Shown here in pieces: positions 1-32,000 of a stretch of DNA of 32,000 bases. Each line of letters starts with the position of its first letter. Positions within the stretch are counted from its first letter, which is position 1. The translations under genes were made by a program, and so were the position numbers. A model generated the notes under the pieces. The model saw only the letters and a list, made by a program, of their open reading frames with translations, was not told where the DNA came from and did no database searches. Source of the stretch: Candidatus Saccharimonadota bacterium (GTDB taxonomy: Bacteria > Patescibacteriota > Gracilibacteria > UBA4473); contig JAUIFI010000001.1 of assembly GCA_030429505.1 (NCBI GenBank), positions 991,207-1,023,206 of the forward strand, given 5' to 3'.

Positions 1-171
1 CGACATATCGGGACGAGAATGAGAGATATTCCTAGAGAAGACATCAAGCTGAAGGTTCTGATACCAGTTCATTTTTTGGATGAAATTGACAAAAAAATAG
101 AACTATCCTAGAAAAAACATAGATTCAAGCATAATTTAAAGGATCTTTAACGCAAACGGAGGGTTTCATAT

Positions 172-597
172 ATGGATACTCAGGTTCATATAATACCTAT
201 CATCGTTACGCATCTGTGCCATACAGGTAGGGGTATGTCAATAAAACGTGCTATGTCCACTGGCAATGTTGGAAAAGTAGAATGTATTATGCAGCGGAGT
301 TACATTCAAGTAAGAGAAACGTCACCTTCTGTCTTCGAGATGATAAAAGCAACAGAATCTGAAAAACCTGAAGAGTGCTTTTTTCTCATAGGTTATTGTG
401 GATGGGACGATGGGTTTACAAATGTAGACTGGAGGAGTTTTCTGCCAAGTGATGTAGCCATATTTTTTGATGGCATGGTGTCAACACACCTCCAATGGAA
501 AGATATCAATTTAACTTCCTGTGGATTTGAAGCTCCCTCTGTTAATGCTTTAAAGGAGGCATTAAGTCGTACAGGAACGGTGTGCTACAAAAAATAA
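172..597 (+). CDS. hypothetical protein (141 aa)
   Basis: ORF whose ATG is preceded by a GGAGG-like SD (acGGAGGgtttcatatATG). I recognise no family motif. Confidence 0.45.
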   Translation: MDTQVHIIPIIVTHLCHTGRGMSIKRAMSTGNVGKVECIMQRSYIQVRETSPSVFEMIKATESEKPEECFFLIGYCGWDDGFTNVDWRSFLPSDVAIFFDGMVSTHLQWKDINLTSCGFEAPSVNALKEALSRTGTVCYKK

Positions 598-668
598 TGA
601 ATCATAAAAGGGTTTCCAGAAGAGAAGCAACTCTCTTTCAGACACCCTTTTTTCTCTGTTCCAAAGAA

Positions 669-947
669 TTACCCCACCTCCACCCCCCTCCAAAAAGCCA
701 CATATCCTTTGATCTCTTTAGCCGCATCACTCGGAGCAGGATAGTACCACGCAGATGCTTCATTCGTCTCTCCATCCACTACGACATCATAATAACTTGC
801 CTGTCCTTTCCAGGGACACGTAGTGTGCAGGTCATTTTTCTGAAAAAATTCTCTTTTGAGAGAATCTGGAGGAAAGTAATGATTTCCTTCAATCTCAATG
901 GTAGCATCACTTTCAGCAATAACAGTTCCATTCCAAGATGCTTTCAT
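669..947 (-). CDS. DUF427 domain protein (92 aa)
   Basis: Full-length resemblance to the DUF427 family pattern: WNGTVIAESD..IEGNHYFPP....TTCPWKG.ASYYDVVVDG......AWYYP.P...A..IKGYVAFW.GVEV. Confidence 0.85.
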   Translation of the reverse strand: MKASWNGTVIAESDATIEIEGNHYFPPDSLKREFFQKNDLHTTCPWKGQASYYDVVVDGETNEASAWYYPAPSDAAKEIKGYVAFWRGVEVG

Positions 948-992
948 ATCTCAATTGTACGGAGTTCTTTTTTTCCTACAATAAAATTACCA

Positions 993-1280
993 ATGAAAGA
1001 AGATAAAATAGTGATTATGAAATCACTCCGAAATATTGGAGACATCTGTGCACGTCAGCTAGTAGAAGCCGGTGTAGACTCACCTGAAAAATTAAAAAAA
1101 CTCGGATCAGAAAAAGCCTTTTTAGAGATTTTTAAAAAATGTAATCAACACACCTGTATCAACGCCTGTTATCTCTATGCCCTAGAAGGAGCTATTAGGG
1201 GTATAGATTGGCGAGCTATTCCAGAGAAGAAAAAAGAACAATTTAAAGAGTTTACTCGCCAACTTCGTGCTAGTTTCTAG
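993..1280 (+). CDS. TfoX C-terminal domain protein (95 aa)
   Basis: Sequence LRNIGDICARQLVEAGVDSPEKLKKLGSEKAFLEI....CINACYLYALEGAIRGIDWRAIPEKKKEQ matches the TfoX_C helix-hairpin-helix pattern. The track ORF 582..1280 is trimmed to the in-frame ATG at 993 because its 5' part is antisense to the DUF427 gene. Confidence 0.8.
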   Translation: MKEDKIVIMKSLRNIGDICARQLVEAGVDSPEKLKKLGSEKAFLEIFKKCNQHTCINACYLYALEGAIRGIDWRAIPEKKKEQFKEFTRQLRASF

Positions 1281-1284
1281 TTAC

Positions 1285-1312
1285 AAAAAAAAGCTCCATC
1301 GGAGCTTTCTTT
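1285..1312. terminator. bidirectional intrinsic terminator between convergent genes
   Basis: Hairpin agctcc/ggagct flanked by an A8 run upstream and tttcttt downstream. It lies between the TfoX_C gene (+) and the 1335..1913 gene (-). Confidence 0.5.
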
Positions 1313-1334
1313 GTAAAATACACAAACTTAATTC

Positions 1335-1913
1335 TTATTGATCAACGCTTCGAAGAATTCGAGCAGAGCTTGGGTAGCGGGTCAGTCCATACCAATAACG
1401 AAGTTTTGCTGATCCAGTCAATTCGCCATCAGGTCGAAACCGAGCTCCGTTTTGACTTTCACGGTCCAAATTCTGAATAACTTTTCTTTTTGCAGGAATT
1501 TCAGGTTTCATCCAAAGACCTTTTTCGACATCAGACTGATAACCATACTGAAGTCTTCGAGAAAAATGACCGGTCCATGGTGGAAGGGCGTCTCTACGAG
1601 CTTCTTCTTCAGTTACGGTCTTATCAGCTTGGGAAATAACAGAAGGGGATTCATCAACGCTTCGAAGAATCAAGTCTGCACGACGAGCATCTCTGTAATT
1701 TTTATACAAAGAGTGAGCTCTTCTCTGGATACCAGGAATCCGTATGCGTTCTCCCGCCAAATCTTCTGAACGATCATCAGCTACACGAGTGTAAAAGATA
1801 GTATTGAGCATCTTAGCTCGAGAGCTTGCAAAAGTCAGAGAAGGGATAAAAAGTCCAAAGACAATAATAAGCGCAAAGCTAAAAGTAAGAGGTTGTTTAA
1901 GAGTCATCATCAT
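1335..1913 (-). CDS. secreted hypothetical protein (192 aa)
   Basis: N-terminal signal peptide (MMMTLKQPLTFSFALIIVFGLFIPSLTFASS). Arg-rich body with the internal repeated motif ILRSVD. No known family recognised. Confidence 0.6.
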   Translation of the reverse strand: MMMTLKQPLTFSFALIIVFGLFIPSLTFASSRAKMLNTIFYTRVADDRSEDLAGERIRIPGIQRRAHSLYKNYRDARRADLILRSVDESPSVISQADKTVTEEEARRDALPPWTGHFSRRLQYGYQSDVEKGLWMKPEIPAKRKVIQNLDRESQNGARFRPDGELTGSAKLRYWYGLTRYPSSARILRSVDQ

Positions 1914-1981
1914 AAAAATAATAAAGTGTTCAGAGAAAATTCTAGGACATGAGGAAAACCTGTCAAGAAAAAAGAAAAGTT

Positions 1982-4066
1982 TTAGGTACTTTTTTCTGCC
2001 ATAATGCTTTCAGCCACATTTTTAGGTGTTTTCTGGTAATCCGCAAATTCCATTGTGTAACTAGCTCGACCTTGTGTGAGAGAGCGCAGGTCCGTCGCAT
2101 ATCCAAACATTGAAGCTAACGGAATACGAGCAGTAATAAACTTCGCCAAGCCTCGATCACCAGTTTCCTGGATAATCCCACGACGAGATGACACATCCCC
2201 CATCACATCTCCCAGATAATCCTCAGGGGTCACAATTTCCACATTCATGATCGGTTCTAAAAGTACAGGATCAGCTTTCTTCATACCATCTTTAAACGCT
2301 TGAATCGCCGCAATTTTAAACGCCAATTCAGAAGAATCCACATCATGATACGACCCATCATAGAGTTCTACCTCGACATCCACTACCGGATATCCAGCTA
2401 AAACTCCGCGAGTCGCTCCTTCCTTAAACCCTTTTTCACATCCGGGAATGTACTCATTTGGAATAGACGCTCCTTTGATAGAATTGATAAATTTAAATCC
2501 AACACCCGGTTCAGATGGACGGACTCGGCACAAAACATGCCCAAATTGTCCTCGACCACCAGATTGCTTCTTGTGTACATATTCAGCCTCAACAGCTTTC
2601 TGAATCGTTTCTCGGTAGGCGACTTGCGGCTGACCAATATTCGCCTCGACCTTAAATTCTCGCTTCATTCGATCGACCAGGACTTCCAAATGCAACTCTC
2701 CCATTCCAGACATAATTGTCTGATTCGTTTCTTCATCTGTATGTACACGAAAAGTCGGATCCTCTTCCGCTAATTTTTGCAGGGCTAATGACATTTTTTC
2801 TTGATCTCCTTTCGTCTTTGGCTCAATCGAAATCGAAATCACTGGCTCAGGAAAGTTAATCGACTCAAGAACAATGAGATTTTTTTCTGGACACAAAGTA
2901 TCTCCGGTACGAGTACTCTTGAGTCCTACCACGGCTCCGATATGCCCTGCCGGAATTTCAGAAATCTCCTCTCGGCTATTGGCATGCATCTGAAGCAAAC
3001 GACCAATTCGCTCTTTTTGTTCAGAATTGGCATTATATACATAACTTCCAGATTCAAGTTTTCCAGAATACACCCGGACAAACGTAATTCGACCCACATA
3101 CGGATCGGTCGCAATCTTAAACGCCAAAGCCGCCAAAGGCTCTGCCTTGTCAGCTTTCCGTGTCAATTCTTCTTCCTCATTATCAGGATTCGTTCCTTTT
3201 GCTGGCAAGATATCAAGAGGAGAAGGTAAGTAAGCCGTTACTGCATCGAGCAAAGGTTGCACACCTTTATTTTTCAAAGCCGTTCCGGTCATCACCGGTA
3301 CAAATTCACCAGCAATAGTAGCTCGACGAATAGCAGCTTTAATCTCATCAGCCGACAAATCAGCTCCACCCAAATATTTCTCCATCAATTCTTCATCAGA
3401 CGTCGCTACCGCTTCCAGCATCTTGTCTCTCCACTTATTCGCATCATCCACCATATCAGCTGGAATATCTTCTATTGAAATCTCTTTCCCGAGATCATCT
3501 TTGTACAAAATAGCCTTCATCTCGACCAAATCTACCAGCCCCTTGAAATGACTCTCCATACCAACCGGTAATTGAATAGGAAAAGCATTTTTTGTGAGTC
3601 GTTCCGTAATAGATCCATACGAACGCCAAAAATCAGCTCCCGTCCGATCCAGTTTATTGATAAAACACATGCGTGGCACGTTGTAGTCATCAGCTTGTCT
3701 CCAGACAGTTTCAGACTGTGGCTCCACTCCCGCGACACCATCAAAGACACACACCGCTCCATCCAAAACTCGCAAAGACCTCTGAACTTCTACCGTGAAA
3801 TCCACATGACCGGGAGTATCGATAATATTAATCTGACAATCTTTCCAAAAACAAGTCGTCGCCGCAGAAGTAATCGTAATACCACGCTCCTGTTCCTGCT
3901 CCATCCAATCCATGGTGGCTTCCCCCTCATGGACTTCACCGATCTTATGAGACTTTCCAGTATAAAAAAGAATCCGTTCGGTAACGGTCGTTTTTCCGGC
4001 ATCGATATGGGCGATAATCCCAATATTACGAACCTTATCCAAGGCATAGTGCGTGACTTTACTCAT
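1982..4066 (-). CDS. fusA: translation elongation factor G
   Basis: 694-aa ORF with GTPase motifs [17 protein letters not shown] and NKLDR, and EF-G domain IV/V signatures (GELHLEV, HDVDSSE). Confidence 0.97.
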
Positions 4067-4187
4067 TACAAAAAAATATAAAAAATCCCGTCGATTGTAG
4101 AAAGGGAGAGGAAATTGTCAAATGAGGAGAAAAAGAGTTGTATTATTACCAATAAAAATTATTAACTCTGAGACAATAGAGAAAATA

Positions 4188-4215
4188 GGCGTTAACTTTC
4201 TGTATAGTCAACGCC
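4188..4215 (-). terminator. putative terminator of the 4238..4528 gene
   Basis: Hairpin ggcgttaac/gtcaacgcc (9 bp, one mismatch) just downstream of the minus-strand stop, followed on the minus strand by a T-rich tract. Confidence 0.35.
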
Positions 4216-4237
4216 ACAGAGTATTACTCTTATTGTT

Positions 4238-4528
4238 CTAAGGGATAAAAGCCAGGGCAATGAGTACAAATCCAGCAAAAAACAGACAAATCGTCATTTT
4301 ACTAAAATCTTTCCCATAACCATAGTAATACTCATTCACTTTTTCCATAAGTGCCATATCAGAAAAACCTGCAATGCCCATAAATACTCGAATATAATAT
4401 GGCATATCCAATGGCCCCCAAAATATGCTAGAGACATATACTATAAGTATAATACCCCCAATGAATGCTAGTGCAATCTGCACATAGATGAGTTTGTCAC
4501 TCATCCACAGTAATATTTTATGTACCAC
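4238..4528 (-). CDS. small integral membrane protein (about 88-96 aa)
   Basis: Three hydrophobic helices. The track start is GTG at 4528; an alternative ATG lies at 4504. No family recognised. Confidence 0.5.
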   Translation of the reverse strand: MVHKILLWMSDKLIYVQIALAFIGGIILIVYVSSIFWGPLDMPYYIRVFMGIAGFSDMALMEKVNEYYYGYGKDFSKMTICLFFAGFVLIALAFIP

Positions 4529-4773
4529 GTACCACCTTAAAAAAATTTTTTAATGTAAAAAGAGCAATTTCCCCTAAATAGTAAGAAACCTCTCTCTTGC
4601 TTAATTTTATAATAAAAGAAGTTTTACTACTCTTGATTAAACCCTAAAATATAAAAAAATTAAGTCAATTATATCTGCTTTGATATTGTATTGTAGCTAA
4701 CAAAGATGTTACCACGTCTGCTCAAGGAAAGTAATACTAAAACGTGCTCTTAATAGCCAAAAAGTAATAGTAA

Positions 4774-5193
4774 ATGAAAATATACTTTGCCGGATCGATT
4801 CGAGGAGGAAGAGATGACAAAGAGTTATATGGGAAACTTATACAACATCTCGGAAAATACGGACAAGTGCTGACAGAACACGTTGGAGATGGAAATCTCA
4901 ACGATTCTGGAGAAGATCATCAACCAGATCAGTGGATTTATAAACGTGATATGGAGTGGGTTCGAGCATCAGATGTCATCGTAGCGGAAGTCACCACTCC
5001 CTCCCTCGGAGTCGGTTATGAGATCGGTAGCAGTGAAGCAATAGGAAAAAAGATTCTCTGTCTCTATAGAAGTCAACCAAATAAAAGTTTATCAGCCATG
5101 ATTAATGGCAATCCAAACGTACAGGTCATCTCATATGCCAACCTTGAAGAAGCCATTCATCATATAGATAAATTTTTTCAGTCACAATCGTGA
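4774..5193 (+). CDS. DNPH1/RCL-like 2'-deoxynucleoside 5'-phosphate N-hydrolase (nucleoside 2-deoxyribosyltransferase superfamily)
   Basis: Near-colinear match to DNPH1 hallmarks: YFAGSIRGGRDD, VLTEHV, VVAEVTTPSLGVGYEIG, KKILCLYR, SLSAMI. Confidence 0.85.
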   Translation: MKIYFAGSIRGGRDDKELYGKLIQHLGKYGQVLTEHVGDGNLNDSGEDHQPDQWIYKRDMEWVRASDVIVAEVTTPSLGVGYEIGSSEAIGKKILCLYRSQPNKSLSAMINGNPNVQVISYANLEEAIHHIDKFFQSQS

Positions 5194-5217
5194 CCTTCAC
5201 TTCATTACATATACAAG

Positions 5218-5523
5218 ATGAAATCATCGGAACTTACCATCAAAGAACTCATAAACATGATTATGCAACTCGCAGAAGAAAAGAAATTTGGCACGAAACC
5301 AGAAGATATCAATGTCGCTGAAAAAATGGTCTTGATCCATAGTGAAGTTTCAGAGGCTTTTGAAGCTTATCGTCGCAAGAATATGGACGGTCGGCACGGA
5401 TTCAAAGAAGAACTTGCCGATGTTATCATGCGGGTATTTCATCTCTGCGGTATCTTTGGTATTGATATACAAGCCGAAATACTCAAAAAAATGGAATACA
5501 ATAAAACCCGAGAATGGAAATGA
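5218..5523 (+). CDS. MazG-like nucleotide pyrophosphohydrolase (small all-alpha type, 101 aa)
   Basis: Acidic metal-binding helices of the MazG type: IHSEVSEAFEAYRR followed by KEELADVIMRVFHL. Starts 24 nt after the DNPH1-like gene on the same strand. Confidence 0.78.
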   Translation: MKSSELTIKELINMIMQLAEEKKFGTKPEDINVAEKMVLIHSEVSEAFEAYRRKNMDGRHGFKEELADVIMRVFHLCGIFGIDIQAEILKKMEYNKTREWK

Positions 5524-5727
5524 AAAACATAACGAACAAAGAAAAGAAGAAATATTCACAAAACAACTTGACTCCTTTGTAAAGAATGTTTATAAAAAAA
5601 AAGCTATTTACCAACTACAAACAGTACGTAAATGCGAAAAACTTTTCGATTGCCGTAGGGAGGCAATATCCATCTATTGATCAATTTGGGTATTGTCTCC
5701 GTTTTTTTTATACAACAAGTAAAAAAT

Positions 5728-5755
5728 TTGACAAAATCACTCGTCTGCCTAATAA
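5728..5755 (+). promoter_or_regulatory. sigma70-type promoter of infC-rpmI-rplT
   Basis: TTGACA (5728-5733), 16-nt spacer, TAATAA(T) (5750-5755). The predicted TSS near 5762 lies just upstream of the near-cognate infC start candidates. Confidence 0.45.
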
Positions 5756-5785
5756 TCCACCCGCTTTTTTCACTTTTCTTATACC

Positions 5786-6349
5786 ATAGGTATCTCATTT
5801 CGCGGCGGACGAAAAAATAAGCGTGCTGCTTTCAGAAAGCCCAAAAAACTTCATCGAACCAACGAGGAAATCACAGCCTCGACTTTGCGAGTCGTCGACT
5901 CAGCAGGCGAACTGGTCGGTGTGATAAGCTTGGACCAAGCACTTGAAAAAGCGCGTGAAGAAGGAGTCGACCTCGTCGAGATATCGCCCAAAGCAGACCC
6001 TCCCGTATGTCGAATCATCGACTATGGAAAAATGCTCTATGCACTCAAAAAGAAAGAGCAAAAAGGGAAGCAAGGCACGAAAACCCAAGAAATAAAAGGT
6101 ATTCGCCTCACCTTCCGTATAGGAGAAGGGGATATGGAGAGGCAGAGAAAAAAAGCGAGAGAATTTCTCGAAGAAGGTCATCCCATACGAATTCAGCTCG
6201 TTATGCGGGGACGAGAGAAAGCCCATAAAGACATAGCTTTTGAAAAATTAAACTCATTTATTGCAGGTCTTGCTGATATATCAAGACTTGAAAATAACCC
6301 AAAAGGATCAGGGCATCAAATAATAGCCATTCTCAAACCAGGAAAATAA
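5786..6349 (+). CDS. infC: translation initiation factor IF-3
   Basis: IF-3 N- and C-domain sequence (VDLVEISPKADPPVCRIIDYGK, IRLTFRIGEGD, RGRE). The in-frame reading is open from 5756 and encodes the conserved RTNEEITASTLRVVD segment upstream of the track TTG start at 5885. No ATG or GTG is available there, so the start is inferred at ATA 5786 or ATC 5792. Confidence 0.9.
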   Translation: MGISFRGGRKNKRAAFRKPKKLHRTNEEITASTLRVVDSAGELVGVISLDQALEKAREEGVDLVEISPKADPPVCRIIDYGKMLYALKKKEQKGKQGTKTQEIKGIRLTFRIGEGDMERQRKKAREFLEEGHPIRIQLVMRGREKAHKDIAFEKLNSFIAGLADISRLENNPKGSGHQIIAILKPGK

Positions 6350-6351
6350 CC

Positions 6352-6546
6352 ATGAAGCAAAAGACTCATTCCGGCACCAAAAAAAGAACAAAGATCACTG
6401 GAAGTGGTAAGCTCAGGCATGGACCATCCTGTAAGAATCATCTTTTGAGTTCAAAATCCAGACACAGAAAAAATATGAATCCACAGGGAGTTGCTTCTCC
6501 AAAAGGTCATAAAAAAAAGCTAAAAAGACTTCTTAATATTACTTAA
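6352..6546 (+). CDS. rpmI: 50S ribosomal protein L35
   Basis: 64-aa basic protein (KTHSGTKKRTKITGSGKL) beginning 2 nt after the infC stop, in the canonical infC-rpmI-rplT order. Confidence 0.92.
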   Translation: MKQKTHSGTKKRTKITGSGKLRHGPSCKNHLLSSKSRHRKNMNPQGVASPKGHKKKLKRLLNIT

Positions 6547-6574
6547 GAAGCATTTATTATTATCCTAAAAAAAC

Positions 6575-6940
6575 ATGGTACGAGTAAAAGGCGGCGTCGC
6601 ATCAAGAAACAGACACAAAAAAGTCCGAGCAGCCACCAAAGGCTATCGCGGAAAAAGACATTCTACCTTTCGTTTAGGTATGCAAGCTATGATGAAAGCT
6701 GGGACTCACGCCTATATCGGACGTAAACAAAAGAAAAGAGATTTTAGACGACTCTGGATTACACGTATCTCTACTGCGCTTCGCGCGATGGGATTACGCT
6801 ATTCAGAAGTCAAAAATCAATGGCTTCACGCCAAAATGGATATTGATCGAAAAAACCTCTCTGAACTCGCCGCTAACTACCCAAAAGTATTTGAAAAAGT
6901 AGTGGATACAGCCAAAAAAGCGAAAAAAGTGAGCGTGTAA
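6575..6940 (+). CDS. rplT: 50S ribosomal protein L20
   Basis: MVRVKGGVASRNRHKKV..AKGYRG..........YIGRKQKKRDFRRLWITRI is the L20 signature. Confidence 0.95.
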   Translation: MVRVKGGVASRNRHKKVRAATKGYRGKRHSTFRLGMQAMMKAGTHAYIGRKQKKRDFRRLWITRISTALRAMGLRYSEVKNQWLHAKMDIDRKNLSELAANYPKVFEKVVDTAKKAKKVSV

Positions 6941-7017
6941 GTACTACAAAAAATCACCCCATACCTAGACATCCTATTTTTCAGGAAGTGTATTTATCGT
7001 ATAAATTGCCTTAAAGC

Positions 7018-7173
7018 TTATTTTTTCTTCTCTGATTGTTGGATCATTTTTCCTAATTCATCATAAATCTTATGATGAACTATTCTGATATCAGAAAATT
7101 TGTTATCCACACTACATATAAGAGCTCGCAATTCTTGAAGCTGTAGAACGACTTGTTGCTTATTCATAAGCAT
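7018..7173 (-). CDS. possible small ORF (51 aa, helical), divergent from the first XRE gene
   Basis: I translated this by hand; it is below the track size cutoff. Sequence: MLMNKQQVVLQLQELRALICSVDNKFSDIRIVHHKIYDELGKMIQQSEKKK. No SD and no family match, so the only support is its position divergent from an HTH gene. Confidence 0.2.
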   Translation of the reverse strand: MLMNKQQVVLQLQELRALICSVDNKFSDIRIVHHKIYDELGKMIQQSEKKK

Positions 7174-7251
7174 GAGTAAAGTATGCTCATTTTACATGTC
7201 GAAAAACAAAAATCAACTATTTTTTTATATTTATATAAAAAAATAATGTCA

Positions 7252-7279
7252 TTGAAAAAGAAAGGCAGGGATTCATAAT
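7252..7279 (+). promoter_or_regulatory. promoter of the first XRE-family gene
   Basis: TTGAAA (7252-7257), 16 nt, CATAAT (7274-7279). The same architecture and the same gattCATAATcaaa block recur upstream of the second paralog. Confidence 0.4.
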
Positions 7280-7295
7280 CAAAGAAATCCTTTCT

Positions 7296-7703
7296 ATGCC
7301 AAACACAATCAACTCTCACGCCGTTATTAAAAAAGTTAGTCGACTTATGAAAGAATTCGGAATTCCAAAAGTAAAGCTTGGAGAAGTCCTCGGAACCGAC
7401 AAAAAAAATGATATTCGAACGAAATATGCGAGAGGAAAACGGTTTTTGGAAGGAAATAAAAAAGGCATATCACTCGAAGAAATAAATCAGCTAGCAAGCT
7501 TTTTTAATCAGCCTATTGAATTTTTCTTATACGAAGAATCCGTATCCCAAAAGTTAAAATCAAGTGAAAAAAATATTGAAAGAACCTCAAAAGGAGAGTC
7601 AGAGATTAAGCAAGGTCTAGAAAAAATGGGTTTTCCTCCGGAATTTATAGAACTCCAAATACAACAGCTTCGACTTCTCAAAAAATATCAATCTCCACGT
7701 TGA
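7296..7703 (+). CDS. XRE-family helix-turn-helix protein, paralog 1 (135 aa)
   Basis: The N-terminal roughly 80 aa fit the HTH_3 pattern (IPKVKLGEVLG....YARGKRFLEGNKKGISLEEINQLASFFNQPIEFFLY). The C-terminal motif MGFxxEFIELxIQQLR is shared with the next gene. Confidence 0.7.
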   Translation: MPNTINSHAVIKKVSRLMKEFGIPKVKLGEVLGTDKKNDIRTKYARGKRFLEGNKKGISLEEINQLASFFNQPIEFFLYEESVSQKLKSSEKNIERTSKGESEIKQGLEKMGFPPEFIELQIQQLRLLKKYQSPR

Positions 7704-7786
7704 TAGTCATTCTTTAGTAGAATACTAATCGAAGTAAGACATAAGTATGAGTATACTTTTTTTTAATATTTTTATTAAAAAAATGA

Positions 7787-7818
7787 TTCATTGACCGAGT
7801 CAATGAACGATTCATAAT
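7787..7818 (+). promoter_or_regulatory. promoter with overlapping 21-bp palindromic operator candidate
   Basis: Perfect inverted repeat TTCATTGAC-cga-GTCAATGAA (7787-7807) overlaps the -35 TTGACC (7791-7796). A 16-nt spacer follows, then -10 CATAAT (7813-7818). Confidence 0.45.
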
Positions 7819-7836
7819 CAAAAAACGCAATTCGAT

Positions 7837-8235
7837 ATGAATCAAACAATAGATCCTTCTCATGTTATTACCCAAGTCAGACATCTGATGAAAAAATTAG
7901 ATATTCCCAAGGTAAAGTTGGGAGAAGTTTTAGGCAAAAATGTCAAAGACAGTATTCAAACCAAATACGCCCGAGCTAACCGATTTTTGAAAGGACAAAA
8001 AAAAGGTATTTCTTTAGAACAAATAAACCAATTAGCTACATTTTTTGAGAAACCAATCAATTTTTTTCTCTATCCTCAAAAACTAGAATCAGGAGAAAAG
8101 TGTACTCAGGATTCTCCTCCCGCAGAAAAAGCTATTCGAGAAGGATTAATGAAAATGGGATTTGACCAAGAGTTTATCGAACTTGAAATTCAACAGCTCC
8201 GTAAATTTCAGTCCTATCATTCTCCTCGATCATGA
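7837..8235 (+). CDS. XRE-family helix-turn-helix protein, paralog 2 (132 aa)
   Basis: Roughly 60 percent identical by eye to the 7296..7703 product over the HTH region, with the same C-terminal MGFDQEFIELEIQQLR motif. Confidence 0.7.
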   Translation: MNQTIDPSHVITQVRHLMKKLDIPKVKLGEVLGKNVKDSIQTKYARANRFLKGQKKGISLEQINQLATFFEKPINFFLYPQKLESGEKCTQDSPPAEKAIREGLMKMGFDQEFIELEIQQLRKFQSYHSPRS

Positions 8236-8942
8236 CCAAGGAAGGAGGTTTGACCTTTCTCAGTAGTTTTAAAGATCGTCCTGACGAAGGAAAGCCTCGA
8301 GAAAAATTAGAAAAATATGGACCCAAAGGCTTATCGCTCTGGGAATTAGTTGCTATTATTCTTCGTACTGGAGAAAGGCACAAGGGAGGACACTTTGAGG
8401 ACGTGGAAGAATTATCTCGGCGACTACTGGCTGAAGCGGGATTTAAGGGGCTCTTTGCCCAAAGAGACATCCTAGAAACCACAGATCAATATCAGGTCTA
8501 TAAAAGTCATGCTGAGATTTTGGTGGCTATATCTGAGATCCATCGTCGCTTAAAAGGCAATTTTGGGATCTTTGATGCCTCTGAACCCAGTAAAATTTTT
8601 GACCAATTGAAATCGCTCCAAAAAGCGAAACAAGAACAATGTCATGTCCTGCACATCGATAAACACAAAAAATGTACTTTTTCAGAGATGGTAGCCCTAG
8701 GAGGACAAAATACCGTCGCTGTTTCTTTTTCAGATGTCTTGAGAACTCCCTTGTGGCTGGGAACCTCAGAGATAATAATCGTTCATAACCACTTAGGAAA
8801 AACCAAACCTAGTAAAGCGGATATTAGCTGGACACTAGCCTTAGCAGAAGGAGCGTGGCATATGCATCATATCAAAATATCCGATCATATCATTATCGGA
8901 AGCGATGGATACTGTTCGTTTCAGGAAAAAGGATTGTTATAA
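8232..8942 (+). CDS. radC: RadC-like JAB/JAMM domain protein (UPF0758 family)
   Basis: N-terminal RadC pattern PREKLEKYGPKGLSLWELVAIILRTG. C-terminal JAMM-like HNHLGKTKPSKAD and DHIIIG. The ATG overlaps the stop of the upstream XRE gene (ATGA, 8232-8235). Confidence 0.85.
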   Translation: MTKEGGLTFLSSFKDRPDEGKPREKLEKYGPKGLSLWELVAIILRTGERHKGGHFEDVEELSRRLLAEAGFKGLFAQRDILETTDQYQVYKSHAEILVAISEIHRRLKGNFGIFDASEPSKIFDQLKSLQKAKQEQCHVLHIDKHKKCTFSEMVALGGQNTVAVSFSDVLRTPLWLGTSEIIIVHNHLGKTKPSKADISWTLALAEGAWHMHHIKISDHIIIGSDGYCSFQEKGLL

Positions 8943-9011
8943 AAAAACCGTCAACGCTATTATACGTTGACGGCATAGTATCAGTTTTGTTCTGATACGG
9001 TGCTCTTTTTT
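8941..9011. terminator. convergent terminator region with two hairpins
   Basis: First hairpin ccgtcaacg/cgttgacgg (8948-8973) is preceded by A7, which gives a T7 tail on the minus strand and would serve the 9021..10457 gene. Second hairpin gtatcag/ctgatac (8978-8998) is followed by a T6 run on the plus strand and would serve radC. Confidence 0.45.
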
Positions 9012-9020
9012 ACATAATTT

Positions 9021-10457
9021 CTATTGCTGTACAACTATCAATACAGTTCGTGATACGTTTCCAGATTGTACTTCCACAAAGTAACTACCTGGAACAAGAC
9101 CACTAGTCGATACTCTATTTTGATCGGGCATTTCCGTCTTACAAATACGTCCCATCATATCAAAAATCTTAACCTTGAGAGAAGAAATATTATCCTCTGT
9201 TACAAGGTGTGCGAATGATCCACTACTTATCGGGTTTGGGTAAATCACACTTTGATCTGGTGACTCAACTTTTTCCTCGATATGCACGGTAACATCAAAT
9301 ATCTCATCAAGACTCAACTGAAGGAGTCCTGCTCTGGTTCCAACCCATAAATACTCTTCATTGGCATACATTGCCTCAGTTCCAAACCAATTGTCCGGAT
9401 TCCACTCCGGAAATATGGCTTGAATATTTATGGGAATGGACTTCCCATCCTGTATAACAAAAGGAATTTGCGGATTCAAGACTGACGAAAATCCCACAAA
9501 CTCAATTGAGCCAACAGTAGCAAAGTGAAAATGAGAGACATGTCGTAAATCATCAGACAAGTAGTTCTCATGAACACCGTTAGACGGATTATATCGAATC
9601 ATCCTAGTCGGATAAAGAATATCATCGCTACCTATGCCAGAATGAGCTGTCATAATCAGAGATCCGTCAGATGCAATAAAAAGATTCTCTACCATTGCTC
9701 CATAAGAGACTCCTGCCTCATTAGGAACATGAAAGAGATCGAAAGAGTCTCTCTGTGGGTTATAGCGATAGAGCCCCCCTTGGGATTCAGGATGAATACG
9801 CATATAAGCGACCCACAGATCGCCATTGCCATCCTCGGCGACATTCGTTAGATGTCCAAATGTCGGGGAATACTTATGATGTTTCCTCTGGAGGGCATCC
9901 CCAAAAAGAAAAATTTCTTCATGAGGAGGTCCCACCCTGGAAAAAACAGTCCCATTTATGGTATCCCTAGATAGCACATTATGAGCTTTAGCAGTGATCC
10001 ACGTTCTGGAATGCGAATCCGTAAATATCGTATTAAAAATCCTCTCGTCGAGAGAGTCTTTCCAATCAGAACGATGCCATCTCTGTTCCACCACATCAAA
10101 ACGAAGGACTTCTCCCAGAAGAGTAACAATTGGATTGCCGTCTCTATCAAGTCCGAGATCATTGATTTGCATCACTTCAGTAGAATACGGATAATCGTAT
10201 TCTGCCATGGATACATTGACCCACTTGTCATCATCAGCATCGAACATCAGGATAGCAGAGTTCGTTACCAATAGATTGTTTATATAAGAGTTTTGATTGC
10301 CCAAGACCCATATTTGTGAGTCTTGATCCTCTACAATATCTACTATATGAAAACCATGAAACGATGATTCAGGGAACCAGCGTGATTGTCCCAAAGTAAC
10401 TGTCTGGCTAGAAAAGACCATGATCGTTACCAAAAAACAAAAACTTAGTTTTTGCAT
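9021..10457 (-). CDS. secreted beta-propeller-like protein with T9SS-type (Por secretion tail) C-terminal domain
   Basis: Signal peptide, then repeated (D/G)xxWV..T..GL-type blades resembling two-component-regulator propeller repeats (QIWVLG, RTWITA, DLWVAY, YLWVGTRAGLLQL). The last roughly 75 aa fit the T9SS CTD pattern: IYPNP...., VKIFDMMGR, SGLVPGSYFVEV. Confidence 0.75.
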   Translation of the reverse strand: MQKLSFCFLVTIMVFSSQTVTLGQSRWFPESSFHGFHIVDIVEDQDSQIWVLGNQNSYINNLLVTNSAILMFDADDDKWVNVSMAEYDYPYSTEVMQINDLGLDRDGNPIVTLLGEVLRFDVVEQRWHRSDWKDSLDERIFNTIFTDSHSRTWITAKAHNVLSRDTINGTVFSRVGPPHEEIFLFGDALQRKHHKYSPTFGHLTNVAEDGNGDLWVAYMRIHPESQGGLYRYNPQRDSFDLFHVPNEAGVSYGAMVENLFIASDGSLIMTAHSGIGSDDILYPTRMIRYNPSNGVHENYLSDDLRHVSHFHFATVGSIEFVGFSSVLNPQIPFVIQDGKSIPINIQAIFPEWNPDNWFGTEAMYANEEYLWVGTRAGLLQLSLDEIFDVTVHIEEKVESPDQSVIYPNPISSGSFAHLVTEDNISSLKVKIFDMMGRICKTEMPDQNRVSTSGLVPGSYFVEVQSGNVSRTVLIVVQQ

Positions 10458-10493
10458 AACTCATTCCTTACATTTTATAATTAGTGTTAAATT

Positions 10494-11195
10494 TCAACAT
10501 CCATCTTGGCAATCACGATCATATTCACTTTGTTCTGAACAGTCGGTTATACGCTCTTTACTCAGGAGCCTCATCCGTACAAAACGGTCCCCAAAAGTTA
10601 GATCATCTTGCCAACAGTATTGATAAGTTCTTCGACAGCAAGTGTTTCCACAAGCTTGCCATTTTGCAACTGTAACGGTCGTGGGATTTTCACCTTCTTC
10701 TGGGTAAGGGAGATCAAATCCGGGATCGCACTCACGAGAATCAGGATCAACTTCATAAGTACAATGAACCCAAATACCGCAAGAAGCACTATATATGCGA
10801 ACACTCATTGTGGTATCACTCGGTTCCGGAAAAGTATCATCAGCAAAGCCACAAGGAGGGAATGATCCTCTCTCGCTGACTCTCTCTACAAATGAGGATA
10901 TGGCAAATTCGAGTCCAACATTTAAGTTGTTCTCATACAAAGAAAGCCCTGGAAGGCTTTCACACTCTTCCTCAACGGAGATTGAGGTAATAAAAAATTC
11001 TGGTACATTGCTACCGTTACAAAATCGTTTTAGATAGAACACCCAGACATCACAATCCGGTTCTCCCAATCCGAGACGGATCCAAAGAGTGTCGCCCCAA
11101 GCATCACAGTTACTATCAGGTGGACACGGCTGAGCCATGACACCACTAAATTGAAAAAGAAAGACAAACAATAAGCAAATCAATCCTCTCTTCAT
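10494..11195 (-). CDS. secreted 16-cysteine protein, paralog A (unknown family)
   Basis: Signal peptide ending VMAQP, with 16 Cys in the mature part. The ATG at 11195 is preferred because GGAG lies 8 nt upstream; the track start is 11207. Confidence 0.72.
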   Translation of the reverse strand: MKRGLICLLFVFLFQFSGVMAQPCPPDSNCDAWGDTLWIRLGLGEPDCDVWVFYLKRFCNGSNVPEFFITSISVEEECESLPGLSLYENNLNVGLEFAISSFVERVSERGSFPPCGFADDTFPEPSDTTMSVRIYSASCGIWVHCTYEVDPDSRECDPGFDLPYPEEGENPTTVTVAKWQACGNTCCRRTYQYCWQDDLTFGDRFVRMRLLSKERITDCSEQSEYDRDCQDGC

Positions 11196-11233
11196 AAGAA
11201 GCTCCATTTAAAAAGTCGTGAATCTTTAGTGAA

Positions 11234-11923
11234 TTACAAACAACCATCCTGACATGGTATTGTTTGATACTTTTCCGCGTCGCTACAAGCGGTAATCTGT
11301 TCAGTACTAACAAGTTCAATATGAACAGAACGACCTGGACCTATTGAACAGTATCTAAAAGTTCTTTTGCAACAAGTAGTTCCGCAATCTTGAAATCGAT
11401 ATACGTCAACCTTGGACGGGGTCCCATAATCCAAAAAAGGTTCTTCAAAACCTCTTTCACACGTACGGGTAGTAACATCTACATCGTAGGTGCATTTCAC
11501 CCATACACCACACGAAGCGGTGTAGACTTGGGCATTGTAGCTAGTATCACTTGGGTTTGGATCTGAGCAGTCAGCCATGTTAGGGAAGTCTTGCCGTGCT
11601 CTCTGCTTTATAAAACCACGGGTGATAGTTTCAAATGCTACGCTTAGGTCGTACTGATAGACAGTAAGATCCCGCATTGCCTCGCATGTTCCCATATAGG
11701 AAACACCTGTAATAAGATATTGATACCCTTCATCGGGACAAAATCGTGATCTAAAATTCACTATAGCACGACAACTGGGATTAATTGTTATAAATCTTTC
11801 GTATTGCTCTGGTCCAAAATCACCGCAATCATCTGGTGGCGGACATGGTTGAGCAAATGCAGGAATTCCGCTATAAAAAAAGAGTAAACCAAAAAGCATG
11901 GTGAGATATTTGTAATATTTCAC
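11234..11923 (-). CDS. secreted 16-cysteine protein, paralog B (unknown family)
   Basis: Signal peptide ending AFAQP, with 16 Cys aligned with paralog A. GTG at 11923 is preferred because GAGG lies 6 nt upstream; the track start is TTG at 11935. Confidence 0.72.
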   Translation of the reverse strand: MKYYKYLTMLFGLLFFYSGIPAFAQPCPPPDDCGDFGPEQYERFITINPSCRAIVNFRSRFCPDEGYQYLITGVSYMGTCEAMRDLTVYQYDLSVAFETITRGFIKQRARQDFPNMADCSDPNPSDTSYNAQVYTASCGVWVKCTYDVDVTTRTCERGFEEPFLDYGTPSKVDVYRFQDCGTTCCKRTFRYCSIGPGRSVHIELVSTEQITACSDAEKYQTIPCQDGCL

Positions 11924-12131
11924 TTTATACCTCAAGGAATAAAAATAACAGGAAAGAAAGTAGAGTTAATTGCATACTAAAGAGATGCATTTTTAGGCGA
12001 ACAATGAATCAATACAAATTTTGGCGAACAACTAAACCAACAAGAAACACAAAAATAGAAGTTACGTAAAAGAGCTAAAAAATTATGAAAACATTAAAAA
12101 AAGTGTCAATCGTATTTCTAATCAAAAACAC

Positions 12132-14537
12132 TTATTGTACAAACAAAATTGGAAAACAGTACGGAAAGTTCGTAAAGGAACATGTTGGTTGAGGAGGATC
12201 ATCCTCTTCCAGACATTGTGCACTGGAGCTAGTGACATCACGCTGTCCAACTTTGTATGGATTCAAACTAATCACACATGGAACTGTTTTGGGAGTGCAT
12301 CGACTAGGACTCGTGACATCAATAATTTGTTTTCCAGATTCAGTATAATCACATGGATCTTCATGAACTAAGCCACTCGCTGTCTCAGGATCATCAATTT
12401 CTGGACGAAAGACAAACTTCTCATGAGCTTCTCCTTGAGCACCAATCACATTGACTGGGGTACGCCCCGGATCTTCGTTTGTCACTCCATTGATCAATTC
12501 CAAAAGATTGATACTCGGCGGCTCGGAATCGTAAAAATCAATATCAATTACAAGATCATTTGAATCTATACAATTACCTACACGATCACAAACTTCAAAT
12601 TCGATAGTCTTATTATCACAAAAACTACGCCCTCCTGAACGATCACAAAAATTTCCTACAACCGGAAAAGTCGCAAAGCTCGTGGCGGCATTTGGAAAAA
12701 AACATCCTGCCGTTCCGGAAGCTCCATCATCACAGAGAACAGTCAATGTTACCGCTTCATTTGTAAAGTACTCTTCGTTTGTAACTTGTTGACGAGTTTT
12801 CCCATCATAGAGAAAACTCACATTTGTAGGAACTGTTGTATCCAAAACAATAGAAGTGGTATTCGTCGTTTCGAGATCCGTTGACTCCTCAAAACCATCA
12901 CCAGCCAAATCAAATTGGATTTGTGGTATATAAACTCCATCAGGTACCGCTCCAAAAGCACTATTGGTATTTACTACAAAGGTATAGGCAGCATCTATAA
13001 TTCCTTCCGAATCAGACAACTCATTATCAGTAAGCACAAAAAACCCAGTCTGTCCCACTACCTGATTTCCACCGTCATAAAGCAAGACATTCACCTGACT
13101 TACATCTGGTTGCAATAACCCTGAAGCACCATCAATCAAAGTGCCGGAAAAAGCCAAGCTACGGAAATCAGTAAAATCTCCAGAAGCTGCCGGATTGGCA
13201 GCAGTATTATCAGTAGGTTCTGTCCAAGTATTCGATGGAGCAGCAAGCGACATCCCCCCCCATAAAAGAAAAGGTATAAAAAGCCACAGTCCTAGGCGGT
13301 CATGAAAAGGTTTATGCTTGTGATGTGAAAAAATAATAAAAAATCCTGCTACCACTAAAAGAGCCAAAAGGCTGTAAATAAACCATTTTTCCTTGACCAG
13401 ATTAGACCAGAGATTGAACTGATGTTGAACTTGTCTCTCCAAAGGAGATCGATAGTTCTCGGTACGAAGCGTTTTTGTCTCAATAGTAGAACCATTTTGT
13501 GATACATCTACTGTGAAATGAAATGTTGAAGCCCCTGGTTCTACAACATCAAAAGAAAAAAGTGTTTCAAATTCATCAAAATCAAATTCATTGACTTCTC
13601 TGGTTTCCGAAAAAGTATGATGCACTTCACCTTTTGAAATCTGTTCACCATTGACCGTAAAAGTGAGTGGATCTCGATTATTACGAGTGGTCCCAGCGAT
13701 AAAAAGATGAATCTTATTTCCTGGATCAATAAAGGTTTCCGGTTCAGCGTCCATAGCTCGGATATGGACAAAATCACCATCAATCAGGAATGGCTTAATA
13801 AGAGTCCCAGTTAACCGTTCTCCGTTTTCTGCAACAGCTTTGACTTCGACAATGTATTTTTTGGGAACGTCTGGAACAGGAAAAGAAAACTCTATTTCCT
13901 TTTTTTCTTTTCCCGTCAAAGTTTGTATATCACCTTTCGCTGAAAAGAATATTTTTTCACCTACTTCATGCTCAAAAACAGTTACTATAGGCACAAAAGA
14001 CAACTCTTTATCTAAAGAATCTGTATCTTGCCAAACAAGAAAAGCTGTCTGCATCTGGTTATCTTTCTCAACTCTCAGGTTAGATATACGAGTAATATCT
14101 TTATCCTGATTAATAACAATTTTTTGATGTCCTTGAGCTATCAAAGAGGCATTAAGCTGGCTTGTAATACGAAAATGAAGATTAAAATCCCCCGCTATAT
14201 TTTTCTGTGAAAAATCATAAGAAAAAGGGATTACAATCTGGGGTATTCCGTATTCTTGGGAATGAAATAAAAAACTATCATTCCATGAAATTTGCTGTGT
14301 CCATACCTCAGCTCCAAAAGAGTCAGTAATACTCCAAGAAATATCACCAATATCATTCGATAATGTGTTTTTAAGCCAAGCTTTCCCAGTCATCTGAGCA
14401 CCATCTATCTCCGGTCTGATATCAATAGTTTTTAATGATCTCGTTTTGATTGGAACGGCGTCAACACTTCCTATTCCTAAAAAGAAGAAGCTCAACGCAA
14501 CACAGATTCCTACCGAAGCAATGGAACGAACATGCAT
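12132..14537 (-). CDS. large surface protein with two ectodomains joined by a transmembrane hairpin (about 801 aa)
   Basis: N-terminal signal peptide. A central pair of hydrophobic helices (FIYSLLALLVVAGFFIIF, then LGLWLFIPFLLWGGMSLAAPS) is separated by a basic loop SHHKHKPFHDR. The C-terminal part is Cys-rich. The first ATG is at 14537; the track TTG is at 14543. Confidence 0.72.
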   Translation of the reverse strand: MHVRSIASVGICVALSFFFLGIGSVDAVPIKTRSLKTIDIRPEIDGAQMTGKAWLKNTLSNDIGDISWSITDSFGAEVWTQQISWNDSFLFHSQEYGIPQIVIPFSYDFSQKNIAGDFNLHFRITSQLNASLIAQGHQKIVINQDKDITRISNLRVEKDNQMQTAFLVWQDTDSLDKELSFVPIVTVFEHEVGEKIFFSAKGDIQTLTGKEKKEIEFSFPVPDVPKKYIVEVKAVAENGERLTGTLIKPFLIDGDFVHIRAMDAEPETFIDPGNKIHLFIAGTTRNNRDPLTFTVNGEQISKGEVHHTFSETREVNEFDFDEFETLFSFDVVEPGASTFHFTVDVSQNGSTIETKTLRTENYRSPLERQVQHQFNLWSNLVKEKWFIYSLLALLVVAGFFIIFSHHKHKPFHDRLGLWLFIPFLLWGGMSLAAPSNTWTEPTDNTAANPAASGDFTDFRSLAFSGTLIDGASGLLQPDVSQVNVLLYDGGNQVVGQTGFFVLTDNELSDSEGIIDAAYTFVVNTNSAFGAVPDGVYIPQIQFDLAGDGFEESTDLETTNTTSIVLDTTVPTNVSFLYDGKTRQQVTNEEYFTNEAVTLTVLCDDGASGTAGCFFPNAATSFATFPVVGNFCDRSGGRSFCDNKTIEFEVCDRVGNCIDSNDLVIDIDFYDSEPPSINLLELINGVTNEDPGRTPVNVIGAQGEAHEKFVFRPEIDDPETASGLVHEDPCDYTESGKQIIDVTSPSRCTPKTVPCVISLNPYKVGQRDVTSSSAQCLEEDDPPQPTCSFTNFPYCFPILFVQ

Positions 14538-14667
14538 ATTCAAGGTGTGTTTTTCTTTCCCTCATTCTAAAAGCTTTCCATTTGAAAGCAAAATTTATTT
14601 ACAAGGCGTTAAAAAAGAGCTAAAAGTATTGCCAATTTTCACAATTCGCGGAAAATAAAGACCGACT

Positions 14668-16182
14668 ATGAAATTTCGTCGCAAAAAAAGAAGAACGCCC
14701 TATCGTTATCAAAGGCGCCGTACTCGGCGTCGAAATTTTGCTCCACTGATAACCTTTATTATAGCATTTTCCCTGTTTGTATTTTTGAGTATCAAGCTCA
14801 TAAAAGTTATTTTTTCCGGAGTTCGATCTGAATCAGTCGCCTCTGAGATTCAAGTCATCAAGGGCAGGACAGAATTTTACTTTCCAGAAAAAGAGGAGTG
14901 GACTCCAGCTTATTCAGAACTCAAATTTTTAGAGGGCGATTCAATTCGTACTACCAGTAATTCTCAAGCTTCTCTCGAATTTTTTGGCGGAACACTTGTT
15001 TTTCTCGACGAAAATACCGAAATTAATCTCAAAGAACTATCAGAAAAATCATCCGGTCAAAAAAACACGGTCATTCACCTCAAGCAAGGTCAAATTTGGG
15101 TAAAGGTATCAGAGGATGATTTTGATACCGAAAAAGATTCGAAATTTCAGGTCCTAACGAATCGAGTCAAAGCTCATGTTCGGGGAACCATCTTTGATTT
15201 AACCACGAGTACCGATCAAGATGTTATTCGGCTCATTAAAGGGAATGTGGATGTAGATGTTTTGGGAGAAAAAGAAGATGAAGTTTTACAAAATATAAAA
15301 GTAGAAGTTGGACAAAAACTCGTCGTATCTCCTGTAAATATGGAAAATATCCAAGCCGGACAAGATGTAAAAGAAATCATTGACACTGAATTTATTGAAT
15401 CTGAATGGCATCTTCAAAATCTCGAACAGTTTTTTCCTCAAGAAGCAGCTCAAATTCGAAGAAGAATTGATATTACCACTCCGCAAGAACAACCAAAATT
15501 AGAGGAAACTCCAAATCAATCCGGAGAAGGCATAGAAGCTCCAGTAATCTTGGAACCAGCTAGTGGGACAACTGTTGTAGCTAGTGCCGATAGTGTCAAA
15601 ATTGAAGGAACAGCACCCTCAGACGCTATGCAAATTGTCGTTAATGGATATACCTTGAGTCGATTTCAGCCCGGAGATCGTAAATGGGTGTATTTTGCGA
15701 GTACCAAATTTGGCACGCTCTTACCCGGAGAAAATAACTATGAAATCATTGCTGTTTCACGAGAAGGACAAAAATCAGCTCCAGCAAAACTCGCAATCAC
15801 CTACCAAGGAACAACTACCCCCACAAATACAGAAGCTTCCGTAGCTCCTATAACGGCAGCGACAATTGATGATTTTAAATCACCAGTTATTACTTCTCCC
15901 CCTATTCTTAATCCTGGAGAACCATACCAAACCTCAGCTCCAGCAGTGACGATTAAGGGTATAGTCGACCCTAAGACCAATGCAGTCGAAGTCAATGGAT
16001 TTCGTCTTCAAAAGTTCGTCCCTGGAAAAACAGAATTCCAATACGTAGCCAATTCACAAGTCGCGAGTCCAAATTTTAAGACTGGAGAAAATATATTTGA
16101 AATCGTTGCTTTTGGACCGGATAACAAAAAGGCCAGCACCACACTTAAAATTCTCTATAATCCGGTTACTGTAACTCCATAA
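14668..16182 (+). CDS. membrane-anchored FecR-domain protein with two C-terminal Ig-like repeats
   Basis: Arg-rich cytoplasmic tail (KFRRKKRRTPYRYQRRRTRRR), one TM helix, then a FecR-like pattern (LKFLEGDSIRTTSNSQASLEFFGGTLVFLDENTEINL ... VRGTIFDL ... LIKGNVDV). Two homologous modules of about 90 aa follow (VNGYTLSRFQPGDRKW.. and VNGFRLQKFVPGKTEF..). Confidence 0.78.
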   Translation: MKFRRKKRRTPYRYQRRRTRRRNFAPLITFIIAFSLFVFLSIKLIKVIFSGVRSESVASEIQVIKGRTEFYFPEKEEWTPAYSELKFLEGDSIRTTSNSQASLEFFGGTLVFLDENTEINLKELSEKSSGQKNTVIHLKQGQIWVKVSEDDFDTEKDSKFQVLTNRVKAHVRGTIFDLTTSTDQDVIRLIKGNVDVDVLGEKEDEVLQNIKVEVGQKLVVSPVNMENIQAGQDVKEIIDTEFIESEWHLQNLEQFFPQEAAQIRRRIDITTPQEQPKLEETPNQSGEGIEAPVILEPASGTTVVASADSVKIEGTAPSDAMQIVVNGYTLSRFQPGDRKWVYFASTKFGTLLPGENNYEIIAVSREGQKSAPAKLAITYQGTTTPTNTEASVAPITAATIDDFKSPVITSPPILNPGEPYQTSAPAVTIKGIVDPKTNAVEVNGFRLQKFVPGKTEFQYVANSQVASPNFKTGENIFEIVAFGPDNKKASTTLKILYNPVTVTP

Positions 16183-17226
16183 ATGAGTGATACAGGATAT
16201 TTCGAATACTCAGATAGTCATAAAAAAGCATGGGATGATTTTGTTCTCCAATCTTCTTACGGTTCGATTCATCAAGTTTCTGACTGGAAATCATTTCAGG
16301 AAAAAATTCCAGGACGAGAAATAATTCGTGGATTTGGAATCAAATCAAAAGACCAGATCAAAGCGGTCACTTGGTGCATTCAAATGAAAACAGGGTTTCG
16401 GGATACTTTTTGGTGGTACTCTCCACGAGGACCAGTCTTTGATCCCATTAAGGATAAAAAATACGGCGAATTACTGATCGACCATATTCAATCTCAATTA
16501 CGTCAAACCAAAGCTCTTTTTTGGCGCTTTGATCCTTATTTTTCAACTCAAGAGTTTGAAACTCTCAAGGTTAAAACCCAAATGAGACCTTCCACTCAAG
16601 ACTACCAACCCACCAATACTTTGGAACTTGATCTAAACAAATCAAACGACCAGCTACTTAGCGAAATGAAGAGAAAAGGACGGTACAATATTAAGCTTGC
16701 GGAGAAAAAATCATTACGAGTTGAAGTCATTGAAAAAGGAAAATTTACAGATCAAGATATCAATGACTTCTGGCGACTCAATACCGAAACTACAAGCCGA
16801 GATGGATTTTCAGGACATGAAAAGAGTTATTACCAAAAACTTCTTACTTTCGTAAAAAATTATGCAGTCCTGTTTTTTATAACTACTTCTGATAATGTCC
16901 GTATTGCAACCGCTATTTCTACCTTTTGCAGTTCGAAAGCTATTTATTATTTTGGAGCTTCAACTTCCAATCCAGAACATCGTCCTCTTATGGCACCCTA
17001 TTTACTTCAATGGGAAATGATACAATTCGCTAGAATAAAAAAATGTACGACTTATGATTTTCTCGGCATCGCTCCCGAAAATGAACCAGATCATAAATAT
17101 AGTAGTATATCAGAATTTAAATGGAAATTTGGTGGAGAACGAAAAATTTATGGCAGAGGCAGAGAAATTGTCTTTTCTCCGTTCTGGTATCAAATCTATC
17201 AAGGAGTCAAACGACTTAAATCATAA
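16183..17226 (+). CDS. FemAB-family peptidoglycan interpeptide-bridge aminoacyltransferase (MurM/FemX-like)
   Basis: FemAB family pattern: MKRKGRYNIKLAEKK, TTSRDGF, YYFGAS....HRPLMAPYLLQWEMIQFA, YDFLGI, EFKWKFGG. The ATG immediately follows the upstream TAA (16180-16185 TAAATG). Confidence 0.85.
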   Translation: MSDTGYFEYSDSHKKAWDDFVLQSSYGSIHQVSDWKSFQEKIPGREIIRGFGIKSKDQIKAVTWCIQMKTGFRDTFWWYSPRGPVFDPIKDKKYGELLIDHIQSQLRQTKALFWRFDPYFSTQEFETLKVKTQMRPSTQDYQPTNTLELDLNKSNDQLLSEMKRKGRYNIKLAEKKSLRVEVIEKGKFTDQDINDFWRLNTETTSRDGFSGHEKSYYQKLLTFVKNYAVLFFITTSDNVRIATAISTFCSSKAIYYFGASTSNPEHRPLMAPYLLQWEMIQFARIKKCTTYDFLGIAPENEPDHKYSSISEFKWKFGGERKIYGRGREIVFSPFWYQIYQGVKRLKS

Positions 17227-17350
17227 GAAAAAATCCGACAAAGCGTTTAAAACGTTTCGCCGGATTATAAAGTTTTATGCTCCAATATCCATCATCAATC
17301 CTATCTCACCAACACTTACTCCTTTGAAAAAGAGAAACTTTCTTCCTCCT

Positions 17351-18133
17351 TCAGAGGGGTGATATCAAGTGTAAGAAATGAGAAGGTGAGAGATTTTCAT
17401 ATTGGAGCATAAGAATATCTAGTTTTGACTGAAGCTCTCCATGACGAGTTCCCAACTCAACCGAAAGAGTCTGCTGAGAACGAAAACGAGACTTATTTCT
17501 ACGAATACTTCGATTCAACTCTTGAACGCTATTTTGAATAGGTTCAATCGTATTTCGATAATAAATTTGTTTCAAAGCAACACGAGTTGCTTCCTTTGGA
17601 TCATAGTATGTATAGGCAGCACCAGCAATCCACGAAACAAATGTGTGTTCTTGTAAAACACTATAAGCAGCTTGGCTTATAGAATCAGCAAAAGGAATCT
17701 CCGTATGGGTAAGCGTATACAAAACAGTAGTATCTGTGTCGGGAAGGATTTCCCCCATAACCGCTGATGCTACTATATGGTCGAGACTGTAAGCTTCAAT
17801 TTCCTGCTTGAGTTCATACGCTTTTGTAGCTTGCACTTCCAAATCACTTTCAAGTGAAAGAATATCACGAATGAAATTTGCTTGTTGAATTTCGCACTGA
17901 AGTATCGCAGAATCAAGAATCTCAATAGAATCTTTAACTATACGTATTTCAGACATCAACGAGTCTCGAGCATGCAGATAAGCATGTGATGCTGTACTAT
18001 CCCGCCTCAAGCGCGTTTGTTCCAAAACCAGATAATTATCTGAAACGGAAATCAACGTATAGCATAATATTATAGCAACCAAGACAAATCCGCCCACAAT
18101 AGAAACGGTCAATGAAAGAGATGGTTTGTTCAC
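17351..18133 (-). CDS. membrane-anchored helical hypothetical protein (260 aa)
   Basis: GTG start with GAGGA 8 nt upstream. One N-terminal TM helix, then a long helical, Gln/Glu/Leu-rich region. No family recognised. Confidence 0.6.
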   Translation of the reverse strand: MNKPSLSLTVSIVGGFVLVAIILCYTLISVSDNYLVLEQTRLRRDSTASHAYLHARDSLMSEIRIVKDSIEILDSAILQCEIQQANFIRDILSLESDLEVQATKAYELKQEIEAYSLDHIVASAVMGEILPDTDTTVLYTLTHTEIPFADSISQAAYSVLQEHTFVSWIAGAAYTYYDPKEATRVALKQIYYRNTIEPIQNSVQELNRSIRRNKSRFRSQQTLSVELGTRHGELQSKLDILMLQYENLSPSHFLHLISPL

Positions 18134-18318
18134 AAGACATCCTCACTGTAATTTAAAAATTTCTACCCTTACTGTTCAAGGCAAACAGTATGAAGATAGA
18201 TGATGACTTCAAAGAAAATAAAAATATCTCTTCATAAATAGGAGACTAGCAAGAAATAATAATTTCTCTGTCTCTGTCAAAATGAAACCATAAGATTAAT
18301 TTAATATAAAGATAAGTC

Positions 18319-18341
18319 TACTTCCTTCTTAAGGAAGTAGA
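18319..18341 (-). terminator. putative terminator of the SLH-protein gene
   Basis: Perfect 8-bp hairpin ctacttcc/ggaagtag directly downstream of the minus-strand stop at 18348. The T tract is only weak. Confidence 0.35.
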
Positions 18342-18347
18342 AAATAA

Positions 18348-20360
18348 CTATTTCACATGAACCTGCAAAATATTATGAAAGCGATGAAGTCCTAAATCTC
18401 GATGAGATTTTTTATAGAAAAGATTGGTTTCAACATTGACTATCTGCTTATCAGGATTTTTTCTAACGACAGCACTATACGACACGACTCCATGATTAAA
18501 TTGTAAGCAACGAAACATGTGAGAGTCATGAAGACAATTTTTGTGAAGAGGAAAAGAAGATATCTCGGTAAAAAAACTAGGAAGTTCATGAACCAATCTT
18601 TCTGCTACGTAAGGCTGAGGAAGATCAAATTCAAACGTTATCCCTTCCCCTTCCTTTAGTATTACTGAGTGAGGATTTTCAAAAAAGGCATCTTTGGTTT
18701 TGATACGAAAAGATACAGATTTTTGAAAAACATTATCAAGACCTCCATCTTCATTTTTATCCCATATTTGTTCCGGTGGAATTTCCTCTGAAGAAAAAGA
18801 TGAAAGATTCTGAGGATGAATCGACACCAAAGAAAAAGTATTTTTACCAGTTTTATCAAGAACTAAACCGTAAAGATTTCCAGTTTTTGGATGTATGTGA
18901 AGTTCTTTTACAGAAAATGATAAAGCAAACTGTTGTACCGAAAAATCATTCGTATCAATAACAAAAAGGCGTGAAGAAGCAGAAGTATTGTCAACAACAC
19001 TATATTTTTTCGTTTCAATATTATATACACCGCTCCCACCATAATAACGCTTAAGATCAGGAATAAGAATTTTCTTTTGGATCACCCCACTTCCAAGATT
19101 AAATGATGTAAAGTACATACTATTATCCTGATTCAAAAGCCCATATAGCGTATTGCTTTCTGTATCAATCGCCAATTCTCGCATATCTGGAGGTACGGAA
19201 CGTTGAACTGCCACCTGACCAGTCTGGGGATAGATCATATAGAGCCTAGAAACAAGGTTGGCTTCATAGCCCAAAAGAACATAAGTTTTTGTTTTTGGAT
19301 TATAGGCAGAACTCCCTCCTGTATATGCCTTCATGCTAGGAATAAAAATTCTCCGTTTTACTGTGAAATCTGATAAATCCAAAGAAACAAAATACATATC
19401 AGTTTCAAGATTTTTATTCTCTATCTTACTCACTCGTTCAATACCATAAAGACTATTTGATTCCAGATCGATCTGGAGTTCCATTAATTCTCTGAAAGGT
19501 TTCTGTGTTTCTATATCACCTGCATTCGTATCTATGACATACAATTGTGGCAGACCATCTTTATCATAACCACGAAGTAAGTATTTATCAGTATTGGAGT
19601 TATAGGTTGAACTGCCGCTAATAAAAAAGTTCAAGTCAGGAATAACATCCAGAATAACTTTTGAACTATCTTCTAAAATAGTAGAACCTGTATTTGAATC
19701 GGTATTCGATTCATCTATACGTTCTTGTCCCGCGAATAAATATTGATAGATAGCCACCGCCACTTCATTTCGTGTCAAAAAACGACTTGGTTCTAAATTG
19801 GTAGCACTTCTTTTGGGAAATAAATCATATTTCTCTGCCGCACCAGCAAAAGGTGAAAACCAGTCCTGAAAGGCGACATCATCATAAGCATGATCAATAT
19901 TTTTTGTAATCCCATATGCTTGGGTCATCATCTTTAAAAATTCAGCCGTATTGACTGATCTTTCCGGACGAAAAAAACCATCTGGATAGCCATCGATAAT
20001 ATTTGATTCTGCTGCTTTGAGAACATATGGGGCATACCATTGGTCTCGCAATACATCAAAAAACTGATCATTATCAGTAAACTGACCGGTATCGATTTTT
20101 GCTGAAAGCAATAAAAATTTAGCCGCTTCGGCTCTATTGACCGGACGATTTCCTTTAAATTCTCCATCCGGATAGCCATTAATAATGCCGTGTTCACGAA
20201 GTGTGGTGGCGGCAATCTGCTCTAAGCTTCCTGGCAACATATCAGGAAAGTGAACGACCTGCTGAGTAGTATCTGATGCAGCTTTTCCAACGTGAAAGCT
20301 AAAAGAAATAAGCACTCCCAAGAGGAATGCTCCCATAAATCGAGAAAAAATATTTTGCAT
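18348..20360 (-). CDS. S-layer-homology (3x SLH) surface protein with three repeats of about 95 aa
   Basis: Signal peptide, then three SLH motifs (GIINGYPDGEFKGNRPVNRAEAAKFL; NIIDGYPDGFFRPERSVNTAEFLKMM; TRNEVAVAIYQYL). Three homologous repeats follow (GSSxYNxxTxxY...LYVID/LYMIY/LFVID...SNxLYG). The ATG at 20360 has GAGGA upstream; the track GTG is at 20369. Confidence 0.85.
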   Translation of the reverse strand: MQNIFSRFMGAFLLGVLISFSFHVGKAASDTTQQVVHFPDMLPGSLEQIAATTLREHGIINGYPDGEFKGNRPVNRAEAAKFLLLSAKIDTGQFTDNDQFFDVLRDQWYAPYVLKAAESNIIDGYPDGFFRPERSVNTAEFLKMMTQAYGITKNIDHAYDDVAFQDWFSPFAGAAEKYDLFPKRSATNLEPSRFLTRNEVAVAIYQYLFAGQERIDESNTDSNTGSTILEDSSKVILDVIPDLNFFISGSSTYNSNTDKYLLRGYDKDGLPQLYVIDTNAGDIETQKPFRELMELQIDLESNSLYGIERVSKIENKNLETDMYFVSLDLSDFTVKRRIFIPSMKAYTGGSSAYNPKTKTYVLLGYEANLVSRLYMIYPQTGQVAVQRSVPPDMRELAIDTESNTLYGLLNQDNSMYFTSFNLGSGVIQKKILIPDLKRYYGGSGVYNIETKKYSVVDNTSASSRLFVIDTNDFSVQQFALSFSVKELHIHPKTGNLYGLVLDKTGKNTFSLVSIHPQNLSSFSSEEIPPEQIWDKNEDGGLDNVFQKSVSFRIKTKDAFFENPHSVILKEGEGITFEFDLPQPYVAERLVHELPSFFTEISSFPLHKNCLHDSHMFRCLQFNHGVVSYSAVVRKNPDKQIVNVETNLFYKKSHRDLGLHRFHNILQVHVK

Positions 20361-20706
20361 TATCCTCACTATAAACTGCTTCTCAAAAGAAAAAAAGCCT
20401 GTGAGGTAACAAGCTTTTTTTCATAGTAAATATTTATAAATATTAAAATTACTTCAGTAATGTTAATTTTTCCACCTTCATAAGAATTTCTTTAAGCATC
20501 ACCTGCTTGTGCTTGTTTCACAAATTGAATCAGGCACGCGTTCATTATCTCCGCCTTATCCAACTATACTATAATCTTTAGTGATGGTTGGGAAATGAGC
20601 GTTGGTCATCAGTTCACTCGTATCATAATAAATAAGGAATTGGAAACACTTCCGATACCCATAACTGACAGAAAAAAATGTGCGACATTTTTTTTAAAAT
20701 AAAGAT

Positions 20707-20745
20707 AAAAAAAAACGCCGGAACCTTCTGGGAGAAGGTCCGGCG
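20707..20745 (-). terminator. intrinsic terminator
   Basis: GC-rich 12-bp stem (cgccggaaccttc / gaaggtccggcg, one bulged A), 5-nt loop, followed on the minus strand by T9. Confidence 0.8.
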
Positions 20746-20923
20746 GAGTAATCAAGCTTCCATCCAAACTGAGTAATGAAATCAGTGGAAAACCAGTTTG
20801 AATGGAACATTGCATCGATTGCTTAATCGCGGTAAGCAATCGGCAGCAACAGCAGCAACAAAGGCAGGTTAGCGATAATCACCGTTTATCCGAGAGTCTT
20901 GAATATCAACTCAAACTCCAGGC
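20707..20923 (-). ncRNA. candidate structured small RNA of about 215 nt, class unknown
   Basis: Bounded by a TTGACA-17-TATCTT promoter and a strong intrinsic terminator, both on the minus strand. The interior holds a 10-bp perfect hairpin (20816-20825 with 20833-20842), a 13-bp helix (20761-20774 with 20793-20805) and a tandem 9-mer. No credible ORF. Confidence 0.4.
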
Positions 20924-20929
20924 GCAAAC

Positions 20930-20958
20930 AAGATAAAAAATCCTGTGACACATGTCAA
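20930..20958 (-). promoter_or_regulatory. sigma70-type promoter of the RNA candidate
   Basis: On the minus strand: TTGACA (20958-20953), 17-nt spacer, TATCTT (20935-20930). It lies 30 nt downstream of the ccdA stop. Confidence 0.4.
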
Positions 20959-20987
20959 AGTTTTCTTAAATTTTTATGAAGGACGCT

Positions 20988-21716
20988 TCATTCTTCGAAT
21001 TTTTCCAGAAGTTGTTCTTCGATTTTCGTAACATCAAAATAGTTGTTATCCAGTAGATATGCTTCAAGCTTTTTATCATATCCCGTTAAGATAGCCACTC
21101 CCACAATGAAAAAGAGAACTCCTAGGAGTTTTCGAAACCAGCCATGAGGATTCGCCGCCCAACGAAATCGAGCAATCGCTTTTTGTCCAAAAAAAGCAAT
21201 GATAAACATAACCGAAGCCAAGCCTAATCCATAAGCTAATAAATTGATAAATCCGATAAAAAAGCTCGCTGGAAGTACCGTTGCTAAAATCACAAAATAC
21301 ACTGGACTGCAGCTCGCAAATACTGGACCCAAAGAAGCTCCAATAAGAATCATCCCCCAAACTCCCTTTTTTTGATTCGCTTGAGAAAGAAGCTTACTCG
21401 AACCGTTGCCAAATTTAAATTTCTCAGAGACCTTTTCCCACAGATTGGGGAAAAGCGTAATAATACCAAAGAAAATAATAATCCCTCCAGACAGTCCTTT
21501 CCAAAAGGATCGAGGGATATCAATGAGTAAGGTAGAGGCTTTTAAGAGTAAAGTAAAAAGAATAATTGATCCCCCCAAAGACAACGTAATGATGAGAGGG
21601 CGCCATGGATTTTTATCCGTTAAACTCCCTCCAATCACCACTGGCAATACTGGCAAGACACAGGGCGCCAAGACAGTAAGAATTCCTGCCAAAAATGAGA
21701 GGAGGAGAAAGTCCAT
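20988..21716 (-). CDS. ccdA: CcdA/DsbD-family thiol-disulfide transmembrane electron transporter
   Basis: Polytopic membrane protein with the LAPCVLPVLP motif in TM1 and a second conserved Cys (FASCSPV). Confidence 0.85.
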   Translation of the reverse strand: MDFLLLSFLAGILTVLAPCVLPVLPVVIGGSLTDKNPWRPLIITLSLGGSIILFTLLLKASTLLIDIPRSFWKGLSGGIIIFFGIITLFPNLWEKVSEKFKFGNGSSKLLSQANQKKGVWGMILIGASLGPVFASCSPVYFVILATVLPASFFIGFINLLAYGLGLASVMFIIAFFGQKAIARFRWAANPHGWFRKLLGVLFFIVGVAILTGYDKKLEAYLLDNNYFDVTKIEEQLLEKFEE

Positions 21717-21794
21717 GACCTTTTAAGTGTACAGAAAAAAGGAAAAGAAAAAAGAGGTCATCAAGACCTCTTTTTTCTTAATTACAGTAAAAAT

Positions 21795-22286
21795 TTAGCT
21801 TGAGAAATGTTCGGTAACAACCTCTATAGAAGGATCAGTTGCGATTTTCACAACTTCTCCAGAAGCGTCAAAGAACACAGCTGTTGATTGTTGGGTAACA
21901 CCCAATTCTTGCAGCAACGCTTCTTCGGTATCGTAATCTGCCTTTAAGATGACAGTATTTTCAGGAAGTCGAGCCATAGATTCCATGATTTTCGCCTCCC
22001 AAGCTTTGCATGTTGGGCACCAATCTGCGTGAAAGAATACAACAAAAGGTTGATTCCCTTTGAGTTCTGCCATACTTTCCGCAGAATATTCTTTGTACAT
22101 AGTATTATCTTGCATCATAGCTTCCCCTTTTTCTTCCATAGAACCGTCATTATGCATAGTGTCCTCTTTGTTTATCATAGATTCTTCCATTCCATCAGTA
22201 TTATCAGTAGAAGGGACATGTTGACATCCAACTAAAATTAGACCAAAAACAAGGGTTAAAAGCGTTTTGCTCATCATAAAAAACAT
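21795..22286 (-). CDS. thioredoxin-fold lipoprotein (TlpA/ResA-like) with a Met-rich linker
   Basis: Lipobox LVGC, active site WCPTC within FVVFFHADWCPTCKAW, and an intervening Met/Glu/Asp-rich segment. ATG codons at 22277 and 22274 are alternative starts. Confidence 0.8.
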   Translation of the reverse strand: MFFMMSKTLLTLVFGLILVGCQHVPSTDNTDGMEESMINKEDTMHNDGSMEEKGEAMMQDNTMYKEYSAESMAELKGNQPFVVFFHADWCPTCKAWEAKIMESMARLPENTVILKADYDTEEALLQELGVTQQSTAVFFDASGEVVKIATDPSIEVVTEHFSS

Positions 22287-22362
22287 TAATAGATACGAAC
22301 AAAGTTTATTTTAAAGGAGAAGAAAAAAGGATCAAATTTTTTTAAAGAGAATTTCAGTTGCT

Positions 22363-24654
22363 TCAATCTGAAAGTCCATAAATTTCTCGCGGCTTAGCTC
22401 CTCTTGATGGACCAATGATTCCTCGTCCTTCCATTTGATCTAAGATCCGAGCCGCTCTCGCATAGCCGATTTCAAGCCTTCGTTGTAGGAAACTCGCAGA
22501 AGCTTTATTGGTTTCCAATACCACAAATACAGCATCTTGAAATAAAGGATCGAGATTTTCATCACTCGTAGCTTCTGAACCAGCGGTCAAAACACCTCCT
22601 TTGGCCATTCCTTCAATAGATTGATTGGTAATCTCGTCATTCGCAATCATTTCCGGGAACTGGAGTTTGATGTGATTCGTTACTCGTTCGACTTCTTCAT
22701 TTGATATATAAATCCCTTGAAGGCGTGTAAGTGTTCCACTATTTCCATCGAGATTGAGCATATCTCCAAAGCCCAATAAGTCTTCAGCTCCAATCTGATC
22801 AATAATTGTTCGAGAATCTATTCCCGAAGACACTTTAAAGGCGATTCGTGCTGGTAAATTGGCTTTGATAAGTCCCGTTACGACATCGACAGATGGACGT
22901 TGAGTTGCCACAATTAAATGCATACCGACCGCTCTCGCCATTTGAGCAATTCGACAAATCGCTGCTTCCACGTCTTTCCCTGCTACCATCATCAGATCTG
23001 CTAGCTCATCAATGACAATCACAATAAACGGTTCTTTTTCATCTTTATGTTTGTCATTGTATTCCGTAATATTTCGACACTTAGCTTTCTCAAACAACTT
23101 ATATCGACGATTCATCTCCGCCACAGCCCACGCTAAAGCCGAGACACATTTCTCTGGTTCTACAATTACAGGTGTCAAAAGGTACGGTAAATTATTGTAC
23201 AAAGACAATTCTACTCGCTTTGGATCAACGAGGATGAGTTTGAGTTTGTCTGGAGAGTTTTGCCACAAAAGAGATATCAAAAATGAATTCATCGCCACAG
23301 ATTTTCCAGAACCCGTCTTTCCAGCGATAAGCAAGTGAGGCATTTTTTGAAGATCTGCCACAAAAGGTTTTCCGGCTACATCTCGTCCCAAAGCTAGTTT
23401 GAGGTTCGAATCCGCATCAGCCCAGACATCAGACTCCAAAATTTCCCGCATACCGACAATGGCTCGGTCATCATTTGGTATCTCAATTCCCACCAAAGAT
23501 CGACCTTGAATCGGAGCTTCAATCCGTAAATTTTTCGCAGCCAATGCCAAGGCCAAATCATTCTTGAGAGCAGTAATTTTCGTAAGTTTGATCCCCGCCG
23601 AAGGTTGTAATGTAAATTGTGTCACCGTGGGTCCTACGTGGACAGATTTCATGATGACTTCAATTCCAAATTGTTCTAACTTTTCTCGAATCACCTCGGC
23701 TTTTTGACGAATTTTGGCTTCATCGACCACGATAGTAGAAATTTTCTCTTTTAGTAACTCAATATCTGGCGGCTCCCAAGTGCCGGAAAGTGCCTGATTT
23801 TTCGCTTTCGTTAATTCATCTTCCTTTTCTTCCAGGTCAACTGTGTTGGTTGAAGAAGGTTTGTCTCCGGTGGAATCAATAATTTCCAATTCATTTTTAA
23901 AATGTTGGGCAGCGGGTGTGATTTTTTGCTTGGTATTTGATTTATTGGAAGAAGCATTGTCAGAAATCGGAAGGTCTTTCTGAGGTCGAAATTTCTGTAA
24001 AACATCAGAAATACGAATACCAAAAGCCACCATTCCTGACACCCAGAACAAACCAAAAAGAAGCACCGCCGCTACCGTATCTCCCAAAAATTCACGAGGA
24101 AAAAACCCAATCGCAAATCCCAAAGCTCCACCATATGATTTAGAATCAGCCAGAGAATCTTCTAACGGCACAAATAGATTTAAAAAACCAAGCAGAGACA
24201 CAAAAAAGAGCAAAATGGCAAGGACTCGGGCAGGAGGGAATGTTTTGTCTCGCTGTAATAAAAAAGCCACCCCAATTCCTCCCAGAAAAAGAGGAATCAA
24301 CCATGTCCCCATACCAAAAAGCTTTGCGAGTAATGCGAGAAGTGTAACCGAAAAATCAGTCGTACTAAAAAACAAAGTCACCAAAAAAACAGCCGCTACA
24401 ATCCAGATCACCGCCCAAATTTCCGTTTTCATCGAATCATTCATAAAAGAATCCCACGCTTCATCTGTTTCTTTTTGTTTCGCTACTTTTTTAGCGGCTT
24501 TTTCCTTCGCTTTCATGCGAACAGCTTTTGTTTTTTCTTTCTTTTTTTCATTGTCCAACATCTTTTTAGCCATCTTTTCAGCCTCTTTTTTGAGGATCGA
24601 AGAAGGGATCTTTACTTTTGGCGCAGGCTTTCTCTTGGAAAACATACCCAACAT
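22363..24654 (-). CDS. ftsK: DNA translocase FtsK/SpoIIIE
   Basis: N-terminal TM domain, Walker A GKTGSGKS, Walker B VIVIDELADL, and a C-terminal gamma winged-helix (SFLQRRLEIGYARAARILDQME). Confidence 0.95.
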   Translation of the reverse strand: MLGMFSKRKPAPKVKIPSSILKKEAEKMAKKMLDNEKKKEKTKAVRMKAKEKAAKKVAKQKETDEAWDSFMNDSMKTEIWAVIWIVAAVFLVTLFFSTTDFSVTLLALLAKLFGMGTWLIPLFLGGIGVAFLLQRDKTFPPARVLAILLFFVSLLGFLNLFVPLEDSLADSKSYGGALGFAIGFFPREFLGDTVAAVLLFGLFWVSGMVAFGIRISDVLQKFRPQKDLPISDNASSNKSNTKQKITPAAQHFKNELEIIDSTGDKPSSTNTVDLEEKEDELTKAKNQALSGTWEPPDIELLKEKISTIVVDEAKIRQKAEVIREKLEQFGIEVIMKSVHVGPTVTQFTLQPSAGIKLTKITALKNDLALALAAKNLRIEAPIQGRSLVGIEIPNDDRAIVGMREILESDVWADADSNLKLALGRDVAGKPFVADLQKMPHLLIAGKTGSGKSVAMNSFLISLLWQNSPDKLKLILVDPKRVELSLYNNLPYLLTPVIVEPEKCVSALAWAVAEMNRRYKLFEKAKCRNITEYNDKHKDEKEPFIVIVIDELADLMMVAGKDVEAAICRIAQMARAVGMHLIVATQRPSVDVVTGLIKANLPARIAFKVSSGIDSRTIIDQIGAEDLLGFGDMLNLDGNSGTLTRLQGIYISNEEVERVTNHIKLQFPEMIANDEITNQSIEGMAKGGVLTAGSEATSDENLDPLFQDAVFVVLETNKASASFLQRRLEIGYARAARILDQMEGRGIIGPSRGAKPREIYGLSD

Positions 24655-24834
24655 TATACCCTAAAAAAGTATAAAATAATATTGACAAAAGTGTGCAAAT
24701 ATTTTAAAAACAAATTAGTTCTTTCATATGTTCTGCTTTTTTCTTACCAAAAAAAGAAATATGAAGCCACCGATGTGCTGATTGAGCATCGGCAGGTCGG
24801 TGACTTATATATTTTCGAATTTGTGAGGTATCTT

Positions 24835-25191
24835 ATGTATAAACACATATCCGACCAAGCATCAAAGAAATTCTCATTCACTTACCGAATGGATGAATTC
24901 CACGTAATCCATGTGATTACAGTTGCGATTTCATCGAATTTGATCGATGAAAAAGTTTTTAACTTGATGCGAAACAATAAAAAAATAATTTGGCAGATGG
25001 TAGAACCGCTAGCCAAAGAAGCAGTCAAGGCTTTTGTTCAAAACTCGGATCTGAACGATGATCTGCGATTTCATGAGTCGCAAGAAATCTGTCTGGCAGG
25101 ACTCTCAGAAAAGTTTGACGTAACGTCTCTGGGAACTTGTGCTTGGTGGACAGAATCGATCGAATGGGAAGAGCAGGAATTGTGTAGCTAA
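24835..25191 (+). CDS. hypothetical protein (118 aa)
   Basis: The track ORF 24475..25191 is trimmed to the ATG at 24835 (GAGG 7 nt upstream) because its 5' part is antisense to ftsK. No family recognised. Confidence 0.45.
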   Translation: MYKHISDQASKKFSFTYRMDEFHVIHVITVAISSNLIDEKVFNLMRNNKKIIWQMVEPLAKEAVKAFVQNSDLNDDLRFHESQEICLAGLSEKFDVTSLGTCAWWTESIEWEEQELCS

Positions 25192-25220
25192 TAATGCGAC
25201 ACAAGAAATAACGTATTGTA

Positions 25221-25258
25221 GGGAGATATGCAGAATATCTGTGTATCTCTCTTTTTTT
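25221..25258 (+). terminator. intrinsic terminator
   Basis: Stem gggagata/tatctctc (with a G-U pair), followed by T7. It overlaps the 3' end of the convergent mutY-like gene. Confidence 0.5.
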
Positions 25259-26333
25259 ACGTTTTCATTTCCATCAACCTTTCCAACACCTTCTCATTCG
25301 CTTCCAAAAAATTAACTTTACCAAAATCCACTGGTGAGACCCAATCGAGCTTTTGCTTTTCCAAAGGCTGGGGCTCACCTTTCTGAATTTGACACCGATG
25401 AAAGCGAAGACGCAAGTGGACTTTTTCGAATTCATGTTCCTCTTCAAAAAAATGAGGTCTTACAGACACCTCAATCCCCAATTCTTCCAAAATTTCCCGC
25501 TTTACACACGCTCGAAAATCTTCGCCTTTTTCTCGTTTTCCACCTGGAAATTCCCACTTACCTTCAAAGCTTTTGCCTTTGGGGCGGCTTTGGATGAGGT
25601 ATTTTCCGTTTCGATGAATACACGCGATACCCACCTCAATGGTATGTTTTTTACTTTTCCCACTCTTCTTTTTGCTCTTTTGATTTAAAGAAGTGCGTTT
25701 AATGTTTCGAGTAGGTATAAATTTTGATGCTATTTGTGGCGGAAAAAATTGTCCTAACTCTCCTTTGATATCATCTCCATTTCGTAACGCTGTTGCCAAA
25801 TCCATCATAGCATTATTCCAATCTCGACCAGACGGACTGGCATAGACTAAGGTTTGCGCCATAGTTTCAACTTTTTCGCGAGACCATAAGATCTGAATGA
25901 TTTTAGTAATATTCGTGTCAATCGCTGGCACTTTTTTATCAAAAGCAAAGGCTAAGATCGCCCGAGCTGTATACTGACCAATACCGGGGAGTTGTTGCAA
26001 CTCAGTTGCATTAAGAGGAAATTGTCCGTCATGTTTCTGCACTATAATCTGAGCTGCTTTCAAAATATTCTTCCCTCGACGATAATATCCCAACCCCTTC
26101 CAACACGGAAAAACATCTTCCCACGTTGCTTTCGCCAAATCCTGAATGGTTGGAAAACGTTTCAAAAAATTTGGATAGAAATACTCTTTCACTCGGTTAA
26201 CCTGAGTTTGTTGAAGCATAATCTCAGAGATCCATATCTTGTACGGATCAATAGTTTCTCTCCAGGGAAGTTTACGACCATAGTCTTGATACCACCCCAA
26301 AAGGAGCTTGGTAAATGTAGCAGGCTCTTTCAT
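25257..26333 (-). CDS. mutY: MutY-type adenine DNA glycosylase fused to a MutT-type Nudix hydrolase domain
   Basis: N-terminal HhH-GPD region (EIMLQQTQV, LPGIGQYTARAIL, AIDTNI). A Lys-rich linker (KSKKKSGKSKKH). The C-terminal domain has a complete Nudix box GGKREKGEDFRACVKREILEELGI. ATG 26333 is preferred; the track TTG is at 26372. Confidence 0.85.
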   Translation of the reverse strand: MKEPATFTKLLLGWYQDYGRKLPWRETIDPYKIWISEIMLQQTQVNRVKEYFYPNFLKRFPTIQDLAKATWEDVFPCWKGLGYYRRGKNILKAAQIIVQKHDGQFPLNATELQQLPGIGQYTARAILAFAFDKKVPAIDTNITKIIQILWSREKVETMAQTLVYASPSGRDWNNAMMDLATALRNGDDIKGELGQFFPPQIASKFIPTRNIKRTSLNQKSKKKSGKSKKHTIEVGIACIHRNGKYLIQSRPKGKSFEGKWEFPGGKREKGEDFRACVKREILEELGIEVSVRPHFFEEEHEFEKVHLRLRFHRCQIQKGEPQPLEKQKLDWVSPVDFGKVNFLEANEKVLERLMEMKT

Positions 26334-26393
26334 AATCACTTCTTTTCTACTGGAAGAGAGTCTGAAAATCAATGTTAGATTTTCTTTTTAATC

Positions 26394-27377
26394 CTACGGA
26401 GCAATAAAGAAAAACATAATCGTCCAAGCAGAAAAAGCTAAGATAAGACCTATGATGGAAGCCACCACGATCCGTTTTGCTTCTTCGGTCGCTTCATCAT
26501 TAATACCAAAATTAAGCATCAGTCGTATTCCAGCCCAGATCAAAGATATAACAGCAATCACACCAATCACACCAAGAATAAAATTAATCCAGTCTATCAA
26601 AAATGCAATCGTACCAGTAATCTCTGGAACAGCGAGTTCTCTCGTGGTTTTCCCAACGCCCGCTTCTGAATAAAATCCTCTATTGTTGGTAAATAAATCA
26701 ATTATTTTTTGTGCCGAAACCAAAATAACCATCCCAATCGACGCAAAGAGAATTTGCTTTCGGAAGGTGGATAGTGCTTCCTGGTTGTCCGAACCTGCCA
26801 TAATAAGTCTGATTGAGGCGAAAATTACGAATCCTACAGCCACCGCTACTGCAAAGGTAAGAAGATAATTAAATATTCCTTGGAGTTCTGTAAAGCCACG
26901 ACTAGCAAATTCAACTGAATCATTCTCATGTAAAATTTCACCTTCGCTTCCAAAGAAGATAGAGTCTACAGCCACTACTGACAGTAAGATAATCGCAAAA
27001 CCCAAGGCAACACTGAGAATCATTTGCTTTTTTTCGTTGTAAACTTCTTCTTTTCCACGAGAAGCTATAAGTTGAACCCCTCCCCAAGCAATAAGAATAA
27101 TAGAAATGGGGATAAGAAATTTATGCAAGTAATCACGAAGAATATCAACGATAATACGAAACTGAAATTCTCCTCGATCACTTTTGGTTAAAGAATTTTC
27201 TACCCGAAACGTATAATCCTTCAGATATTCACTCCCATACTTACTATTAAAAAATAAATCTTCTGGATCATTGCTAAAGATGGGTTGGTTCGTCAAAGAA
27301 TTCGTTTGAGCCAAAGCATCTCCACCTCCAAATGAGAGGAATGGAAGTATGAAAAGAGTCAGAAAAAATATCTTCAT
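26394..27377 (-). CDS. membrane protein with three VirB2/TrbC-like two-helix modules (327 aa)
   Basis: Signal peptide, then three repeats of TM helix, short acidic/polar loop, TM helix. Examples of the loop regions are IAWGGVQLIASRGKEE.., FASIRLIMAGSDNQEA.. and LIWAGIRLMLNFGINDEA... Confidence 0.7.
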   Translation of the reverse strand: MKIFFLTLFILPFLSFGGGDALAQTNSLTNQPIFSNDPEDLFFNSKYGSEYLKDYTFRVENSLTKSDRGEFQFRIIVDILRDYLHKFLIPISIILIAWGGVQLIASRGKEEVYNEKKQMILSVALGFAIILLSVVAVDSIFFGSEGEILHENDSVEFASRGFTELQGIFNYLLTFAVAVAVGFVIFASIRLIMAGSDNQEALSTFRKQILFASIGMVILVSAQKIIDLFTNNRGFYSEAGVGKTTRELAVPEITGTIAFLIDWINFILGVIGVIAVISLIWAGIRLMLNFGINDEATEEAKRIVVASIIGLILAFSAWTIMFFFIAP

Positions 27378-28282
27378 CGAATGAAAAAAGTAATGATGAT
27401 AAAGCTAGAAAGGGCTGTGACAATACCAATGACAGAAGCCATAACCATGCTTTTGGCTCGTTTCGTTTGGTCTTCGCTACCAAAACTCGATACAAAATAT
27501 AAACTTGATAAAATGAGCATAATAGTGGCTGCCACAGCCAGAAAAGAAAGAATAAAATTAATAATTCCGAGTATTTCACTATTAGCCGTTAGCTCCGCAC
27601 TACGAGGATCAGCATTACTCAAGACACGAACAATAACCTCTGACATAAGGATAAAAACCACACCTAATACAAAAGAACGAATGAATTTTTTTTCATTCGA
27701 AATAGTCTCGTCATTTTCTCCTCCCGTGATAAGGGCATATCCCGAGATAGCAAGATACACCAGCATAATACCAGTAATAATGATCTGAAAGAAGGTTTTA
27801 ATCTGATTAATCTTGCTTCCCAAATTTGCCATGATAAAAGAGCTTTGTTCGACATCTATTTTCGGGTTTGCTGGATCAACAAGTTGAAACGCAACAAACT
27901 CTGCCACAGATATAACAGCAAGTCCTAAGATTAGCCATCCAAACTGAGCTTTGAGCTTACTCATTTTTTCTTCCTCCCCCTGAGCAAAAATAAATCGAGC
28001 TCCCAAAACTACAAGGAGTAAAATAGCCGCTCCCCCCAAAAATATATTTACTCTCGTAATGAGATCATTTTTTCGATCATCTTTTCTTTGGAAAAGTGTC
28101 CTAATGGCATTTTCAGTTCCTTCATCGAAACCATCATCAATAACACTCTGTACAATATTATCCCTTATGATAGGGGCATAATTTCCACTAGGAAGTGGAA
28201 GCGTATTGATGTCTTGAGCAAAACTTCCCCCAGCTCCACAGACAGAAAAGGCAAGAAAGAAAGTAAAAATCAACGTTTTCAT
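27374..28282 (-). CDS. membrane protein with three VirB2/TrbC-like two-helix modules, paralog (about 302 aa)
   Basis: Same architecture as the downstream gene, and its stop overlaps that gene's start by 4 nt. The start is placed at ATG 28282 (MKTLIFTFFLAF...) because a TTGAGA-17-TATAAT promoter lies inside the longer track ORF (..28351). Confidence 0.68.
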   Translation of the reverse strand: MKTLIFTFFLAFSVCGAGGSFAQDINTLPLPSGNYAPIIRDNIVQSVIDDGFDEGTENAIRTLFQRKDDRKNDLITRVNIFLGGAAILLLVVLGARFIFAQGEEEKMSKLKAQFGWLILGLAVISVAEFVAFQLVDPANPKIDVEQSSFIMANLGSKINQIKTFFQIIITGIMLVYLAISGYALITGGENDETISNEKKFIRSFVLGVVFILMSEVIVRVLSNADPRSAELTANSEILGIINFILSFLAVAATIMLILSSLYFVSSFGSEDQTKRAKSMVMASVIGIVTALSSFIIITFFIR

Positions 28283-28289
28283 TCTTCCC

Positions 28290-28318
28290 ATTATACCAGA
28301 AAAAAGCACTTTTCTCAA
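28290..28318 (-). promoter_or_regulatory. sigma70-type promoter, possibly producing a leaderless mRNA
   Basis: On the minus strand: TTGAGA (28318-28313), 17 nt, TATAAT (28295-28290). The ATG at 28282 lies 7 nt after the -10 box. Confidence 0.45.
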
Positions 28319-28370
28319 ATATCTTTGCCAGTATTCATGGTTATTTGACAAACGTACAACGGCTTATAAA

Positions 28371-28643
28371 ATGGGGCGGCTTTTATGTTCTTTTTTGTTC
28401 GTGGTTATGATAGCGTGGCTTCTTATTCCTCTTGGCGTCGTAATGATTGTCAAAGCCGATAAAATCGTAAGTTTTACCGGCGAGATTCCTTTTGCAGAAA
28501 AAGTATTTGGATCTGGAGGAACCTACACATTCGTAAAAGTTCTGGGCTTACTTATGTCCATTTTTGCATTTATGTGGGTCTTTGGAGGACTGGATAGTTT
28601 TCTCCAAGCCACACTCGGAAAGTTTATTCCCGGTTCACAGTAG
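28371..28643 (+). CDS. small membrane protein (90 aa, two TM helices)
   Basis: Two hydrophobic helices. Divergent from the pilin-like pair. The start is uncertain; an in-frame ATG at 28407 is an alternative. Confidence 0.5.
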   Translation: MGRLLCSFLFVVMIAWLLIPLGVVMIVKADKIVSFTGEIPFAEKVFGSGGTYTFVKVLGLLMSIFAFMWVFGGLDSFLQATLGKFIPGSQ

Positions 28644-28718
28644 TTTTTTTACTATTACACATCGAAGACATTCGTTTTCAATGTGAGAGGAGTAGACGAT
28701 GAAGTATAAACTGACGAC

Positions 28719-28795
28719 GGGGCTATAGCTCAGCTGGCTAGAGCACCTGCTTTGCAAGCAGGGGGTCCAGGGTTCGAATCCCTGTAGCTCCACCA
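28719..28795 (+). tRNA. tRNA-Ala (anticodon UGC), CCA encoded
   Basis: I folded the cloverleaf by hand: acceptor GGGGCUA/UAGCUCC, anticodon arm CCUGC-UUUGCAA-GCAGG, T arm CAGGG-UUCGAAU-CCCUG, G3:U70 present, 3' ACCA. Confidence 0.95.
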
Positions 28796-28875
28796 AGAAA
28801 AAATCTGTGGAAAACCACAAAACTTTAAACTCCATTTAAGCAAAAAACGAAATAAAAAAGCGACTTAGCGACCAC

Positions 28876-28950
28876 GGGTTGGTAGCTCAGTGGTAGAGCA
28901 GTGGCCTTTTAAGCCATTGGCCGTGGGTTCGAACCCCACCCAACCCACCA
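28876..28950 (+). tRNA. tRNA-Lys (anticodon UUU), CCA encoded
   Basis: Acceptor GGGUUGG/CCAACCC, anticodon arm GUGGC-CUUUUAA-GCCAU, T arm GUGGG-UUCGAAC-CCCAC, 3' ACCA. Confidence 0.95.
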
Positions 28951-29103
28951 GAGTAAAAAAGTGTCAGGCGTGTCCTGATGATTTTTTGCCTTGTTTTTTT
29001 CAGAATAAAAAAATAGCATACCCACCAATGTGTGGTTAACATGCTACAAATAATACGAAGCCACAATAATTCTCCATTGAGTGTGTGTCGTATTGCCACG
29101 ATG

Positions 29104-29364
29104 TTAATCGATTTTTCGATCCTTTGTATCTTCATCAAGAGGCTTGGCCGGTTCGTTGTCTAGGCCTGTCCAATCCAAGTGGATCTTGCCATTTTTGTCG
29201 GCTTCTTTGGTTCTGTCCCTGATTGTGGATTCTACTCTGGCCCACGTATCGGGTGTGATTTTCTCCCGAACGATATTGCCATTTTCGTCGGAGCCGACAA
29301 AGTAGGCGTTGATTTTAGGATGCTTGCCGTCCGATTCAAACGGAATCAGTTTCCGCTGTGCCAT
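29104..29364 (-). CDS. small acidic hypothetical protein, paralog 1 (86 aa)
   Basis: Starts MAQRK at ATG 29364; the longer track ORF would include the promoter. Shares the MAQxK N-terminus, a central D(E/N)xGN region and the C-terminal LDW(T/S)GLDN(E/N)PA motif with the 29476..29748 product. Confidence 0.55.
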   Translation of the reverse strand: MAQRKLIPFESDGKHPKINAYFVGSDENGNIVREKITPDTWARVESTIRDRTKEADKNGKIHLDWTGLDNEPAKPLDEDTKDRKID

Positions 29365-29392
29365 AAAGTGTGTAGTTAACAAATGCACACAA

Positions 29393-29421
29393 ATCTTAGC
29401 ACAAAAATGGACAGATGTCAA
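29393..29421 (-). promoter_or_regulatory. promoter of small paralog 1
   Basis: On the minus strand: TTGACA (29421-29416), 17 nt, TAAGAT (29398-29393). The conserved 5'UTR block TTTGTTAACtACAC follows. Confidence 0.45.
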
Positions 29422-29475
29422 GTTCGTTCGTAGAGTCCATCCACAAAAGAGTGAATGGTCGAGTTGTGTGTTAAC

Positions 29476-29748
29476 TCAGGCCGGATTGTTGTCGAGACCC
29501 GACCAGTCAAGCTCAATCTTGCTATTGGCAGTTGACTTTTTTTCTACAAGGTCTTGATTGTCACTTTCTGTCCGAGTATCGTGAGCGCTTTCCGATATTG
29601 CAATGTTGTCCGAGACTTTCTTGCGTGTGTCTTCTTTCACAATCTGAAAAATTCGATTGCCGTGATTATCAACTCTTTCGATTGTTGTAGTTGACGTATT
29701 AACATCGTCGCCGTTTTCAGACAGAGATCTGATCTTAAATTGTGCCAT
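29476..29748 (-). CDS. small acidic hypothetical protein, paralog 2 (90 aa)
   Basis: MAQFK start and ELDWSGLDNNPA C-terminus. See paralog 1. Confidence 0.55.
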   Translation of the reverse strand: MAQFKIRSLSENGDDVNTSTTTIERVDNHGNRIFQIVKEDTRKKVSDNIAISESAHDTRTESDNQDLVEKKSTANSKIELDWSGLDNNPA

Positions 29749-29780
29749 AGATAGTGAGTGTGGTTAACAAATAAAAATAG

Positions 29781-29809
29781 ATGTTAGTATTAAAATACGA
29801 ATATGTCAA
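29781..29809 (-). promoter_or_regulatory. promoter of small paralog 2
   Basis: On the minus strand: TTGACA (29809-29804), 17 nt, TAACAT (29786-29781). The conserved 5'UTR block TTTGTTAACcACAC follows. Confidence 0.45.
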
Positions 29810-30400
29810 GTAAGTTTATGAAGTTCATTTACCCCAACTATGGCTGATCGAAGTGAAAAAAATCGGAAGGAAGCGGGCTCCTAAAAAGAAGTGGAAAATA
29901 ATGTTCCTCATAAAAACACTCCAAAAGATTAAAAAATGAAGCTTGATACAAGTAATCAAGCTGTGACTATATTTATAAGTTTACATGACATTATTTCATG
30001 TATACATAATCTTTGTGGTGACATGTAAAAGAACGAAATGCTTTTAAAAAAGCCGAAGAAATATAAAGAAAAAAAAGATTTCTTCAACCATAAATAACTT
30101 TTATATACCTAGAATATGACAGGTTTTTTGATGAAATTATGAAAAAATTCAAACAATAGTTAGTAATGTTTTATGCATTTGAAAAATAGTCAATTAAAAA
30201 TATTCAAAAAAGAGAGTCAATATATTTGTTTCTGTTTTTCGTATTTGCCCTTTAAAAAAGGCGTTTTTTTTGGTACAATAATCCCGCATATTCGGTGCGT
30301 TTTAAAATGGTGTTGTACGTAAATGAAAAGCATAGGATAAAGGTGACTTTGATAATCTCTGACAACGGTTTTCCGAATTGTTTATACTGAAACTTCTTCT

Positions 30401-32000
30401 ATGGTTTTCAAAAAAATAGTTGCACACCCTACAAAAAAAGATATCTGTTGGCTAGGAAGAATAGTAAAGTCTTTAGCTTTTGCATTGACTGTTTGGGTTG
30501 CTTTTTTGAGTAATGTCCAATACTCATATGCTTTTGCAGGTGGAGACGGATCAGTAGGAGATCCCTACCAGATATCGACTTGTTCGGAGCTACAAGATAT
30601 GAAGGATAATCTATCTTCAAATTTTATTCTGATAAAACCTATCGACTGTAGCGCCACTTCTGGTTGGAATAGTGGAAATGGATTTATTCCTGTGGGAGAT
30701 TCTATTACGGCTTTTACGGGAACCCTTGACGGAAAAGGATATACAATTGATAGTCTCTTTATCGATCGAGGATCTACGAATGATGTGGGACTCTTTGGTC
30801 GAGCTAGCGGGGCGACCATCAAATCTGTAGGACTCACTAACGCTGATATTAAAGGATCTACCAGAACAGGAGGAATTGCAGGGTATGCACTACAGTCGGC
30901 AGACATAGATCAGGTCTATGTTACAGGAACGATAAGAGGAAATGGATCGATTGATGAGGTGGGAGGTATTTTAGGAAGGATGAATACGTCTTCAACTCTT
31001 GATGATGCTTATTCTACAGCTACTATAAGTGCTACCAGTGCAGGAGAGGTTGGTGGGGCTATTGGGCAAATTACCAACTCGGCTATTATCACTAACGCTT
31101 ATGCAGTAGGGAGTGTTGCTTTGGGGGGACTTGGTGGAGGAAGTTTTATAGGAGATACGGGGACTGGAACGACTGTTCAAGATTCTTTTGCAACAGGTAG
31201 TATTTCGGGGGGGCTTAATACTGCAGGGTTTGGTGGAGACCATGCGGGTACATTTACGAATATTCACTGGGATTCTACAAGAACCGGGGAATTAACTTGT
31301 TATCAAGGTGGAAGTACTGGCTGTACAGACCATGGAGGAACTTATTGGTTTAATACCTCCAGTAATGCTCCTATGGATCAATGGGACTTTACGAATATTT
31401 GGCAGACTGTTTCAGACAGCTATCCAGTATTCAAGGATGTAGCAAAACCTGCTATCATGAGTGGAACCTTGGCTGCTGATAATAGCTATGTAGACGTAGT
31501 GTTTAGTGAAGGAGTGTATGATACCAATGGAGGTTCCGGTGCCTTGGAAACAGGAGATTTAGCACTGACTTTCACTCAAAATGGTGGAGGAGTTACGAAT
31601 GTAACGATCAGTAGTGTGAAGCAGAATGATAATGCAGTAGAAGGGAGTGCATCAGCGTTGGCCGGAGGAGAGACTACAGTCCGAGTTTTTCTCAATGTTA
31701 CAGGTAGTTCTACTGGCGTTGAGACAATCGAAATAACACCAACCGACAGTACTTCAATCTACGATGCAGTCGGAAATGCCTCGGATCATACACTGCAGAC
31801 GACAGGATTGCTTTCTATGGCTGATGGTCTAGTACCAACAATTGATAGTGGGACACTGGCGGGGAACAATGGGTACGTGGACGTAGTGATGAGTGAAGGA
31901 GTGTATAATACGAATGGAGGAAGCGGAGCATTGGAGACAACGGACCTTACAATCACATTCGTGCAAAATGGAGGGAATGCAACAAACGCCACGATCAGTA
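30401..32000 (+). CDS. large secreted GLUG-motif surface protein with tandem Ig-like repeats (5' partial, continues past the window end)
   Basis: Absent from the supplied ORF track. I translated it by hand and checked the frame at several coordinates, finding an uninterrupted frame from ATG 30401 to 32000 (more than 533 codons). It has a signal peptide (..VWVAFLSNVQYSYAFA), then GDGSVGDPYQISTCSELQDM...FTGTLDGKGYTIDSLFI...VGLFG...GGIAG repeats typical of GLUG beta-helix regions, then 129-aa repeats. Confidence 0.8.
   Translation, partial: MVFKKIVAHPTKKDICWLGRIVKSLAFALTVWVAFLSNVQYSYAFAGGDGSVGDPYQISTCSELQDMKDNLSSNFILIKPIDCSATSGWNSGNGFIPVGDSITAFTGTLDGKGYTIDSLFIDRGSTNDVGLFGRASGATIKSVGLTNADIKGSTRTGGIAGYALQSADIDQVYVTGTIRGNGSIDEVGGILGRMNTSSTLDDAYSTATISATSAGEVGGAIGQITNSAIITNAYAVGSVALGGLGGGSFIGDTGTGTTVQDSFATGSISGGLNTAGFGGDHAGTFTNIHWDSTRTGELTCYQGGSTGCTDHGGTYWFNTSSNAPMDQWDFTNIWQTVSDSYPVFKDVAKPAIMSGTLAADNSYVDVVFSEGVYDTNGGSGALETGDLALTFTQNGGGVTNVTISSVKQNDNAVEGSASALAGGETTVRVFLNVTGSSTGVETIEITPTDSTSIYDAVGNASDHTLQTTGLLSMADGLVPTIDSGTLAGNNGYVDVVMSEGVYNTNGGSGALETTDLTITFVQNGGNATNATIS
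31460..32000 (+). repeat. tandem 387-nt (129-codon) coding repeat within the GLUG protein gene
   Basis: Unit 1 (31460-31846) starts SGTLAADNSYVDVVFSEGVYDTNGGSGALETGDLALTFTQNGG. Unit 2 starts at 31847 with SGTLAGNNGYVDVVMSEGVYNTNGGSGALETTDLTITFVQNGG. The block agtgaaggagtgtat recurs at 31505 and 31892. Confidence 0.7.

Follow-up and report, generated by a model that had tools for sequence, protein, structure and literature searches.

Two adjacent genes on the minus strand of the 32,000-nucleotide stretch of DNA analysed here (the window) encode cysteine-rich proteins beside a gene for a T9SS cargo, which raises the questions of what family the two proteins represent and what they do next to that cargo. 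Gene A (10494-11207, minus strand) encodes 237 aa from its first ATG and gene B (11234-11935, minus strand) encodes 233 aa from a TTG start; the two neighbouring genes of about 230 aa given in the initial annotation are thus present as described. The database copy of A (P0001) starts at M5 and has 233 aa, and that of B (P0003) starts at an internal Met and has 221 aa. For B, the TTG start is preferred as the probable true start, because it alone supplies a charged n-region for the signal peptide, in the form of a K/R-rich stretch (MRYKVKYYKY...) that is missing from the internal-Met version. A and B share 38% identity over 232 residues (BLASTP, E 2e-51) and, judged by this alignment, are clearly paralogs. 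Each is the closest relative of the other, which suggests an old local duplication.

The two proteins are related above all by their cysteines. A contains 17, one within the signal peptide and 16 in the mature part, and B contains 16, all in the mature part. Fifteen match exactly in the pairwise alignment, and the positions of the sixth (C119 in A, C123 in B) differ by a few residues, within a loop where the alignment has gaps. When 80 family members are aligned, the sixth cysteine of A falls in one column, in which 77 of them have Cys, and A carries all 16 conserved columns. Fourteen of the 16 mature columns are Cys in at least 89% of the 80 members; ten columns are invariant, and among those short of invariance four reach at least 96% and one stands at 89%. 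C48 and C78 (P0001 numbering) are Cys in 75% of the members each and co-vary. Every block quoted in the initial annotation was recovered in both A and B: RFC; (S/T)ASCG(I/V)WV(H/K)CTY(E/D)VD; R.C(D/E).GF; Q.CG.TCC(R/K)RT(Y/F).YC; IT.CS; and the C-terminal CQDGC, a block in which B has one additional Leu. Both proteins also carry the two family motifs, Y-x-A-x-C-G-x-W-V-x-C-x-Y and K-W-Q-x-C-G-x-x-C-C-x-R-T-Y. Such a family-wide cysteine pattern lies far beyond chance. Non-conservation of these positions in homologs had been named beforehand as grounds for abandoning the initial reading; the positions are conserved and the reading stands.

The way in which cysteines are lost is informative. All 16 are retained by 74 of the 105 distinct full-length sequences examined; C48 and C78 are jointly absent from 21, C115 and C194 from three, and C30 and C59 from two. 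Because the losses come in pairs and the counts stay even, they argue for disulfides rather than metal sites, and they suggest the provisional pairings C48-C78, C115-C194 and C30-C59. The conserved columns and the pairwise losses together support the eight-disulfide extracellular fold proposed initially, in that A and B would each hold about eight disulfides in an extracytoplasmic fold.

Both proteins begin with a hydrophobic N-terminus that reads as a Sec/SPI signal peptide, at 11852-11935 (minus strand) for B (MRYKVKYYKYLTMLFGLLFFYSGIPAFA, then QPCPP) and at 11133-11207 (minus strand) for A (MELLMKRGLICLLFVFLFQFSGVMA, then QPCPP). Cleavage is predicted between VMA and QPCPP in A and between AFA and QPCPP in B, in agreement with the AQPCPP endings noted earlier. 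In the AF2 model of A the signal peptide forms an N-terminal helix (P0001 residues 3-16). Across the family, the aligned +1 position is Gln in 84 of 89 members, with A, S or G at -1, and the cleavage consensus reads A, cut, Q, then 0-6 residues, then C. This +1 Gln matches the signal-peptidase-I "Q-rule" (Gln after cleavage) known in Bacteroidetes (PMC5837995). Neither A nor B shows an SPII lipobox ([LVI][ASTVI][GAS]C with Cys at +1), as A-Q-P precedes the first mature Cys in both.

A and B, then, are predicted from sequence to possess the N-terminal Sec signal peptide of T9SS type-A cargo. The corresponding C-terminal signal is missing: no Por_Secre_tail or TIGR04183 C-terminal domain (CTD) was found in A or B at E <= 1 in Pfam and NCBIfam, and both proteins end in CQDGC, which is not a CTD. 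Pfam likewise found no Por_Secre_tail at E <= 0.1 among the 80 aligned members, the exception in the family being P0123, described below.

The extent of the family depended strongly on the search method. A word-indexed search of 5.8 billion proteins returned only the window proteins and one relative (P0002); such searches are nearly blind to this family (1-6 matches), whereas an exhaustive profile search worked. Run against 1.84 billion cluster representatives, the latter retrieved 127 sequences at E <= 1e-3, of which 97 reach E <= 1e-10 and 37 reach E <= 1e-30, with A and B scoring E 2e-124 and 2e-105. Against the 80-member family profile (hmmsearch), A and B match over their full length (E 4.8e-68 and 4.1e-59). 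Nearly all members are single-domain proteins of 210-270 aa that match the profile from end to end, and every named one is annotated as "hypothetical protein". These searches indicate that the 16-Cys family is real, rare and lineage-restricted, with more than 100 sequence clusters, and is not an orphan.

Loci for the study of genomic context were collected by a pattern scan with a 12-member alignment, taking one genome per species. The scan yielded 23 loci, almost all in MAGs of Kapaibacteria/Kapaibacteriota, Chlorobiota and Ignavibacteria, among them HR20, KatS3mg039/040, SKW43, J074 and UBA2333, and the nearest relatives of the window proteins likewise come from Kapaibacteria, Chlorobiota and Ignavibacteria lineages. 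Several genomes hold more than one copy, with two to three in HR20, KatS3mg040 and CAYVWR01. The same cassette, T9SS cargo included, also turns up in a few records assigned to Alphaproteobacteria, Hyphomicrobiales or Chloroflexota, and for that reason we suspect these records to be mislabelled bins. The window itself is placed in the FCB group by its T9SS CTD protein and by the Gln-type cleavage sites of its proteins.

Neither A nor B resembles a catalogued family. Pfam gave no match to either at E <= 1, and NCBIfam at the same threshold gave none for A and one for B, a chance hit at E 0.085 whose 10.9 bits fall far below the cut-off of 808. Pfam searches of the 80 members produced isolated single-member matches only (E >= 0.005), PADLOC and PHROGs returned nothing for A or B, and literature searches found no description of a 16-Cys family of this kind. 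Two groups of PDB matches were set aside. GATA zinc fingers (phmmer, E ~0.1-1) were dismissed as a chance pairing of one Cys-rich sequence with another, and papain-like proteases (profile search, E ~0.5) were judged a chance match whose aligned region lacks the catalytic Cys. The family is new to the databases searched. The HMMER comparisons with Pfam and PDB that had been recommended thus gave no confident relative, and with no meaningful match in Pfam, NCBIfam, PADLOC, PHROGs or the PDB sequence and profile searches, the description of the family as unrecognised was borne out.

To compare structures, AF2 models were built from the family alignment. Both are confident (A: pLDDT 85, pTM 0.74; B: pLDDT 87.4, pTM 0.77) and they share a predicted topology of three N-terminal strands, a 16-18-residue helix, two strands of 20-25 residues and a final strand. 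The two long strands bear the motifs of highest conservation, YxAxCGxWVxCxY and KWQxCGxxCCxRTYxxC. Foldseek found no match at E <= 0.001 in the PDB with either model or in BFVD with the model of A, and the best TM was ~0.2. MHC class II, Tdp2 and RPA recurred among the matches and were dismissed at TM 0.1-0.2. As modelled, therefore, the fold of A and B is without a match in the PDB by Foldseek. The proposed check by AlphaFold and Foldseek consequently ended in confident models with no similar structure, and no profile or structural hit emerged to place the proteins in a characterised family. No ligand, active site or binding surface was identified for the 16-Cys proteins.

The gene downstream is more readily classified. 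It starts 36 bp past A on the same strand and encodes a secreted, beta-propeller-like protein of 478 aa (9021-10457, minus strand), hereafter the partner, assigned by Pfam, NCBIfam and PDB profiles, with the propeller assignment based on the Pfam and PDB profiles. Its residues 405-478 form a type-A T9SS C-terminal sorting domain (9024-9245, minus strand; Por_Secre_tail over 405-470, TIGR04183 over 405-477). Por_Secre_tail scores E 1e-8 (35.8 bits, cut-off 27), TIGR04183 E 2e-11 and Reg_prop 22.9 bits (cut-off 20.4), so the window partner combines Reg_prop repeats with a T9SS CTD. Among 12 partners, Pfam detected the CTD in nine and Reg_prop in five. A profile of these 12 had PorZ of P. gingivalis (5m11) as its top PDB match (E 2e-5), with the CTDs of other T9SS cargo ranking next.

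The gene on the other side has less to do with the pair. It encodes a protein of 803 aa with 13 cysteines, 12 of them in the final 200 residues. The initial annotation had placed A and B between a T9SS-CTD propeller and a giant Cys-rich protein; the propeller was confirmed by Por_Secre_tail and TIGR04183, but at 803 aa the upstream protein is not a giant. No homolog of this protein, or of the FecR, FemAB and RadC neighbours in the window, was found at any other family locus, and all four were accordingly rejected as members of the module. The proposed dedicated surface or secreted module gains firmer support than the initial annotation could give it, though with other members: the association with the T9SS-CTD propeller is conserved, and the upstream 803-aa gene is no conserved member of it.

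Signals in the window are consistent with joint transcription. The gap between B and A is 26 bp, and no terminator-like site was found in it or in the 36-bp gap between A and the partner. The only strong sigma-70-like promoter match (TTGACA-16-CATAAT, 11/12; 12082-12109, minus strand) lies about 150 bp upstream of B; it is a consensus match only, and promoters of the FCB group may differ from the sigma-70 consensus. A strong intrinsic-terminator-like hairpin of 11 pairs followed by a T-run (8947-8974, minus strand) lies just past the stop codon of the partner. With a promoter-like site before B, a terminator after the partner and none between, it is likely that B, A and the partner form one operon ending at the 8947-8974 hairpin.

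This arrangement recurs at other family loci. In the window and in L001-L013, L015 (two cassettes), L018, L019 and L022, the family gene and a homolog of the partner are immediate neighbours on one strand, with tiny gaps and often overlaps between the two genes; L004 differs in order, the partner coming ahead of the family gene. A three-gene version is found in L027-L030, L033 and L035-L036, in which the family gene is followed by a small Por_Secre_tail protein (160-240 aa) and a CTD propeller (~460-820 aa). The last two are reversed in L031, where the propeller, with its CTD, precedes the small CTD protein. In L021 and L023 the family gene is accompanied by a CTD-less propeller and then a small CTD protein. 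No recognisable CTD neighbour was found in L016, L025, L032 or L034, the last of which is cut off. Double family genes also occur elsewhere, as family-family-partner in L005 and family-partner-family in L003, so the window pair is one arrangement of a common theme. Synteny in homologs, which the initial annotation had proposed to examine, is therefore strong: the family gene almost always adjoins a same-strand T9SS-CTD gene, as it does in the window.

Family protein and partner have also diversified together. Across 14 cassettes their similarity matrices are correlated (Pearson 0.92, Spearman 0.52, Mantel p = 2e-4) and resolve into three subgroups that are identical in both, also where the cassettes are paralogs inside one genome. 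The partner diverges much faster, with identities of 15-26% among partners against 30-45% among family members. The correlated matrices and shared subgroups show that the cassette has been duplicated and inherited as a unit, and such inheritance can account for both the synteny and the co-diversification without physical binding.

A more direct link to T9SS is provided by P0123 (354 aa), in which a divergent but complete family domain (matching profile positions 1-221 at 59 bits) is fused to a Por_Secre_tail CTD (E 1.8e-9, scoring above the Pfam cut-off), the evidence being this single protein on one 3.2-kb metagenomic contig. The fusion indicates that in at least one lineage the 16-Cys domain is itself T9SS cargo.

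Taken together, these observations are consistent with A and B being disulfide-locked, CTD-less extracellular subunits that work with a T9SS-exported partner, a reading to which we attach roughly even confidence. On this proposal, A, B and the partner would cross the inner membrane by Sec and be cleaved by signal peptidase I before Gln, and A and B would fold and be oxidised in the periplasm. The mature proteins, of ~210 residues, would be beta-rich and locked by about eight disulfides. Having no CTD of their own, they would bind the CTD-bearing partner. Together with it, at the outer membrane or beyond, they would serve a surface module as a highly stable subunit with a binding or structural role. 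The simplest route would be exit through T9SS as a pre-formed complex with the partner. That A and B form a complex with the partner, how they are exported, where they end up and what they do biochemically are all inferred.

One difficulty for this proposal is the missing CTD. Each T9SS cargo, as a rule, has its own C-terminal domain, and the default location of the CTD-less A and B is the periplasm, which counts against an exported subunit. To our knowledge, export by T9SS has not been demonstrated for any protein that lacks a CTD, and literature searches gave no precedent for piggy-back export by this system; in view of this, a T9SS route for A and B is speculative. The same facts frame the strongest competitor, which we regard as unlikely though deserving of weight, namely that the 16-Cys protein is a periplasmic chaperone, holdase or inhibitor of the adjacent cargo, one that attaches to the propeller ahead of export and stays behind at the translocon. 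The absence of a CTD from A, B and at least 100 other members would then be expected, and a cognate binder would fit the close linkage to the cargo gene in the operon and the joint diversification with the cargo, as well as the slower divergence of the family protein relative to its partner. This is opposed by P0123, whose fusion to a T9SS CTD implies export, and by the scaffold itself, as eight disulfides per ~210 residues amount to extreme stabilisation. Stabilisation of this kind is commoner in extracellular proteins. An inhibitor in particular has little to act on, since the partner shows no toxic or enzymatic domain in need of inhibition.

The multiplicity and divergence of the cassettes invite a different interpretation, in which the locus is a conflict or polymorphic module. 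The Cys-rich protein would then either be secreted as a toxin or bacteriocin-like effector, or serve as immunity partner to an effector that T9SS delivers, and in either role it would diversify through an arms race. Several divergent copies per genome, two to three in each of the three genomes named above, and low identities in both family and partners are in keeping with this, and the cassette at L001 adjoins a phage-type integrase and a type I restriction-modification system. Most cassettes, however, sit among ordinary chromosomal genes, and no match to a toxin, peptidase, nuclease or immunity family was obtained, the PADLOC search included. The scaffold and its two long motifs are strongly conserved, unlike hypervariable toxin tips. 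A role in conflict is on balance improbable.

Cysteines in such numbers could in principle bind metal or clusters, in the manner of a metallothionein, an Fe-S protein or a Zn protein, and make A and B periplasmic metal-handling or redox proteins. The 16 invariant-type cysteines include a CxxxCC motif, and the window also contains, at a distance of ~10 kb, a DsbD_2/thioredoxin gene pair. Metal ligation nevertheless fits poorly with the loss of cysteines in specific pairs that leaves even counts, with a signal peptide that leads to an extracytoplasmic, oxidising compartment, and with confident beta-rich models obtained without ligands. The conserved columns contain neither CxxCH nor CxxC...CxxC, nor any conserved His, and so lack the hallmarks of c-type cytochromes, Fe-S proteins and zinc ribbons; there is also no Pfam metal-binding match. 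We consider this reading very improbable.

Thaumatin-like proteins (PR-5; PF00314) are secreted and beta-rich, with 16 conserved cysteines, eight disulfides and ~200 residues. Despite agreement in cysteine number, mature size (~21-24 kDa) and beta-rich character, the idea that A and B are distant members of this or another known 16-Cys family, overlooked through divergence, was rejected as scarcely credible: cysteine spacing and motifs differ, Pfam Thaumatin matched neither A and B at E <= 1 nor the 80 members at E <= 0.1, no thaumatin chain appeared in the PDB profile search, and Foldseek retrieved none from two confident models (best TM ~0.2) despite the many thaumatins deposited.

The preferred reading is thus that of disulfide-locked extracellular subunits acting with a T9SS-exported partner. 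A bolder extension, offered tentatively, is that the 16-Cys proteins have a new, disulfide-knotted fold and are the first CTD-less proteins to ride a co-encoded CTD partner through T9SS, as hitchhikers that form surface modules. In the same tentative spirit, each module might consist of a 16-Cys subunit, a small CTD protein and a propeller, with several cognate sets having arisen by diversification in individual genomes of Kapaibacteria, Ignavibacteria and Chlorobiota. The family merits attention as a new domain family for annotation. For Kapaibacteria and Ignavibacteria, which are largely uncultured, it also supplies a lineage marker and a candidate surface protein. It is conserved, strongly stabilised, CTD-less, tied to CTD cargo in dozens of independent loci and fused to a CTD in one protein, and these ties and the fusion allow the idea of multi-subunit or piggy-back secretion by T9SS to be tested on a concrete example.

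Comparison with known systems helps to place the locus. The nearest structural reference for the partner is PorZ (PG93/PG1604, 5m11), with which it shares Reg_prop blades and a T9SS CTD. The likeness to PorZ is confined to ~60 residues of repeat, concerns the partner (9021-10457) only and not A or B, and does not imply membership of the PorU/V/Q attachment complex of T9SS. PorZ, as Lasica and colleagues are said to have described it in 2016, has two propellers; the partner homologs, at 450-545 aa, have a size compatible with one propeller, and a genome may hold several divergent copies.

Proteins pass through the T9SS in folded form, and export requires both a Sec signal and a CTD that is itself folded (PMC9251779). 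The 16-Cys family resembles T9SS type-A cargo (PF18962/TIGR04183) in its occurrence in FCB-group lineages, its Sec signal and its cleavage-site Gln; A and B moreover appear to share an operon with genuine CTD cargo, and P0123 carries a CTD itself. A, B and essentially all other members differ from such cargo in having no CTD. By this defining feature A and B are not T9SS cargo, and any dependence on T9SS would be indirect.

An analogy for such indirect export is offered by Tat hitchhikers. In E. coli PaoABC and HybOC, a signal-less subunit reportedly (PMC4273604) leaves with a signal-bearing partner through a machine for folded proteins, much as A and B might leave with their CTD partner. Tat and T9SS differ in membrane, machine and signal, and the T9SS case is hypothesis only. 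Viewed as a whole, the B-A-partner system would be a variant of T9SS-dependent surface modules.

Some of the cassettes that pair genes of the 16-cysteine family with T9SS C-terminal domain (CTD) proteins contain a third conserved component, a small T9SS-CTD protein. These proteins are 170-240 aa long, carry a signal peptide and a T9SS CTD, and contain two copies of a short motif of roughly [IV]x[YF]Tx[FI][DN]G[SK]x[YF]. They are encoded at eight other family-gene loci (L017:802-1368, L020:2577-3143, L021:5600-6139, L023:9985-10509, L024:622-1221, L027:4867-5502, L029:5745-6455 and L031:2574-3188). No small CTD protein is encoded in the window, where a second 16-cysteine gene is present instead. 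In one cassette subgroup, the gene directly upstream of the family gene encodes a 265-aa DUF1573 (HYDIN/VesB-like Ig) protein (L027:3250-4047, L028:3179-3976, L029:4137-4934 and L030:423-1220).

The surroundings of the cassette at L001, which encodes the family relative P0002, suggest that at least this copy lies on a genomic island, as it adjoins a phage-type integrase (L001:8216-9523) and a type I restriction-modification system (L001:1-7030). The loci L003, L004 (CAYVWR01), L017 (CAZBNQ01) and L024 (JAYRWZ01) come from MAGs labelled Alphaproteobacteria, Hyphomicrobiales or Chloroflexota, and at each of them the family gene adjoins one for a T9SS-CTD protein. The taxonomic labels or the binning of these MAGs are probably wrong.

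Two loci depart from the usual architecture. At L025:7230-8633, the family ORF spans 467 aa and extends upstream of the family domain; either the protein is genuinely extended or fused at its N-terminus, or the extra length arises artefactually because the first start codon was chosen. Upstream of P0123, a family member fused to a T9SS CTD, lies a gene left incomplete by the contig end (L026:1-789); its product is Cys-rich and ends in a T9SS-CTD-like tail (…PNPF…MYFVVIQT…KIVKQR).

In the window, the start of gene B, one of the two 16-cysteine genes, can be read in two ways (11900-11935, minus strand). The database annotation uses an internal ATG, giving 221 aa, and its signal peptide then lacks a positively charged n-region; a TTG start further upstream restores a K/R-rich n-region. 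The neighboring 803-aa protein (12132-14543, minus strand) has an N-terminal signal sequence, a single central hydrophobic segment (residues ∼386-408) and 12 of its 13 cysteines within the final 200 residues. It had no match in Pfam, NCBIfam, PADLOC or PHROGs, and a homolog is absent from every other 16-cysteine family locus.

About 10 kb from the 16-cysteine genes, adjoining minus-strand genes encode a DsbD_2-type membrane protein (20988-21716) and a thioredoxin-fold protein (21795-22286). The pair looks like a periplasmic thiol-reductant pathway, which could serve the disulfide isomerization of multi-disulfide proteins. On the plus strand, a FecR-domain gene (14668-16182) is followed, immediately after its stop codon, by the start of a FemAB-family, peptidyl-transferase-like gene (16183-17226), an unusual pairing. 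At L035, an ECF-sigma-like gene lies just upstream of the family gene. S-layer homology (SLH) domains are present in a 673-aa protein of the window (18348-20369, minus strand), in a genome that employs T9SS CTD cargo as well, an uncommon combination of envelope features.

What the first reader, a model, noticed from the sequence alone, without database searches (positions are those of the whole stretch)
26394..28351. Two overlapping genes, each encoding a triplicated VirB2/TrbC-like pilin module
Each protein (327 aa and about 302 aa) has a signal peptide and then three copies of the unit: hydrophobic helix, short acidic/polar loop, hydrophobic helix. The loops are ..WGGVQLIASRGKEE.., ..SIRLIMAGSDNQEA.. 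and ..WAGIRLMLNFGINDEA.. in one protein, and ..LGARFIFAQGEEEK.., ..GYALITGGENDET.. and ..LYFVSSFGSEDQT.. in the other. Canonical T4SS pilins (VirB2/TrbC) carry a single such hairpin. A covalent trimer of pilin-like hairpins, duplicated in tandem with a 4-nt stop/start overlap, is not an architecture I know as described. No VirB4, VirD4 or VirB6 gene is visible nearby. It could be a pre-assembled pilus or channel subunit, or an unrelated six-TM family built by triplication.
Basis: partly seen in the sequence, partly recalled or inferred. Interest (0 to 1): 0.7.

Follow-up and report, generated by a model that had tools for sequence, protein, structure and literature searches.

The report
Paired genes for triple-hairpin pilin proteins
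Two overlapping genes of a Peribacteria-like ultra-small bacterium each encode a membrane protein made of three linked copies of the helical hairpin that, as a single copy, forms the pilus subunit of type IV secretion systems; the pair is real and conserved in relatives, I found no paper describing the linked form, and its function is untested.

Summary
Gene B (27374-28282, 302 aa) and gene A (26394-27377, 327 aa) lie on the minus strand and overlap in ATGA. Each encodes a signal peptide, a short ectodomain and six long hydrophobic helices arranged as three hairpins.

Pfam PF18895 (T4SS_pilin) matches both proteins in three stretches (63.9 and 44.6 bits, cut-off 26.6). It is the top hit of all six modules searched alone. 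Reversed and layout-preserving shuffled controls give no such hit.

A and B are collinear paralogues, so the triplication predates the gene duplication. The B-then-A pair is conserved in all 16 related loci that show both genes. These come from Peribacteria/"Gracilibacteria" MAGs, and where annotated the pair is followed by mutY/NUDIX (ftsK in two loci).

The architecture is not rare: 380 clusters at 50% identity match at E<=1e-30, and relatives carry 2-8 modules. Modules 1, 2 and 3 are position-specific classes; module 3 resembles free-standing pilins. No VirB4, VirD4 or VirB6 lies within the window or within 10 kb in relatives. No transporter fold matches.

Verdict: a new variant of a known kind, a covalently linked form of the VirB2-like pilins of Patescibacteria. 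A role as pilus or conduit subunit or base is inferred, not shown.

The parts
27374..28282 (-). Gene B: 302-aa precursor with a signal peptide, an ~65-aa ectodomain and three PF18895 hairpin modules. The longest ORF extends to a TTG at 28351.
26394..27377 (-). Gene A: 327-aa precursor with a signal peptide, an ~45-aa ectodomain and three PF18895 hairpin modules. It is a collinear paralogue of B (25% identity, E 2e-14).
27374..27377 (-). ATGA stop/start overlap of B and A, with no Shine-Dalgarno-like sequence upstream. Translational coupling is inferred.
   Evidence: the same 4-nt overlap or direct abutment occurs in most related loci
28290..28318 (-). Promoter-like site TTGAGA-17-(TG)TATAAT, 11 of 12 matches, ending 7 nt before the ATG at 28282. 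This is a consensus match only.
28217..28282 (-). Predicted signal peptide of B (MKTLIFTFFLAFSVCGAGGSFA|Q).
   Evidence: hydropathy; cleavage site inferred by eye, no predictor was run
27866..28078 (-). Module B1 (position class m1).
27611..27835 (-). Module B2 (position class m2).
27377..27589 (-). Module B3 (position class m3, the class closest to free-standing pilins); it ends at the C-terminus.
27309..27377 (-). Predicted signal peptide of A (MKIFFLTLFILPFLSFGGGDALA|Q).
   Evidence: cleavage site inferred by eye
26940..27170 (-). Module A1 (class m1).
26676..26903 (-). Module A2 (class m2).
26397..26609 (-). Module A3 (class m3); it ends at the C-terminus.

Best explanation
Shown: B and A are two ancient, always-paired orthologue groups of the PF18895 (VirB2-like 'T4SS_pilin') superfamily. 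In each, one chain carries three non-equivalent pilin hairpins behind a signal peptide and a variable N-terminal ectodomain.

Inferred mechanism:
1. Both proteins are exported by Sec and the leader is removed.
2. Each hairpin inserts N-out/C-out, with its short acidic-then-basic loop (G-[DE]3-x3-[KR]) in the cytoplasm. This is the membrane topology known for VirB2/TraA propilins. An even number of helices per module lets modules be strung together without changing it.
3. The genes are co-transcribed and translationally coupled (ATGA). They are therefore made in similar amounts and probably assemble with each other.
4. The pair acts as pre-linked three-hairpin building blocks, or as the membrane base, of the VirB2-type pilus or conduit that Patescibacteria are thought to build with their T4SS-related genes. 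The N-terminal ectodomain is displayed outside; in orthologues it can be a subtilase or an Ig-like domain.

The linkage fixes which non-equivalent hairpins are neighbours. Other lineages presumably reach the same end with arrays of 6-10 separate pilin genes.
For: - Family assignment: PF18895, PF04956; sub-threshold NF045849, Mycoplasma ICE pilin-like conjugal transfer protein; reversed and shuffled controls give no such hit.
- Triplication and non-equivalence of modules.
- Triplication older than the A/B duplication.
- Conservation as a B-then-A pair in 16 of 16 loci with both genes, mostly overlapping or abutting.
- One single-chain B+A protein (P0103).
- Model: AlphaFold2 with 91 sequences gives pLDDT 82.6 and pTM 0.66, with six helices of 31-44 residues, longer than a plain membrane span, which I recall (not tested here) is also true of conjugative pilins.
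- Module 3 resembles free-standing pilins and always ends the protein.
- Variable ectodomains (Peptidase_S8, CarboxypepD_reg, PKD).
- A peptidoglycan hydrolase (Amidase_2/SpoIID) sits next to the pair in L018.
- Literature: single-module PF18895 pilins occur in arrays of 2-11 genes in Patescibacteria, and only about 58% lie near virB4 (PMC12102498). The predicted pilin subunits encoded in the T4SS cluster of Southlakia are essential (PMC10633639; counted as six in PMC12857230).
Against: - No VirB4, VirD4 or VirB6 lies in the 32-kb window or within 10 kb of the pair in any related locus.
- Whether the source genome has a T4SS at all could not be tested.
- No pilus of this kind has been seen in any Patescibacterium (PMC12857230).
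- Pulling a six-helix protein out of the membrane, or fitting a ~780-aa ectodomain (P0075) into a tight filament, is hard to picture. This favours a membrane-resident or minor-subunit role.
- No solved pilin matches by sequence profile or by Foldseek on the whole model.
Confidence: 0.45

Rival explanations
1. Membrane-resident anchor or platform. The six-helix block never leaves the cytoplasmic membrane. It serves to hold variable ectodomains (protease, adhesin-like domains) at the cell surface, or to nucleate or template a structure made of free-standing pilins.
For: - N-terminal regions range from 4 to about 800 residues and include Peptidase_S8, CarboxypepD_reg and PKD domains, while the three modules always sit at the extreme C-terminus.
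- Modules 1 and 2 have diverged from free-standing pilins.
- A free-standing PF18895 gene lies 5-6 kb away in 8 relatives.
- VirB6 homologues are reported absent from class Gracilibacteria (PMC12102498).
Against: - In the window both ectodomains are short (about 45 and 65 aa). Display cannot be the only conserved function.
- Strong conservation is in the helices and loops, not the ectodomain.
Confidence: 0.3
2. Polyprotein precursor. The chain is cut between modules, for example by signal peptidase after helix 2 of modules 1 and 2, to release three single pilins.
For: - Some helix-2 ends resemble signal-peptidase sites (VSA|Q in A module 2, SVA|E in B module 1; read).
- VirB2/TrbC pilins are known to be processed at both ends (own knowledge).
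Against: - The candidate sites are not conserved. The A family has a conserved V-D after module 1, which is a poor site.
- Modules are position-specific classes kept over long divergence, which a mere precursor would not need.
- AlphaFold2 gives one confident six-helix unit with pTM 0.66.
Confidence: 0.07
3. T4SS-independent oligomeric pore or ring. Covalently multiplied hairpins of fixed stoichiometry form a membrane channel unrelated to secretion machinery.
For: - No T4SS gene is nearby in 17 loci including the window.
- The neighbourhood is housekeeping genes (mutY, ftsK).
- Hairpin proteins with multiplied copies in one chain are known in rotor rings of A/V-type ATPases (own knowledge, not tested).
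Against: - There is no similarity to any channel or proteolipid family. The only profile matches are pilin families.
- No fold match.
Confidence: 0.12
4. An unrelated six-TM transporter family. Its resemblance to pilins is due to hydrophobic composition.
For: Individual modules score weakly against many TM families.
Against: - Reversed A, reversed B and three layout-preserving shuffles of A give no PF18895/PF04956 hit up to E=10, whereas the real proteins score 63.9 and 44.6 bits.
- No transporter family matches by Pfam, NCBIfam, PDB profile or Foldseek.
Confidence: 0.03

Closest known systems
Single-module PF18895 'T4SS_pilin' proteins of Patescibacteria, including the essential predicted pilin subunits in the T4SS cluster of Southlakia epibionticum (SEML1_0006-0019)
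   Same: Same Pfam family. Same hairpin with a G-acidic-basic loop, a signal peptide, and the module at the C-terminus. Module 3 of A and B scores like these proteins (PMC12102498, PMC10633639).
   Different: Those are 90-170-aa proteins with one hairpin, encoded as 2-11 separate genes and often near virB4. Here three non-equivalent hairpins are joined in one chain, two such genes form a fixed pair, and no virB4 is nearby.
VirB2/TrbC/TraA conjugative pilins (PF04956)
   Same: Signal peptide followed by two long hydrophobic helices joined by a short polar loop. A passes the PF04956 cut-off (32.0 vs 27.9 bits).
   Different: Canonical pilins have one hairpin, are encoded inside T4SS operons, and polymerise with lipid into pili. 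B does not reach the PF04956 cut-off. No solved pilin is matched by sequence profile. Polymerisation is untested.
Mbov_0395 family pilin-like conjugal transfer protein of Mycoplasma ICEs (NCBIfam NF045849)
   Same: Best NCBIfam match of both A and B (E 4e-8 and 6e-8), a monoderm pilin-like two-helix protein.
   Different: Scores (32.9 and 32.4) are below the family cut-off of 40. That family is an 80-residue single hairpin on a mobile element.
Multiplied proteolipid (c/K) subunits of A- and V-type ATPases (recalled from memory, not tested)
   Same: A precedent for helical hairpins, normally separate subunits of an oligomer, being duplicated or triplicated within one polypeptide.
   Different: No sequence or fold similarity was found here. 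The function (ion-translocating rotor) is unrelated.

Membership tests
PF18895 T4SS_pilin (Pfam) | Whole-protein score above the Pfam gathering cut-off (26.6 bits) | tested here: met
   A 63.9 bits, B 44.6 bits, three stretches each. Controls give no hit.
PF18895 T4SS_pilin (Pfam) | Each repeat unit is recognisable on its own | tested here: met
   PF18895 is the top family for all six modules. A2 29.0, A3 42.6 and B2 28.1 bits pass; B1 26.5, B3 20.4 and A1 18.4 bits are below the cut-off.
VirB2/TrbC pilin (PF04956) | Profile score above the gathering cut-off (27.9 bits) | tested here: inconclusive
   A scores 32.0 bits (met). B has no whole-protein hit; its best module, B2, scores 23.2 bits.
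VirB2/TrbC pilin (PF04956) | Signal peptide followed by one hairpin of two hydrophobic helices with a short polar loop | tested here: not met
   The signal peptide and the hairpin are present, but there are three hairpins in one chain, not one.
VirB2/TrbC pilin (PF04956) | Encoded with VirB4 and other T4SS genes | tested here: not met
   No T4SS gene in the 32-kb window nor within 10 kb in 16 related loci. The rest of the genome could not be examined.
VirB2/TrbC pilin (PF04956) | Polymerises into an extracellular pilus (with phospholipid) | not testable with these tools
   Needs microscopy or biochemistry.
Patescibacterial VirB2-like pilin array (PMC12102498) | Two or more adjacent genes each with a PF18895/PF04956 hit | tested here: met
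   A and B are adjacent and both hit PF18895. By that paper's criterion this is a 2-gene array.
Known six-TM transporter or channel families | Confident sequence or fold match of the whole protein | tested here: not met

The most novel reading that the evidence does not exclude
The B/A pair is a self-sufficient device that needs no VirB4. Six covalently ordered, non-equivalent VirB2-type hairpins (3+3) would form a fixed-stoichiometry envelope conduit. Alternatively they form the nucleating platform that replaces the missing VirB6 in this lineage. The tandem arrays of 6-10 separate pilin genes in other Patescibacteria would then be the unlinked version of the same hetero-oligomer rather than interchangeable antigenic variants.
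Probability: 0.15. Interest if true: 0.8.

Novelty: new variant of a known kind. Interest (0 to 1): 0.55.

Why it matters
VirB2-like pilins of Patescibacteria are essential in the one species tested. They are puzzling because monoderm T4SSs normally have no pilus, and nobody knows what the many paralogues build.

Chains that link three non-equivalent hairpins in a fixed order, kept as a B/A pair over deep divergence, say that specific hairpins sit next to each other. This argues for a defined hetero-oligomer rather than interchangeable variants. It also gives concrete restraints (neighbour identity, linker length) for modelling or cryo-EM of the putative pilus.

These chains also show the pilin hairpin used as a C-terminal carrier for proteases and adhesin-like domains.

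The interest is moderate. The family is already in Pfam, and the function here is inferred only.

Tried and rejected
- PDB sequence-profile searches: the full-length alignment A3 and the single-hairpin alignment A6 gave only spurious hits (designed coiled coils and 'Pizza' propellers, each stretch insignificant). No solved pilin was matched.
- Fused-array idea: I asked whether the pair is a fused six-gene array with modules collinear to array genes. This was rejected. Array genes all resemble module class m3 and show no 1-2-3 periodicity, and A and B are collinear paralogues of each other.
- Six-module proteins as B+A fusions: true only for P0103. The others are independent multiplications of m3-like units.
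- Source genome identity: exact look-up found no contig on record and no names. The genome is not among the species representatives scanned.
- T4SS in the lineage: the Peribacteria genome paper mentions T2SS and type IV pili but no T4SS (PMC4736985). The stored supplement of PMC12102498 is truncated and holds no Peribacteria rows.
- Third word-indexed protein search, with alignment A3: it added little, only 8 hits.
- Large ORFs beside metagenomic pilin arrays were not VirB4. They were PKD, PNPase, solute-binding and tRNA-synthetase proteins.

Full report
**1. The observation**

The window carries two minus-strand ORFs, 26394-27377 (327 aa, gene A) and 27374-28351.
- The second ORF is 325 aa from an upstream TTG. 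Its likely start is the ATG at 28282, which gives 302 aa beginning MKTLIF.
- Every homologue starts at the equivalent MKK. A near-consensus promoter-like site (TTGAGA-17-TATAAT with an upstream TG) ends 7 nt before that ATG.
- The stop of B and the start of A overlap in ATGA.
- The coordinates, lengths and description are correct.

**2. The repeat is real and pilin-like**

Pfam evidence:
- PF18895 (T4SS_pilin) matches A at 1.4e-17 (63.9 bits) and B at 1.6e-11 (44.6 bits), against a cut-off of 26.6 bits, each in three stretches.
- PF04956 (TrbC/VirB2) also passes its cut-off for A, at 32.0 against 27.9 bits.
- Searched one at a time, all six modules have PF18895 as best family. Three pass the cut-off alone and one misses by 0.1 bit.

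Composition control:
- I scanned reversed A, reversed B and three shuffles of A that keep the helix/loop layout.
- None gave a PF18895 or PF04956 hit up to E=10. The best random hits were about 17 bits to unrelated membrane families.

Other libraries and repeat tests:
- NCBIfam independently gives, below its cut-off, the Mycoplasma ICE 'pilin-like conjugal transfer protein' family as best match for both proteins.
- Within-protein module similarity is detectable by BLASTP (A2-A3, E 4e-5).
- It is strong at profile level. The three module sub-alignments of a 91-sequence alignment match each other with probability 98-99% and E from 7e-14 to 2e-18.

**3. History**

- A and B align end to end at 25% identity (E 2e-14). 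Module 1 pairs with module 1 and module 3 with module 3 (A3-B3 43.5% identity, E 2e-13).
- HMMs of the three positions are sharply position-specific in both paralogues and in every relative. On-diagonal scores are 53-108 bits and off-diagonal scores 3-57 bits.
- The order of events was therefore triplication, then specialisation of the three positions, then duplication into B and A.
- Free-standing single-hairpin pilins from the same genomes and from metagenomic arrays score best against position 3. Module 3 has kept the ancestral form and modules 1 and 2 are derived.

**4. Relatives and context**

Close relatives:
- The word-indexed search found 5 relatives of A and 14 of B, all full-length at 35-47% identity. 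One is named Candidatus Gracilibacteria bacterium.
- A scan of one genome per species found 14 loci, all in MAGs labelled Candidatus Peribacteria, Gracilibacteria or Altimarinota.
- In all 16 loci where both genes are visible, the order is a B-type gene then an A-type gene. Each has exactly three modules, and most pairs overlap by 4 nt or abut.
- The pair is followed by a mutY/NUDIX gene in L001 and L002, then ftsK in L001; in L017 pilin-like genes intervene before mutY and ftsK. ORFs of matching size and position occur in most other loci. The window has the same layout: mutY at 25257-26372 and ftsK at 22363-24654.
- This is a vertically inherited chromosomal block, not a mobile element.

No T4SS genes nearby:
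- No VirB4, VirD4 or VirB6 family is found in the window. The only Walker-A proteins are EF-G and FtsK.
- None is found within 10 kb of the pair in any relative.
- I could not examine the rest of the source genome, a 1,023,206-bp contig.
- Published work finds VirB4 in about 80% of Patescibacteria assemblies, and VirB2-like genes next to it in only 1135 of 1948 assemblies (PMC12102498). Distance from virB4 is therefore weak evidence either way.

**5. How common the architecture is**

- A profile of the A+B alignment was scored against 1.84 billion representative proteins. It found 44,535 clusters at E<=1e-3, 4,722 at 1e-10 and 380 at 1e-30. Nearly all of the best 150 are collinear full-length matches.
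- I counted modules in the 168 proteins held at that point (these hits plus the word-search homologues). The counts are 139 with three, 13 with four, 3 with five, 6 with six, one with seven, one with eight, and 5 with two, most of them short and possibly truncated.
- The last module always ends the protein, with a median tail of 2 residues. The N-terminal region varies from 4 to about 800 residues.
- That region holds a subtilase (Peptidase_S8) in the A-type orthologue of locus L010. It holds CarboxypepD_reg-like domains in two other multi-module homologues, and single-module PF18895 proteins beside the pair in L018 carry PKD domains.
- One protein (P0103) is a B-type half followed by an A-type half in one chain, which fits the two working together.
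- Metagenomic loci fetched with a four-module query mostly showed the published pattern instead: arrays of 6-10 separate single-hairpin genes.

**6. Structure**

- With the 19-sequence alignment the AlphaFold2 model was weak (pLDDT 66).
- With 91 sequences it was confident: pLDDT 82.6, pTM 0.66, and above 90 over most of the helical regions.
- It has six helices of 31-44 residues in three hairpins: 65-105/110-141, 151-194/199-229 and 253-288/294-325.
- Foldseek against the PDB found nothing better than E 0.5 with TM below 0.25, so no known six-TM transporter fold matches.
- PDB sequence-profile searches with the full-length and single-hairpin alignments returned only spurious hits and no solved pilin.
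- The link to canonical VirB2 therefore rests on Pfam and NCBIfam profiles, not on a solved structure.

**7. Most likely mechanism**

What is shown: homology to the VirB2-like pilin superfamily, three non-equivalent hairpins per chain, a fixed and tightly coupled B-then-A pair, and variable ectodomains.

What is inferred:
- Sec export and leader removal leave the ectodomain outside.
- Each hairpin then spans the membrane N-out/C-out with its G-acidic-basic loop in the cytoplasm.
- This is the topology established for TraA and VirB2 propilins (own knowledge). It is compatible with stringing hairpins together, because each adds an even number of helices.
- The ATGA overlap, with no Shine-Dalgarno-like sequence, suggests coupled translation and hence similar amounts of B and A, which probably assemble together.

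I rank the functional readings as follows:
- Pre-linked building blocks or base of the VirB2-type pilus or conduit attributed to Patescibacteria: about 0.45.
- A membrane-resident anchor or platform that displays ectodomains or nucleates free-standing pilins: about 0.3.
- A T4SS-independent pore or ring: about 0.12.
- A polyprotein cut into single pilins: about 0.07. Candidate cleavage sites are not conserved, and position-specific modules argue against it.
- An unrelated transporter: about 0.03, contradicted.

**8. Comparison with what is known, and novelty**

- The closest known things are the single-hairpin PF18895 pilins of Patescibacteria and their gene arrays. These include the essential predicted pilin subunits encoded in the Southlakia T4SS cluster (PMC10633639; counted as six in PMC12857230; PMC12102498). 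Canonical VirB2/TrbC/TraA pilins come next.
- By the criterion of PMC12102498 these two genes would simply count as a two-gene VirB2 array.
- None of the papers I could search mentions chains with several pilin modules.
- I therefore rate it a new variant of a known kind. The family membership is secure. The differences from what has been described are the covalent triplication with position-specific modules, the conserved B/A pairing, and the use of the block as a C-terminal carrier for enzymes.
- It is not a canonical VirB2. The single-hairpin feature and the T4SS-operon context were tested and not met.

**9. Limits**

- Function is inferred from homology and architecture only.
- The T4SS content of the source genome, the A-B interaction and the cellular location are untested.
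- The signal-peptide cleavage sites were judged by eye.
- The promoter is a consensus match only.

Noticed in passing
window 28371-28643 (+): A 90-aa ORF divergent from gene B, with two hydrophobic helices and its own promoter-like site (28345-28372). It has no Pfam or NCBIfam hit and no match to the pilin-module HMM.
   Followed up: partly
window 29104-29421 (-) and 29476-29748 (-): Two small adjacent ORFs (105 and 90 aa) share a C-terminal motif LDW(T/S)GLDN(E/N)PA. Neither has a Pfam hit. They lie just past tRNA-Ala and tRNA-Lys (28719-28950).
   Followed up: no
window 7296-7703 and 7837-8235 (+): Tandem paralogues of 135 and 132 aa with near-identical N-terminal halves (…IPKVKLGEVLG…). No Pfam hit.
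   Followed up: no
window 10494-11207 and 11234-11935 (-): Tandem paralogous secreted cysteine-rich proteins (leader, then AQPCPP…), beside an 803-aa protein with no family hit and a protein with a Por_Secre_tail sorting domain.
   Followed up: no
window about 30401-32000 (+): An ORF with a signal peptide runs off the window end (at least 530 aa). The region has a strongly positive GC skew (+0.18 to +0.25), unlike the rest of the window.
   Followed up: no
L017 2282-5797: In one relative, three type-IV-pilin-like genes (PF07963 N_methyl, one also with Laminin_G_3) are inserted around mutY, between the B/A pair and ftsK. T4SS-type and type-IV-type pilin genes are thus side by side.
   Followed up: no
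L010 1833-4976 (protein P0075): The A-type orthologue here is 1047 aa. A ~780-aa ectodomain with a Peptidase_S8 subtilase domain and DUF4215 precedes the three pilin modules.
   Followed up: partly
protein P0103 (595 aa, representative library): A single chain made of a B-type three-module half followed by an A-type half. It is either a natural fusion of the pair in gene order or a frameshift at the ATGA overlap.
   Followed up: partly
L022 5571-11879 and L032 5162-10863: Arrays of 8 single-hairpin PF18895 genes lie directly downstream of an extracellular solute-binding protein gene (SBP_bac_1) in two unrelated metagenomic contigs.
   Followed up: no
L001 16720-17548; L003 16393-16845; L004, L007, L013, L014, L015 likewise: A free-standing single-hairpin PF18895 gene (two in L001 and L004) sits 5-6 kb (about 8 kb in L015) downstream of the pair in seven relatives, divergent from a large ORF (~670-720 aa where complete) matching in size the window's 673-aa SLH protein. 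An eighth locus, L016, has one about 8 kb upstream of its pair. The window has thioredoxin and DsbD-like genes at that place and no such pilin gene within 32 kb.
   Followed up: partly
L018 2942-7924: In a distant relative the pair is preceded by an 845-aa Amidase_2/SpoIID cell-wall hydrolase. It is flanked by single-module PF18895 proteins, one fused to PKD domains, and a PKD-repeat protein.
   Followed up: no

Follow-up and report, generated by a model that had tools for sequence, protein, structure and literature searches.

Two short open reading frames located beside a tRNA-Lys gene, similar to each other and preceded by a common box, raise the question of whether they are genuine genes and, if so, where they come from, how their expression is controlled and what their products might do. 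The window, i.e., the whole stretch of 32 kb that was analysed, forms the end of a single 1,023,206-bp contig (GC 38.7%, completeness 94.7%). The contig is circular: a large ORF starting at position 30401 stays open across the junction of the two contig ends and encodes 3,382 aa in total. The minus-strand neighbours of the two ORFs, called genes A and B here, are two genes for T4SS-pilin-like proteins, a MutY-Nudix gene and a canonical ftsK gene. On the plus strand, a gene for a 90-aa membrane protein is followed by tRNA-Ala (28719-28795) and tRNA-Lys. On the far side of a 590-bp AT-rich gap, a giant gene encoding a GLUG-motif surface protein is located and transcribed divergently. The element between these borders contains no genes other than A and B. 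The host genome of 1 Mb is rich in lineage-specific surface and pilus genes.

In the first-pass annotation, the two genes were described as lying next to tRNA-Lys. They do adjoin it, but the tRNAs are encoded on the plus strand, opposite to genes A and B. The small minus-strand genes thus converge on the tRNAs and share a bidirectional terminator with them. The features of the locus are collected in Table 1.

Table 1. Features of the A/B locus, with positions counted from the first letter of the 32-kb window.
Feature	Position	Strand	Description
Promoter A	29781-29809	-	TTGACA (29809-29804), 17 nt, TAACAT (29786-29781); 10/12 consensus positions
Leader box A	29758-29772	-	ATTTGTTAACCACAC; 9 nt after the -10 hexamer; predicted unpaired
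Gene A	29476-29748	-	90 aa, pI 4.89, C-terminal end ...KIELDWSGLDNNPA
Fourth box copy	29466-29475	-	GTTAACACAC; one base shorter; immediately behind the gene A stop codon (TGA)
Promoter B	29393-29421	-	TTGACA (29421-29416), 17 nt, TAAGAT (29398-29393); 10/12 consensus positions; TG before the -10 hexamer
Leader box B	29370-29384	-	ATTTGTTAACTACAC; same distance to the -10 hexamer as in unit A; predicted unpaired
Gene B	29104-29364	-	86 aa, pI 5.68, motif KIHLDWTGLDNEPA followed by a 13-aa tail
Third box copy	29030-29041	-	TGTTAACCACAC (GTTAACCACAC at 29030-29040); 12/12 identical to the box of unit A; in the 3' region of gene B
Terminator-like hairpin with T-run	28962-28980	both	bidirectional; unit end at 28978-28964; common to gene B (-) and tRNA-Lys (+); also in the predicted fold of the 3' region
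tRNA-Lys (UUU)	28876-28950	+	convergent neighbour; context, outside the A/B unit

Both minus-strand ORFs are present with the lengths given in the first-pass annotation, and their products are acidic to mildly acidic, as it had stated. The two proteins are hydrophilic (GRAVY of -1.0 and -1.17) and contain no hydrophobic segment. A BLASTP comparison of A with B (E = 3e-8, 31% identity) revealed significant paralogy. The previously indicated common elements, namely the MAQ(F/R)K start, the central D(N/E)xGN(R/I) segment and the (E/H)LDW(S/T)GLDN(N/E)PA motif, were seen in both proteins. The invariant columns of the A/B alignment fall into five groups: the M-A-Q-x-K start, G13, the D-x-x-G-N turn, D-T-x3-V-x3-I and N-x-K-I-x-L-D-W-x-G-L-D-N-x-P-A. 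The conserved columns concentrate in the turn, on one face of a predicted helix and in the C-terminal motif. This motif constitutes the C-terminus of protein A, and protein B extends 13 residues beyond it (KPLDEDTKDRKID). The description of this tail as an 11-aa acidic extension had to be corrected in both length and character, as it is only weakly acidic (five acidic and four basic residues).

The view that the proteins belong to no recognisable family stood up to a broad survey covering Pfam, NCBIfam, PHROGs, PADLOC, the PDB and large protein sets. Profiles from Pfam, PHROGs, NCBIfam and PADLOC gave no match to A or B at E-values up to 10, and a profile search of the PDB yielded nothing significant. 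A word-indexed search of 5.8 billion clusters returned the query alone. An exhaustive HMMER search of 1.84 billion representatives identified A and B themselves and two long repeat proteins, which resemble A/B in the V-D-x-x-G-N hairpin only and whose score is summed over 8-12 repeats. No homologue was found in the 60 relatives searched, the best match (L007) being out of frame within a ThiE-like gene, and no further homologue was found in the same genome. A 512-aa secreted protein with LTLEWGALDNNSA encoded elsewhere in this genome (E = 0.24) was judged to be a chance match.

Searches with DNA patterns and translated nucleotide collections gave the same picture. There was no match by tblastn in 50,697 phage records and 72,556 plasmids, with back-translated patterns in the GTDB genome contigs and IMG/VR, with a degenerate pattern of the DNA coding for LDW[ST]GLDNxPA in contigs from metagenomes and genomes, or with promoter-plus-box and box-plus-ATG patterns in contigs of metagenomic and viral origin. 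The sole other record was an identical 2.9-kb Logan contig from one sequencing run (ERR3428548), which, being identical, gives no population variation. Genomes of the family share the tRNA-Ala/tRNA-Lys pair, and the genes downstream of it vary between genera; nothing resembling A or B was present downstream of this pair in the family's other genera.

The best explanation of the locus as a whole, held with slightly more confidence than doubt, is that A and B are ancient, lineage-specific tandem duplicates encoding small (about 10 kDa) hydrophilic acidic cytoplasmic proteins. Partly overlapping with it is the reading that A/B constitute a horizontally acquired cassette, e.g., from an unsampled phage or plasmid, located beside tRNA-Lys. 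Orphans of this sort, small and acidic, frequently act in anti-defence or host takeover. The lack of homologues in the 60 relatives and at the syntenic tRNA site in the other genera speaks for acquisition, and so does part of the composition data. With a GC3 of 0.55, gene B ranks among the highest 1% of coding chunks of matched size, its GC being in the top 3%, and the codon usage of both genes lies in the 5th-7th percentile of typicality. The GC3 of ribosomal-protein genes and EF-Tu is ordinary (0.25-0.38), so the bias of gene B is not an expression effect. The locus also clusters GTTAAC, a hexamer rare elsewhere in the genome.

Other data argue against acquisition. The composition of gene A is ordinary (GC3 of 0.43, top 10% of size-matched coding chunks; GC in the top 24%), so that the region noted earlier as GC-rich is so for gene B but not for gene A. 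No integrase or other mobility gene was detected in a Pfam scan of ten neighbouring ORFs (17351-28643 and 30401-31999), and no att-like direct repeat of the tRNA-Lys 3' end was found within 1.5 kb (region searched, 28600-30450). The phage records, plasmids, IMG/VR contigs, PHROGs and PADLOC, as mentioned above, contained no match. The suggestion of acquired DNA at a tRNA was therefore not upheld, only gene B being compositionally atypical, and acquisition is considered rather unlikely. Had A and B been acquired together, the saturation of their synonymous sites (see below) implies that the pair had already diverged.

Since no homologues of A/B were found and the ORFs are flanked by conserved non-coding elements, it could also be argued that the ORFs are untranslated and that the conserved elements represent duplicated non-coding RNA or repeat DNA. 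The divergence between A and B makes this very improbable. In 73 aligned codons, identity at codon positions 1, 2 and 3 equals 0.51, 0.64 and 0.34, so the third positions are the least conserved ones, and dN of 0.67 was obtained together with dS of about 2.4 (saturated), giving dN/dS of about 0.28. Different codons were found under 13 of the 27 identical residues. Inside LDWxGLD, four identical residues (L, D, G, L) are differently encoded, and in the longer K-I-x-L-D-W-x-G-L-D segment differing codons are used for I, L, D, G and L. Although the genes have diverged by about 70% and differ by three indels, each of which is a multiple of three, both have kept an open frame of 86-90 codons. A scan of Rfam gave no match.

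The saturated synonymous sites and the codon replacement under identical residues indicate that selection acts on the proteins, which is concluded from one paralogue pair because there are no orthologues. The codon pattern, together with the in-frame indels, rules out a non-coding repeat and also shows that the common motif does not stem from recent gene conversion. Judged by their sequences, A and B are old tandem paralogues and protein-coding genes under purifying selection.

Each gene is preceded by its own near-consensus predicted promoter of the sigma-70 type. The presence of a TTGACA-17-TAA(C/G)AT promoter in front of each gene, as proposed in the first-pass annotation, was confirmed, the two being the best promoter-like sites in the region. 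In the whole 1.02 Mb genome, TTGACA-N17-TAnnAT occurs at 14 sites, promoters A and B among them. No terminator-like site was found behind gene A, so gene B is probably transcribed from promoter A too. It is very probable that A and B are two real genes, each with a promoter of its own, that encode small cytoplasmic proteins and are probably expressed well.

Both transcripts would begin at or beside the same 15-nt G-poor, unstructured box (ATTTGTTAACYACAC), which begins at about the predicted transcription start. In the form ATTTGTTAAC(C/T)ACAC, the box starts 9 nt past each -10 hexamer, which places its first base no more than about 2 nt from the predicted transcription start, and it makes up most of the 20-24-nt leader. 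Previously it had been placed exactly 12 nt after the -10 hexamer. The spacing is indeed the same in both units, but TTTGTTAAC starts at 9 nt, and 12 nt is the distance to GTTAAC. Both leaders are predicted to be unpaired by RNA folding, and the box is poor in G. The spacing between the box and ATG differs between the units by a 4-nt indel, which puts the box in different frames in A and B, and thus the box is conserved as nucleotides and not as codons.

Boxes A and B are identical in 14 of 15 positions, with a background of 55% identity in the other upstream columns. Taken alone, this agreement between the two boxes is no more than suggestive (P = 0.002 uncorrected, about 0.12 corrected for windows), losing significance after correction on account of the general similarity upstream of the two genes. 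What lifts the box above chance is its occurrence in additional copies together with its absence from the rest of the genome. The sequence GTTAACNACAC occurs three times in the 1,023,206-bp genome, each time at the A/B locus. GTTAAC has 59 sites genome-wide, four of them within 740 bp here; nowhere else do three or more sites cluster (Poisson P = 1.3e-7 per window; about 0.017 with the duplicated pair counted once and all windows corrected). Restriction avoidance of GTTAAC was considered, as 327 sites are expected from base composition, but it was rejected since no specific depletion was seen under a maximal-order Markov model.

The third box copy, reported earlier as lying near the tRNA with no ORF attached, is present and has no promoter hexamers; its full identity to the box of unit A contrasts with the apparent decay of most of the sequence around it. 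Its interpretation as the relic of a decayed third unit received modest support from the likeness of the 3' tail (44 nt around the third box) to the promoter/leader region of unit B, for which a score of 35 was obtained vs. 21.8 +/- 4.2 for shuffles, 4 of 300 shuffles being as good. The -35 and -10 hexamers of such a unit are gone, and there is no coding remnant.

The chances that the box is a cis-regulatory element tying A and B to one regulatory input are judged to be even. It might act as an operator that covers the transcription start and for which the third and fourth copies would serve as auxiliary sites, a mechanism considered plausible at slightly below even chances. Somewhat less readily, it might act as an RNA leader element affecting SD-independent translation or mRNA stability. 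The observation that neither gene has an SD was correct, but this is not a special feature, since SD-poor starts prevail throughout the genome. No more than about 8% of long ORFs have an SD-like tetramer in front of them, and in the sequence upstream of start codons GGAG is depleted (0.57-fold) and TATA-like words are overrepresented. CA-rich unstructured translational enhancers occur on SD-less or leaderless mRNAs. The A/B leader and first codons are similar to them in being G-poor and CA-rich (AACYACAC...AUGGCACA), predicted to be unpaired and part of a largely SD-less genome; in contrast to such enhancers, the enrichment of ACAC in front of genes is just 1.5-fold here. As the full 15-nt box is private to the A/B locus, a specific regulator fits better than a general enhancer.

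Paralogues of the E. coli cspA family have a common 'cold box' in the 5'-UTR. This family with its cold box may be regarded as the closest functional analogy to the A/B pair, not as a homologous system. In both cases, paralogous genes for small, mostly beta-stranded proteins have their own strong promoters, and a 5' box couples, or in the case of A/B would couple, the paralogues to one signal. A and B differ from the cspA family in showing no CSD match and no relation in sequence or fold, in the unrelated sequence of their box and its extra copies 3' of the genes, and in leaders of 20-24 nt compared with about 160 nt for cspA.

The possible structure of the proteins was modelled with AF2 on a two-sequence alignment only, and the models are of low confidence. 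Model A (pLDDT of 44) contains strands at residues 21-26 and 32-37 and a helix at 39-53, and model B (pLDDT of 51) contains strands at 5-9, 19-25 and 31-35 and a helix at 38-58. Both low-confidence models agree on a topology of one or two N-terminal strands, a hairpin at the D-x-x-G-N turn and a helix of 15-20 residues, one face of which is formed by the conserved D-T-x3-V-x3-I. The C-terminal third, including the motif, is of low confidence and unmodelled in both. A Foldseek search with the better model found nothing (best E = 0.78). The low pLDDT and the missing Foldseek match make both the domain picture and the reading of the motif as a docking element weak.

With this reservation, each protein would possess a mini-domain composed of a beta-hairpin around the D-x-x-G-N turn and an amphipathic helix with D-T-x3-V-x3-I. 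The mini-domain would be followed by a linker of variable length and then by the best-conserved segment, K-I-x-L-D-W-[ST]-G-L-D-N-x-P-A. The I-x-L-x-W alternation within the motif suggests a beta-strand, which would complete the domain or dock onto a common partner by strand addition. Tentatively, and at somewhat less than even chances, the C-terminal strand motif may serve as a functional contact with a common partner, with the variable linker and tail differentiating the paralogues. On the docking view, A and B would represent alternative adaptors or modulators of one partner that differ in linker and tail.

The succession of D-x-x-G-N-[IV] and L-x-[WF]-x-G-L-x-x-P is that of one blade of NHL-type beta-propellers (PF01436), which include the designed propeller Pizza, and A/B show both elements in this order (the latter as L-x-W-x-G-L-x-x-P). 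The proteins could thus be imagined as free-standing blade units assembling into a homo- or hetero-oligomeric propeller. The A/B profile matched Pizza6-SFW (PDB 6f0t) with E = 0.11 ('SKIELDWSGLDN.P' vs. 'TQTVLPWTGLNTP'), and a local alignment of A with two Pizza blades scored 52 vs. 22.9 +/- 4.8 for shuffles. However, the Pizza match rests on a designed Trp and on the sum of five weak repeats. Against natural blades the likeness was not significant, as an HMM of 74 such blades, taken from the same phylum, gave 2.2 bits for A and 0.8 bits for B, scores equalled by 76 and 87 of 2000 shuffles (about 4%). PF01436 yielded no match above threshold in the same genome, only one unrelated site being reported (E = 0.26), and the Pfam scan of A/B gave nothing. 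Moreover, the low-confidence monomer models contain a long helix (15-20 residues) in the middle of the protein where a blade needs strands. That A/B are such blade units is accordingly held to be highly improbable. The same low degree of belief is given to A/B as natural single- or half-blade propeller-like subunits that would form a toroid by oligomerisation alone; if this were true, A and B would preserve, as two co-regulated paralogues, the 'ancestral blade' stage that has been postulated in propeller evolution, in which blades are free-standing.

Membership of the WXG100-like secretion substrates (ESAT-6/EsxA type, PF06013) is barely conceivable: the size of about 90 aa (90-100 aa in that family), acidity, pairing of the genes and a W-[ST]-G tripeptide in both proteins fit, and an FtsK/SpoIIIE gene is located 5 kb away, but neither protein matched Pfam at E up to 10 or NCBIfam, W-x-G is situated at the C-terminal end (residues 82-84 of 90 in A and 65-67 of 86 in B) and not in a central helix-turn-helix, the low-confidence models consist of strands and a single helix with no helical hairpin, and the only FtsK-family gene in the window, with 4TM, alpha, gamma and a single ATPase domain, encodes a chromosomal translocase and hence not EssC/EccC, which leaves no T7SS ATPase.

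Two further candidates were rejected. Tandem type I toxin-antitoxin repeats (Ldr/Rdl, Ibs/Sib) need a hydrophobic membrane toxin of under about 60 aa, which is in conflict with the length and the strongly negative GRAVY values of A and B. RiPP precursors, which have a variable core behind a conserved leader, were dismissed as the neighbours include no maturation enzymes or transporter, the conserved part is the C-terminal end and protein A ends with the motif.

Returning to the lineage-specific duplicates, A and B most likely form, as far as can be read from the DNA, a co-regulated pair of partner-binding proteins confined to this lineage. They resemble the ORFan small-protein genes of reduced genomes of the CPR/Patescibacteria type in being short, hydrophilic and devoid of database relatives. 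They differ from such genes in having an old in-genome paralogue under purifying selection and a private cis-element common to both copies. If the proposed reading is true, the locus would be a self-contained, lineage-private regulatory module in an ultra-small genome. In about 15 billion predicted proteins its protein family has no relative, and the internal paralogue shows selection; where bacteria are uncultured and their genomes reduced, such cases help to tell genuine orphan genes from noise in the annotation. The wider importance is limited because the locus comes from a single genome and touches no major open question. For binding studies, concrete targets are provided by the C-terminal peptide and the 15-nt box.

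Genes A and B are in the same frame, separated by TGA and 37 sense codons, and their fusion by read-through of TGA was treated as coincidence because TGA is a normal stop and the linker would hold a promoter and looks non-protein-like. TGA terminates 97 of 555 long ORFs in this genome, and when it is taken as a sense codon, the open frames exceed the genome length. Within gene B, an internal repeat of the hairpin segment was noticed (SDENGNI / ADKNGKI), with 18 of 20 nt being identical.

The hairpin motif, centred on the D-x-x-G-N turn, occurs twice within gene B, as ADKNGKI and SDENGNI, and 18 of 20 nucleotides were identical between the two copies. Such conservation at the DNA level was far above that observed between the paralogous genes A and B. 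Both genes lie in one reading frame, separated by a single TGA and 37 sense codons (29365-29478), among which promoter B is located. Because the genome uses TGA as an ordinary stop codon, the shared frame was regarded as a coincidence.

Features in gene B and in the region beyond promoter A
Feature	Position	Strand	Remark
Hairpin-motif repeat in gene B	29182-29201 and 29272-29291		ADKNGKI / SDENGNI
Promoter-like site	30087-30060	minus	TTGAAG-16-TATATT; upstream of promoter A
Terminator with T-run	29962-29940	minus	clean; about 100 nt past the promoter-like site
Hydrophobic ORF	29956-30087	minus	43 aa, MKKSFFSLYFFGFF...
GLUG-motif surface-protein ORF	30401-32000, on into contig start	plus	no stop across contig end

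The predicted RNA fold of the stretch between the promoter-like site and the terminator, which also contains the hydrophobic ORF, was more stable than those of shuffled sequences (z-score -2.25; 4/200). The minus-strand region 29928-30087 is considered a candidate gene for a small RNA or a micro-protein.

The GLUG-motif ORF crosses from the contig end to its start without a stop, reaching 3,382 aa in total over the junction, and this demonstrates a circular, closed contig. Genes A and B adjoin this giant adhesin-like gene in a divergent orientation.

The search of the own genome (G000) revealed a segment, ...DILTLEWGALDNNSANG..., that resembles the C-terminal motif shared by A and B; it lies in an Asn/Thr-rich secreted protein of 512 aa (G000:C1:768547-770085; 667-2205 in locus L003). 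The E-value in this search was 0.24, and the likeness is probably due to chance.

In the 30 nt preceding start codons genome-wide, SD-like motifs were depleted and TATA-like words were enriched about 2-fold, a pattern suggesting that leaders are short or missing across the whole genome. The tRNA-Ala/tRNA-Lys pair was kept across the family, and its downstream neighbour varied genus by genus (loci L017-L045).

The GTTAAC palindrome from the leader box common to A and B was rare in the genome, with 59 sites relative to about 327 expected from base composition; no specific depletion of it was found under a maximal-order Markov model. The most avoided palindromes were GGATCC, GCGCGC and CGGCCG.
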